Shown here: positions 1 through 64,000 of the stretch, one piece after another
Layout of the letters: each line of letters starts with the position of its first letter
Position numbering within the stretch: position 1 is the first letter of the stretch
From: Sphaerodactylus townsendi
Lineage: Eukaryota
Assembly (NCBI RefSeq): GCF_021028975.2
Contig: NC_059425.1
Span: 41,416,001 to 41,480,000 of the forward strand
Reading direction: 5' to 3'
Length of the DNA: 64,000 bases
Notes under the pieces: model-generated
Databases searched by the model: none
What the model was told of the DNA's origin: nothing
The model's input: the letters and a program-made list of their open reading frames with translations, nothing else
Translations under genes and position numbers: made by a program

Positions 1-1342
1 CCAGGGGAAACTGGTTGGTCAAGGTGTGAGACAAGTTGCTGAACTGGATGGACCATTTATGTTCTTAAACTATAGATTTTTTTTAAAAAAAAGCTATAGG
101 TAATACCTATAGTGAGCCATCTTTTTTCCCCTAGGTAGAGTTATTGTCATATTTGAGCATGCTGATGGATAGGTTCCAGTGACATGTATATCTACTACAG
201 TGAGCTGTCTGCTAATTTTATAGAGGCAATCAAGAGCAAATTGTGTCCTTTATAGAACTGCTTTATGCATGGGGAGCCTGTTTCCTGAATCACAGCCCCA
301 CTTCACTCACATATGTATAGATTATGTGGGTGACTTATTATACCAGAGAACCTTTGTGCAATCATTAGGCGTAAGGGATCTTTTAAAATGACACATGAAT
401 ACTCATTGTTCATTCAAGTATCGCTAGTAGTGTGGAATAGTTCTGAGCTTTTTTAACATTGGCTAAGCTTAAAGTGTAACAAACTAATATACAATTCACT
501 TTTGGAAGGCTGTGATAACTTATGGAACCAAAATTATTACTTGGTAGTGCAAAACCAATTGCTATTTATATCAGCGGTTGAAAACTGCATGCCCACAGAC
601 AATAACTGGATAATTATATATTTTCTTCACAAAGCAAGGGACTCCCTAATAAGTAATAACCACAAAGCATTTTTGTGCTGGGACCGCAGCATCCTGAATG
701 CCACTTTTACATAAGTCTGTATGATACATTAGCAGTTTTCATCTCTTCTATATTGATGAAGAAATTATTCAAGTCTTTCACACACACTTAAGATTTTTCA
801 TGTAATTTACTCCTCTATATCTGTGAGATGCAGAAAGTCAAGGCCAAGGCTTAACCATATTAAGGCTGGCAGGTAGAGAAGTAATGAGATTCCTTGCAAA
901 TGACACCTGAAGATAGCTTATCTGTGATTACTGAAATAACTGGAGAAATTAAGTAATTGCTGTTGGCATTGATGGATCAGCTTGAGTATTTGAATGAATA
1001 CTGGTGTTAGAACTAATGCATAGATTTCACTAGGGCTGGGCTGCTTATGGTTGGTTAGCTGCTTGGTGGTTATAATGACCTTCCTAAAACAGAATGACTA
1101 AAAGCAATAATTGTAAAACATCCTGGTTTTTTTCTGGATTAGACTACAAGGTTTATCTGCTTCTCTTAGTCCATGCATCTTGGAACTTTACAAGCAGAGC
1201 CTGAAGGAGATAGCCATACCTTTGTTTTTGATTCTGTACTCTGGTAGTCAGAAGAGGGCTGTCTCTGAATATGGAAAAAAGACCTGTGATAGATGTATTG
1301 TCAATGTATTACCATGGCAAAAAAAAAAACCCCAGATCTTGG

Positions 1343-1585
1343 TGTGACATACCTCTGAAGATGCCAGCTGCAGATACAGGTGCAAAAACTAGGATCAAAA
1401 ACTACTTGACCACAGACACAGCACAGAAAACCCACAACAGACTGTTGATTCTGGCCATGAAAGCCTTCAACAGTGCCATAGAAGCACATCTCACTGTGAC
1501 ATACTTCTGAAGATGCGGGCAAAACATCTAATAGTTTAAATGACAAGACCATGGCCACACAGCCTGAAAAACCCACAACAGCCAG
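1343..1585 (+). mobile_element. Penelope-like element (PLE) terminal-repeat remnant, two tandem units with degenerate hammerhead-like cores
   Basis: Two direct units ~152 bp apart, starting TGTGACATAC(C/T)TCTGAAGATGC and containing GAAAACCCACAACAG; homologous to the better-preserved copy at 18966-19219. Confidence 0.7.
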
Positions 1586-1769
1586 CTTGTGATAGACCTA
1601 TATCCCATTAATTTATCTAGTTATATTTAGTAGCCATCTTGTGGGGCTGGGCTGGGCCAAGGAGGAAAGGAGGAGAGGTGCGGCCTTGGGGACGATTTTC
1701 CATCTCCACATGACTGAACGGGGTACACCTGGGGAATTTGTCCACACCCTACCCCGTGGAAGCTATGCC

Positions 1770-2420
1770 TGTGCTTTCATGTCACTGCACACCAACTCAA
1801 TGGGGTTCAATTCCACATGGTCGGGAAAGAGGTGAAGCACTTGATGCCCAGCAGCAACAGCCATCTCATCTGTTCAACAGCAAATGAATCTGCTTTTCTC
1901 TTGGCACCAGAAGCAGCAGCAGCTCAGGCTTAATTTGCTCAGGCTCCCAAGAGATCCCCTTTTCCATTAGCCATGTCCTGATGGTTTCCTTTCTGGATGC
2001 AGTCATTGGGATCTTCTCAGACCTCACAGTGATAACATGCATTATCCACCACAATTACACTTTTGGGAGGCAATTTAGGCAGCACCTCGCCAAACCATTT
2101 TTTTTGAAGTGTTCTCCATTCATTTCCTGATGGTAATTGCCTGTAGTTTTGACTGAAACATAAGCAATGCATCCTTCACAAACCTTTTTTCACTCCCACA
2201 GTGACAGCAAATTAAGTGACTGCCCTTGCCAGATGGCTCTTCCAGTCCTGTAGACAACTCCTTAGCCACCTTGACAGTTTGATCTTGCCAACATTTTGAG
2301 ACTGTGTGCCCTTCGTTCACCCATGTCTCAACCAAATATATATATATATTTCTCCCCTCTGAATGAAACTGATTAATCTTTCTCAGATATCAGTGCTCCA
2401 AGCTGTGATTTCAGGGTTGT
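1770..2420 (-). pseudogene. Degenerate IS630/Tc1/mariner transposase catalytic domain, about DD82E (Sailor-like)
   Basis: Minus-strand translation across frameshifts: YLRKINQFHSEGRNI..YL(V)ETWVNEGHT...LSTGLEEPSGKG...GNYHQEMNGEHF..WFGEVLPKLPPKSVIVVDNACYH...EKIP...DEMAVAAGHQVLHLFPDHVELNPIELV. Second D codon at 2044-2046, E codon at 1796-1798, 245 nt between them (~82 codons). Confidence 0.85.
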
Positions 2421-2535
2421 GAGTCTAGATATAATCCTTGTGGCACTGATTGTAGACAAAACCAGTGTCTTTCAAAATGCATTACAGTGTTGTTTGGGAA
2501 ATGCATGGCAGATCCGGGTTGCTGTTTACCTCATT

Positions 2536-2686
2536 GTCCCCTTCCGCACATGCAGAATAATGTGGTTTCAATCCACTTTCACAATTGTTTGCAAGTGCAT
2601 TTTGCTATTCTGCACAGTAAAATCCAGCTGCAAAATGCATTGCAAGTGGATTGAAAGTATATTTATCTGCATGTGCGAAAGGGGCC
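2536..2686. mobile_element. PIF/Harbinger-type MITE (151 bp)
   Basis: TIRs G(T/G)CCCCTT(C/T)CGCACATGCAG, largely palindromic body, 3-bp TSD ATT; inverted sister copy at 25547-25696. Confidence 0.8.
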
Positions 2687-4339
2687 ATTGAGTATCTTTT
2701 TCCGTGATGATGGCTCTTTTCTGAAGAAATATTTATATACAATATCTCTAATTGCACAGCAAGAAAAGCTGTTACACTTTAGATTGCTTTCCTTGGTCCT
2801 TTATTTGCAAAGATGCTTCTTGCCTGACATCCCAATAACTCTTCATGTTGTGTGCCATAGTTTGTTTGCCCTATAGATGAGTGCTGAAGACATGCCAGTT
2901 AACTCTGAGGTTTATGCAGCACATTCCTTGATGCTGAGGGTCAGCTACTCTTGCCTAATGTGTGAATACACATTCAGGGTTTTATTTGCTGAGTGACTTC
3001 TAATTGTCTGTCCTCTGCAATTCAATTTGGAATAACAGTGAAGAGAGTTCTCTGCAGAGTTTGAAAAGCTCGCTCCTGTTCCGTTGGCCATTTTTCAACA
3101 AAAAGGAATGTCTCCATTTGAAAAAGACAAGTCTTACCCTTAGTCATTTGAGGCAATATAAATGCTTTTTTAATCAAACTATCATGTTTAATAGTGCACA
3201 GAATGATGGTTTTGATGAAGGCTGTGCTTTAAAATGATTCCTTAATGCTCATATAGTGGGAGTGGGGAAAAAGTGCCTTTGTACGAAGGCGTGCGCCCCG
3301 GCCAATGCACTCGCTGACCACGGGACACCCAGCTATGCAAATGGCCTGGGGCTACAACAGGTTTATTTATCTCACTTGCAACCTGCTTTACATTTGCTGT
3401 GGGGAAAGGGCCATACTCACCACTTCAAGTTTGAATGGGATTTTGTCCTGCCCTTCCTCTGCACATTATACTGGGATTCTTCTGCCTGGGACTCTACTCC
3501 CTTCTCTGACCCTTATATATTTCCCACTGGTCCTTTCCAAGGTTCAGCACAGAGTGGAGCACTTTCCATCAAGCAGCAAAGGGGCAGCAGGCTGCTGGGC
3601 TGTGCGGCAGGGAGAGGAAGGAAATGGTTTCATCAGTGGCTAAGCTGCTGCCCAGTTGGTTTATATTGTACATGCAACTAGGATACAAAATGTATCCATC
3701 AAACTCAACTGTGAAAAGCAGTCACACAAATACACAATACTGAAAATAAAAAGGCAGGATAGAATTAAATAATAATAAAATAAATCTTGTAGACTGAGAT
3801 GTGCTCATGAACTATTAATGTTAACATGAGTGAATATTTTTGTTCAGCAGTTTGACATTGAATAATAAATTGGCGTTGAACAACAACTTGACAGCATTCT
3901 TGCTGCCTTGGTACATTATATGCTGTAAAGCCCTTTTTTTACCTTTTAGCCTTCTACTTAAGAACAAGTAATAGTGGAGTGCAAACAATGTCTATCATCC
4001 TCCATCCCCAAGTGTTGCCAATTGTGCATTCCTTGAAAATCTGGAATTTTTAGAGACACCCTGATGCCTGGGAAAACACATATCTTATACTATGAGTAAT
4101 GGTCTGAAACAAGGAGTTGCAGAAACTTTATTTTGTCACACAAGTATGAGAGTCTGCACCTGATGAAATTCTATGTTGAATGCAGTTGTTAAAAATACAG
4201 GATCCATTTCCACCTTTGTATCTGGTTATCCAAGTGGTTAGAGACGCTCTTGGTGTTTTTCTGATATTAGAAATTCCAGGCACGTAGTTGGAGCTAAATA
4301 TCAGGAGACCAATGGAGTGGACCTTGCATTAAAAGATCA

Positions 4340-4553
4340 AGCATAGTATAGTGGTTAAGAATGGCAAAGTATAATCTGGAGATCTAGGTTGGATTCCTCA
4401 CTCCTTGGGCTAGACACAGTTCTCTCAGAACCCTCTCAGTTCCACCTACCTCACAAGATGCCTGTTATGGGTTGAGGAAGTGTTAGTGATTGTAAGCTGC
4501 TTTGAGACCCCTTAAGATAGAGAAAAGTGGGGTATAAAAACCAGGTCTTCCTG
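4340..4553 (+). mobile_element. tRNA-derived squamate SINE (Squam3/MIR-like)
   Basis: A-box-like TAGTGGTTAAGA, B-box-like GGTTGGATTCC, core CCACCTACCTCACA, 3' TGTAAGCTGCTTTGAG...GGGGTATAAAAACC. Confidence 0.7.
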
Positions 4554-5329
4554 GGAGAAGAGACAAGACTTTGGAGCAATTTAAGGGTAGGTTAAAAAAA
4601 GGTCTGGTCTCTTGTTTTGTTTTTAAAGGAGGTGAAAGAATTTTGACAAAGCTGTTCGGAAAATCTGTTTTTTTCTCTATGACTGACTTCTGCCCTCAGG
4701 TTTAGCTTCATAATGTGTAGTTGCAACATCCTCTCAGGTCCTTCAGTTCATTTGCACCTTATCCTCTCCCCCCACTCCATACTGTAGATGTGCAATGCTG
4801 AACTGAAAGTGAGATTTGCAAAGATACAAGGGATAGGGAGTTGCAAGTATTTGTGCTTTGTATGCTGAAAAAATAAACTTATTTTTCTTCATCCCAGAGA
4901 CCTGTTTTTATGCCAGGTAGCACTCTGCTTCCTGCTTCTTCAAAACAGTAAAGAAGCCCCAACAGGCAGTTGCATTAATCTCACTTTCCCACACCGAGCA
5001 GGGATATATTAATATGCTTTGTCTGGTAGCACTTGGAGACATCTGAAGATCAGCCTTCTGATGCAGGTTTGCCTAAAGCGAAATTTGAAGCAAATGTCAG
5101 GGCATCTTCTTCTGAGGTGAAACATCTGAGGAATTTTCAGGGAAGACAAAAGAATTTTGATACGACTACCTAAATTTCTCAGTGGGGCTTCATGCATCTC
5201 TAGATGTATTGGCCCAGAGGCAATTTTGGAAATAGGATTCTGGTGCAAAGCGGGTGGGGGGAGAATAGGGATGCCATGAAGAACTCAACTGCCCACTGGG
5301 GCTTCTGTATTGCTCCAAACAAACAGGAA

Positions 5330-5452
5330 ACAAAGCTTCATCTGGCGCAGAAAATGATGGCACTGCATGGCTGGCCGCTGTATGAACAAACTGCTGAACT
5401 TGATGGGCCTTGGTCTGATCCAACATGGCTTTTCTTATGCTCTTATGTTCTC
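5330..5452 (+). mobile_element. CR1-type LINE 3' end fragment
   Basis: GATGGGCCTTGGTCTGATCCAACATGGC followed by a (TCTTATG)n-like tail; a similar remnant lies at 1-68. Confidence 0.55.
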
Positions 5453-6477
5453 TTCTATTACCCCAACACCAAACCTTACAGAATCCACTGATTTTGTGCT
5501 GTCATAAGAAGCTGAGAGCAACCAGCAGGGTGGGTATGAGCAAGTTGAAGGCCACAGAAAGATAACTGGAAAATAATCTTATAGTCAGGCAAGCTTTTAG
5601 AGTCTGACCGGCTGTGGGCGGGAATAACCAGTGGGCTGCCTAGGTGGGTGAAGTCACTTTAAAATCTTGGAGGACAGAATAGGCCTTGAACCTATTTAGT
5701 GTGCAATCAGGTTTCTCAACAGGTTGTGTCCATGGCTTGCCAAGTCGCATCCCTCTGCTTCCCTTGCCCTGCAACCTTGACCTTACCTGGTGAGACAATA
5801 TGTTTTAAATCAAGTTTGGCATCCCTTTGAGCACGATTACTGTAATAAGGGAAAGGATGCTTGGTATATACTCTGTTGTACAGTATTATTTCTCTATGTC
5901 AGAATTAGGCTGGGGTGGGTGGAAGTCTGCCATTCTCCTAAGAATTACATTCTGCTGCCAGGAATCTGTGGAGCTGAGACAGGCATAAGTTGAACTTTGA
6001 GCGAAAAGGTGCAAGGCAATTAAAAATGTAAATGAATTGCTTCCTCTCCCTTGCCATAAATGAATGTCTCTATATTCCATAATACCTGTTTCCAGAAAGC
6101 TTCATAAACATACTGTCAACACTGAAATGTTAATAATGTCAGAAAAAAGACAGATTACTTAGCGTGAAGGAAGTGGTCTCAAGTATGACCTTTTCAAAAG
6201 CTTATCGTGACACTGAGAGGTACAATACCCTTCATTGGAGCCTTCATGAAAGTTTATGAAAAGACTTTCACAGATATGCAGCTGCAATTTAAATACATTA
6301 GTTCACTGTGCAGGTTGTGGGCTGCTTTCCAGCTTCCAGCTTTTAAAGAACAAGACTCTTGCATAGCTTAATTCTGCTTAGAAAATGCATCCGATTTGGA
6401 ATAAGTCTGGAGAGTACATGGATAAGAATCTTTGACGTTCAAGGCTTGAATGGAATGGACTATGTGCAGAGTAGAGA

Positions 6478-6958
6478 TGTGACAGGCAGACCAGCTTGGC
6501 CTGGATGGGGCAAGGACCACAGGGATAGTGTCTGCAATGTCCAGCCATGGTGATCAGATTTTGGGGCACCTACCAAGGAGCTCCTTATGGGGAGAGTGTG
6601 ACCTGATATGCACTGTGTGCATTGCAGATGGATCATGGGCTCTGCTGCCCTGGATTGAGAGGGAGTGCCTCTGGGCATTTGTAGGTTTGACTAGGCTGGC
6701 GGGCAAAAGGGAACCTCCAGTGGAGGCCTAACTGTTGTGTAGGGCCTTAAAAGCACTAATATGGCATAGCTGGCCAGTTGAAGAAGAGGAGGTCAACACT
6801 TTGTAGTCAGACTAGATTAGTCTAACTATAACCCATCAGAACCAATGAAGATAGCTTGGTGGACCCTACTGAAGTGTGGAGTTATGACTCCACCCCATGG
6901 AAGGTCAACCTCTTCCAAACCTTGCAAGTGACCTGGGAGATGTCCATCCCAGGTGATG
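6478..6958 (+). mobile_element. Probable old solo LTR
   Basis: Starts TGTGACA; flanked by direct AGAGA (6473-6477, 6959-6963); TATA-like CCTTAAAAG near 6746; 3' terminal CA is not intact. Confidence 0.4.
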
Positions 6959-7337
6959 AGAGAAAGGATAAAATGTAAAACGTACTGGTAAAGAGTCAGA
7001 TTAGAACTACCTTGTCTTGGATACATACCTGCACTCAGCCATGATTCTTAGTTGAATGGTCCACCTGCGAAGGAGAAGCCATGTATGCAGGATAGGTTCA
7101 TCAATGGCAACTAGTCATCAAGAATAAAAGGAACCTCAACATTCAGAGGTCTCAAACTTCTGAATATCAATATTAGGTGTCAATATGATGAGACAGTCCT
7201 ATTCATTTATTTAAGATATTTCTGTGCCATCTTTTCAGAATCCTATTAAATTAAAACTATGTAATTTTTTTTAAAAAATTAAACATAGAAAGCATTAAAA
7301 ACTATTCATAACACAGAGACAGGCAATTTAACTCTCT

Positions 7338-7882
7338 GGCCTCTTCCGCACGGCCTAAATACAACGCCTTAGGGACGGCAAAAATGCCATCCCGAAGGGG
7401 CCGTTCGCACAGGCGGCGCTGCTGAAACGCAGCAGCGCCGACCTGGCTTCCCTCCACCTCCTCCAGGGCAGCATCAAGCTGCCCCAAAAAACCTCCCTCC
7501 TAAAGGGAGGTTTTTGAAAAACAGCGTGTTCCCGCAGGTGCGGTGCGAACGGCACCGCCGGGAACACAGTGTTTTCCCCGTCGTCCCCACCTCACCTCAT
7601 CGTCCTGCGTCGCTCTGCCAGACTGCTGAGACCCTCTCTTGCTGTCCTCCAACCCCTGGAGGTTGGAGGGCAGCGTGGGCGGGTCTTAGTAGTCCAGCAG
7701 GGTGACGCAGGACAACGAGGTGAGTGTGGGAGGGACAGGGAAGAGGCAGCTCCGCACGGAGCCGCCTCTCCCGCGCCAGCCTCTGCGGGGGCCGCTCACA
7801 TGCTCCCGTGCGAACAGCCCCCCCTCCACCGGCAGGATTCCTGCTGGTGCAGGGGCGCCCTTTCCACAGTGCGGAAAGGGCC
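7338..7882 (+). mobile_element. GC/CpG-rich PIF/Harbinger-type non-autonomous element (545 bp)
   Basis: TIRs GGCCTCTTCCGCAC / GTGCGGAAAGGGCC, 3-bp TSD TCT; colinear second copy at 31929-32467. Confidence 0.88.
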
Positions 7883-9827
7883 TCTGTTAAAAGCCTGTAT
7901 AAAAAGATGTGAGTAAAATTATTATTTTAGGCCCGTTCCCTAACGGAAAGTACAATTGTTTTATCCTTGCAACACAGTCATATAGGATAGGTTGAGATTG
8001 CATGCCTGGACCACAGACACCCCACAAAGCTTCTATAGCAGACTGGGGATTTGAGCCCCAACCCCAAATATAGCATCCATGTAGACTAGCATCCTGTTTC
8101 CAATGGTGGCCAGCCAAATACTTTCTGGAATTCCTCAACCCTGAGTAAAAGGCAGCTCCCACTCCTGTTTTAAGATCCTGTTTGAAGACAGAATCTAGTA
8201 TTCACCAATACACTGCCTCTGTACATGGAGCTTCCATTTATCCATCATGGCTAATAGCCATTGATTATTCTATTCTCCATCAACCTGCCCAATCCTCTTC
8301 TAAAGTCCATCTGAGACAAAGGTCATTTGCTGCATGGTGTGGCAGGAGAGGATAGGATTTCTTAACAGCATATGAATTCTGGTACCTAACTAGTAAGCCC
8401 TGTGGTCTCTCTCAGGTCTCCCTCCTCAGCCACCTATTAGTTTCTACACAAGATCTACTTACACCTCCGTTCCTTAAGAAAAAAATAACTTGTTTTTATT
8501 TTACTGTAGTGGGATTATGATTGGGGGTGGGGGGCAGACAGAGAGAGTTTATTTTTAAAAATGTCTCTCAACTGGAGAAGCAAAATTGGAGGAGTATGAA
8601 GAAATGGGAGAAAGAATTTATTCATTGCAGGAAAATGAATGGCTAGTTTAGTGAGCTCCCTCTGGCTACAGATTTTTATTTCTCCACTCCACTGAGTTTG
8701 TCTCTGGGAAGTATGTTGCTTTCATTATAGTTAGTGTGGAGCTACTTCCTCTCTTTTTTTGATTTGTTTCAGTAACAGTAATCAAGTAAATATGGTCTAA
8801 ATTTCTAATAAAATCATTTTACTACAATGTGCATTTCTTGAAAGCAAGAATCAGTTTATTCATTATGGTGAGCAGCACTTTTTTCTCTTTAATTCAGTAA
8901 CTTCTTAAAATTATATTTTATTGATTTTTCCTGTAAACCAAGGCCATATTAAAAAGAAAGGAAAGGGAAGAATGAAAACACCAGTTTACCAAGAGAGCTT
9001 ACAAAATTATAAAATAAAGTGTGTATGATAGGAATGAGCTTAAGAGCATGGGGTTACAATATGTAGTCATTAAAAAAACAAAAACAAAAGGATATTGCTG
9101 AATTTATTGATCTTTATATTTCTATTCACAATTGCAAGGCAATTGTTTATAGTTTTCTCCATGCTCAGAACAAAATTGTTGTCGTATTTTTTACAGTATT
9201 ATCAGAATTTGATAGTAGTATTAAAATTAAAGCCAGTCCCCTCATCAGTTACATAGAATTGACTGTAAAACTAGTTTTGAGTGTACATATGGCAAAAAAT
9301 GGCATGTAGCATCATAAAAATGGTGCATAAATAATATAAAAATGTTCTGTGTCAAATAAATTGTACTGTACATGAAAAACATTTGGCACATTTTGATTGA
9401 TTATCCAGTTAACTTTTCAATCAGAAAAGGTTCTGTAGTTTCAGATGCCATATTGTTAAATGCGAGTACAATTTTGATGCAAGCAAGAAGAATACTGTTT
9501 ATTTAGAATATTTATATGCCTGCCCTTTTCCTGAGCATCCAATGACCCAAGGCACTAATTATGAGTTCTTTTATAAGTTTTCAGGTCTTCTAGAATAGTT
9601 CTCAGCAGGAAAAATTTAGGGTCAAGAAATCTTGCCAGTGTTTTGATCTAGCTTCCCCCTAAATTAGTGGATTATATCATGTGTACCTTACATATGGTAC
9701 AAAGGGCCCCACAACCCACTGACATAGTTGGAAAGATATATGTACTGGGCCTTGGGAGAAGGGAGGCATCAGCAATATTTTTATCTGAATAGTACTTATT
9801 TAGTATAAGATGAGCTTCTTTTTGATG

Positions 9828-10696
9828 GGCCCTTCCTGAACTGTAAAAATAAAATGTCTTCAGGATGGGGGGACAGGTGTTTTTGAAAGGAACTCTGCAC
9901 AGGTTTCTCCCCAAAATGTCCTCAGGACGATTTATTTCAGCTCAACACGGGATTTTTAGAAAACACTAAATTAGCAATCTTTTTTCACCAAGACTGATTG
10001 AAGATGTATTCTTCTTGCCCTATGCAAACAAACAGGCAGGAAACGTTTTATTTCTCTCACCCAGCAAAGTTCTCACTTTTATTTTCACTGCCCCCCACTT
10101 TTTTCTGCCACTCAAATTCTCCATTCATTGTATCCGCCATTTGCTGAACTTGCCATGGGATGTTTGCTTTGCATGAATTGCGTCTGGACTTCTTTTCAGT
10201 AAATTACCTATATGAATCAACTCAGCTGCTCAAGCTGATTCCTGTAATAAATAGTTTTCCTGGTTTCTTTTTGGAGCTATCTTAGAAGACACGAACACAT
10301 GATATGAGAATCAGCTGTGATTCTCATATCATGTGTTTGTGTCTTCGAAGATAGCTCATGGATTAAAAAAAACAGGAAAACTATTTATTGCAGGAATCAG
10401 CTTGAGCAGCTGAGTTGATTCATATAGGTAATTTACTCAAAAGAAGCCCAGACGCAATGCATGTAGAACAAATGTCCCAGCACAAGTTCAGCAAATGGCG
10501 GGTACAACGAATGGAAGATTCAAGTGGCAGAAAATGGCAAGCACCTGTGAAAATGAAAGTAAGAACTTTACTGGGTAGGAGAAAAATTACTCTCTTCTCA
10601 AACACTTTGTTTTTTGTCCTTTCTGGACAAAAAAAATGAGACAGGTTTTTTGAAGACATCTCCAGGACATCTTATTTTGGTTGTGCGGAAAGGGCC
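9828..10696. mobile_element. Harbinger-type non-autonomous element with large internal foldback
   Basis: ~40-bp imperfect TIRs (GGCCCTTCCTGAACTGTAAAAATAAAATGTCTTCAGGATG / CATCTCCAGGACATCTTATTTTGGTTGTGCGGAAAGGGCC); internal inverted repeat ~10050-10587; no clean TSD. Confidence 0.7.
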
Positions 10697-10864
10697 GTTG
10701 TTTGTGCTGAGAAATAGATCAGCAATCCGGCTTCATAATTCATTCAGGATCAAGTTTCTACGTTTTCTGAAAATCATCTGTGTTTCCACATAAGTTGCTT
10801 GAAATGTTATGACTATTTTTGAATTTTGTCAAACTAGGGCATGTTGTTGTTGTTGTTATTAACT

Positions 10865-11372
10865 TCATATGTAACCTGTCTTTTTCCCAGTGGGGACACA
10901 AAGTGGCTTACATCATTCTCTTCTTCTCCATTTTATCCTTACCACAACCCTGTGACGTTAATTAGGCAGAGTGACTGGTTCAAGATCAGTCAGCCGGCTT
11001 CCATGGCACAGTAGCGATTCAAACCTGGGTCTCCCAGATCCTAGTCTGACGCTCTAACCTAGTGATAGCAAACCTTTTGCAATTTGCTTGTCAAAAATTC
11101 AGAAACAAGCCTAACTTGACTCTGCTAGGGTCTCCCATACAAAAAAGGGGAAACAACTCTTTACATAGTCATTAATTTTATATATATATAGAGTCCAATC
11201 ATGTGTGGTGCTATGTATTATATAAAGAAACATCAAATAATTACACAAATGATTAAAAAACACACAGAAGCAATAGTTGTTGAGTGTTGGTGAAGGCTGG
11301 CATGTCACCCAAAGTGTCATGACATGCCATCTTTGACACATCTCACTGCTCTAACTACTACATCACACAGGT
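10865..11372 (-). mobile_element. tRNA-derived SINE interrupted by a hAT MITE
   Basis: SINE body (CAACCCTGTGA...ATTCAAACCTGGGTCTCCCAGATCCTAGTCTGACGCTCTAAC) resumes after 11348 with CTCTAACTACTACATCACAC. Confidence 0.65.
11060..11348. mobile_element. hAT (Charlie-like) non-autonomous element
   Basis: Ends (T)AGTGATAGCAAACC ... TCACTG; 8-bp TSD CTCTAACC/CTCTAACT (7/8 match). Confidence 0.7.
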
Positions 11373-13183
11373 TCTCTGTGGCTCTGCTGAACTGATATTT
11401 AACTAGTCTGAACATTCTGTGGGGTCCTCATCAGACCCCTTTCAACTTCTTTTTAAAAAACAAACTTAAGCATAAATAGTTTCTTGCCTGTTTAGGGAAT
11501 CCTACAAATATATGTAAATCCCTGCCTAGTCTGTGGGTGGTCTGTTTCATTGCCCTGGTGATAGACACTTGCTTGTTATTAGAGGGAACAAATGACAGGC
11601 CTGTAAAAAAATATGGGAGTGTTGGGATAAGCGATCTGAAAGTTGTTCACACAAATACCCCCAAATAATCTCCTCTTTTGGGACTATGTAACAGTTTATA
11701 AGCTTAAGAAATGTTGGATATTCAGTTTCAGTGAAAGGATGAGCAGCTTGCTGTGTTACTATAGCATTTCTACTAAAATGCTTGATGTGATGTCTATATT
11801 GAACCAGATTATGGCACTCCATCTTATTGTTATTTGGTCACCAGAAAGTGCTTGACCAGTGGGTTTTTTATTTAAAAAATGTAATTCTATATCATTCTTG
11901 GGATTTATCTTGTCTGAGTTGTTATTCTATTTCAGTGTATCACTGACAAAGGGGTGAGCTAAAATAGGTATTAGTGGTGAAACTGGATAATTCCATCTCT
12001 TCCTTACTGAGAAAGCGGTTTTCAAAAAGGGGTTGTGTATAGTGTCCAGACAATGTAGGACAGCAGGAGAAAAAACACAACTTTTGCAGGTGGAAATTAG
12101 TTCACAGGCGATTCTATGGTTATCCAATACCGTGTCTTTGTTCTACATCAATTGAACATGCTGTCTTAACCGGACCACATCACAGTAACATTTTGAGTTA
12201 GATATGCACATTCCCTTGTGTTTGACTTTTCTGTGAACATTTGTTTTTCATTGAGCCTGTATTTTCTGTTCTAGTGAAACAATTTTTCAGGCAACATTTG
12301 CCATGTTGAAAGAACACAGTGCTGATGGGGGCAGGGGTTGAATTTGGGAAATGCCTGCATAATCATGTCAAATTATGGCTTTTCTCATTGCTTTAAATCA
12401 TGATATCATCAGTTTAACATTTATATGAAGGTTACTTTTCTAGAAATAATATATATATTTAGTGATATTAACCCCTGGATCACTAATGCCCTGTTCAGAA
12501 AGAGAAAGCCAGCTCATATTCTACAAATGCTCCTGTCGCAGTTCTGAATGTAACTTCTAATTATAAGATTATTAACTAGCTCAAAGTTGGGCTTACCAAG
12601 AACTTTGTAGATATGGTAGGGCGAGGGAGAAGCAGACAATGCAATTCCAATGCAATTCCGTTTTACTAGCATTCTTTGTCAATTAACCTGACAGTGAATT
12701 ATGCATTTTATGTACTGCAGGTATAAATGAATGGTACAATTGAATGGTGTCAAACAATAATGCTGGTCCCCTATCCATTTTTCAGAGCAGGGTAATTGAC
12801 CAGGCCAATTAGTTTTGTCACAAGAGTATTAAGTACAATGCTATCATGAACCACATTTAAAAGTGTGTTACCAAAATTGTTGAACTGCCTATATGTTCAA
12901 ATCCAGTTTGGTCTTTCTTGATATTTGTGTATTCTTTCTGTCATCTATTAGTTCCAACATTTTCTTAATGCCAATAGCCAAGTCATCACCTTATGTATCT
13001 TGCCAGTGACAAGAGATTCTAGTGCCATTCTTTTTCAGTTGCTCTCAGTGAATTGGTATTTTCTTCTTTGCTCATCTTAACAAGCAAAGCCTATCCAGCA
13101 GGTTCATGTTTTTTTGTTAGCACTTATTTTGCTAACTAACTTTATGGGAGTAAGATAGTGTTTAGTTTATTTAGTTCATTTAA

Positions 13184-13185
13184 CA

Positions 13186-13217
<32 letters not shown>

Positions 13218-13228
13218 CACACACGCAC
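13184..13228. repeat. (GCAC)n/(AC)n microsatellite
   Basis: Direct reading. Confidence 0.95.
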
Positions 13229-14239
13229 TTCCATATACTGTATCTTTATTTTTTCCCAAAGAACAGTATTTATTCTTCAGATAGAGGAGACTGATTGTTT
13301 TTCAAGGATTTTCATAACTGGGATATGACTGAAGACACTTATTGATCCTGTGTTAGAATCTGCTATGAGCTGGGAACAACTGGGTGATGTTAAAAGATAA
13401 CCAGTGAAATAATTTGTATTATGATGAATAGAGTAATACAAGTAGTATCTACTGCCAGCATTGCAACTGTGTCAAAAAATATATCAGACTTCTCTGTGTG
13501 TGTGTGTTTTATGTTTGCAGATATCAAAAAGTTGCAAATAGAAAAATTGTTTTCAGGAGTATTATTACTGTTATCTAATTTGGGCTCAAATACTGTAATG
13601 AGATCTGTTCCTAATATTTTCTGTCTTAATTGGTTCTGTTGTTCAAAAACTCAGTTTTAAAAGGAAATTTGTGCTGTGTCTGGGCAGTAAATGGATCCAA
13701 GAGTAATCAGTTTTCTCTGCTGTTTCCCCTTTACAAAAGATAATTACCTCTTGAGTCTTGCATAAGTGCTTCCAATGCAAAAGCCAACTTTCTTGAGTGA
13801 TTATTGCTATCCCATGAGACACAGATGAACCTGGAGCTGGATAGTGATTCCCAAACCTTGAACGTTTGAGCAGCCTGACATCATTTCATGATATGTTTCT
13901 GGGCAGAAACAAGGTTTAGTTTCTTGTGCTTAACTATTTATGTTATGTATCAGTTTTTACTGGGTTCCTAGATCTATCAGATTAAATAGGCAGCAATTTA
14001 CAAGTCCATTCCAGGGCACTAAAAAGGCAGCAAATCATTTTTAAAGAAGTAAATAAACTTTTATAATGTACTGCACTGTCTTTGAGTCTGTATTTCTCCA
14101 GGAGCATAACAATTAATGAATGAACAGAATGAATTATCAAAAGAGAAAGCTATCTGGTAGGGGTAAATGGAGGGGGGACCTTAAATATGGGTTGACAGCA
14201 AGTGGGTGTAAAACTGGCTAGCTAACCCCCCACCCCTCA

Positions 14240-14241
<2 letters not shown>

Positions 14242-14292
<51 letters not shown>

Positions 14293-14312
14293 ACACACAC
14301 ACACACACACAC
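14242..14312. repeat. (CA)n microsatellite
   Basis: Direct reading, one interruption. Confidence 0.95.
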
Positions 14313-15644
14313 CCCATGGGCAGCCGCCTTCCCCCACCACAACCAAAAAAAGGTTTTCCCCCCTCCATGCATTGCCTCTTGTTCCTTCTTACTTAGTGAC
14401 AATATAACTAAGATGCAGCTTAGATAACTAAAAAGGTGTTTTCTTGTTTTCATCCAGGCATTTCCTCCCAATCTAATCTTTTTTTTTTTTTGCTCTAGCT
14501 TCTGTCTTTTACGTTTAGGGCTCCGTTGCTGGCCCCTCTGCCTTGCCCCACCATGCTGGGCTTTTCCCCAATGCGGGATCATGGGGGTTGCTGGCATTGG
14601 AGGGCAGGACTCAACTCTTCTGCTTGCCATGGGGCATCTAAATGCTGTTGGAGGGCCGCTGTGGGCTGCCGGTGCTGGTGGCCATTCCCTCGCCCTCCTC
14701 CAGGTTCAGATAGGTGTGCTTCTGCCAGGCCAGAATGTGGGAGAAAGAGTCCAAAGGGACCATCAGCCCTTACCTTGGACAGGACCTGGGGGAAAGGAGG
14801 AGGGGTTTGGGGGCGATTTCCCACCCCCAAAGTGACTAAATGCTGCCCTGGAACATTTGACCCCATACGTCCCCCTGGGCAGTATGCCCCTGCAGAGAAT
14901 ACAAACAATTTTCTGTCAGTGCTTCTGATATCCACTGTCATTGATTTAAGTCCAAATACAGTATTCAAAGAAAAAGCTGGAGGAATGAGTGACACACATT
15001 TTTCAAGTGGGCAAACTATTCAAATGTATCCTCTCAGACTAGAATGAAATGCTGAAGGTTAAGAGGTTTGAATTGGTGTTCAACTATCTTGTAGATTTGG
15101 GAATCCTGTTGGACTAGCAGTTTGTGCTAATATGCTCTTATTCCTTTCTTTCTGGATTTATATGATTTTTTGTGAAAATTTTTGTTTTACACTGTTTTTT
15201 TAAAAAATGTTGCTAATGTAATCAATTTATTTATTTTATTCCTTTTTATTCCTTCACATAAAAGCAGGGATACAATGGGATTTTTAGGCTATTTTGCATT
15301 ATACATAAGTAATATTTCTATTGAATTTCATTAGAGTAGTCAGAGTGGGAATAGAACTACAATTTTCTCAGTTGGGAAGAAGCCCTGACAGTAACTAAAA
15401 TCTTGAATCAAAACAGTATGTAATGTTTTCTTATGAAACTTCATATTTCTTATATATAGTGTCTAATTTTTATAGCTACAATTTTCACTAGAAAAACAAA
15501 CATCTACTAGCAGTGCTCTAATCATGTTCTGGTTAAATGGATTTCATCTGTGATTGGCTTTCTGGGCATTCTTCAATGTGCCGGTCCTTACTGGTCAACT
15601 TAAATGGCATTTGGAGATCCAGAATCCCAGCTTAGGTCCCTTCC

Positions 15645-15860
15645 ACTTATTTATTTCCTTAGTTTGTACTCTGTCTTTCTGCCCATTAAGGACCCAGTGA
15701 CTTACGTCATTCTGTTCTTCATTTCATGATCACAACAACCCTGTAAAGTAAGTTAGGCTAAGAGTATATAAATGGCTTAGGGTCATGGAACATGGTAAAA
15801 CAGGGATTTTACCCTGGGTCTCCCGTGTCCTAATCCAATACTTTAACCTGTACACTGCAC
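15645..15860 (-). mobile_element. tRNA-derived SINE (degenerate)
   Basis: CACAACAACCCTGTAAAGTAAGTTAGGCT...CTGGGTCTCCC; same family as 10865. Confidence 0.6.
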
Positions 15861-16273
15861 TCCCTCTCAATAAAGTAATGGGATAAAAATAGGGCCTTTT
15901 CTATGATAGTGACCACAGAATACTGCCTGGTACCTGAACTGTGAAAATTAAGTCACATGCCACAAAGATTATATTTGCCTAGGCATTTTGTTGATTTTTT
16001 AAAAGTTATGTCCTGTCATGCTTTATCTTCTACCACATTGTTAAGTAGTTTACTTGACTCTGAGCTTTCTGTTGAAAGATCTTGTTGTAATTGTTTGAAA
16101 GAGTTCCTTTTATGTTACTGCTTAAAAGGGTTCCGTTTATGTTACCAGCCTAAACTAGTGGTAGCCCTTATCATTGACTAACTAGCATTGCAATCTTAAA
16201 CAGATTTAAACCTTTCTTAATTAATTGAAGCCACTGGGATTAGAAGTTCTACTCTGTTTAGGTGCCTTGTAGG

Positions 16274-16557
16274 CAGGGGCATACCTGCCAAAAGGTTGCA
16301 TGTCCCTGAACGCCACCCATCTGATCATGTGGGGGGCACAAAATCGTCTCCCCCCACAGAGAGGTGGCTACAGCCAGTGGGCAAGCCGTGGGCCAGGCTG
16401 GGAGCCTGCCACGGGCCCACCAGGCACCTCTTGCCCCGACCCCACCAGAGGAAGAGGCCAAGGGAAGATGAGGCAGGGAAGAGGCCAAAAGTGGGGCTGG
16501 GGGGGGTTCAAAAATAAGGTCTTGCCCCGAGTGCCATTTTCTGCCGGTACGTCTCTG
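16274..16557. mobile_element. hAT-type GC-rich MITE
   Basis: TIRs CAGGGGCATACC / GGTACGTCTCTG; 8-bp TSD CTTGTAGG/CCTGTAGG. Confidence 0.75.
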
Positions 16558-16929
16558 CCTGTAGGTTTTAGATTCTGCTTTTAATTGAATTATCATTGTA
16601 AAAAATAGGACTTTTATATGTTTTCTGCTTAGCTTTTTTTTGGGGGGGCTCTTTTTAAAAATAAGGGCTAAAGCACAGATTGCTGATTAGATCATTTTTT
16701 GCCCAGTGAGGTGAAAAACATTCAATCTAAGATACCATCTAACTCTGGTGATATATTTACCATCACCTATAATAGATTCTAAGGACACAGGTGGCCAGAT
16801 GTTTCCAAAAAGGTTTGGAATGAGAATGTGAATAGTTGGAAGAAGCATTACTTAAGCATGTAAATATTCTACAAGTTGTTTACAGCAAAGGAGGCATGTT
16901 AATCATTAGCATTGCTGTACAAACTGTAT

Positions 16930-17150
16930 GCCCTGACCAGGATGACCAAGGCTAGCCTGATCTTGTCAAATCTTGGAAGCTGAGTAAGGTCAACCGTTGT
17001 TAGTACTGTGATGGGAGACCATTAAAAAAGTCCAGGATTGCTTCTTGGAGTTAGGGAATGGAAAACCACCTCTGTTCATCTCTTGCCTTGAAAACCCTAT
17101 GAGGTTGCCACAAGTTAGCTCCAAGTTGTCATTACTTTCCACCACCACTA
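16930..17150 (+). mobile_element. 5S rRNA-derived SINE (SINE3) with RTE/BovB-type tail
   Basis: GCCTGATCTTGTCAAATCTTGGAAGCTGAG...TTAGTACTGTGATGGGAGACC resembles the 5S rRNA internal promoter region; tail AACCACCTCTG...TTGCCTTGAAAACCCTATG. Confidence 0.7.
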
Positions 17151-19010
17151 CCTTCATCATGTTCACTAATGAAATGGGAGGAAGTATAACCTGCTGTTCT
17201 TTGAAGTGCTCTTGTTCTGTAGCCTTGTGTAAGAGCAGTTATATGCTAAGAGAGAAGGAGATTTAAAAGCTGGAGGATCTTCACAGAATGCCTATTGTTT
17301 ACGGATCATGATTTTAACTTCATTTTATGGACCTTTACAGTCATGCCATTATGTGCTGCTCCAATGTCTTATTGGAAATCAATAGAGGTATATTTACATC
17401 TATTTCAGGTGTGCTTTCTTTGATTCTACATACCAATGTAAGAAAGCTCCTGCTGCATTTGTTTATAGCAATGGTCAGCCCCATGAGAATAGCATGAAGG
17501 CAATAACTCTCCCCATTATCGCTGACTGTCTGTCTAATATTCATAAGTTATTTGCCTGTGAACACAGATGTTCTGTGTATTTTCTTCATTTATACCCCAT
17601 CTTTCTTCCCAGTGGGGAAACAAAATTGCTTAATGCTGTTCTCCTCTCTTCCATTTTGTCCTCACAGCCGTCCTGTAAGGTAGATTAGGCTTTCATGTAT
17701 CTTTCCTGGCAAGCACCTCAAGCCTCCTTGTTTTATTTCCAGCTGTTATTGCCTGGTGCTTTTTCATTCATTAGGTGTGTGAATTCCCCTTAGGAAGGGA
17801 CTGTGGATCCACGACAGAGTCCCTGCTTTGCATGCTGAAAGCCCTATGTTGGTTCCTTTTCACCTCCATTGAAAAGTGTCTCAGGTGCTGGGACCTTTCT
17901 CTGCCTGATGCCCTGGTGACTTGGTGCCAGTCCATAAAAACAACAGTGAATTAGATGGGCCAATGATCTAGCTTTTTATTGCTTGACAGAGCAAATGAAA
18001 ACAAAATAAGAAAAGAATCTGTATACAACTGCATTCAACTCTCTCTGGGTTTTCCCCCTGCAGTGTCATCTGATAGGGAAATAATCGCCATCTTCAATGG
18101 CACTCTCACCAAAATAAGGAAATGAAAGTTTGCTGTCAAAAGATATGAAGTACACTTACTCCTCTCAAATGAAAGCCATCATTAGCCGATAAAGAGATCT
18201 GTTTGCTGTAATTTTCAACTCAGTCTTATTCAAAAGGAGTGAGTGCTGCTGGTAATGATGAGCTGTGAGTTTGACCATATTCTTGGCTTTCATAAGCGTT
18301 TTACAGTCTGTAGAATAAATTATCTGGAGGACAATAAAGCAAATGTCCTTTCTGCTTATCTCTAAGCAGACTTAGATAGTGCAGGGATTATATGTGTATC
18401 AGTCAAATCTGTGATGCTCCAGAAGAGGTTTCCCTAGTACATGGTTTGAGCAAAAGATAGTTGGCACAAAGTGATTCCTAATTGGAAGGGTAGTTTTAAT
18501 TCTGCAATAAAAAGGTAGTGCTATATTTTATACTATATTTTATGGCAAGGGAAAAAATGTTCTGTGAATGCATCGATTCTTACAAAGCTGAATTTAGCAG
18601 TCAGTACCACGTTCTATCACTTTCCTGTGCTTTTACTGAACAGCAGAACACAGACTGCTCTGACTATTGGCTTTGACACCCGTGTTTCCCACTGAATACT
18701 AATTCATTTTGGCTAGAGCAAAAGCCAGGATTGGAAGGGTGAGGTCACTAGTCCTATTGCTGTGAATTGGGTTGTTCACAGAGTTTCTATTCTATTCTCC
18801 TGCCTCGAAAACCTTGAGGGAATTAATGAGACCCAGTGGCTGGCAAACAGAATACAGTTGTGCTCAAACAGAACAGAAGATTAGAGAGAGCAGTCTAAAA
18901 TGCACAGTCTCTAGATGCTATGAAGTCAGCAGGGATCCATCACCAAGTGATAAATGCTGTAGAATGTTGTGGGTTTTCCGGGTTGTATGGCCATGTTCCA
19001 ATAGTATTTT

Positions 19011-19054
19011 CTCCTGTCGTTTCGCCTACATCTGTGGCTGGCATCTTCAGAGGA
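19011..19054 (-). ncRNA. Minimal hammerhead ribozyme motif (PLE-type), GUC>GAC at the cleavage triplet
   Basis: Minus strand reads UCCU-CUGAAGA-UGCC..GGC-GAAA-C-GAC-AGGA. Confidence 0.65.
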
Positions 19055-19098
19055 TCTGGTGGTAGTATATATACTCTACTTGCTTTACTAACACCAGA

Positions 19099-19141
19099 TC
19101 CTCTGAAGATGCCAGCCACAAATGCAGGCAAAACGTCAGGA
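19099..19141 (+). ncRNA. Minimal hammerhead ribozyme motif (PLE-type), GAAA>AAAA core change
   Basis: UCCU-CUGAAGA-UGCC..GGC-AAAA-C-GUC-AGGA. Confidence 0.65.
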
Positions 19142-20934
19142 GAAAATACTACTGGAGCACAACCATACAACCCGGAAAACCCACAATAACCTAATTATTC
19201 CGGCCGTGAAGGCCTTCGATGATAAATGCTTTCTTTTTCAGTTATCAGATTGCTCCATTATGAAATTAGTCATGTTTACAAATTTCTATCCAGAATCTGA
19301 AGTAATCGCTCCAACATTTGATACAACATAGCATCCCCTAACATAGATACCTACCTTGCTCTGCGTCAAGATCAGTCCCATCAGCCCACCGGAAAAATAT
19401 GCTGGAAAATACTTGAAAAGTTCTGCTTTAAGATGTGATAGATTTACATTTGTAGTATTTAATTATAAAAATCATCCAATATCACCGACTTTCTTCTCTA
19501 GTACGTTCAAAAAAAGTAAATCTTGCTTGTGATTGACAGGTAGAAGGTTTCCACAGCAGTTTCAGCATTCATTTTCGAAAGCCTTAGAAACAGTCCTCAG
19601 ACCTAAGTCTGGCACACATGGATTCAAGCCCCATTGCCTATATGAATCTGTTAGATATCTTTCACAAGCCAGTAAATCTAAGCCCTTCTATTAAGTGAGA
19701 ATAACCGAAATGATGCATAAGCAGCATTAGGACAAAGTGCAGCCAAATGTGCAAACTCCTGATGTGTGTGGGAATTTGAACACCTGACCTTGAGGAGAAA
19801 TGTGTAAATTATTCTTTGGAAAGATCAGTAAATGAATGAGGAAGATCCCAAGATACTGTTGATGCTAATCAGGCAAGGATCTGAGCCTGTCTTCCTGAGA
19901 AATTCTGGAGTCCCATGGTGGAAGAAAGGTGGGATATAAATGAAATAAACAAGAAGCTGACATCATGCTTTGTTTGCAATGCTTCTTTGTACCATCTGAA
20001 GGTATGCTCCTTCACAGATAGAATGCAACAATAAAATATAAGTTACACTTTACATATCATAAGCAGGAATGGTGACTGGGTCCTTTCATTGAGAAGCCTT
20101 GCTGCATTAGCATCCAGGAATCGGCCGGGGGGTGGGGGGTGGGGGGTGAAAGTGTATTGCTTGCTGTCTCTCTCAGCCTAGCATTTTTACAACTCTTCTA
20201 AAATCTCTCTCCCTCCCACCCCCAAGACCTCAGGGGATTTACAGGTGCAGACACTGAGTGCAGCTGACCTCCACAGAACCTCTCCCTGCTCCGTTAATCG
20301 CCATGGCCCCATTTTCGAAGAACATACTTTTGAGTGTTTTCCAAAACCCAATTTTCATAGTGTGCTTGCCAAGAAGTGAAACACAGCAGAATTCAAAGTA
20401 TTGAATCACAGGGATAGATTTAGACAATGCCTCTGCATTTAATAGCTCAAATTAAAGACTATTAAGCATGAGAAGATGCAAATGAATGTGCTTTAGTATT
20501 GTCCAAAGAAGACTCTTTGGCAATTTTCTCCTTCCTACTATCTGACAAATAATATTGAAGATGATGGAGAGAATCATGACAACAGGGACAATAAAGTGTG
20601 ATGTATATTCATGCAGATTTCAGGTGCTACAGAGCCACAGTTGTGATTTCTTGTTTGGGCTTTATGAGTCTATGCTGCTTTGTACCTCCAAGCCCAGTTT
20701 TTAGTTTTGCTTTAGCTCACCAAGACTTACAAATTCTCTATATTGTTTTGGTATTAGCTGTTTACAGATTAAGTCTTACTACATTTGTCAATTAATTCTT
20801 ACCTTATACCCATTGTAGGAAATTCTAGAAATCCTTCTAGGAAACAATAATTCTGTGGAGTGCCCATAATAAGTGAGATCTGCTTAACATGTGGGTCACT
20901 AATATTGCATATGTGTATTATGCACGTACTAGGG

Positions 20935-21125
20935 AAGGTGGCATGATATTGCTCGATCTCATCAGCTCTCAGAAGCTAAGCAGGATCAGTATGTGGAAGG
21001 AAGATCTCCAAGGAAGAGTCTGCAGAGGAAGGCAATAGCAAAACCACCTCTGCTTCTCACAAGCCTAGAAAGCCCCTTGCTGGAGTTGCCAGAAGTTAGC
21101 TGCTACTTGGCAGCTCTGTACATGC
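20935..21125 (+). mobile_element. 5S rRNA-derived SINE
   Basis: GATCTCATCAGCTCTCAGAAGCTAAGCAGG...GGCAATAGCAAAACCACCTCTG; same family as 16930. Confidence 0.65.
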
Positions 21126-22435
21126 ACTTCTGGCACTGTGGCACGGTTCACACACATCATAAATCTGCACTCCTGGCACTGATGCAGAGAGTAGCTCCAA
21201 AATTCTGTCTTACACAGAACCTGCTAGATCACACCATCTAGTCCAGCATCCTGCCAACTATTTACTATGGAGGACCAACAACAGGGCACAGAGACCAAAA
21301 TCTTTCCCTGATATTGCCTCCTGGCACTGGTTTTCAAAGTTTTATGGCCTCTGAAAGTGGATGTTCTCTTTAGTCAGCAAAGCTAGCAGCCACCAATAGA
21401 CCTTTCCTTCATGTTAGTGGTGTAAAAATAATGACCATTCCTGATAATGAGAACAAACATTAACTTGGAAGGGAACACCCACCCAACCTCTCTACATGTT
21501 TGGGCATTGATGAGAACTGCAAAAGATTTAATAAATATCCATGATATGGAATAGAAGTTGTGTGAAACTCATGTAAAATTGTTAAGTGGAAAATTCCTCT
21601 TTATTATGTTAGTTAATGTTCAAAAGCTTTTCTGGTTACTGCAATGTTGTAGGGTATCACCTAGAAAAATGTGAAATTTCCATCACAAGAAAAAAATGTG
21701 AAATTTTAACAATGGATTTTTGAGGACTCATCCTCTATCAAAGCTTTTCTGTCCAACCCCCTCCCCCCCCCCCGCCTTATTTTGCATCTTGGAGGTACAT
21801 CTTGGCCTTTCCAGTCCTTCTCTCACGTGTTGTCTGAACACATCCAAAAGCAAAGTGCTTGCTCATGGGAAAGAGTAAGATGATTTTGTGTGACTGAAGT
21901 GCTAAAAGCACTCTAATTGTTGACTTACAGCATTCCTCCTTACTAAAAACCTGCTAAAAATATCAGTTGGCCTTTCTTTTCCAGAGCCAGCCTGTGTGTT
22001 TGTGTGCCCATCAAGTCACAGCTGACTTATGATGATCCCCTTAGGGTTTTCAAGGCATGATATGTTCAGAGGTGGTTTGTCATTGTCTGCTTGTGTGTGG
22101 GCTGAGAGTTCTGAGAAAACTGTGACTGACCCAAAGTCAACCCCTATTTTACCAGTTCACTTTGTCTGACCTTGGTCCTCAGATTGGTTTATCTAACGTT
22201 GCCTGTAAGGATAATGCAAAACATCCTTTATCATATATACCTGACAAACTAAACACTGTTCTTGGCCGTGCCTAAGCATGTTCAATCATTGTATCTCTGG
22301 GTATGTGTATATGTTTCCCCCAGTAAGTGTGCATACTGTTGCAGCTGTGCTGCCCCAATCTAACCATGCTTGCTCAGAAGTTTATTTTACTTTTCCACTA
22401 AACATACTCCTAAGCAAGTATGCTTAGAATTGAGA

Positions 22436-23060
22436 ACCAGCATGGTAGTATAATGGACAGAGTGGTAGACTAGAATCTGGATTCAGATATCTAATCTGCC
22501 ATTGAAACTTGTGTCCAGGGTCCAGATCTCAACCTCCACAACCACCCCAGCAAACCTGCCCAACCCTCTCAACTACAGGACTTGGCAAGCTGCAGCAGCC
22601 CAAGGAAGTAGGTCAGCCAGGCAGCACTATCACAGGCCGAGGTCAGCAGAGGTAGGACTTTTCTCAAAGCCCTGCCTGGCAGGAAACTGGCCCAGCAGCA
22701 GGAACAGCCATTTCCTTCCAGGAGCCAAAGAGCAGATCTTTAAGCCCAGGAAAGGTCTGGCCAAAGGGGTGGGGCTGGAGGACCCAAGGAAGCTATAAAA
22801 ACTTCCATGAGCCAAAGGATCAGGGAGGCTGTAAGAACAATCAGCAACTAGCAGTGGTTTACCGGGGTGCAACCTACGTTGAGAATATCTGAAACCCAAG
22901 GGAGTTTCCTGAAGTGACAGGGAGCACTGGTCATGACAACTTGATGGGTGATCTTTCAGCATATATCAAAGTTCTGTTATTGTGAGGATAAATGAAAAAG
23001 AAAAAGAACAATGTTGTATGCTGCTTTGGGCTCCCACTGGGAAGAAAAGCAGGATACAAG
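22436..23060 (+). mobile_element. tRNA-derived SINE split by a solo LTR
   Basis: SINE head ACCAGCATGGTAGTATAATGG...TCTGCCATTGAAACTTG resumes after 22938 as ACTTGATGGGTGATCTT...TTGTGAGGATAAA. Confidence 0.6.
22512..22938 (+). mobile_element. Solo LTR (427 bp, Gypsy-type)
   Basis: TGTC...GACA termini, exact 5-bp TSD ACTTG, TATA box GCTATAAAA at ~22792-22800. Confidence 0.85.
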
Positions 23061-23583
23061 TTGCAACCCTTATGTAACAATCCTGTTGGTATACTCATGA
23101 GTGATCCTTGTTGAAATAAATGGAATTAATTTATGACTTCAAATGGATCAGGGTTGCATGTCTCAGTGCACATGAAGAAGATCAGTAAACAATATATTGT
23201 AGAGGGATGCTGGTATAGGCTTGCCAATACTGGTTGAGAAATTCCTGGAGAATTTGGAGTTTGGGGTAGGGGTTTTGGGAAGTGAAGGGAACTCAGTGGT
23301 TAGTGCCATCGGGTCTACCCTGCAAAGCAGCTATTTTCTCCAGAGGAATTCATCTGTGTAGTCTGGAGATCTGTTCCAGTTCTGGGATATCTCCAGGCAC
23401 TACCTGGTGGTTGGTAACCCCAATATGGGATGATGCTGCCCACAGTTAATGTAACCTAATCACCATTATTTATGTATGCAGTTATGACTGTAGTTCCAGT
23501 TCACCATCAATCTGCTCATCTCCTTTTTCTTCCCTGTTATTTTTTGTAAAATAGAAGTATACTGTCCATGGTGTGTGGATGAA

Positions 23584-23880
23584 AGCCAGTGTGGTAGTGG
23601 TTAAGAGTGACGGACTCTAAGCTGGAGAACCAAGTTTAATTTTCCACTCCTCTGCATGAGTGGTGGATTCTATTCTAGAGAACCAGGTTTGATTCCCCAC
23701 TCCTCCACATGAAGATTGCTGGGTAACGTCAGACTAGTCATAGTTGTCTTAGAACTCTCTTAGCCCCACCTACCTCATAAGGAATCTATCTGTTGTGGAG
23801 AGGGAAAGGAAAGGTGGTTGTAAATCGCTTTGAGACTCCTTACAATAGACAAAAGTAGGGTATTAAAAACCAACTCTCTC
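23584..23880 (+). mobile_element. tRNA-derived SINE (Squam3-like) with duplicated B-box segment
   Basis: GCCAGTGTGGTAGTGGTTAAGAG head; GAGAACCA(A/G)GTTT(A/G)ATT..CCACTCCTC occurs twice; CCCACCTACCTCA core. Confidence 0.75.
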
Positions 23881-23910
23881 CTCCTCCTCCTCCTCCTCCT
23901 CCTCCTCCTC

Positions 23911-23961
<51 letters not shown>
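23877..23961. repeat. Compound (CTC)n(CTA)n microsatellite at the SINE tail
   Basis: Direct reading. Confidence 0.95.
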
Positions 23962-23963
<2 letters not shown>

Positions 23964-25546
23964 TGTATTATGTATGCTTTGGCATGTGTAGGTTGGTGTC
24001 AGAAAGCTTAAACATGGAGACATTATATTTTGGTAATTTTTAGTGTACTGTTGTTTTATGCTATTAGCAGAAATATGGCTTTCATTTGTTGTTATCCACA
24101 TTAATTCCTATAATACAATGAAAGACCGGCCTTAAAAATATTTTAAATAAATCTATTTCTGTTAAAGAATCTCATGGAATGTCTCATGATAAATACATCT
24201 TGTTTCCACTTTTGCTGCGCTAGCTTCAACTATTTTGTGCAACTGGGCTGGTAAACTCATTGTTGATATGTCTAATATTCTCCTGTTGTAGGAGAAACAA
24301 ATTATCCTGTGCTTAAAAATAGGTAATTGCTTCTTGCATCTAATTGATTTCTAGAATTTACAATTCAGATTTGTCTGGAGGAAGTGGGCACACTACCTGC
24401 AACTGGCTCCCTTACAAGGAGCTAATAAATCATTCTATCTTCTCTGCTCGCCTGCATCCAGCAAGAAATATTTGAGGGGACTTTATGGGTCCTGAGCCCT
24501 GAAGACTTCATTATGCCATAATATGTTGCCCAGCAGTGACATCTGTCTTATTGCAATGTCATTACATGACTGTTGATCTGCAGAACTGCCATCAGCTACT
24601 GGTAAATAAGAATAGACTTCATATTATGGGTATGTGTCAGCATGGGCAACATCTTAGGGCAGGCCTACATGACTTCTCAGGCTGAAAGAAGCCCACCAGT
24701 CTTGCGTGCCTTCATAAATCTCCTAGTTTTGCTGCCTGCTTGCCCTAGAGAAACTGAAGAGTTGACAGGGACCTGGCAGGCAGGTTACATTTTGGCTGGT
24801 GAGTCACAAATTGTTCAAGGGCCTGCCCTAGAAGGATGAACACAGCTTTTTGGGCCCAAAGATCTTTACCAGTCTGAAAGGTTTTTGCAAGCTTTTCTGT
24901 TAGGGGCAGGATCACCAACTTCTACACTTAACAGATTTCTAAAACTTCAAATAGGGCTGTTTTCCCAAAATAATTAAAATGCGCATTTCCTTCTGCACTT
25001 TGAATGTGTCAGTTTTTGAACATGGTGTGTGCTGCTCATGAAACTCTATGGGGCGAATAAAAAGATGAGTGCTACTTCCTTTCCCTCACTTCCCCTCTCT
25101 ACTCTCTTGCTTTGTGTTAAGAAATGTCCTACAAACAGGCAAAAGATCTGTGTATCTCCATCTGTGCTGCTGCCATTACCTACAAAATCTGGGAGACAAA
25201 GAGAGCAAGACTTCTAAGTAGTTGATATAATGCTGAAGTCTCAGAATTTGTGTTGTGACACCATTTCCCCTCTAATTCAGTACTCCCTTTCCATAGACTC
25301 CAGCTCACCATACTAGGATAACAACGTTAAAGCCAGTTATTGCACTAAACATGATGTATGAGACTGATCCGTTGCTTTTCTTAAATTTCTTGCCATTTCA
25401 ATAGACTAACATACCTAATTAATAATAGACTAATATACCTAATTAATAATAAATAACCTGGTTAATGGTATGAAAGGGGTGAAATCTTTAGGCAGAAGTG
25501 ACCATTTTGGAGTTTGTTATGCAATAGAAAGGGGAAGCCAAGCATA

Positions 25547-25696
25547 GGCCCCTTCTGCACATGCAGAATAATGCACTTTCAATCCACTTTCAATTCACTT
25601 TGCAGCTGGATTTTGCTGTGCGGAATGGCAAAATCCACTTGCAAACAATTGTGAAAGTGGATTGAAGGTGCATTATTTTGCATGTGCAGAAGGGGG
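25547..25696. mobile_element. Harbinger-type MITE nested in CR1
   Basis: GGCCCCTTCTGCACATGCAGAATAATGCAC ... GTGCATTATTTTGCATGTGCAGAAGGGG; inverted homolog of 2536-2686. Confidence 0.8.
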
Positions 25697-26714
25697 TAGC
25701 ATTGCAGACTTTAAGAAAACTGATTTCAGTAAGCTGAGGGAACTACTGGTTGTGGTCCTGTAATTAAGAATACTTAAGGAGAGGGGATTGCATGATGTAT
25801 GGGAGTTTCTTAAAAGTGAGATATTGAAGGCACAATTTCACACAGTTCCAATGAGAGGTGTCTAGCAAAACAGGATGAGTGTCTAAAGAAGTTTCAACTG
25901 AGTTAAGGTTTTAAAAGGACATGTACAAGAAATGGAAAAAAGGAGGAAATTACAAAGGAAGAATTCAAACAAATACCCAGCACATGTAGGGAGAAAGCCA
26001 GAAAAGCTAAAACACAGAATTTCAAGCTTTCTAGAGAAGTTAACAACAATAAAAAGGGCTCTTTTTGGTTATGTCTGTAGCAAAAGGAAGAACAAGGAAA
26101 TGGTAGGGTCATTATGTGGAGAATATGGTGAAATGCTGACAGGGAACAGAGAAAAGGTGGAGCTATTCAGTGCCTTCTTTGTCTCAGTCTTCTCCCAAAG
26201 GAAAACAGTGTTCAGTCTGGGAAAACGGAGCAGACAATACAGTAGGAGAAATCCAACACAGAATAGATAAAGATGTAGTACTAGAATGCCTGGCTATACT
26301 AAATTAATTCAAGTCTCTTGAGCCTGATGAACTACATCCCAGAGTATTAAAATAACTGGCAGAAGTAATATCAGAACCACTGGTAATAATCTTCGAGAAG
26401 TTGTGAATAGAAGCCCCAGCAGACTGTAGGACAGCAAGTGCTGCCTTCATCTTCAAGGGGGGGGGGAGTTCCAAACTATTATGGTTCACTCAGTCTGACA
26501 TCAATACCAGGAAAGATTCTAGATCAGGTCTGTAAGCATTTAGAAGGGAATGCCGTGATTACTAAAAGTCAATATGGGTTTATCAAAAACAAGTCATGCC
26601 AGATTAATCTTATATCTCTATTTCTGATAGAGTGACTAGCTTGGTAGATTAAGAAAATGATGTGAATGTAACATACCTTGATTTCAATAAGGCCTTTGGC
26701 AAGATCCCCTATGA

Positions 26715-26794
26715 CAGCCAATTGACCATGCTGGCAGGGGCTGATGGGAATTGTAGTCCATAACATCTGGAGTGCCAAAGGTTCGCCACCACGG
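26715..26794. mobile_element. Half hAT MITE (left arm deleted) nested in CR1
   Basis: Right arm homologous to 45035-45112; intact 8-bp TSD CCCTATGA (26707-26714, 26795-26802). Confidence 0.78.
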
Positions 26795-26877
26795 CCCTAT
26801 GACATTCTTGTAAACAAGTTAGTGAAGTGTGGGCTAGACAAAGCTACTGTTAGATGGATTTGTAATTGGTTGACTGA

Positions 26878-27351
26878 GGCCATTTCCGCACGGCCCATAA
26901 ACGACGGCCTGGGGGCGGTAAAAACGCAAAATGACTCCGCTTCCCTTCCCCCAGGGTGGCGTCAGGCCGCCCTAAACAACAACCCCTTAAAGGGTTGTTG
27001 TTGGGGAGGAAGTGTCTTCCCGGCGGCGCGGTGCGAACCGCGCCGCTGGAAAGACGCTGTCTCCCTCCTCCGTCTGACTCACGATGTCCTCATCGTCGCC
27101 TGCTGGCCGTCGCAACCCCGCCCACACTGTCCTCTGACCTCCAGGGGTCGGAGGGCAGCGTGGGCGGGGCTTAGACGGCCAGCAGGCGACGACGAGGACA
27201 TCGTGGGTCGGACGGAGGAGCGGGCCGCCTCTCCTGCGGCGGCCTTCTGCCTATGGCCTGCTTCACTGCAGCTTATGCGTGCGGGAGCTTCGCCACGCCG
27301 CCAGAACTCTTGCCGGCGTGGGGGGCGCGAGGTGGCCGTGCGGAAACGGCC
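26878..27351 (+). mobile_element. CpG-rich Harbinger-type non-autonomous element nested in CR1 RT
   Basis: TIRs GGCCATTTCCGCACGGCC / GGCCGTGCGGAAACGGCC, TSD TGA; related to the 7338/31929 family. Confidence 0.88.
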
Positions 27352-27484
27352 TGAGTGAACTTGAAGGGTGCTCACCAATGGCTCATCTTTATCCATGAAA
27401 GAAGTCACTAGCAGGGTACCTCAGAATTCTGTCTTAGGCCCAGTTCTAGTCAATATTTTTCCATTAATGACTTAGATGAGGGAA

Positions 27485-28369
27485 TGTCGGGGTGAGCCCC
27501 CCCGGACTTACATACGCCCGTATTACGGACTCGATGGCGCTTCGCTTGCATACGCCAGCGCCATCCCAGCGGCTGGATTGGGCGGCCGAGGAGCTTCGGC
27601 GGCGGCAGACCGCCAGGGCGGAGAGCCCCTCCAGCGTATGGCGCTGGGCGCTCAGCGGAGCTCGGCCCGCCCGGGACTAAGCCTCATCACGGCCAGTCCC
27701 GGCTCAGGGGATGGCGACCGAGGCGGACGGGCTCGCCCGGCGAGCGGCAGCCCATGGCAGCGAGCTGCGCCCGGAACTTGCTGGGCCGGCACGCTCCCCA
27801 GGAGGAACACCAGCGGGACAGCGGCTGCAGCCCACCCGGCAATTTACCCGGCGTCTGACCCTCCGAACCGTCGGCATGACAGAAGCTGAGCGGAGGTCTG
27901 GGAAAGGCAGAGCCGGCAAGGAGAGAACCTTTAAGGAGGTGGGAAGCGGCGAGGGATAAAGAGGAAGAACAGCAGCAGCTGGGGAGTTGTGGGACAGGAG
28001 GCAGAAGGAAGGGTGTGCAGAGAGGGGCTGGAAGCGGAAGGAGAAGGAGAGAGGTTGGGAGGGGCCAGCTGAGGGACAGGAGGGGAGTGGGGGAGGCCTG
28101 TGGAGAGAACAGGCCCCCCAGTTCTGGGACAGGGAGACTTGTGGAGCAAACAAGCTCCCTCGGGGAAACAAAGGGGAGTCCTGTGGGAGGAACAGGCTCT
28201 CCCAGGGGAACTGTGTGGAGAGGCCAGGCGGGCCCTGAGGGGGTTTAGGCCCCACTGTTTGACCACCCCTCCCTAGAACAGGGGTGAGGCCGGGAACAAG
28301 AACCCCGGGTAGGGTTTGGAGGGAAGGCATCAGGGCTCCCCCGCGGTACTCTGGAGGGGGACCCTGACA
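27485..28369 (+). mobile_element. Young CpG-rich solo LTR (885 bp) nested in CR1 RT
   Basis: Termini TGTCGGGGT / ACCCTGACA, exact 5-bp TSD GGGAA; CR1 sequence resumes afterwards. Orientation inferred only from TATA-like GGGATAAAG at ~27953. Confidence 0.82.
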
Positions 28370-28892
28370 GGGAATGATGATCAAATTTGTAGATGAGGGT
28401 AGCTAATACCCCAGAGAACAGGGACATAATTCAAAATGATCTTGACGGATTAGAGATGAGCCAAAACTAACAAAATGAATTTCAACAAGGAGAAGTGTAA
28501 GGTACTACAGAAAGAATGAAATGCTGTGATACAAGGTGAGTGACACCTGGCTTGACAACAGTACATGTGAAAGAGATCTGGGAGTCTTAGTAGACCACAT
28601 AATGAATATGAGTTGGCAGTGTGATGTGGCAGCTCCGAAAACCAATGTGATTCTTAGCTATATCAACAGGAGTATGGATTAAGGGAAGTAATAATACCAC
28701 TCTCTTAAGGGATTAGATTAAGGGAGTAATAATACCACTCTATTCTGCATTTGGTTAGACCTCACCTGGAATACTGTGTTTAGTCCTGGGTGCCACAGTT
28801 CAAGAAAGATATTGACAAGCTGGAGTGTGTCCAGAGGAGGGCAACCAAAATTTTTAAAAGGTCTGGAATCCATGCCTATAATGAGAGACTCT

Positions 28893-29364
28893 GACCCTTT
28901 CCGCACAGCTAATGTATAATGGGTTGTAGTCAGGATAAAGTAACCTGTTTTCCTTTTTTCGCATTCACATGCATCCATGCAGGAAGCGATTGGAGCCCAC
29001 AGAAACAATCTGCAGTGCTGTTGCACCTACACACAGAGATGCAGCTTTTTAAAATTTACTTCCCACCCATTCATAGCTATGCAGGTATGCACAAATGAAC
29101 CCCCACAGACATGCTGATGTCTCACTATATGACTGTCTGTACCTGCATAGCCGCAATAAAGCACCTCCCAAATCCTGCAACGCAGGATTTTTTTAAAAAG
29201 ACTCATGAATAGCACAATTCTCCAAAAAAAACCCATAATTTTGGGGAAAATAAGAAGGGACAGACTCGTTTTAGGGGTGGGAATCTGTGTGAACTCCCCC
29301 CCCCCCCGCAACAGTTTTTTTAACTGTCCTACTCATGTGTTTATTGGCCCAGGCAGAGGGGGCC
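28893..29364. mobile_element. Harbinger-type non-autonomous element nested in CR1
   Basis: Starts GACCCTTTCCGCAC, ends GCAGAGGGGGCC followed by TTA; splits CR1 GAGAGACT|TAGGGAGCTGG. Confidence 0.65.
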
Positions 29365-29449
29365 TTAGGGAGCTGGCTTAGTCTGGAGTAGAGCAGGTTA
29401 AGAGGTAACTTGATTGCCATGTTTAAATATTTGAAGGAATGTCATGCTG

Positions 29450-29473
29450 AGGGTTAGGGTTAGGGTTAGGGTT
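29450..29473 (+). repeat. Interstitial telomeric repeat (AGGGTT)4
   Basis: AGGGTTAGGGTTAGGGTTAGGGTT inside the CR1 3' region. Confidence 0.9.
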
Positions 29474-31029
29474 TTCTGCTGCTCCAGGCACTAGGACACG
29501 GAGTAAAGGATTCAAACTATGTAATAAGAGATTCCACCTAAACATTAAGAACTTCCTTATAGTAAGGGCTGTTTGACAGTGGAATATGCTGCCTTGGAGG
29601 ATGGTGGAGTCTTCTTTGGCGGCTGGATGACCATCTATTGGGAGTGCTTTGATTGTGAATTCCTGCATGGCAGGGGTTAGACTGGATGACCCTTGTAGTG
29701 TTTTCCAATGTTATGATTCCATGACTCTATGGGATTTCCCTCTTGTTGATTTATGCCCTTTTCAATACAGGCTATTATCTACATCTGGAAGCAAATCCCA
29801 GTTGGACTGTATCTCTCTAATGCAGCTCTTGGCTTTAGCTCAGAGTACCTAATTGAGGACCTGTTTTGATAATTTCTAGCCCATTAATGAAGCAGTGGAC
29901 TAGAGTAGATATATTCTTTCCTTTGCAATAGAGAAAACAAATATTTGAAAGGCTGACAGTTCCTCATTATAGCATCAAGAAACAAGGGGCAAAGATTCTC
30001 ATCATGTTTTAGTCACAAGCCAAAAATGCTCTCAATTTTGAAGGAAGTTGAAGTTTTCTTTGAAAAGTGACACATTTCTTATTTGTAGATGTGGTAATCT
30101 CCCATGGATTTATGGTACAGGCTCAGCTGAGGAGTCAAAATAGTGCATTGGTAGTTCTAAAACAAAGGACAGTATTTGAAATTTGCTGCAGTTCTATATC
30201 TTACCATTCAAACATTGAATCAAAATGTCGAATTCTGAATATTTGTGCTATAGAAGTTGCTAGAAGTAGTGTATGTGGGAGGGAGTATCGGACAAACAGC
30301 GTGAGGAATCACAATAAATTACTAAGTGAGATGAATTGAAAGGTCTCATCTCCTATTAGGGCTATCATGATTGGCAAGACCAAAATCATGTCTGCACCCT
30401 GATCCCAAAAGCGGCAACCACAAAACTTTACATGCACAACCAGGGTTCCCCCTTTTGTTTTGGTGATAGCAGCTTCAGTGCGAAAATCCAAACCATGTCA
30501 CACTCCTTTCCTGATTAGTTATCTTTACATCTGCACCTAACTTTAGGCAGCTTTGTCTTTCTCACCTAACTGAGGTCCTCAAAATTATTTACTAGGCTGG
30601 AGCTTGGGTACAAAATGATTTGGCTTTACCAAAAAAAGTCCAGATTTTTTTAAAAAATTATTTTTTCCCAGTTTTCTCCCCATTCCACCCCCCCGTTTCC
30701 CACTAAATAAAATCGAACTTACTTATGAGTAGATATGTTTAGTATAGCTTCCTATAGGAAGGACCATACTCAATCAGTGTGAATGTTTGTATAATCCAGG
30801 TCTTTATACATGACTGTGCGTATACATGAATCATTTTATTTCATATTTAAAATTTATATTGCACCTCTCCATATCTCTGAGACAGCTAGCAACTCATTTA
30901 TTCATAATGCAGCCCATATTAAATTTGCAACATTTGAAGCATCTCTCAAACCATAGATTGCTAAGTAAGTGACTCTGCAAAATGAAGAAGAAAAAAACTT
31001 TTGGAAAAGGATTCTTTCACTGTTTTCAG

Positions 31030-31140
31030 TGCTTTTAAAGCACTGCTTTAAAGCTTTTTTTAAAGCACTGCTTTAAAGCACTGTTTTTTTTAAAGCACTG
31101 CTTTAAAGCTTTTTTTATTGCTTTAAAGCTTTTAAAGCAA
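31030..31140. repeat. Short tandem/palindromic TTTAAAGC(ACTG) repeat array
   Basis: About 8 copies of TTTAAAGC with ACTGC or T-run spacers. Confidence 0.85.
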
Positions 31141-31233
31141 TATAAAAGAGGATGCGATGTGGATTTGCTGTGGAACTGGAACCGCATCACAGTGTCAGGC
31201 CACACCTCGTGTATGGCCCTGTGCAGTTGTATT

Positions 31234-32591
31234 TGTAAAGAACGGTGAGGAAAGAAACCCAAGAACTTTAAAATCGAAAGAAAGATTTTACTGAGCAGAA
31301 TTAGGTATTTCACACACCGGGTGAGCTCTCTAGAGGAGAGTCACACCTCAGCATACAAAAGACCTCATCTTTTATAATTTCCAAGAATACATACATCATA
31401 TTTCATAATCATACCAGCATACATAACCCATATAATCATTTTTCCCATACATGCTTTCTTCCTCAGCATTAAAATCAAATTGGCTAGTCTGCCTATTTAT
31501 TTCACAAAAGCTGAAATTTTCCTTCTCTCTACCCCTGTGCAAGGGGCTGCAATAAACTGAATTCTTTCTAGTTTTCAATCCAGATCAACAGTTTCCAACA
31601 TTCCTTTTGTTCTCAGAGAAAGAGAGAGAGAGAGAGATCTCCAGGGTATAAAGATTTTACGTACAACTTATTCACTTTAAAAGGTTAAAAATGATTTTGA
31701 CAAATATAAAAAGTGATTCTAGTAGATATCTTATTATTTCAGTGTTCATTAAAATGTAGAAAAACACATTTTCAATTATCTAATCAAATTCCTTTCTATT
31801 TTAACCTCTGATTTCTTTATTGCTATGTTTATTTCACGAAGATCATCCCATATAGCTAGTTATGCCAAACAGGTCTATAAGATATGTCTTTTGTCACGTC
31901 TTAGCCCTTAGTGACCATATCTTTCTTAGGCCCTTTCCACACGGGCCAAATACGGCGCCCTGGGGACGGCAAAAACGCAGTCCCCAGGGAGCCGTTCGCA
32001 CAGGAGGCGCTGCTGGAATGCAGCAGCACCGACCTGGCTCCCCTCCACCTCCCCCAGAGCGGCGTTAGGCCGCCTCCAAAAACCTCCCTCCTGGAGGGAG
32101 GTTTTTGGAAAACAGCGTGTTCCCGCTGGTGCGGTGTGAATGGCACCGCCGGGAACACGCTGTTTTCCCCGTCCCCCCCACTCACCTCGTCATCCTGCGT
32201 CGCTCTACTGGACTGCTGAGACCCTCCCTCGCTGTCCTCCCCCTGGAGGTCGGAGGTCAGCGTGGACGGGTCTTAGGAGTCCAGCAGGGTGCCGCAGGGT
32301 GACGAGGTGAGTGGGGGGGATGGAGAAGAGGCGGCTTCGTGCGGAGCCACCTCTCTCACGCCAGCCTCTGTGGGGGCCGCTCGCTCATGTGCGAACGGCC
32401 CCCACCCCTCCACCCGGCAGAATTCCTGCCGGTGCAGGGGCGCCCTTTCCGCAGTGCGGAAAGGGCCTTAGTGATATAATCTTTTGCTTACTTGCATAAC
32501 TGCTATGTAACTGCTGACAAGCTGACCTAGAGAGAAAACCCTTTTAAATCATTTGGTTCTATATATCCCTTATTCTTTAATAACAAATACA
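31234..32591 (-). mobile_element. Possible ERV-type solo LTR, interrupted by the 31929 MITE
   Basis: Minus-strand TATAAAAG (~31369-31376) upstream of an AGTAAA poly(A)-like signal (~31288-31293) and a TACA terminus at 31234; other boundary and TSD uncertain. Confidence 0.35.
31929..32467 (+). mobile_element. GC/CpG-rich PIF/Harbinger-type non-autonomous element (539 bp)
   Basis: TIRs GGCCCTTTCCACAC / GTGCGGAAAGGGCC, canonical TTA TSD; colinear with 7338-7882. Confidence 0.9.
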
Positions 32592-33523
32592 GTTTTTAGA
32601 CATTGGTTCTCCATCCTCACAACAGCTGTAACAGAGATTGCCCACAGCTTCCTGAGGAGGTTTGCACTTTTCAGACAAAGACATTCCTGAAGTCTGGAGG
32701 ACTATGACTGGGAAGGTTTGTTTGGGGCAGAGAAGAAGCTCAGTGGGAATCTGGCGCTAAAGAGACTACCCTCCAAACCTCCAGCAGTGCTGAGTCCTGT
32801 AGCCTTAAGATCAGTTATAATCCCAGGAGCACTCCAGGCCCTGCATGGAGCCTGGCACCACTAATCTTCTCTGAATCTACTACCCTTCAACTTCATTGAG
32901 TTCCTTGAGTGATACCAACAGACTGTTTTAATTTCAAATGCTAGCATTAAGGGAGAAACACTTCTTTCCTCCCAGTTTCTCCTCCATATATGTAATTTCA
33001 CAACCCCTTCTTAGTTGCCTTTTTTTACCCTAAGAATGTCCTAAACTATCTTTTATATTATCTCTGTGCTTGTTTTATATTATCTTAGATTTTTATTGCT
33101 GCTTTCAGAAGCTTTTTTGAAAACAATAACTGTTTTTATAGCTGTTTCATTATGTTTACCTATTTAATTGTATTTGACTATTATTTTATTCACTAGAAAC
33201 CACTTCAGGAGTCTTTTTAAGCTTAGAGTAGCAAGGTACAAATGGTTCCATAAATAAATAGAACCTGCCTTCTTCGGGGAATAGCAAATACGAGACTGAC
33301 TTTTAAAAAGGGAGCTTGATTTGATGGGACAGGAAGTTACAGACCAGTTAGACTCTTAGTTATGTTAACTATACACTGTGTGAAAAAGTAGGAATTCACT
33401 TCCACAGGTTGTAGTGGTGAGTGGGGAAGCTTCAAAACTAATGGATTGTTATTGCTTCTGATTTAGCAACCATAATTTTGACTGCTTACAGCCCATTTAT
33501 GGCTGTTCATAGGGTTGTTTCAC

Positions 33524-34831
33524 CAGAGGTGTAGCTGGGCCAGAGTGTGCCCGGTGCGCACTCTGGCTTTTTCACCACCACCACCCCCCGCACGGCGGCG
33601 CCCCTCCAACTTCCACTCCCACTTACTTTAGAAAACCGAGCAGGCTGCAGAACAGACCTTCCTGTTCTGGTGGGAACTACATTTCCCAGGGTCTCCTGGG
33701 AAATGTAGTTCCCACCAGAACAGGAAGGCCTGTTCTGCAGCCTGCTTGGTTTCCTAAAGTAAGTGTGGGGGGGCGCAGCAGGGGGGCTGCTGTGGGGGGA
33801 ATCACGCCAGGGCCCCCGTGGCACCCCCCTGTGGTGCCCCCCACACTTACTTTAGAAAACTGAACAGGCTGCAGAACAGACCTTCCTGTTCTGATGGGAA
33901 CTACATTTTTCAGGAGACCCTGGGAAATATAGTTCCTACAGGACAGGAAGGCCTGTTCTCCAGCCTGCTCAGTTTTCTAAAGTAATTGTGGGGGGGCGCC
34001 GTGGGGGGGCACCGCAGGGGGCGGGGAAAGGGGGAGGGGCTGGTGGGATTTTGCGCCCCCCACATGTCCCAAATTTATGCGCCTGGTGCGTTACGCGTGC
34101 CCCGCCCTCTGAGAGCTTTGCTGCTGTGTTTCACTCCTTCCCATGCAGCACAATGCAGCGTGATCAGTTTGCATATGTACTGTTCCACAACCTGAAGGAG
34201 TTTTCTCTCTTCAGTACAGCATAGCGCTTCCTGTTGCAGCCAAAACATCAAATTAAATTAGTCATCAAGCACACAAACTATTGGCAAATCAACATTTTTA
34301 AAGAAAAAAAGCAATTTTAAAGAAATTACTGTACCTTTACTGTACCTTTCCATTCCTTACTGATTGAAATGGCTGCCAATCTGTTTGGATATGGGCAAGG
34401 ATGGAGGTAAGGGGGGTGTTTCCTCGGGTTCAACCCCCATTACATGTGGGTTTTTTGGTATTTTAAGTGTTTTTTGTTTTTGGCCTGTAGGGGGTGCAGT
34501 TTTTAGGCTAGCAGCACTGAAATTTCAGGGATTTGTTGGGAGACTCTCCTGATGAAATCACCCAGGTTTGGTGATGTTTGGCTCAGCAGGTCCAAAGTTA
34601 TGGGCTCCCAAAGGGAGTGCCCCATTCCCCATTGTTTCCATTCTCCTTTTAAATCCACTCCCTTCAGCATGGATTTAAAGGGAGAATCTGGACTCCCCAG
34701 TTTAAACACCATTGAAAGTGAAGCTGTTTCGGGGTGGATTCGAGCATCACAGCATCACAGCGGCCACTCATGGGGGGCCCCACAAAACTCAGATTTTGCA
34801 CCGGGATCCATTTTCCCTAGCTACGCCTCTG
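33524..34831. mobile_element. Composite GC-rich DNA-transposon derivative (hAT-like termini) with twin hairpins
   Basis: CAGAGGTGTAGCT / AGCTACGCCTCTG inverted termini (12/13); no matching TSD, so it may be several nested elements. Confidence 0.5.
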
Positions 34832-36929
34832 CCTGGAGGGGAGGGCAGAAGGGACTGCCGGCTGCCGGCTTGGAGCCCAGCCAGTGGGGGGTGGGCAGGG
34901 TGGGTGGGGCAGGGGAGTCTGCTGTCCCTGGCCTTAGAGCGCTGCTTTTATAAGCACTGGGGCCGGGGCAGGGCTTGGGGTGGCATGGTCACACCCCCAG
35001 TGGCAGGTAGTGGAGTGGCCCTGTCCCCAAACCCCCCCCCCCCATAAAAATCTATATCTACATCACTGGATATGGGCGATTTCATGTGAGTGCAGTTTTG
35101 AACAGCATCATGGGAATTGTATGCTCCTCTCTTTGTTTTTGCATATTAAAAATAAATGTAAACCTACGGGTTTGGTGTTCTATTGGAGTCGGGGGAAAGT
35201 GTTGCTGTTGTTTTTATCTCTGAGGGAGCCATAGGAGGATGCTGAAGAAAAAGAGACTTCTGATGGTTTAAGTAATATGCTGAAGTAAATCAGTGTCCAT
35301 GTAGTCTCCTTAGTGGGATCTTCAGTTTTACGTGGTATCTGTAAAGAAGCAATATCCAAACTGCTTTCTAACAAAGCAGTCATAGTTCTGCATGTAGGAA
35401 CTTCGACGATGCCCAAAATATTAAGATAATTCAGAGTAGATTCTGCTAAGGATGACTCCTCTTTCTTCTGAATGCTGTCTATCATTACAACCATAGTAGG
35501 ATCAGGATTCTCCCACCTGACCCACTCCAGCAACTTAGCAGTTGCCATTTAGAGAAGTAACTTTTAGAAAGCCTTGAAGTAGCTGTAAGTACCTTGCACA
35601 AATGAGAAAATCAAAACAAGAAAAGAGAAAATCAAAGTATGCCATCAGCTCAGGGATGATCTGTCCTGAATACAGAATTAGAGATTAAGGGTAGGGGCAA
35701 GAAAATAGCTCCTTGTCTGAAATTTAGTTCCAGCAAAGCCTTCATGATAATTCTAACTCAGAAGCAATGTTGCAAAGATCCTGTTTCTTCATCTTGTACT
35801 TTGATTACCCCTTGCTGCTGAAAAAGTTATTTGACCCACTCAGAGAACTAAATAAATGCGAAAGGTTTATCCTTTTTAGATCATCTGTTTATGTTTAATG
35901 AAAAGTTCTGGCCAGCTAAAAAATTTGCATCCTCTTTCTTCAACAAAAGTGGGATATTTTACCTAATCTTCTGAACTGGTCCTGAACATATGCTTAGCAA
36001 GGTTCTTCCATTGCTTTGTGAAAATGCTGAGTGACTTGCTCTTTGGTATAATCATCCGTAAATGCAATTCTGCAAAATGCATACAGTCAGCTGTGGTTGA
36101 GCGACTTCTTGCATTCACAAATGTTGTCATCCCACCCATCCCTCTCCAGTCACTCCTGCTGAAATAAACACAGATGTAAATTCTTCAACTGCTTTCCTCA
36201 TTCTTCCTTTTATCTGTATTTTATCAGATTTTGGGGAAAATGTACTTGGGTATAAGTAGTATCATTTTCCCTCTTGAAAAATGACTAACAAAAACAATAA
36301 GTTTGGGTTCTTTTTCTGAATACCTGCATGATGTTATTTTGCACTCTGAATGGTTTCTCCCTGATAACAGGCCAATATTTTTAAGAAGTTATTCTTGAAA
36401 ATGGGGGCATTCCAAATCAACAATTGTTGATAATGGGGCTTTCCACAAAGGTCATTCCAAGCTCTAGTAAGGGAGCACCATGGCTCCATTAAGACTTGGA
36501 CCCAAGGGTTAAACCCCGCTTCATATGAACAAATATTTTTGACAGAGACACATGGGCATGGTGGGGATCATAGGACCTTCATGGACAAAAACTACATGGG
36601 ATAGGGGTTGTTAACAAGGAGGTAAGATTGAATGATTAAGCTGACTGATCTAACCATGGCATTTTGCAGCAACAGACCTGACAAAGTGAGAAGCTGAAAT
36701 GCCTATCTGAAAACACAGCAAACGTCAATTCTTGGTTTATGAGTTGGTAAGTTTGTGACTGCCACATAGCTCCTTTTTCATAATACAGGAATGCTGAAAC
36801 CTCATGGGCGGGATGGAGCTTATAGGAAAGACCACGCTAGCACTGCTAGCCCTTTCCCCCTCCAGCTGCTGATACTAGTGTAGTTTTTCTCACATGATCA
36901 CTAAGAGCAAAGTGGGTTGGAGCCAGTTG

Positions 36930-37165
36930 AAAAAGAAAAAGCATTGGATTTATACCCTGCTTTTTTTTACCACAAGGAGACACAAAGCAGTTTATAAACT
37001 CCTTCTCTTCCTTCCCCACAACCGACACCTTCTGAGATAGGTGGGGCACAGAGAGTTCTGAGAGTACTGTTATTAGCCCAAGGTCCTCCTGCAGGCTTCA
37101 TATATATAGTGGGGAAACAAACCCTGTTCTCCAGATTACAGTCCACCACTCTTAATCACTACACC
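36930..37165 (-). mobile_element. tRNA-derived SINE (Squam3-like)
   Basis: GGATTTATACCC...GTTCTGAGAG..CTGT..TAGCCCAAGGTC...CTCCAGATTACAGTCCACCACTCTTAATCACTACACC. Confidence 0.75.
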
Positions 37166-38289
37166 CAGTCACATGGTAGATATGTACAAAAGAGCTGAGG
37201 TCAAATCAAGAATTCTCTGTATGCCCCTGCATGTTCTTATGCACAGAATAAACTATGTTAAGTTGACCAAATGTATATGAGCATGCTTCATTTTGTAGTC
37301 AAGTATCATCCAAATGTTTTAGTTTTCTGTTCACACGATTAGATTCTTGTGGAGCGTGAGCCACTCCTACCACAGTGTTAATAGGGCTGAACACATCTAG
37401 AGGTACATTATCAATTATTTCTCTAAATATCCTTTCATCCTTTCTGCTTATTTTTTAATGTAGAAATCATTAACAGCAGCAGGGCCTATTAGTTATCTTT
37501 GCACTAGAGGGCATTTGTAAACAGGAACAAGAGAGGATTTACTTATTAAAGCTTTTCTTGAAATCCTTTTTTGCTTTTCTAATTAAATTTGTGTAGAACA
37601 AACCTTGAGTAAGTGAAACTCTTGCAATGAATATATCTGAGAGGTATTTGACTTTGAAAGACAGGAATGACACATGGATAAAACTATATCTGAAATACAT
37701 AACTTATGATTTCACAACATTATATAAGGCAAATTTGAAATTCAACTAAACATTTAAAGGCATACATTACTAACATTTCTTATTTGTTGCTGTTGTGATT
37801 GTACTCTCTAATCTCCAGGGTAGTTTAGTGAGGTATATATTAGGCCAGAGACCTATATTATGACCAAGACCATCTATTGAGCTTTGTAGCAGACCTCTTA
37901 CAGCCATGCTTAGAAATTAATTTGGCTGCAATGCAGGCAAAAATATGGTTAAAGATCAGTGGATACATTAATTTTCCTATTGCTCATTACCAAATTTGCT
38001 GTGAATGTGCTATTTGCAATAGCTTGAAATTCCTTTTGTTCATGTATATCTTCTTCTGTTTTTATTGGTCCACTAATACATTGGTAAAACACTGAAAGAA
38101 TCCTGATGCAACTATATGCTGTTGTATCAAGTGTCTTTGGATCACGTTTTGGTTCAGTTTCCCCGTCTTTTAGTTCATTTTGTTTATTTCCCCCTGCTGC
38201 TGATGTATATTTCAGGGCCTAACTCTGGCCTAGCCTAAATGTTGAAGGAAGACTCCTCAGAAGGGAAGAGGACTTGTCAAAGGAAGAAG

Positions 38290-38291
<2 letters not shown>

Positions 38292-38326
<35 letters not shown>
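38292..38326. repeat. (CA)n microsatellite
   Basis: Direct reading. Confidence 0.95.
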
Positions 38327-38328
<2 letters not shown>

Positions 38329-38406
38329 TTATGTCTGATTTGTTACCAAAAGTAGTGGGAGTCTCTCTTTTTTAGAGTGGGGAAATAGTGAGAGCAGACT
38401 CTAGAC

Positions 38407-38544
38407 CAGGGGTCTTCAAACTATGGCCCTGCAGATGTTCCTGGACTACAGTTCCCATCAGTGCCTGCCAGCATGGCCAAGTGGTAGGGCTCATGAGAAT
38501 TGTAGTCTATGAACATCTGGAGGGCCATAGTTTGAAGACCCCTG
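38407..38544. mobile_element. hAT/Charlie-type palindromic MITE (138 bp)
   Basis: TIR CAGGGGTCTTCAAACTATGGCCCT, exact 8-bp TSD CTCTAGAC (NTCTAGAN target preference). Confidence 0.92.
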
Positions 38545-40479
38545 CTCTAGACGTAGCAGAAGGTCAGGCAAGCTCGAGATCTTTGTTGCCTATGTATACA
38601 AAGATCCATTTTTGCAAGCAATTCAGGGATAATGGGGGTACACAAACACGCAATGATCATAGTAGTAGAACATGCAAACACCATCTTTGGATATAAGCAG
38701 TGTTGAGTGGATAGGTTGGGAATGGATGAAAGGAATTGGGGAGTAAGGATTGTAGTCACCTGATCTTGGAGTGGAATGGTCCAATGAACAGAGCTGAATG
38801 GTCTGCACTTAGCTCTGGTAGAAGAAAGAACAATGTGTTGTAGAACAATATCACCAGACAGAGAGATTTTCAGTGCTGTTGGCTACTGTGAGAGGAAACT
38901 TTTTATAGGGAAAAAGGAATCCTCAAGGTTATGCAGAGTGACCCTTAATCTCCCAGGACAATTTTTTAAAATCAATGTATTGTATGCACACATGTGTTAA
39001 TGGTCAGGTGTTTCCCACCTAGCATTTCTTAGGTTAACCATTTTAAAGCTGAGATGGACTTCAGTACTGATGTATGTAGTTCTGAGATAAAATCCTTTGG
39101 TTTCCGGATTTAGTTCCACCAATGTGCTAGTGCAACATGGAATCAAAAGGGGCTTGGTCCTTTCCCAGTAAAGTTATGATGGCTAAAATGGGATGAACAA
39201 AAGGTGGTTTCAGTTGTAAAGCACATGTAGAAAGGATCAGATTCAATCCCATCTATCTGCTAATAAGATCTCATGTATTGGTCTTCTGTTCTCTGCTTGC
39301 CATAAGTGTTTATTTTGGGGCTGGCGCATATGACTGACAGAGTACAGAGGGCTCAGTACTGAGATGGAGGAGAAGGGCCAACAAAATGGAGTCTTGATAG
39401 CAACAGACTGTTTTAATTTTTTTAAAATTGTAAACTGTCTGGTGAATTTTTGTAGAAAACATATAGCTAGGGTAGAAGAAATCTGCAGTCACAGCACAAA
39501 ATGTAGATTTATTCTTTAATTTGTTAATAATTTCATTCTTACAGTAATTCAAGATACATTGCCAACTTTAAAAAATATATAATAAAGACAATAAGAACTA
39601 ACAATTACAAAACCCTCCCTAGAAAATGTCCACAAACATTAAAACTGTACAATACTCCCATTATAAAAATGTTTTCCCGAACAATTACATTTTGCATATT
39701 TTGCAGAATTATGGAAGTGTGGGAACTTTCCTGGCTTCTTTAGACATCCTACGGGCAGGGGCTGCAACATAAAACTCAGGGTTGGGAATTTTGGTTGTTG
39801 TTTTTTAGCCTGGAAGCTCTTATTTTCAGTTTTAAGTGGTCTGTTTTTATGTTCTATGTTTCTATTTTGGGCTGGGTTTTTAATATTGAATTTTAATTGA
39901 TATCTTAATTTTTCAGATTATTTGTATTTGAAAGCTGCTACAGGTATATTACTGGAGAGGTGGCATATTTTTTTCTAAATAAATAAATAAAGCTCAGGTG
40001 CAGGCAGCTGTTGATTTTACCGTTTTCAGGGTTTTGCTCAGGTCAAACTGTTGCAAAGGGGCATTTTAGGAAGGGTGGGTCTGCAGATATATGGTTCCAG
40101 CTTATGAAGCAGTTTATAGGTAATAATTAAACCCAGAAACTAGCAGGCAACTAATGAAGTAACCCATGTGGTGGTCACCAGCAAAATCTTTACAAAAGGT
40201 GTGTTTTGAGAAGAAATCCAAGGGATTCAAAGAAAGAGCAGCTGCTCCAGACGTCAGAGATAGTGGTTGTACAAATTTCTGAAGAGAATAAACCAAAGGA
40301 TATCAGCTCTGAGGAGGAACATGAATCACAAAGAGACTAATGGGGAATGGATATGAGGTAATAGGCAGTCTCAGAGTGGATGTCATAAATGTAGAAAGTA
40401 ACTTGAAACTGTCATGTCACACACATGAACAGTAATTCCTGTTGTGCTAAGCAAACGGGTGGCAGCTATAGCAGTGAAG

Positions 40480-40960
40480 CTCAATCCTGCATGCAGGATC
40501 ACTCCCCTTACCTTGCTTGCTTGGGAAGCAAGGTGGTGGTGGTGGGGAGATGGCACGATCCTGCATGCCTTTTTACTGAATAAAGTACATCATTGAACTC
40601 AGTCTTACCTGCTGATTTCGGCAATATATAGCTTCCCTACCCCCCCTTTTAAAATTTTCGACGTCATGTCTTCGAAACGATGTCTTCGATGTCATGTCTT
40701 CGATGTCATGTCTTCGAAACGTCACAGACTTGATATGAGAATCCATGTAAAGACACATCATCTAATTTTTTTTAAAAAAATGGAAACTATATTTTGCCAA
40801 AATCGGCAAGAATAATGGAAATCAATGAGGTTATTTATTCTGTAAAAAGTTATGCAGGATTGTGCTGTCTTCTCCATCCTCCCTTGCTTCCCAAGGACTG
40901 CGGGCCTTGGGAAGCGAGATGATGGGGGGGGGGAGCACGATCCTGCATGCAGGACTGAGT
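40480..40960. mobile_element. Foldback DNA element with CpG-rich tandem core
   Basis: Imperfect inverted arms ~40480-40640 and ~40780-40960; core of GTCATGTCTTCGA(T/A) repeats at 40660-40724. Confidence 0.6.
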
Positions 40961-41179
40961 ACACTCATGTAGGATCACTCCCCCGCCCACACACAATTGC
41001 TATTGAAATCAATGAAACTTACCCTGCATATTTAAATCATATCCATTTCAATTTATGGCGCTTTAATGCAACAAACATTTTCTGGTTTGTGCACAGCATG
41101 CTCAGAGAAATCATTTCATTTCCAGCTTAATAGTAGATGTATAAATGGATTTTAGTATAACATTTAGATTAAGGAAAAC

Positions 41180-41390
41180 CAGGGAGGTATAGTAGTTACA
41201 TTGTCAGGGTAGGATCTGGGAGACCCCAGTTGAAATCCCCACTGTGCCATGAAAGAAAACTTGCTGAGCCACTCATACTCTCTCATGCTGACTTACCTTT
41301 TAGCTTTGTGATGAGCGTAAAAACGAAGAGAGGAGAATGAGGTAATCCTTAATGGGAGAAAAAGGTGGTGTATAAATGAAGTAAATAAAT
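41180..41390 (+). mobile_element. tRNA-derived SINE (degenerate)
   Basis: TAGGATCTGGGAGACCCCAGTTGAAATCCCCACTGTGCCATG...TATAAATGAAGTAAATAAAT. Confidence 0.6.
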
Positions 41391-44300
41391 GCAGAATGTT
41401 GTTTCTTGCCTGGAAATCCCTTCAGTAATGATTCATACCCCTAATATCTTTAAATCTCCATATGCACCATCCCAGCACCATCAATGGTCCTGCAGCAGCC
41501 ACCATTTGGGGATTCCTTTTGTGAACAGTTCTTTTTAAAAAGCAATTTGCACATTTGTCAAACACATACAAAAGCCTCACTTGTCAAACACATAAAAATC
41601 CCTATGTCCCAAAGACCATTAAAGATCCTTCTGATTAGCCTTCATTTCCTCTATTCAGTACAATTCCTTGAAGATTACAGAATGGATGGAGAGTTGTTAA
41701 CATCCAAATCTTTGGTGGTTTGGTTTTCTTCAATAATCAACAAGCTGTTTTTTTGTAGGATCTCTCTTGCTGCATCCAAATATTAACTGCTGATTTCACA
41801 TAGGGAAAATATAAAACCAGGTGCTTTCTGAATTTGACTGGTAATGTTTAAAAATACAGCTCTGTTCCAATTTGCGCTTTAACAACAAATCAATTAATAA
41901 ATTAGAAAATCACAGGGAGCTAAAAACAGTTTTATTACTATATATTTTATTGTCTCTGGAATTTAATTTTTTATGGCTTTGGAGAAATGGAATCCCGTTT
42001 AGTTAAATTACTCAATTGGTTTCGCTTAAGGCTAGTATTTTGGAAGCAAGAAAACAAATCTATTTAGAATGTTTCTTGTACAGCTATCACATACAAATGC
42101 TGGTAATCTAGTTGGTGAGTAAGATTTGATTTTGCTAATCATTTATTTAATTACCCAATCTGATAGAAAACTAACAGCTGGTTCAAATAGGCATCTCTAA
42201 AACTCTGTGATACCCACATGACAATCTGCATGTATGATGGAGTCATGACAGATAGAACTCTATAGAACTCACATAGCTTCTCACATCTTATACATCATTC
42301 TTTTGCTGGTCCCAGGCAGGGAAGGGGAAGGGAGGTCTGCAGGAATCACCCATTGAGTGGTGAAATAGCTGGTCACAGTATGGTTTATTGTTTTACAGTC
42401 ATAAGGAGCAAAGGGCACAGCTTAAGGGATGGATCCTGTTGTCAGCCAGAAATCTTGCTGACCCCCCCTCCCCTCCTCCACACAGCCCGGATGCTGGGGG
42501 AAACCCAAAGTGACAAGTCTGCAGGACCAATTTGGACACTGGCCCTGAATTGAGTTTCCCTTGTGACATCACCTAGGGGTGTAGATCAACTGGCATCCCT
42601 GCCTGGCCATGGTTCCAAGGCCTACCCCACCCCAAGGTCCTTTAGGAGTCCCCCAGTGATGGAGAGTCAGGTGCACAATCTTTCTCTTCTCCAGAGAACC
42701 AGTCCCCATGCACAACCTGCCAAAGAGCACAGACTCCCATGTCAGAGCTCCCATCCAAACCTCATAAGCCTGCCCCAATTGCCCAGCTCCTGTTAACTGA
42801 GTTGTTTTAATTGTTAATTATTATTGATTTTATTGTGTTTTATTGTGTTTTTTTCTACTGTACACTGCCCAGAGCTCTTTGAGGGTGGGCAGTTTATTAA
42901 ATTGAATAAATAATAAAAATAATGAATGCCCCACCATTGAGCTGATAAAGGGCAGCCATTCAGGAGAGGATGTTGGGGTGCTGGACAGACCTGCCCCTGA
43001 GAGCGTGACAAACTGCACCATGGCCTTGCACTTGGCCAAGTCCACCTTGTCCAGGGCCACAGCCCTCTGCCATATGCGCCACTGCAGCAGATCAGACCAG
43101 AAAAGCATGGTGTGTGGAAGCTATTGATGCAGAATCCCCATGCAGCAGATGAGGAGCATGCCAGAAGCGTATCAAGGGGAAATTGTGCCTGGGGGCAACA
43201 CCTCCTCTGGGTACCCCCACTAGCCCGCATCCCATGGCCTGCGCCCCCTGTGCTTGGGGGGGCTCAAGGGTGGGGGGGCTCAGGGGAGGGGCTTGAACCG
43301 AGCTCCCCTGCCTCCTCAGGCCAGCCAGTTTGTTTTCCTGGCAACTGAGCAGTTCTAAGTGCTGACTATATTTTGCAGATTTCTGACTTTTTTGGAACTT
43401 CAAGAGGCTCCATAGTCTAATTTAAAATTGGGTTGCCTTTATTTTCCAGTTCCAGGACTGCAGTTTAATATAGTCTGAGTTGGCATAATTTCTTTTTTCC
43501 CCAGGGAACATGTTTCCCAGGGGGTGGGGGGGAGATCCATCCATGCTTTGCTTTTGAATTGTGTGTGTTCCTTTAAAAAAAACAGTGTTAGTTAACTTGC
43601 AGTGTATTCCTAAACAAATTAACAACTTTGTAAACCCATTGACTTCAGTGAGTTTAAAAGACTTTCTCAATTTAGGATTGCACTGTTCAATAATGTAAAA
43701 TATGTAGTTATACATCTTTTTGTATTTGAGTCTTGAAGATTGTAATCAAATTTATTTGACTGTCTTCCAGAAACATGCTAATATCTGCAACTGGTGAACA
43801 GAGCATGGTGGTCCATTGATAAGAGTATGTTGTAGCTTTTTAGGGACATTTTCTCATGTTTGCTGTGTGCAGAGAATGAGGGAAGAGTTCATAGTACCAG
43901 CAGTAGTGTATGAACTTCTGTGATTGCTCTCACACCACTTTCTGTAAGATCAGATAGACAGGAATGGCAGTGGTAGCATCAACCATCTTGAAGTTCAGAA
44001 GATTGTGTAGGAAAACTACTACATTGCTGCCATTCATGTCCATGTGATCCACTTTCTTCCAGTAACATCTGCTTTGCAGTGTTTCTCATTCCACACTGTC
44101 ATTTATATGTGGATTTGGTTTTCTGAGCACAATTCAAGATGTTGATTATAACCAATAAGTCCCTTAATAATTGCAGTCAGATTGTCAAGGACAAAAACCC
44201 TTTCTTGAAGTTCTTTGTTTTCTTTGTTAGGTGACTACATGGACAGAGACCATCATATTTTGAGCAAACAAGTTGATAGCATGAAGTCCTATAAACACGA

Positions 44301-44964
44301 TGACCAAATTTAGATGACAAAATGTGCCAAGTCAGGGTCTCTGCTGTAAGATGCTGATGCGAGAATGGATGTTGTGAACTTGATCCTGAAATGCAGCTGG
44401 CAGGAGATACTACTTCATTTGCTAGGCAAGTGTTTGTGGACAGAATTTTGTGTTTGTACCTGGCTAATCCTCAGCCCTCTTTCTGCCTGTCAATCACATA
44501 GGTTAATGTTGTACATTCCTATTCTGAACATCAAGATGGCTCTGAAGTCCACTCAGTCTAGGTACTTTAATAGATTCAATCCAAGCCTCACACGATGAGC
44601 TGTCTAGTTCAAGCCCCACTTGATAGCCAAAAGGACGTTCAAGGTGTCATTGCTTGGAGCAATTCATTTTTAATGTGCATTTTACTGAAAAGGTAAACAA
44701 TTGATTTTCATCCCCTTATTTAGGGGGGAAAAACTCAAAACTGATATTTGGGGAGAAACCTAGAGTTAAATATTTTTTCCTTCTATTTAACAAGCAAACA
44801 TTAACTATCAATATAGATCATCACTATTTGAATTCTGTATGCTTTTGCTCAAAGAAACTTGGCTAGTCCAATTCAGACATAATTTTTGCAGAGACAAAGA
44901 CAATTTTTAGTTGTTTTGCCATGCAGTAAAATCATACATTGTGCTGGTCCATATTTGTCTGGAG

Positions 44965-45112
44965 CAGGGGTAGGGAACCTGCGGCTCTCCAGATGTTGAG
45001 GAACTACAATTCCCATCAGCCTTTGTCAGCATGGCCAATTGGCCATGCTGGCAGAGGCTGATGGGAATTGTAGTTCCTCAACATCTGGAGAGCCGCAGGT
45101 TCCCTACCCCTG
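44965..45112. mobile_element. Young hAT palindromic MITE (148 bp)
   Basis: Near-perfect palindrome centred on CCAATTGG; exact 8-bp TSD GTCTGGAG. Confidence 0.93.
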
Positions 45113-45155
45113 GTCTGGAGTGTCTTGATTTTTCTGATACCTATTCCCAGAAAAA

Positions 45156-45572
45156 CAGTGGCGTGTTGGGTTAAATTGTGCCTGGGTCATTACTGTCTTC
45201 CTGCACATACCCCCGGCTCCCTGCGGAGCTAGCAGGGAGGCCAAGGGAGGCGACTTGGGTGGGCATTGCAGCTGCCTGCCACCGAACCCTGCCCACCAAC
45301 CTCCTTCTAGGCTGGCACCTGCCCTCCCCAGGCCTTCACTGGCTGAGCTCCTCTCTGCAGTAGAAGGCCGGCTCCCACTCATCCAGGGAGGCCAGGGGGT
45401 GGGGCTCGGCAGTAGGTGGCCACGGCACCTGCCACAGTGGTAGGCCGACTCCTGCCCTCCACGCTGCAGGAAAGGCTGGCTGCAGGGACCCAGCAGCACC
45501 CCCTCACATGTTGGAACAGCATGCACCTGGGGACATGGGATACCTCACGTCCCCATTAGCAGTACACCACTG
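45156..45572. mobile_element. hAT-type GC-rich non-autonomous element
   Basis: TIRs CAGTGGCGTGTTG / CAGTACACCACTG; TSD CAGAAAAA/AAGAAAAA (7/8). Confidence 0.75.
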
Positions 45573-47910
45573 AAGAAAAATCACTCTCCCTTTTCTGCCC
45601 CTAGCAAAATGTTGGAGATAGCTTTGAACAAAATGCATATGTGAGTTGGTTAGGTTGACATTCTTCAAGGTTTCAACCTCTTCCTGAAGATTTTTTCCCC
45701 ACAAAAGTTGAGACCACTGCAATACAATCTGGAATCATGGGTCAGAATTCTGCTGCAACCTTTGGAATTTTGGATAATATACACAGTCATTGGATAAGGT
45801 GAATTTCCTCCAGAATTTCTCGGTATGATTGTACACGTTGATAGCAAGGTATGAGTGGAAATACGAGTAAATGAATTGCATTTCTCTGGCGAGAAAGACA
45901 TTCAGCTGAAAGCTTGGGAATTCAGATCAGATAGTTCCCTTGGGGATTGCTAGATTGAGTGGAAAGGCAGCATAAACATGTTTGTGTGTATATATACACA
46001 TATACAATTATCCACTGAAGAGTTACAAAGGGCTAGATGTAATCTGAAGTAGAGGGGGAATGTTTAATCATTTTCCTCCCTCCTGCCACTTTTTACAGAA
46101 TTTCCAGGGAAACATGGTCTTTTGTGCATTTTCTTCTTGCCTCGAGGCTGTTTGCTTAGTAGTGGGGTTTTCTTGTGGTTTTCTGATTGCACAAGAGATT
46201 GGCCCAAAGTACTCACTCAGTTCTCAGGTCCATTCAGCAGAGACAAGCTGGTCCATAACTGCTTTTATGAAGGGACCTCTTACAATCATCTTACAACCAT
46301 CAGCATTTGCCACAGAGGACTTGAAACTGACACTGAGCGCTCCACCTAGTAGGACCATTCTAAATCACACAGATAATTAATAGGGGAGGATCAGAGTCCT
46401 TTTGCCTGCACTATTGCATTTTAAAAGGGACCTTTTCTTCTTATCTAAAGTACATCTTCCAGTTCAACAGGGGCAAAAGTGTAAATCCTGCATGCCTTGT
46501 TGTTTTCCTGACCCTCTCCCATTTTTTTCATGGGGTCTGTTAACTGAGTAGATCAGTCCTTTTCACCAGCATTAGTCCTGTAGTGTTAACCCCCCCCCCT
46601 CAAAAAAACACACAAGTCTTTCTGATCCTTAGGAAATGCTGTCCAGAAGAACAGAAAAAATGTGTTGCTGGGGAAGGCAGGAAGGAGCAACGAAACAGTT
46701 TTGCTGTTTTGCTTTGCGGGGGAAAAGCAAAGCAACTGAAAGGGCTGCATTTTTGCCAGCATGTGGATATGGTGCAGCTTCTCTGCGCTGCCCAGTGGTG
46801 GTTTAAGAAAGGGTAAAGAACAATGCATAAAGGAACATCTGTGGTGAAGGAAAGGTAAGCTGGCTGTGAGGCAGATGCAAGTGTGTAAATGGCCATTGCT
46901 TGGAAGGGGATAGCTCTCCCATCCTCTGCTTTTCCTCTTCAGATTGTTCCTTTCTTTGTCATGTTTGAAACTGTTCGTTGAAGATTTGTGCTCTCAGAAG
47001 TGGGCGTCTGATGAATGTGTATTTTTAGCAATAAATTCATAGCTGGAATTAACAACAATTGGACAGAAAAAATCTTCCTAAGTCAGACATTTCAGTAGGC
47101 CTGCCTCTTACCTATTAGTCAGCTGTGACTAGGTAATCATAGCTCTGCCTTGCAGTTCTATGAATGCAGCAGGAAGCTAATGCGAAGCACTGACCTTGAC
47201 TGTGGGCACCGCTGTGGCTGTTGAAAAGCAACTTATTTTCTAACCTAAAACTAGTGGTTGTGTGATCTGACCTTGAAGAAGTGATGGTCAAGAGATAAGG
47301 TGAGGAAAGAGAGAGACCCGTGGAGTAAGCAGTATTTTGGTCCACTCTAGATGACAAAGCCAGCTAGAGTTCTCTGCATCTTAGAAACCTTACAAAGGAT
47401 CAAAGTGCTGAAGTATTCTTTGCAATAGCTTAGCTTTCTGGAGTATAGTCTGGCATTACCACATACATTATGTCAGATGTATACCTTACATGTAAAAATG
47501 CCAAATCTGTCAACCTAACCCTGCAATAAGTATATTTGCAAAGTATATTTGTGAGGTATATTTGCAAAAAAAACCCAAACCCCTGTGAAGTATATTTGCA
47601 AAATTTTCAATTCTAGCCAACAAACCTTAGCACCCAGGTGTTTGGTACTACAACCTTGTTGCCCCTCTGGCTTTAATTCATAGACAGTATGTTTAAACGT
47701 AAAAAAGTCCTGCTTTTGTACGTATGAAGCTAAGAGTATATGGTAAAGACCTTGAGGACTGTACGGTACCATTGTTCTTCCTTAACTGCAAGGATAGTGT
47801 GCATATCGTTTTGTGGGTAGAGGTGTGGCCCTTCCCTCAGGTTACCTAAGCCCCCAGCGCTACATAAAACACCAGACAACTTTTGTGTGGGTAATAAAAT
47901 AGACCACAGT

Positions 47911-48672
47911 TGTAGAATTTTATTGACAGAAGGCACTGGAAATCTACATGGCGCAGCATGGGGAGGTAATCCAAGCCTCTGGGCAACCCGAGTGCTGTCC
48001 CCCAGAGTGAACCAGTTCCTCCAGCTCGCCTGCTGGAGGAATCTGTACCTTAGTGAAGAGTTAGAGTGAGGCATACCAAACCGGTAAAGTGCTCATGACT
48101 GGAGCCCCTCTAACCCTCGCTGGGGCATAAGCACCTTCGCCCCCCATGGGGCATCCCAACTGTCGGCTTGTTCCACCCCTACCTCTTAAGGAGGTGTACT
48201 AACAGGGGAGCTCCCCCAGCTCCCCCTTCTCAGCAGATCACCCCATCATGCGCAACCCGCAAATGACTATGACAAAGACATTACACTTAAAAACCACTGA
48301 TTTAAAGGGAATGGGTGGGCGAGCTATGTCCAGATGTCTGCCGCAGAGTGGGCGCCGGCCACAAGGCAGGACCTTTTATAGGCCCTGCCTGGCTCACTCC
48401 TATGATGTGTTCTTGCACACCTCGCAAGAGCACGTCATCCAATCCAAGCCCGGCCTCCATGCATGCGCGATGCTGGGCTTGAAGCCAATGGGCCTCTGCG
48501 CATGTGCCCAGCCCCGGTTGATGCCCAGCCTCCGTGCATATGCGTACTGGGCCCTGAGGCTGCCCCGGCCTTCGCGCATGCGCGAACCAGGCCAGGGAAG
48601 CCTTACTGTCTGCCCACAACTGGGCAGACGGTCTCCGTTGTGCCCCCCATTCCTCCTGCAATGGCGGCCACA
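47911..48672 (-). mobile_element. Probable solo LTR with intact promoter layout
   Basis: On the minus strand: NRF1-like repeats, then CCAAT and CACGTCA motifs, CTATAAAAGG (48381-48372), AATAAA (47924-47919) and a TACA terminus; TSD not found. Confidence 0.5.
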
Positions 48673-49413
48673 GGTAAGGCTCTCTTTATTTGTATTTACT
48701 TACCAGGTCAGCTCTCTATTTTTTTTTTTTAAAAAAAACTTTTTTTAACTTAGCAAGTACACTTGGAATATACTATGAGATCTGAAAGAGGGTGCATCTC
48801 TACTGTAGTTGTTGTTTGCCTCCTACAAACACTCCCCCCTTTCCATCTACCTATTTTAGGAAATGGAGCAGAGGCATAGGAACACAGCCCAATTTGGTAC
48901 ATTCCTTCATAGACTCTTGTGATGCTTAACACTTTAACAAATGTTCACAGCTGTATTCAGTAAATGATTGTTTGGAAATGTTCAAATCTGTTACCATGGG
49001 GGGTTATGTCTACTAGACCTGCTGTGTGCTATAAATTAGGCCCAATTTAAACATGATACTGACAGCTAAGAAGAAGGTACATGTGTGGTATTGCATGCAC
49101 CTCGCATCTCATTGAAACTGAGTCTTCTTCTAGTACATAAGCTGTGTTAATGTGCCAGGCCAGTGCCTGCCCAAGCTATAAGACATACTTAGGGGTTAGG
49201 GGTTGGCAGTAGTTGGGTAGTACCATAAGTGATGGTTTTACCATAGATTATTTAATGTGTCCCAGAGAGGACCAACATTGCATCTTATTTTTACTGGAAG
49301 TGATTTCATTCCATTACTGAGGTTGATTGGAATTCCAGCAGGCAATGGAGGCTAATGAGAAAGATCTCCTACCTCAGTGGGTACTTAGTAACCTGATTAA
49401 GTGCACATGTATG

Positions 49414-49485
49414 CAGTGGTGTGATTTAAATAATTTAACAACCGGTTCTGCCAAAATGGTGCGAACCTGCTGAATCCCACTACTG
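49414..49485. mobile_element. 72-bp hAT-like mini-element
   Basis: TIRs CAGTGGTGTGATT / AATCCCACTACTG. Confidence 0.6.
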
Positions 49486-49624
49486 CACATATAGCAGCGG
49501 AAAGATCTGATTGATACTAGATAAGTATGCTGCTATACAAATAAGTTATTTGTTCCTATTCAAGTAAGATTTCAGCTAGGTCTTCTATCCCAAGTCTGAA
49601 AGTCAAATTGCAAGAGAAAAAGAA

Positions 49625-49850
49625 GAGCAGAAGAGTTTGGATTTATAACTTGCCTTTCTCTTCTGTAAGGAAACTTTAGACTGATTATAAACTCCTTTTC
49701 CCTTCCCCTCTCCACAACAGATACCTTGTGAGGTAGGTGGGACTAAAAGAGTTTAGAGAGAACTGTGCCTAGCCCAGGGTCACCCAACATGCTTCATTTG
49801 TTGGAGTGGGGAAACAAATCCAGTTCACCAGATTAGAGTCCACTGCTCAT
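49625..49850 (-). mobile_element. tRNA-derived SINE (Squam3-like)
   Basis: GAGTTTGGATTTATA...GTGAGGTAGGTGGG...GAGAACTGTG..TAGCCCAGGGTCACCCA...CCAGATTAGAGTCCAC. Confidence 0.75.
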
Positions 49851-50660
49851 GGTGGCCACAAATCTGACCCATAACTGCTAATTCCATTTTAAAAGCATTT
49901 CTAGTTCTTCAAAAATTGCCATAACATCATAATCCAGGAGTTCTTGCTTACCCTCCTCCATATCTTTTAATGTGTTGAAACAGTTACGAGTAGATATTCA
50001 GACAGTAGCATTTCCTTACACACTGCCAGTCATATGCAAAAAATTGAGGTTTGCCTGAAGCCTATTATATTGAAAAGATTATGAAGAATGGAAGAGTGTA
50101 GGCCAGGCCTATCTGTCTCTGTGGCAGGGCCAGGCCTATCAGTCCTTTATTTCCTGTCCATACATGCCAGAACCTCTGCATCTTGTGCTGCTAATGGGAT
50201 TCAGGAGGCAAGTCAACTATGAGAATGTCTACAGAATAATATCCATCAACATATATTTTACATTTCAGGTAATTTTTGTTCTTATAGAGAAGCACTGCTT
50301 TCCTATTTGGGGCAGAACTGTGGTCAAGAGAACATGGACTTCAGATTTGAGGGAGAGGGTTTTACAGAGCACAAGGCTTCCTTTCCCCAAGTGAGCCTGA
50401 ATGGACCTCGTTCATCTTCCCAGTAGAGCCTGCTTTCTGTTCCCTCTTTGAAACAACCGGGAAAGCTGAAACTTGGGCAAGAATGAACTGCCAAATAATG
50501 TGAGAGTTGTTATACATTTACCCCCTTTGCTACACACTCATCCCACCATCTTGGGATCTCAGTTTACCTGCACTTGGACTGCCAGGAGCCATTCTAAAAA
50601 CCAAAAATGGGAGTTCTGTATCCCTTATCTAAACTAGCGCCATGAGCAGAACTGAAGTAC

Positions 50661-50977
50661 TGTAAGGAATTCCAAAGAGCAGAAATAAAAGGCTTTTGGA
50701 TGTAAGACCGTTTATTCAGACATCTTAGAAAGCACACACACACGACATGACAGGAATGAGACCTCCCGCCCAAACTACAGGTTATAACGTACTCAATCCC
50801 TTCCCCCTCCCTGGGCCATCCAGGCCCATCTCATGGGAACGGAATGCTCATCTTGGACAGCAAGATGGCTTAGATCCACCAAGGTTGTTACCCGCCCGAT
50901 TCTGGCCCGCCCTTGGTGGGGCATTCCGTCAAGACCGGGTGGCTGGGAGAGAAACAGGCAAAACTGCCATCCTTACA
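50661..50977 (-). repeat. 3' LTR
   Basis: TG...CA termini, homologous to 55796-56107, minus-strand AATAAA at ~50711-50716. Confidence 0.95.
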
Positions 50978-50989
50978 CTCTGCTTCCCC
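50978..50989 (-). promoter_or_regulatory. Polypurine tract
   Basis: Minus strand GGGGAAGCAGAG directly abuts the 3' LTR. Confidence 0.8.
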
Positions 50990-50999
50990 AGAAAACCTC

Positions 51000-53900
51000 C
51001 CGGCATCAGGAAGGCTTTGTTAAAAGAAGCAGAAATGGGGAGGGGCATCAATATTTTCTGTATATACCCATTGAGTATGGCCAGAGGGATAGCCAACCCA
51101 TGAAGACTAGATACTGTAGACGATTGCGGAGAAGCGGGAGTCCAGAATAGCATCTATTTCATAGTGCTTGTGGCCATCAATTATAACTGGCCGGGGTGGC
51201 TCCGGAGGGTGCGTGCCAAGCATCTGAAGCAGGAGCCTCAGCAGGCAAGCTGGAATGAAAAGGCTGGGATGAATGTTACTTAATGAGTTAGAGCAGTTCC
51301 AAGCGAGCAGTAACATCATTGATCACCTTTGTAATCCGAAAAGGGCCCACAAATTTCTTGCCAAGTTTTGAATATTTGTGCACGTCTCTAAGGTTTTAGT
51401 GGACAAATAGACCCATACCCAACCGCATAGGGAAGTCTGAAGCGGCAGCTGTCCGCCTGACAACTTTGTGATTCTTGGGCCTGCTGTAAGGTAGACTGCA
51501 CTGTTTCCAACCCTATTGTGAGATCCATTGTTTGAATTCTGGAGGCTGCAGTACCTCTGCGGGCAGCTGGGGCTGTGATTGGAAAGACCGATGAAACAAT
51601 CTCGAGAGCGGGGTCTTTTAGGTGCTACTATGAATAACGTTGTTATCACATACTCTGCAAAAGAGGTAAATCGCGCAATTGTCCACAATGTGCATTAGGT
51701 ATAACAAGCAATAAATACTGTTCTAACGTTCTGTTAGATCCCGTTCCTGATTGGCCGTCACTTTGAGCGTGGTAGAGGCGGCGACAGCTGGGTGGTTCCC
51801 AACAGCTCCAGGAAAGCCTTCAAAGGCTTTAGATATGAATTGGGGACGCTGATTCCGGATACCACCAATACGGAAGGTGTGAAGCGATAGATATGTTGGA
51901 TAAACAACTGGAGCCAGTTTAAGGTGCCCGGCGGGATGGTGGTGCAAGGAATGAAATAAGCCTGTTTGAAAAAAAGATCCACCACCACCCATAAAACGGT
52001 GTTCCGATGGCTTTCCACGGCAAATCATTATAAAATCCATGGAAATGACCTGCCAGAGTCCGAGATGCAACTGGGAGGGGTTTTAATAACCCATGCGGCT
52101 TCCAGTTATCGACTTGGCTTCCGCACAGGCGGAACACTTGCTGATGCTCGTTTCCAATGTCTTTAGCATGGAAGCGCCACCAGAACTGTCGGCCAGACCC
52201 AGATGCAACGTTTTGAAAACCCAGTGCCAACCTGGCCGGGCATCGCGACACATTCGAGAACCTGCTTCCGGAGGAGAGGAGGGCGATACCAACACCCTCC
52301 CATTTCAAACACCACCCTCTAAAATGCAGTTGTGAATCTCCTTCCTCCGCCCGACAGTTAGCGGAGCCCGCCTCTGAATCCCCGGAGGAAGGGAAGGCGA
52401 TATTAGGATGAATTACGGTGGGGAGGAACGCCGTAGTTTGTGATTGGGTGACCGCTAATCCCAGCTGGGAGGGAGAGCGATGCGTGGGATGTCTCGTATG
52501 TCTTCCCCAGGGGAGGCGAGACAAGCGCATCAGCCAGTTTATTGCTTTACGGGGAAGAAATGGACTGTGAAAGAGAACCTGGAGAAAAAATCATTGCGCC
52601 AATTGTTTTGCAGACATTTTGAGTGGAGTGGATAGGGGCAACCAGATTTTTGTGATCTGACCAGACCTGGAAAGGGTGTTTGGCTCCTTCCAGCCAATGG
52701 CGTAAACACTCAATGCAGCTTTGATAACTGCGGTCTCCTTATCCCCACAGTCCAATTTAGTTCAGCCCCAGAAAACTTTTTTGGACAAGTAAGCACCTGG
52801 TACCAATTTGTTATTTTATTTTTTCTGCAAGAGGGGCAGCCTAGCGCTTTATCGAAACATCCACATGCGATGAAAGGAAGATCTGGGTCTGGGTTACTTA
52901 AATTGGTTCCGTAGTAAAAGCTGTTTTTAGTTGCTGGAATGCTGACTAGCATTCTTGAGACCAGAAGAGGAGCTCGGGTTTAAATACTCTGAGTCTTTGC
53001 CTTTGTACATAAAGAGATCGGTGGTATTGAGCAATTTCAACCAAATCGGGGAATAAAGTCACAGTAGAAATTGGCAAAGCCTAGGAAGGATTGCAGTTCC
53101 TTCCTGTTGGTGGGGGCAGGCCATTCTCAGTCACAAGCCTTTATTGGCATAAAATAAACATACAAAATCAGCATACAAAATTTGCCCATTATTGCTCACA
53201 ATTATAGACACTGGTACTAAAATACTAAATACTAAAATATATACATGGTCCTTCTGTAACTATAGGACATTCCTTCAGCTAAGTTAACTCACTTAAACGT
53301 CATCGGATACTGACAGAAGCCTAGGAAGGATTGCAGTTCCTAGTTGAATGGTTGCAGTTCCTAGTTGAATGGCAGGCCATTCAATCACTGCGGCTATTTT
53401 AGCTGGGTCCATTTCCAAACCCTCATGAGAGATTCGATACCCCAGATAGTCTATGGAGGAGCGATGGAAACAGCATTTTGACAACTTGACAAAGAGGGAG
53501 TTATCTAGTAGACGTTGTAAAGACTTCATTACTAGTTTCTCATGCTCCTCAATGGTTTGTGTGCGGTAAATTAATACATCATCTAAATATACGACCACCT
53601 TTATATAACAGATCTTGTAAAACTTCGTTGATAAAGGGCCATGAAGGCTCCCTGGGGCTCCAGCTAATCCGAATGGCATTATTAAATATTCATATTGTCC
53701 AAACTTTGTGAAAGCTGTCAAGTGTTGCGTGGCCTTCCATAATCTGGACTCTATAATAAACCTCTCTCAAGTCCAGCTTGGTAAAGATTAATGCCCAATG
53801 CATCCAAGAGGTCTTTAATTAAGGGGCAAAGGATACTTGTTTGGATATGGACACAGCATTCAATCCGATAAATCAGTACAAAGTCTTAACAGACCATCCT

Positions 53901-54578
53901 TTTTCTTAACAAATAGAACAGGCATGGGTATGTTTGTAACTCGTCATTATGAATCCAGCGAGCAAGTTTTTTTTATCTAAGAGAGCGGAGTTCCTTCTCC
54001 CCAGTGGGAGCTCATCGATGGGTCTACCTTTGGGTAGCTGAGCTCCGGGTTGCAGTAAGATTTTGCAGTCAGTATCCCTATGGGGAGTGGTGGTCGCACT
54101 CCTGTTCTTGAAACACTCTGGACAAGTCTCGATCGCCTCACGGGATTTCCGCGGGAACAGGAATGGAACAATACATTTTAAAACTTTGGGACCCATGAGT
54201 TCGTTCTCAGTGAGAGGTGGACTTTCCTCCCGTTCATGTGATCTCCACAGAGGGGGATCCGAGGGTGGAGGGATCCGCTCTTTCCATATGATGGTTGGAT
54301 TGTTGTAAGAGCAACCAAGGCATGCCTAACACAATAGAGTGTTTGCTTAACAGGAGCAAGGATGAAACTTATTTTCTCCCAATGAATTACGGCTGAGGAG
54401 AAATACTGGCTGGGTTTGAAACGTGCGGACCTTCACGCCCCCTAGAGGAGCTACCATCCATTTTGGGTGAAGGGAATGGGTTTCACCAAGGGGACTTCGG
54501 TCTAAACCAAGTTAAATTGACCACTTGTGGTCTCATGAGACAGTGGGAACAGCCCGAGTCCACAAGTGCGGAAGCCAG
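51000..54578 (-). pseudogene. pol: Frameshifted pol: protease, RT, RNase H, integrase, chromodomain
   Basis: ALVDSGCS (~54545-54570); TAFTKFGQYEYLIMPFGL and VVVYLDDVLIY (53293-53721 ORF); [19 protein letters not shown] (~52645-52700); WQVISMDFI and VVVDLF (~51975-52055); PVIIDGHKHYEIDAILDSR (~51135-51195). Confidence 0.92.
53127..53316 (-). mobile_element. AT-rich LINE-like 3'-UTR fragment inserted in the Gypsy RT
   Basis: Ends TGCCAATAAAGGCTTG on the minus strand; flanked by duplicated RT sequence AAGCCTAGGAAGGATTGCAGTTCC. Confidence 0.5.
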
Positions 54579-54580
54579 AA

Positions 54581-54639
54581 TGTAAGGAATTCCAAAGAGC
54601 AGAAATAAAAGGCTTTTGGATGTAAGACCGTTTATTCAG
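54581..54639 (-). repeat. Internal 59-bp copy of the LTR U5 end
   Basis: Identical to 50661-50719. Confidence 0.92.
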
Positions 54640-55600
54640 GGGAGAGAAACTGTAGGCGCGCGGGAGAAGGTGTGGGCGCTGTCTGGAGCCCTTGCCAGTG
54701 TAGCCCGCTGCCTTGCATAAAATCCCCTGTTCCAGGTCGGTAACTCCCTTTCCTTAGCGTGTTAAAGCGTCCTAGATGCGCATGCAAGGCAGCCCTTTCA
54801 CGATCCAATTTGCTCGTTCATCTACGTTGTATGGCTGTAGTCAGTTCATTCTGTGTTTGGATGGCCCTGATGCTCGCACTGGCGTTGTAAATCCATTTTG
54901 ATTGATCCAGTACCTTGTCATGAACTGTCAGATTCTGCTGGAACTGTTGGCCTTAGCAGCTTCTCTTCGCGATCCAACTCCATTTGGATTTCTTTGCGTT
55001 GCTTCTCGCGGTCCATTGCAGATTTTTAGCTCCTCTTCCCAGAGTTGGCCTCGCTCCCAGGCAAGTTTGGCCTTTACTCACAGCAGGGGCCACTTCATCA
55101 TCCCAACTTTCGCCGAGGGGCGGTAGAGGCAGGTCAGGGGTCGGATTAAGTTCCATCTCAGGCGGATTTCTTTCAATTCCCTCCGACCGCTCCACGAAGC
55201 TCTTCCATCCAGCTCACTTGCTCCGGCTCTGGAGCCGCCAGTTTTAGTATGGAACCCTCTACCGATCATGCGACCCGACCCAGCGTCATTGTTCCAGCCT
55301 CAGCCGTAGTCTTGGGGCTGGCCCGGTACTATGCCACTGCTGCTCCTTGGGGATATCATCAAAGTACTTGTCGAGGAATCTTCGATGGATTCTAGGTGTC
55401 AGCATGGATGGTCGTTAGTCCCAGTTCCTCAGGGACTGGTTGCATTTGGGTTTGTAATCCACTTTCGCTGGCCGGAGGGAAACGAACGGTGCGACAGGCG
55501 CCGATCCATGGACAATGCACCAAGCGTTTCATGCATCTCCAGCGATGGGACCCACCTTGTTCATCCCAATGAAACAGAACGAAACTTGTACTGTCTCTAG
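54640..55600 (-). pseudogene. gag: Frameshifted gag region
   Basis: Lies between the 5' leader and protease; fragments such as LQWTARSNAKKSKWSW; boundaries approximate. Confidence 0.55.
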
Positions 55601-55783
55601 GTCTGGAGAGAGTCACCAGCAGAGAAATCAGACCATCTCCATCTCCTGGATCCGCCGGAATCTGGAAGGGAAGGCTCGAAGCCCTCTATGGAACTGTCGT
55701 GCCTTCCACTATGGTCAAACACCTCCAATCTCTGCATGTGAAACACAGAGATCCACTTCAATGTAACAGTGAAGGTTAAAGTG

Positions 55784-55795
55784 ATTCCTGTCATG
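55784..55795 (-). promoter_or_regulatory. Self-priming primer-binding site
   Basis: Minus strand CATGACAGGAAT directly follows the 5' LTR and is complementary to LTR-internal ATTCCTGTCATG (55887-55876); it lacks the TGG start of a tRNA PBS. Confidence 0.85.
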
Positions 55796-56107
55796 TGTAA
55801 GAATTTAAAAGAGCAGAAATAAAGGCTTTGGATGTAAGACCGTTTATTGAACATCTTAGAAAGCACACACCGCGACATGACAGGAATGAGACCTCCATGC
55901 CCAAACTACAGGTTATAGCATTACTCAATCCCTCCCCCTCCCTGGGCCATCCAGGCCCATCTCATGGGAACGGAATGCTCATCCTGGACAGCAAGATAAG
56001 CCGTCCACCAAGGTTGTTGCCGCCGATTCTGGCCCGCCGCCCGGGTGGAGGCATTCCGTCAAGGCCAGGTGGCTGGGAGAGAAACAGGCAAAACTGCCAT
56101 CCTTACA
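55796..56107 (-). repeat. 5' LTR
   Basis: TG...CA termini; TATAA at 55917-55913; Inr-like TCATTCC with A at 55887. Confidence 0.95.
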
Positions 56108-59100
56108 AGTACTGGGTGCCAAGGGGTTTGATCCAGTAATACTTTACCATGACAATGACAGGATGCCCAGAAAGCCAGAATTGATCTGTTGATTCTATTT
56201 TTCCTCTCCTCTATCCATCAGAGTAAAAATTTCAGCCCTTCTTCTTGCGTACTTCAATTACATTAATGTATCCATCACAAAGACTATAACTTGCCTTCTG
56301 TCATTCAGCAAATGGTGCCAGACAGAATTGTTTAGGGGGGCCTTTGGCTGAATTTGGGATGGGGGTTGGAGGGGACTTGTTTTGCTTTACGATTGTTGAT
56401 TTTAACTTATGCTATGTGTAAACCAACTGGAGTTTCCATCGGAAAAACTGTATATAATTATACTAAATGAATCAGACCTCTTCCACAACTGGGCTGTTCA
56501 ATTTGAAAGGTTGACAACATTATTTCACCTTTGATCTGTGGAAAGGAATTCAGTTTGTTGCTGGTTATTATGCACAGGTGAGGAAAACTGTACCTACTAA
56601 CAGAAATCCCATTTTCTTCAGCTCACCTGTTCTAGATATTTTGTTCCTAACAGTATCCAAAAAGGAAGAAATGAGTAAATGTGCTTTATGGTATTAGTTT
56701 CATATTAATGATGGGGCACAGAGCAAATCAGAGAGGTGTATCTACATTATTATTGTGCAGCATCTAACACTGACCATTTTCAGACACAAAGCCTGTCTGA
56801 GAAAGATGTTCACTTGGCACACCTTATTTTTGATTGTTCCTTAACAATGAAGTTCCTCAGAGACTGAGATGAATGTCAATGAGATCGACAGAAGCAAATG
56901 ATGGAGGAAGCGAGGATGGTTATCCTAAGGAAAAAGGAAGATTAAGGCTTAGTAGGCAAAGAGGGATGTGATGGCAATTAGGAAAGGCTCTCCAGACTGT
57001 CAAGGGAAACTGATGTTCAGTTCAGAGCAGCTGTTAATAGTCATGCCTGGCTGAGATTTGTGCTTTGACTGTCCAGGTAATGCTAGCTTCAAGAGCACTG
57101 CAACAGAATATCAATATCCACAAGAGAGGATCACTAGCTGTCACAGCACCAGTCTGCGAAGCTTCTGTAAGCTGATTTCTTGCAGAATCTGCTTCTCTTT
57201 CCACTGCCATTTGGCTAGTGTGGTTGTTTCACAGGGAAAATGTCTTTTCAATACTTGGGTTTTTTTTAAAGGGTTTGTATGTACAGCTTTTGATCTCAGG
57301 TACTTGTCCTCAAAGAGGATATGGTAGACTTGAGTGAAGTGCAAATTTCCTTTGTCACCTTAAAGAACCTTGGCAAATGCATTACAGTGACAAATGCATT
57401 ACAGTATTCACTGTCACTGTCCAGGCAATGAGACGTTACTGTAGTTCCAGTTTCTCAGTGTCTGTGTGACAGAGAATCCAGTTTGCTAGGCGCTGGATGC
57501 ACTGAATATATCAAAATAAATAAAGAGGCAACCTGTGGTCTTGAATGTTTTCTTCAAGCCAAGAAAAATACCAATAAGCAGAGCTTGGCTAGAGATAGTT
57601 TTATTGTAGAAATTTTACCTCTGTTTCTGTAGAGTTACTGCTTTGCATTCCCTACTCTTGAATATCCACAGATAGCCTGCAGTGTGTCAGGCAGCCCAAT
57701 CCACAGAGGTCCAGTGGCCTGGGACAGCATCGCTCCAACACCTTCTCCAGAGGACTTCCAGGCAGCACAAGGAGGCAATAAAAAGGGGAAAAAACACGTT
57801 CACCTGAAAAGCCCTCCTTGGGGCTGAACAGGAAGCCTGAAGCCTGTGCTAAAGTGTTCCCAGTTCGAAAGCCTGAGTGCAGAGGCTGGGTGCAAGGTGG
57901 AAAGTGCCCGGTGCACTGGTGCATCCTCCACCTCTGTCCCGCACCAGAATGACGTTGTCCTGCCCCAGAACGCCCCTGCCATGCCCTTGCCACATCTCCA
58001 CAGGGGCGCGTGCCCGGTGCATTGCACGCGCCCTTCCCCCTTGGAGCTACACCTCTGCCTAAGTGGAAACCGACTGATGTTGGCTCCACCCCCAGGAATG
58101 CCCCAGCCATTCCCCACATCAGTGTCCTCTCAGATGCCAGCATAGCTCCACGGTGGTGCCCACATCTGGGTTTGGCTGCCACAGAGCTGTGGGGCACCTA
58201 GATGTTGCCATTTTTGCCCCCTCCACTATAATGGGTGCCCTTAAACAGCCGGAGTGGGTAAATGTGCTAGCGCGGCCTTCTGCTGCTTCCAGACATCATT
58301 TCGACCTCACATCTGGATTGGGTTGTTAAATCCATTGGGTTTTCAAAAAACTTTTGAATGTACAGAGTTCTGTTTTTCTCCCCTGAATTAATGCAGTTGC
58401 TCAAACTGTATGCAGTGGAATTACGGATGGTACATATAGCTTTATATTACAAAATTGGTGATTGTTGTTCAGGGTTTCTTTCTAATTGCTTTGTACGCTG
58501 CACACTGCATGGCAAAAACAGAATAAGAAGTTGTATCTGCATGTGAACATGTATGCAAACTGTTGTGAAAAGTACTTTATTGAGGTTTAATAACCCATAG
58601 GTCATTTACCAACAGAATTTAAGAAATAGAAATAACAACATTTAGCTATGAACTGTGCAATTTTTACTATAGCCACCACATAAAAATAACCTTAGTTTGT
58701 GAACATCTGAAGCATCGTAGTCACTTTGCAAGAAATTTCTCCCTCGCAATGGCATGCTTTGGACAATTAAAAAAAACCCCTGTGAAATAATGAATCATTC
58801 ACTAGTAAGGGACAGTCACGAAGACACTGTTCTGGTAGCATCTTAAGGAAACGACATTAGTTTGAGCTATAGGCAATGCATTGTAGTGTGCTGTCATGTA
58901 CAACCACCTCAATTTGCAAACTGTCAGCATACAAAAGTAGAGTGGGAGTTCAGTCAACTGAGTATTTCTTTCCTGCATAAAACAAAGAACATTTCCTTCC
59001 AACACTTTTAAGCAAAAGGTCCCAATCTTGTCTGAGAAGTTGCTCGGAAATTAGTCCTCTCTTCCTCTCTATTAGACAGTTCAAAGGCCTCCATGAGCTC

Positions 59101-61204
59101 AGTTGAGCAATTTTGTTATCCATAGCTCTGTTCTATGAGTTCCAGCATTGCCAGTGGGCTGCTAATCAATTAAATACCAAAAGATATTCAACACTGAGCA
59201 GCCTAAACTTGTCATTAATAATGGCTTTCCAATGTCAAAGTTGAAATCTTTGGGAGACCCATTACAAACTGTATGACTGATGAATCTATACACTAGGGAT
59301 CCCCAAAGTAGGTGGAACTGCCCTCCTGGGGGGTGGGGCTGGAAACATCAAGGGGGGCAGTGAAAAATTTGAAGGCAATAGGGGGGCATTGAGAAATTTT
59401 GGGGCAGTGAATTTTGTGATGGTAGGGCCCCTGCTGCCCTGGTCCTGGCCTCAACCCACCAGTCTCTATGGAGGCAGAAGACACAGAAGATCTCACCCCA
59501 GAGAAGCGAGCAGTGGGCTGGCAGCCTTTGCTTCTCACTGCCTTGGGTCAATTTTGCCCGTCAAAATTGCTCTGTGGCTTACCTGAGGAGCATACCTGCT
59601 GCAAGAGAATCACAGCCTCCCGTTCATGGCGCCTGCACATGCTGCTTTTCTGCTCAAGGTTTCTCCCTCCTTTCTAAACAGCAAGGCTTCTCCTTCTGGG
59701 TTTTTTCCACTGTGTGGGGGGTGTCACCAATTCTCAGTGCCTGTCCATTGGTGGAGTGGGCCAGAGTGGCAAGGTAGAAAACTGGCTCCAGTTCTGCTAT
59801 GGAGGAGTTTTGCACAGCGGTGGAAGCCTCTGGAGCAACAAAGGGACATTTCAAAAGAACCTCAAACTTTGCGGTTCAGGAAATTTGTGGATCAAACCCA
59901 ATGCCACGGGGCGGCTTTAGGGCAGAAATGTGGCAGCCATGCTGCAGCACTGGGGGCAGTGCAAAACTCCCGATTGCATCGGGGCATTCCCCATGCCAAC
60001 AGAGGAGCAATTTCGGCATGCGAAATCGGCCTTGGACTGCTGCTCAGCCACCTCTCCCCCTCTCTGCTGCCACCAGCTGGCCACCCTTGGCTCAAGCGTT
60101 TGTCACTCCACCCACCTCTCCCCCAGGCTCAAAGGCAACCCTCCTGGGATCTTGTGTGCATGTGAGGGCAGTGAGTGCAGCAGCATACTGCATAAAGGAT
60201 ATGCATTTGAATGTACATCAGAATGAGTCTTGCATTGTGAGCAATATGTGATGTGCATTCTGATGGATATTCAATATGCCTTTCTCCTTTCTCTTCCCTG
60301 CATATTCAGCCATTGTACATTTTCTCCCACGTTTCCCTGATAAAAACTTTAATCAGATAGAATCAGGCACAAAGAAATCTAGGTAGTTTGTTTGCACCAG
60401 GAGGGCAACAATAGTTGCATCAAAAATCAACCCTGGCGGAATATTGATTTCAGGATAACCTTCATGTCAGCAGGCATAAACTCCAGTGCTACATTTTGAA
60501 AATAAAATGGAGCCATTAAGTCTAACATGGTGACTTTTTTGGGGGCCCTTGTTGAAGTACTCTTACAATTTGTCCGGGAGATAGCAACTGACCCAGAATC
60601 TCACAGTGACCTTCACACCTGATCAAACCCTGATCTCTCCAAACAGCCTCACATGCTTTTAGGTACACTGCACTGAGGTTGATCATATGTCCTGGGCACC
60701 ATTAATCCATGTGCAGAGATTTAGAAAAAAATGTATTCAGGCATCAACCAGAAACATGAGATTTAAAACAAAATGCAGTGAGCCTGATGTACGATTGCAT
60801 TTGATGTGGCTAAATTGTTTATTGACCGCATTTTTTGGTTGCTTGAAATGAGCTGTAATGGGCTTTATTCACTCAAACTGAATCATAATCTGGAACAAAA
60901 CATAATGAAAAGCTATAAACTCTCCTGGGGTTGGGTGGTTTTTGTTTTTGGCTAATAATTACATTAGATGTGGAGGATCAAGAAGAAAAGAAGCTAATAA
61001 GGTCCAAAAGAGGAAAAGGCAATGAACTAAATTAGGAATACATGACACTTCACAGAAGGAGTACTTGGTGAGTTACCTCCCTTCATGTAGAATGGGAAGA
61101 TTATATATCTTCTCATATTGCAGTCTGTAGAAATGTATATATTCTTGGGGAATTTAGGAGAACAGAAGAAATCCTGACCTATTTTGCAACTATTAGCCCT
61201 TTTG

Positions 61205-61375
61205 ATGCCCTGACTTGGATAGCTCAGGCTAGCCCAAACTCATAAGATTTCAGAAGCTAATCAGGATTGGCCCCAATATTTGGATAGGAGACCAGAATTG
61301 CTGTTTATTGGCTGACAATGGCAAACCATCCCTGAACATCTCTTGCCTTGAAAAGTTGTCAAATTGGCTGTGACA
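61205..61375 (+). mobile_element. 5S rRNA-derived SINE
   Basis: GCCCTGACTTGGATAGCTCAGGCTAGCCC...GAAGCTAA...GGAGACC...CAATGGCAAACCA...TCTTGCCTTGAAAA. Confidence 0.65.
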
Positions 61376-62730
61376 GAGAAAAAAAACTTTTGATGTATAG
61401 TTCAATGAATGTAACTGGAATATGGATGCTTGAAAACCCATTACTTTAACTCGGGTCCAGTTTGCTGTTTGCAAAAAAGAGACCTGTGGTTTTTTTGATG
61501 ATCAGTTTAATAGTTTGTTAATATGCTTGTGGGTGTCCAGCAGGATATTTCACCTCATTCTTTTCTAACTATGCAGTATAGCACAACTGACTTTTCTCAT
61601 GTGTGTGTTCCCCTAGCTGCATAACCATTCCTCTTAAAAGGCAGTTGTTTAAATAGACAATAAGATCACTCACAAGTAACTTTGATTTAAGTCATCAGTA
61701 AATTCTGTGTTTCAGTAAAATGTTACCATTTGGTGTTCATCAGTTATTAGTGATACATACAGCAAGTGGTCAGTCTGAATTGTCCAGATTGATGCACATG
61801 CACATGCACAAGTTTGGGAAAACCAGATGCAAATCTGTTCAGTAGGCTTTTGTGACTGCTTGGGATGAACCAAAGTCATTGTCTTGTGTCTGATCTCCGC
61901 CTTCCAACACAGAAACTGGCAAAAATCCACAGCAAAATCCACAGTACCCTTAATCCAGAACTCCTGGGGTGAAAATGGGAAACCATCCAACACTGACTAG
62001 TCAAACCACCAGTATGGTATTGTTAAAATGATTTTGCCAGCAATCCTGAAGATACTTTTCTAGCAGTTAGCCATACGGAATAAAATAGGACTTGCTGAAC
62101 TCCAGGTGGATATCTCCAGTACATCTGGATCACAACTTTACTTCCCTTTTGACTTTTTCTGTTCCTGTTTTCCAGTGTCTCACTGTTTCGTTTGTGCTGA
62201 TATTTTTATGTGAAAATTAACACTCTGGATTGAGAAAGCAAAACAAAGACAGCAGAGCCAGGTCCGTTGGCTTTTTTTTGCAAGTATTCAGGAAAGTAGA
62301 GAACTGGACAGCAAGCAGAATGTGCATCCCCAGCAGCTTTCTGGAAGGGGGTGAAAAAGAATTGCATTTTGCTGTTTAATTATTTGGAGTTCATTATGGA
62401 TGAGGAACCACTACAGATAACAGTGTGGAAGCAATTAAAATGTACTGTGACAGCGCATTTTCCAAAGGCATTGTTGATGCCAGTTGCTAAAGTGTCCAGT
62501 CATCTCGATCTCCCAAAATGTGTTGGTTCCCTCAGTGGAGACATCCATCAGCTGGGCAAAAAAAAAAAAGACCAGTCAGTTGTTTGCATATTGGTTTTCC
62601 ATGATTCATGATGCTGCAAACCCCAATTAACCCTGCTGTGAACCTGTTTATAAGCAATGTTTTCTCACACCAGCTTTCAATCAAAAAGAATTTAAACTGT
62701 TTCTCATTTGAGAAGATTTAAATATTTCAG

Positions 62731-62778
62731 GTGTGTGTGTGTGTATGTGTGCACATGTATGTATATGTATGTATATAT
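62731..62778. repeat. (TG)n/(TA)n mixed microsatellite
   Basis: Direct reading. Confidence 0.85.
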
Positions 62779-64000
62779 GGCTTACTGAGAAGTGTTTGGC
62801 AGTTCGTTGTTAGTGCGCAAGGGAGATGATTTATACTATGAGATAGCCTTTTCCCCCTTCCTGCTAGACTTTCCACTCTTTTACTCATCAGTGGTGAATC
62901 ATTGTGATATCTGGGACTGGGGAGTAGAAACAGCTGTCTTGGACTCCTGAGGGAACCATGTTGAGTCTCAGGTCTTATATCCACCTTTCAAAAGAAGCCA
63001 CAGTTTTTTCACACTCCCCTGGGTTACTTATGTAGAATTGTCAACAGAGCAAGTAAAAACATAGCCTGGCATGAGAGTTGGCATCTGCACCTGGTCACTT
63101 TCCAGAACTTTTTGAATTAAAAAAAATAGAAATTTGGTCTGGTTGTCAGAATAGTCTGTATATAGTGAAAGGATTGGAGGGGGTATTGATGAAAATCAAC
63201 TCATAATTTCAGCTTGTTATGGTTGCTTCAGCTGAAAAATTTAAGGTGCTTTATAGCTAGAGTATCCTGCCAAGTTTGTTGAAGGAGAAATTCCTAGATG
63301 AATTTGGAGGTTTGTGTCCAGGTGAAGCATCAGTCATTTTAAGCAAAAAACTGGGAACAAGAAAACATCTCAAGAGTGATCAAAGTGACCTCAAGAGAAA
63401 TTATAATGATGTTATTACTAGTATTAGTATTTGTACGTATAAACCACCCTCTCCCTTTTGGGTTCAGGGTGGCTTACACAATGTCTAATATAATAATAAA
63501 TATAAATATGATAAAACAGAAGATTAAAACCATATCAATTACAATAACTTACTTTAAAAAAACCATGGTGACTAATACTCAACATTAAAATCCTATCCCA
63601 GAACTACAGAAATAGGAAGGGGGAGAGATGGGTGGTGGTGAGATCTAAATTCTGAAAGGATAGATGCTAAGTGGGTAATTGTGGGGTTGAGTCCCAAAGT
63701 AAAGGTACCACCACAAAGTTAATGTACCACCCCCATCTTTTACACCTCTGAGGGTTGGTGGGCACACAGTGAAAGGCCTCTGCTTAAAGTTGTAGTTGGT
63801 GGGTAGGCTTGTGTGGAAATAAGCAATTCTTTATGCATCCTTACTTCCAAACTATTTAGGTCTTTAATGACCAGTGCTTTTTAGTGTGTTTAGGATTAGA
63901 CAGGCAGCTAGATCATCCCATATTGATGGGACAGATTTAATAGGACAGCTGCGTATCTGGATATTTATACCCCATTTTTCTCCCTATCAGCGAGACAAAG

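Follow-up and report, generated by a model that had tools for sequence, protein, structure and literature searches.

A probable dead copy of a Sailor (DD82E) transposon in the genome of the gecko Sphaerodactylus townsendi

Introduction

As a short stretch of the Sphaerodactylus townsendi genome reads on its minus strand as a broken transposase, we were interested whether it is the remains of a Sailor transposon, whether any of it could still work, and how such an element came to lie in a vertebrate. Sailor is defined by a DD82E catalytic core (range DD78E–DD111E) and forms a separate clade beside Tc1/mariner (Shi et al., 2021; PMC8533490). The elements make TATA target duplications and carry inverted repeats mostly starting with GT or CC, and the survey that defined them, the only one of the group, recorded hosts in six kingdoms, with none among the vertebrates (PMC8533490). 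A sequence-only reading of the 64-kb window, by which we mean the whole stretch of DNA analysed here (free of N), had proposed a Sailor fossil at 1770–2420, possibly left by an unreported vertebrate invasion that plausibly started from an arthropod.

Results

A single broken transposase on the minus strand

The minus strand from 3091 to 1766 reads as one transposase split into seven pieces with five frame changes, and this Sailor-type (DD82E) pseudogene was delimited by tblastn, by stitching of the pieces and by a profile of C-terminal tails. Codon reading on that strand recovered all the motifs that had been claimed ((D>V)ETW, DNACYH and LNPIE) together with the frameshifts. LVETWV lies at 2335–2318, where the first catalytic aspartate site (2330–2332) is GTT, a valine, giving LVETW and not LDETW; VVDNACYH lies at 2052–2029 with the second catalytic aspartate as GAT at 2044–2046; and LNPIE lies at 1810–1796 with the catalytic glutamate as GAG at 1796–1798. 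Exactly 245 nt (2043–1799) were counted between the codons of the second D and the E, the distance given before, which is 82 codons minus one base.

XP_048361522.1 (LOC125437708, P0001), an intact 480-aa 'uncharacterized protein' of S. townsendi in RefSeq, was compared with the window by tblastn, and its residues 1–401 aligned colinearly to 3091..1772 in separate pieces with E-values of 1e-40, 5e-29 and 5e-28. The homology is thus about twice as long as the 1770–2420 first proposed, an interval that spans the catalytic core only. A phmmer search of 1.84 billion representative proteins with an 89-aa piece of the relic led to 479 matches at E<=0.001, the best being XP_048361522.1 (E 9e-25, 69% identity), and judged by these scores the homology to a transposase is far above chance. 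A word-index protein search with the same piece gave no candidate among proteins of 49–156 aa, the length range covered. The transposase occurs only once within the window.

The N-terminal DNA-binding part (2687–3091, minus strand; residues 1–143) is 56% identical to XP_048361522.1 over 143 residues by tblastn (E 1e-40), with four in-frame stops and the start codon preserved at 3091–3089. It is followed by the linker and second helix-turn-helix region (2398–2535, minus strand), which contains two in-frame stops and in which NEVNSNPDLPCISQTTL...PEITAW aligns with residues 143–189 of XP_048361522.1.

Damage to the copy

The stitched reading contains 8 in-frame stops and 5 frameshifts relative to XP_048361522.1, and the tblastn alignment adds a five-residue deletion. 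The valine at the first catalytic position replaces an aspartate that is invariant in 30 relatives and present in 5/5 intact gecko paralogs. The reading frame is further interrupted at 2536–2686, after residue 143 and before residue 144, by an inserted MITE-like hairpin repeat of 151 nt, recognised from its inverted arms (2530–2606 and 2616–2692, 77 nt each, 75% complementary) and from the alignment to XP_048361522.1, which skips from 2687 to 2535 across it. Summed contig depth over the repeat reaches the millions, and it is foreign to the transposon. The hairpin sequence at 2530–2692 ranks among the commonest repeats of this genome.

The C-terminal part of about 79 residues left no trace below 1772, and a profile built from 126 C-terminal tails matched only as far as LNPIELVCSDMKA. 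A motif 'FSHVEMEN', considered as a possible remnant, was dropped after the tail profile had matched nothing below 1772. Instead of the intact reading frame under constraint that marks a domesticated gene, the relic shows stops, frameshifts, an insertion, a truncation and a long end branch (see below). It is unable to move or to make protein.

Element ends and neighbouring repeats

Upstream of the start codon, a leader at 3092–3255 (minus strand) with a candidate end beside TATA at 3252–3255 was recognised from a contig of another copy, which is colinear with the window from 2993 to 3253 and departs beyond. Depth is about 150-fold higher over 3139–3472, where a commoner repeat overlaps the Sailor leader; this repeat could have come from an element of another kind, or it could be a short non-autonomous derivative of the Sailor terminus. 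On the other side the copy has lost its 3' end, and no inverted partner of 3092–3560 was found within 1–1800, where alignment scores equalled those of shuffled sequence. With the 3' end gone, neither terminal inverted repeats nor a target duplication could be confirmed, and arrival of the window copy by transposition is therefore inferred.

Several other features were recorded in the window. Very high-copy SINE-like repeats with depths of 1e5–1e6 times contig units lie at 1302–1635 and 4308–4641; the former consists of two similar units and is situated about 130 nt lower in coordinate than the 3' truncation of the relic. A long GT/CA microsatellite at 14181–14630 produces CVCV runs in a minus-strand ORF translation, and the reverse-transcriptase motif YLDDVLIY marks a 142-aa open frame at 53293–53721 (minus strand) as a probable piece of an LTR retroelement.

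Copy number and age

The stretch is present in five sequencing runs from three organisms, and contigs from four of these runs were aligned on window positions 300–5300 at 80% likeness. Single-copy contigs from all three organisms span the locus with 0–1% differences, some of them crossing the truncated end near 1766. Summed depth over the transposase is 7–15 times that of the flanks. Copy number had been put forward as a check on the fossil, and beyond this locus we found at least 9–21 related contigs with a different letter at single positions of the transposase, a loose proxy in which alleles may count twice. Pieces of other copies among the contigs listed differ from the window copy by 14–17%. 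By this loose estimate the family is low-copy, with roughly 10–20 copies, and old. Squamate neutral rates are commonly assumed to be 1–2e-9 per site per year, and at such rates the roughly 8% of change on each lineage would have taken tens of millions of years. The family is an old resident of the gecko genome and not a recent import.

Assignment to Sailor

In a decayed copy a long spacer could be due to insertions, but the intact relatives have it too. The D–E spacer is exactly 82 residues in XP_048361522.1, LOC125428705, LOC125434339 and seven non-gecko relatives, among them spider, tick and aphid proteins. Comparison by eye with the catalytic-domain alignment in Data S2 of PMC8533490 showed the same block order (YLDETW / PSGKG / DYHxEMN / VIVMDNASYH / PPYHCELNPIE) and further common blocks (PSGKG..RLI, DYHxEMN..F..WF, K.EL and GH.VLRLPPYHCELNPIE). 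The first D is followed by an additional GLSTGLK-PSGKG block, as in the tick and aphid subtype of that alignment. The named relatives of XP_048361522.1, among the best 120 of 669 matches at E<=1e-10, come from Araneus, Ixodes, Rhipicephalus, Amblyomma, aphids and beetles. Three species were looked up in the tables of the survey, and Ixodes scapularis, Acyrthosiphon pisum and Araneus ventricosus are all catalogued there as Sailor hosts, the Araneus entry as DD84E and the other two as DD82E, the tick and aphid entries with TATA duplications (PMC8533490). Exact 14- and 15-residue strings of the tick, aphid and beetle relatives were not found in the files of PMC8533490, so that it is the layout, the spacing and the lists of hosts that tie these proteins to Sailor. 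On this basis, the assignment to Sailor is well supported, and the DD82E identity first assigned to the locus holds.

XP_048361522.1 (34.7 bits), LOC125428705 (43.8) and LOC125445060 (44.3) score above the gathering cut-off of Pfam DDE_3 (PF13358; 28.6 bits). When six pieces of the relic were searched separately against Pfam, there was a single weak DDE_3 match (36-aa piece, 12.8 bits, E 0.11), which can be explained by the breakage of the copy into short pieces. XP_048361522.1 alone matched no PDB transposase at E<=1 in a single-sequence search of solved structures, and a profile of 30 Sailor proteins reached only the catalytic domain of Sleeping Beauty SB100X (PDB 5cr4; E 7e-4), around the PxxxxLNPIE region.

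Gecko paralogs and phylogeny

Besides XP_048361522.1, four further S. townsendi paralogs are found in RefSeq (LOC125428705, LOC125445060, LOC125438901 and LOC125434339; P0161–P0164). They are 72–83% identical to it, and all non-gecko matches are <=48–54% identical, both among the best 120 of 669 matches at E<=1e-10; by local alignment with the relatives collected, the best non-gecko identity is <=57–58%. The five paralogs sit on five different chromosome-size contigs, and all five retain the catalytic D, D and E. In the gene model of LOC125428705 a KRAB box at residues 8–48 (E 2.9e-18) precedes the Sailor transposase, which begins near residue 103; if the model is right, this gene would encode a KRAB-transposase fusion.

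Against each of the five gecko paralogs the stitched relic, with X at every break, shows an identity of 60–63%, vs 38–42% against arthropod proteins. Two maximum-likelihood trees (83 and 51 rows; support as SH-aLRT from quick searches) both united the relic and the five paralogs in a six-member clade with 100% support. Both trees were built from Sailor-like proteins and bear on kinship within that set, not on its separation from Tc1/mariner, pogo, Gambol, Zator or IS630. The clade has a stem of 0.63–0.72 changes per site and internal branches of 0.018–0.031, and it is star-like. Neither tree gave it a supported sister or a close arthropod donor; the nearest rows are proteins without a species label, and ticks and spiders are close by without support. 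The end branch of the relic measures 0.35–0.41 in the two trees vs 0.075–0.25 for the intact paralogs. If all six arose together, the intact paralogs have changed at 0.2–0.6 of the pseudogene rate, a rough ratio, as mis-joined frames would lengthen the pseudogene branch.

Discussion

From the colinear pieces, the 82-residue spacer of the relatives, the shared leader and the position in the gecko clade, the minus-strand segment 1766–3091, together with a leader to at least 3253, is very probably a dead Sailor (DD82E) element, within the IS630/Tc1/mariner group, from a small and old gecko family. As expected from the family, a living element would encode a transposase that binds DNA through paired helix-turn-helix domains and cuts it with an RNase-H-like core carrying the D,D,E triad. 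Such an enzyme would bind the terminal inverted repeats, excise the element and insert it into a TA-rich (TATA) target. A single ancient entry into, or origin in, the gecko lineage was probably followed by one short burst of copies, after which the window copy decayed neutrally, collecting its stops and frameshifts and losing the first D. The hairpin insertion and the 3' truncation belong to the same decay. In short, the window copy is unusual in its kind but, as a dead transposon, ordinary.

Three other readings were weighed against a dead Sailor copy. That the relic is an ordinary Tc1/mariner (DD34E/D) copy, its long spacer an artefact of insertions acquired during decay, might be suggested by pieces that barely reach DDE_3 and by Sleeping Beauty as the nearest solved structure; however, the identical 82-residue spacer of the intact relatives contradicts a DD34E/D identity, which was rejected, and neither the lack of a PDB match by sequence nor the modest profile score to SB100X speaks for it, leaving this reading scarcely credible. 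The relic could also be the pseudogene of a host gene that had earlier been domesticated from Sailor, made by duplication or retroposition and placed here without direct insertion of a transposon. Such an origin would account for the absence of inverted repeats at the locus, but the copy follows the whole frame from the start codon, the leader upstream of it is common to another copy up to 3253, and the related contigs (9–21) outnumber the intact genes (five). As the star-like tree fits a transposition burst and all five paralogs keep the catalytic triad, we regard a pseudogene of a host gene as unlikely.

How the family reached the gecko is a separate matter. Only S. townsendi represents the vertebrates among the named matches, and every other named match is an arthropod (best 120 of 669, E<=1e-10); since this is combined with the patchy distribution of Sailor, horizontal transfer into this gecko lineage is the simplest reading. 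The long stem and the lack of a close donor make the event ancient. An arthropod source, as first supposed, is plausible and agrees with the named relatives, but it is not demonstrated by a stem of this length, a clade without a supported sister and non-gecko identities no higher than those given above. The same long stem and missing donor would be expected if the family had been inherited vertically from Sailor elements long present in vertebrates, perhaps those behind chordate C21orf140/FAM243A, and had been lost elsewhere. Pfam 38 indeed records a 'C21orf140-like' family on Sailor proteins of the gecko and of arthropods, there is a C21orf140 cluster in chordates, and C21ORF140 has been given as a putative DDE endonuclease (PMC11377751). 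Against vertical descent, the named proteins come from one gecko species and otherwise from arthropods, many independent losses would be required, and the gecko proteins are far closer to arthropod clusters (feature score 0.98) than to the C21orf140 cluster (0.80). We consider vertical descent rather improbable, if less so than an origin from a host gene, and keep ancient horizontal entry as the simpler account.

In precomputed Pfam lists, the gecko proteins have PF27940 ('C21orf140-like', Pfam 38.1), as do most of the Sailor transposases from arthropods, and PF27940 is the sole family of a 65-member chordate cluster, 'C21orf140 homolog' (274 aa). Human C21ORF140/FAM243A was listed in 2024 as a putative DDE endonuclease (PMC11377751). 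Based on these Pfam family records, C21orf140/FAM243A may be a much older Sailor-derived chordate gene, and the link suggests that a human gene of uncharacterised role may derive from Sailor. A tentative and somewhat speculative extension is that vertebrates met Sailor at least twice, in an ancient event that led to chordate C21orf140/FAM243A and in a later sphaerodactylid burst of 10–20 copies, five of which were kept. The later entry might have come via ticks or arthropod prey, and one of the five kept copies would have been fused to a KRAB box. If this is true, the fossil is a neutral remnant of the burst and lets selection on the kept copies be measured.

No report of a vertebrate Sailor was found in the literature searched, including work after PMC8533490, and in this sense the invasion can still be called unreported; its proteins, however, are already in RefSeq as five intact but uncharacterised paralogs. 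A dispersed copy in decay speaks most plainly for past Sailor movement in a vertebrate germ line, and it adds one more superfamily to those that entered tetrapods. For the five intact paralogs the relic also offers a neutral reference, and their end branches, 2–5 times shorter than its own, fit retention by selection.

Among known systems, the S. townsendi RefSeq paralogs are colinear with the relic from the start codon and join it in one fully supported clade, but they are intact and keep D/D/E, whereas the window copy is a pseudogene. C21orf140/FAM243A has PF27940 in common with the gecko and arthropod Sailor proteins, but is short (about 250–274 aa), has no DDE_3 record in its cluster and shows a feature similarity of only 0.80 to XP_048361522.1. 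Tc1/mariner DD34E elements such as Sleeping Beauty (5cr4) belong to the same broad group, with Pfam DDE_3 common to all, but the DD34E/DD34D spacer has 34 residues vs 82 in the gecko family. Sailor of the tick/aphid subtype (Ar-Ixoric, Ar-Myzper) has the same 82-residue spacer, the same block order and the extra GLSTGLK-PSGKG block; relative to the published Sailor elements (PMC8533490), the host here is a vertebrate, and the window copy is dead and 3'-truncated.

What the first reader, a model, noticed from the sequence alone, without database searches (positions are those of the whole stretch)
55784..55917. tRNA-independent self-priming architecture in a reptile LTR retrotransposon
Seen (minus strand): TATAA at 55917-55913 and an initiator TCATTCC whose A (55887) lies exactly 30 nt downstream, predicting a transcript starting AUUCCUGUCAUG. 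The 12 nt directly after the 5' LTR are CAUGACAGGAAU, the perfect complement (13 bp with the terminal LTR A), and there is no TGG-type tRNA PBS. The same 5' sequence is conserved in the 3' LTR (50746-50757). Known: fission-yeast Tf1 primes reverse transcription with its own first 11 nt, and this has been proposed for vertebrate Tf1/sushi elements. Inference: a near-complete, young vertebrate self-priming element suitable for direct testing.
Basis: partly seen in the sequence, partly recalled or inferred. Interest (0 to 1): 0.8.

Follow-up and report, generated by a model that had tools for sequence, protein, structure and literature searches.

The report
Self-priming signal in dead lizard-type retrotransposon

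Summary
On the minus strand, CATGACAGGAAT (55795-55784) follows the 5' LTR directly. It is the exact reverse complement of 55887-55876, or 13 bp counting the last LTR base. The paired segment starts 30 nt after TATAA, on the A of a perfect initiator. There is no TGG-type PBS. Chance of such a match is about 2.5e-5.

The element is a complete insertion: LTRs 56107-55796 and 50977-50661, 5-bp duplication GTACT, polypurine tract, gag-PR-RT-RH-INT-chromodomain order. Its coding region is ruined: longest open stretch 223 aa, at least 8 frame changes and more than 25 in-frame stops in pol. The LTRs are only about 89.5% alike. "Near-complete, young, suitable for direct testing" is therefore not supported.

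All three vertebrate relatives whose LTR/PBS junction I could fetch show the same layout with unrelated primer sequences: the lizard Sceloporus and the frogs Ascaphus and Mixophyes. This between-family covariation supports self-priming.

Self-priming in Tf1/sushi elements of yeast and vertebrates is already in the literature. The scan also noted it elsewhere in this genome (s1-740306, unchecked). The transcription start is untested because no RNA runs were found.

Verdict: new member of a known kind, low interest.

The parts
56108..56112 (-). Target-site duplication GTACT, 5' side
   Evidence: Read directly. The same 5-mer lies at 50660-50656. A contig from organism D joins 56107 to 50654, i.e. 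an empty site with a single copy (record 25).
55796..56107 (-). 5' LTR, 312 nt, TGTAAGG...TCTTACA
   Evidence: blastn and alignment to the 3' LTR, 89.5% identity including gaps.
55913..55917 (-). TATAA box, also kept in the 3' LTR
   Evidence: Sequence.
55884..55890 (-). Initiator TCATTCC with predicted +1 at A55887
   Evidence: Matches YYANWYY and lies 30 nt after the TATA box. This is a prediction only; no RNA data were available.
55875..55887 (-). Putative self-primer: first 12-13 nt of the predicted transcript (ATTCCTGTCATG+T)
   Evidence: Exact complement of the PBS. It is paired to the PBS in the MFE and centroid folds.
55843..55848 (-). AATAAA poly(A) signal, 47 nt before the LTR end
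   Evidence: Sequence, conserved in the 3' LTR. Its position near the LTR end matches what PMC3601003 describes for sushi-type LTRs.
55784..55795 (-). Primer-binding site CATGACAGGAAT, directly after the LTR. It contains the first ATG (55794-55792) of the frame that follows.
54640..55783 (-). Leader and gag remnant, heavily broken
   Evidence: Six-frame reading. There is no significant Pfam or tblastn match; gag-like motifs are seen by eye only.
54581..54639 (-). Internal copy of the last 59 nt of U5, 100% identical to the 3' LTR end and 91% to the 5' LTR. It sits at the gag/pol border.
   Evidence: blastn.
53374..54580 (-). Protease and reverse transcriptase remnants (DSG near 54560, YLDD near 53640)
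   Evidence: Pfam RVT_1 on 53296-53766, E 5.9e-12. tblastn of lizard and frog pol, 40-42% identity over RT.
53102..53316 (-). AT-rich insert between 25-nt direct repeats (53341-53317 and 53101-53077) in the RT/RNase H linker
   Evidence: Contigs of other copies skip 293-307 nt here (joints).
52523..53126 (-). RNase H remnant
   Evidence: tblastn. Faint Pfam RT_RNaseH_2, E 0.019.
51294..52214 (-). Integrase remnant
   Evidence: tblastn of Mixophyes and Sceloporus integrase, E about 1e-15.
51005..51368 (-). Integrase C-terminal SH3 (Tf2-1-like) and chromodomain remnants
   Evidence: tblastn hits fall on the parts of the frog ORFs that Pfam calls SH3_Tf2-1 and Chromo: 56% identity over 41 aa and 29-30% over 46-68 aa.
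50978..50989 (-). Polypurine tract GGGGAAGCAGAG directly before the 3' LTR
   Evidence: Sequence.
50661..50977 (-). 3' LTR, 317 nt, with a copy of the self-primer sequence at 50757-50746
50656..50660 (-). Target-site duplication GTACT, 3' side
   Evidence: Sequence; empty site in organism D.

Best explanation
This is one dead, structurally full-length insertion of a Ty3/gypsy chromovirus of the vertebrate sushi-like kind. It retains the cis-acting layout for Tf1-type self-primed reverse transcription.

Inferred mechanism, by analogy with Tf1/Tf2:
1. RNA polymerase II starts at or near A55887, 30 nt after the TATA box.
2. The first 12-13 nt of the RNA fold back onto the PBS that directly follows U5, closing a 78-nt R-U5 loop.
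3. The element-encoded RNase H cuts behind the paired 5' segment.
4. The freed 3'-OH primes minus-strand strong-stop DNA. The polypurine tract and the TG..CA LTR ends then serve the remaining steps.

Shown here: the exact complementarity, its position, its improbability, the predicted fold, the lack of a tRNA-type PBS, and recurrence of the layout with different sequences in related vertebrate elements.

Inferred only: the transcription start, the RNase H cut and the priming itself.

This copy encodes no working protein, so it could only ever have used the signal with proteins supplied by other copies.
For: - Sequence and coordinates.
- Chance of a complement of 13 nt or more next to the LTR: 2.5e-5.
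- Fold: the 5' end pairs with the PBS in MFE and centroid structures, z = -3.7.
- Full insertion anatomy: LTRs, TSD, PPT, and an empty site in a related organism.
- Colinear PR-RT-RH-INT-SH3-chromodomain homology to lizard and frog chromoviruses.
- Cross-family covariation. Loci were chosen only by RT similarity, and all three vertebrate relatives with a readable junction show the layout:
  - Sceloporus L001: PBS TTTGCCAAAACT, 1 nt after the LTR, complements L001 5461-5472 (chance 3.5e-4).
  - Ascaphus L004: TATGCTCAGC complements a site 30 nt after TATATA (chance 5e-3).
  - Mixophyes L005: AAGATCAGGC complements a site 31 nt after TATATTAA (chance 9e-3).
  - Sources. The leaders of L001 and L004 also fold with the 5' end on the PBS.
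- Contrast: a non-vertebrate relative, L002, has an ordinary TGG PBS and no such complement.
- Literature: the Tf1/Tf2 mechanism and its extension to vertebrate sushi-group elements (PMC5341516, PMC4600332, PMC6317226).
Against: - No RNA data exist for this genome in the runs offered, so the start at 55887 rests on TATA and initiator consensus only.
- Covariation among copies of the same family could not be read. The read-laying output did not list the PBS or R-start positions, and that bin had low depth.
- Host tRNAs and tRNA fragments could not be screened; there are no tRNA genes in the window.
- With about 5% change per LTR lineage, 26 unchanged paired bases are not surprising on their own (P about 0.27), so this copy alone shows no selection on the pairing.
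- Placement among named Tf1/sushi references was not achieved. The RT tree is inconclusive, with the window on a branch of length 2.7.
Confidence: 0.8

Rival explanations
1. The 5'-end/PBS helix is real but serves another purpose, such as masking the gag start codon, packaging or RNA circularisation. Reverse transcription would then be primed by something else.
For: The first ATG of the gag frame lies inside the PBS here (55794-55792). It lies inside or within 7 nt of the PBS in the three relatives, so the helix would also occlude translation initiation.
Against: No alternative primer site is visible. There is no TGG-type PBS within about 40 nt of the LTR in the window or at the LTR border of the three vertebrate relatives. 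In Tf1/Tf2 the same layout has been shown experimentally to prime (PMC5341516, PMC4600332). A dual role is possible and would not contradict self-priming.
Confidence: 0.08
2. The PBS binds a host RNA, such as an internal part of a tRNA or a tRNA fragment. The match to the LTR would then be secondary.
For: Host tRNAs could not be screened. Some copia-type elements use tRNA halves (PMC6317226).
Against: The four related elements have four unrelated PBS sequences. Each matches its own LTR at the promoter-proximal position. A shared host primer would give shared PBS sequences. No PBS starts with TGG.
Confidence: 0.05
3. The complementarity is a chance match in a decaying repeat.
For: This copy is dead and its pairing cannot be shown to be under selection on its own.
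Against: Chance is 2.5e-5 for this element. It is 3.5e-4, 5e-3 and 9e-3 for the three relatives. In the window and in the two frog elements the complement starts 30-31 nt after a TATA box.
Confidence: 0.01

Closest known systems
Tf1/Tf2 of Schizosaccharomyces pombe (and Tj1 of S. japonicus): self-primed LTR retrotransposons
   Same: The PBS sits directly after the 5' LTR and complements the start of the element's own transcript (11 nt in Tf1, 12-13 here). There is no tRNA PBS. The element is a chromodomain-bearing Ty3/gypsy type, and its integrase C-terminus is homologous to the Pfam 'Tf2-1-like SH3' domain found in its relatives. Mechanism as described in PMC5341516 and PMC4600332.
   Different: The host is a vertebrate, and the LTR and primer sequences are unrelated. 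Here the transcription start, RNase H cut and priming are untested, and the copy encodes no proteins. Only low-resolution sequence kinship was shown: RT about 40-50% identical to fungal and vertebrate chromoviruses.
Vertebrate Tf1/sushi group, the 'V-clade' chromoviruses (sushi-ichi, Amn elements): Butler et al. 2001, cited in PMC6317226 and PMC4600332; V-clade in PMC2774666
   Same: Vertebrate chromovirus with gag-PR-RT-RH-INT-chromodomain order and a predicted self-primer. AATAAA lies close to the LTR 3' end and the LTR ends in CNTNACA, as PMC3601003 reports for sushi LTRs. The nearest proteins are frog, fish and lizard chromoviruses, some named 'Transposon Tf2-x polyprotein' by their sources.
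   Different: It is a different family with its own LTR and primer sequence. The copy is strongly decayed, and its placement on an RT tree is unresolved. The original Butler et al. paper is not held in the library, so its details could not be compared.
Sceloporus undulatus chromovirus on contig JAGXEY010001386.1 (locus L001)
   Same: It has a 12-nt PBS 1 nt after the LTR that complements a site upstream of AATAAA in its own LTR, and the gag ATG lies 7 nt after the PBS. It is the nearest element to the window's RT by tree path.
   Different: RT is only about 41-46% identical to the window and the LTR is unrelated. Its reading frames are long (1255 and 409 aa stop to stop), whereas the window copy is broken throughout.

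Membership tests
Self-primed (Tf1-type) LTR retrotransposons | PBS directly 3' of the 5' LTR complementary to the element's own R region, not to a tRNA 3' end | tested here: met
   12 nt, or 13 with the last LTR base, are exactly complementary. No TGG occurs within about 40 nt of the LTR. Chance 2.5e-5.
Self-primed (Tf1-type) LTR retrotransposons | The complementary segment is the very 5' end of the transcript | not testable with these tools
   Predicted only: TATAA at -30 and a perfect initiator with +1 at 55887. No RNA runs were found.
Self-primed (Tf1-type) LTR retrotransposons | RNase H cut behind the paired 5' segment frees the primer | not testable with these tools
   This is a biochemical step, and the element's own RNase H is broken.
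Self-primed (Tf1-type) LTR retrotransposons | Primer and PBS covary among related elements | tested here: met
   Between families: window, Sceloporus, Ascaphus and Mixophyes each have a different PBS matched by their own LTR. Within the family: not tested, because one search did not resolve those positions.
Chromovirus (Ty3/gypsy with integrase chromodomain) | gag-PR-RT-RH-INT order | tested here: met
   Colinear tblastn hits of lizard and frog polyproteins from 54310 to 51005. Pfam RVT_1. gag is seen only by eye.
Chromovirus (Ty3/gypsy with integrase chromodomain) | Chromodomain at the integrase C-terminus | tested here: met
   51208-51005 aligns to the parts of the frog ORFs that Pfam calls Chromo, and 51368-51246 aligns to SH3_Tf2-1. 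Caveat: Pfam itself finds nothing on the window's broken pieces.
Vertebrate Tf1/sushi group (V-clade) | Groups with named Tf1/sushi references in an RT or pol phylogeny | tested here: inconclusive
   No named reference sequences were at hand. In a 20-taxon RT tree the window sits on a branch of length 2.7 with no supported grouping; the nearest by path is the Sceloporus element. The nearest database proteins are frog, lizard, fungal and charophyte chromoviruses at 40-50% identity.
Vertebrate Tf1/sushi group (V-clade) | Sushi-type LTR ends TGTYANR ... CNTNACA and AATAAA near the LTR 3' end (PMC3601003) | tested here: inconclusive
   The 3' LTR ends CCTTACA, which fits; the 5' LTR ends TCTTACA. 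The LTR starts TGTAAGG, where position 4 is A rather than Y. AATAAA is 47 nt from the LTR end, which fits.

The most novel reading that the evidence does not exclude
In this family and its vertebrate relatives the self-primer/PBS helix contains or abuts the gag start codon: ATG 55794-55792 lies inside the PBS here, and the ATG lies inside or within 7 nt of the PBS in Sceloporus, Ascaphus and Mixophyes. One RNA could therefore either be translated or primed, never both. In addition, the window's family may be a high-copy lineage that spreads without coding capacity, keeping only the LTR, self-primer, PBS and PPT and borrowing proteins from other chromoviruses.
Probability: 0.15. Interest if true: 0.5.

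Novelty: new member of a known kind. Interest (0 to 1): 0.22.

Why it matters
Self-priming has been shown experimentally only in fission-yeast elements. For vertebrate sushi-type elements it is a sequence-based prediction. Another vertebrate family with a clean 13-bp primer/PBS pair, together with three relatives showing the same layout with different sequences, strengthens that prediction. This copy is a coding wreck, however, and adds no new principle. Better-preserved natural copies exist, for example the Sceloporus contig L001. The practical value is for annotation: LTR-finding pipelines that require a tRNA PBS will miss or mis-score these elements.

Tried and rejected
- RNA evidence for the start site: the look-up of sequencing runs returned no RNA run, so this was not testable.
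- Covariation within the family: contigs from four runs were laid on 50500-56300. The family is very abundant, but the output did not list the PBS or R-start positions, and the bin 55738-55931 had low depth because repeat contigs were placed on the 3' LTR. No answer.
- Same-family proteins:
  - The word search with the RT piece gave 2 distant hits.
  - The exhaustive search gave nothing above about 50% identity; the top scores were inflated by proteins with two RT copies. No close copy could be fetched.
  - One frog locus (P0004) came back without DNA.
- Pfam on 20 stop-free pieces found only RVT_1. At a permissive threshold there was also a faint RNase H.
- RT phylogeny was inconclusive because of the window's long branch.
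- A hairpin straddling the start site, an idea from scan note s1-740307: an 8-bp stem can form, but it is no better than shuffled sequence (z about -0.5 in both LTRs). Not supported here.
- tRNA genes and Rfam families in the window: none found. Host tRNAs could therefore not be compared with the PBS.
- Ten long ORFs elsewhere in the window had no Pfam match, so the host could not be identified. 'Reptile' stays unverified.
- Lin & Levin 1997 and Atwood-Moore 2006 are not held in the library. Their content is cited only through papers that cite them.

Full report
**Observation**

Read on the minus strand, the finding is exact.
- The 5' LTR runs 56107-55796 (TGTAAGG...TCTTACA).
- TATAA is at 55917-55913.
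- The initiator-like TCATTCC is at 55890-55884, and its A at 55887 lies 30 nt after the TATA box.
- From that A the LTR reads ATTCCTGTCATG (55887-55876).
- The 12 bases directly after the LTR, CATGACAGGAAT (55795-55784), are its exact reverse complement.
- Counting the last LTR base (A55796) against T55875 gives 13 bp. Pairing stops on both sides.
- The first TGG after the LTR is about 40 nt away, so there is no tRNA-3'-end type PBS at the border.

In 200,000 Markov-shuffled LTR/downstream pairs, a complement of 13 nt or more near the LTR end arose 5 times (2.5e-5). The predicted 113-nt leader folds with nt 1-13 on nt 92-104 in both the minimum-energy and centroid structures (z about -3.7).

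**What the element is**

The two LTRs (312 and 317 nt) are flanked by the same 5-mer, GTACT (56112-56108 and 50660-50656). A polypurine tract, GGGGAAGCAGAG (50989-50978), abuts the 3' LTR.

Polyproteins of a lizard and two frog chromoviruses align colinearly to the interior:

| Domain | Window coordinates |
|---|---|
| Protease/RT | 54310-53374 |
| RNase H | 53126-52523 |
| Integrase | 52214-51294 |
| C-terminal SH3 and chromodomain | 51368-51005 |

The last stretch matches the parts of those proteins that Pfam calls SH3_Tf2-1 and Chromo. It is therefore a Ty3/gypsy chromovirus.

The nearest proteins in a 1.8-billion-protein library are only 40-50% identical in RT. They come from frogs (Bombina, Ranitomeya, Pseudophryne, Ascaphus, Mixophyes), the lizard Sceloporus undulatus, smut fungi and Chara. 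That vertebrate-plus-fungal mix fits what PMC2774666 reports, a strong similarity between the vertebrate 'V-clade' (sushi- and Amn-like) and fungal chromoviruses. Fish relatives of the frog element carry source names such as 'Transposon Tf2-6 polyprotein'. A 20-taxon RT tree could not place the window securely: its branch length is 2.7, and the nearest element by path is the Sceloporus one.

**State of the copy**

The coding region is destroyed.
- The longest stop-free stretch is 223 aa.
- The three frames hold 56, 47 and 77 stops over 4.8 kb, close to what random sequence would give.
- Following pol through the alignments needs at least 8 frame changes and crosses more than 25 stops.
- Pfam recognises only part of RT, plus a faint RNase H.
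- The LTRs are 89.5% identical with gaps counted. Substitution distance is roughly 0.08-0.12, depending on how indel-rich patches are aligned.

'Near-complete and young, suitable for direct testing' is therefore not supported.

The insertion is lineage-specific, though. Contigs from two coded organisms carry the LTR/flank junctions unchanged. One contig from a third organism joins 56107 directly to 50654, a clean empty site, with flanks about 3-4% different. The LTR difference exceeds that flank difference. The 3' LTR also attracts far more family contigs than the R-U5 part of the 5' LTR. The 5' LTR may therefore have been altered after insertion, for example by conversion from another copy. 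I could not settle this.

The family is abundant. Summed contig depths are hundreds to thousands of times the single-copy depth of about 70. Yet no protein from it appears in the databases, which is compatible with a family that spreads without its own coding capacity. That is an inference only.

**Test of the self-priming reading in relatives**

I fetched DNA for relatives chosen only by RT similarity.

| Locus | Source | Outcome |
|---|---|---|
| P0004 (no locus) | Ranitomeya | No DNA returned |
| L003 | ENA metagenome contig, host unknown | Lacked the 5' junction |
| L002 | Non-vertebrate | Ordinary PBS starting TGG 2 nt after a 145-nt LTR; no self-complement |
| L001 | Sceloporus | Self-priming layout |
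| L004 | Ascaphus | Self-priming layout |
| L005 | Mixophyes | Self-priming layout |

All three vertebrate loci with a readable junction show the window's layout, each with a different sequence:
- **Sceloporus L001.** The LTR ends at base 47 (and at 5572). TTTGCCAAAACT at 49-60 complements 5461-5472, upstream of AATAAA.
- **Ascaphus L004.** TATGCTCAGC, just after the LTR, complements 8388-8397, 30 nt after TATATA.
- **Mixophyes L005.** AAGATCAGGC complements 11333-11342, 31 nt after TATATTAA.

The chance values are 3.5e-4, 5e-3 and 9e-3. The Sceloporus and Ascaphus leaders also fold with the 5' end on the PBS.

Four unrelated primer/PBS pairs in four related elements are covariation at the between-family level. 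They argue against a shared host primer such as a tRNA. Covariation among copies of the window's own family could not be read from the laid contigs.

**Mechanism**

The shown and inferred steps must be kept apart.

Shown here: the complementarity, its position, its improbability, the fold, the absence of a tRNA-type PBS, and the recurrence in relatives.

Inferred from Tf1/Tf2 (PMC5341516, PMC4600332):
1. Transcription starts at about 55887.
2. The 5' end anneals to the PBS.
3. The element's RNase H cuts behind the paired segment.
4. The freed end primes minus-strand strong-stop synthesis through U5 and R, followed by transfer to the 3' R.

No RNA run was on offer, so the start site is only a consensus prediction.

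**Comparison with what is known**

[quoted passage not shown] 2001, Lin & Levin 1997 and Atwood-Moore et al. 2006. [quoted passage not shown] PMC3670739 reports full-length chromoviral lineages in reptile genomes. The scan itself holds an unchecked note on another piece of this genome, s1-740306: four Gypsy LTRs with their own 11-nt self-primers.

The finding is thus a correct recognition of a known design in one more family. It is not a new principle, and this copy is not a usable test substrate. The Sceloporus contig, with reading frames of 1255 and 409 aa, is far better preserved.

**Side observations**

- The first ATG of the frame after the LTR lies inside the PBS (55794-55792). In the three relatives the gag ATG lies inside or within 7 nt of the PBS. 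The helix would therefore also hide the start codon, giving a possible translate-or-prime switch. This is speculative.
- A 59-nt copy of the U5 end sits at the gag/pol border (54639-54581). It is 100% identical to the 3' LTR but only 91% to the 5' LTR. Its origin is unexplained.
- An AT-rich insert flanked by 25-nt repeats interrupts the RT/RNase H linker. Other copies skip about 300 nt there.

**Limits and rules observed**

The host could not be named because run and organism names are coded.

Noticed in passing
window 54581-54639 (minus strand): A 59-nt copy of the very end of U5, from just before AATAAA to the terminal TTACA, sits inside the element at the gag/pol border, directly before the protease DSG motif. 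It is 100% identical to the 3' LTR but only 91% to the 5' LTR. All five differences are private to the 5' LTR. That points to a later copying event, conversion of the 5' LTR, or an assembly artefact.
   Followed up: partly
window 53077-53341 (minus strand): 25-nt direct repeats (53341-53317 and 53101-53077) flank an AT-rich stretch of about 215 nt in the RT/RNase H linker, and the coding motif around them is duplicated. Contigs of other family copies skip 293-307 nt here and carry 26-40 other letters instead.
   Followed up: partly
window 50654/56107 junction; read-laying run X8, record 25: A 2779-nt contig from coded organism D joins the two flanks directly, an empty site with one copy of the GTACT target and flanks about 3-4% different. 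The two LTRs differ by 8-12%, more than an insertion younger than that split should show. The 3' LTR also recruits far more family contigs than the R-U5 part of the 5' LTR. The LTR 'clock' is unreliable for this copy.
   Followed up: partly
window 55792-55794; L001 67-69; L004 8763-8765 and 8781-8783; L005 13079-13081: In all four self-priming elements the first in-frame ATG of the gag frame lies inside the PBS or within 7 nt after it. In three of the four elements the frame opens Met-Thr. The primer/PBS helix would therefore cover the start codon.
   Followed up: partly
L001 (Sceloporus undulatus contig JAGXEY010001386.1), 1-5572: The contig starts and ends in the same LTR (its first 47 nt equal its last 47). 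It carries a chromovirus with long reading frames (1255 and 409 aa stop to stop), a 12-nt self-priming PBS and a microsatellite-rich U3. It is a much better preserved natural example than the window copy.
   Followed up: partly
L004 7970-18969 (Ascaphus) and L005 11156-31564 (Mixophyes): The frog relatives sit in tandem arrays that share LTRs: LTR-internal-LTR-internal-LTR, with two units in Ascaphus and three in Mixophyes at over 99.8% identity. This explains why gene models there contain two RT domains. The Mixophyes LTR is 1.9 kb with internal 77-nt repeats.
   Followed up: no
window 1-64000, including 18959-19219: An Rfam gathering-threshold scan of the whole window found no RNA family and ARAGORN found no tRNA. 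The scan's separate note of a hammerhead pair at 18959-19219 (s1-740407) therefore gets no Rfam support at gathering score. It was not examined further.
   Followed up: no
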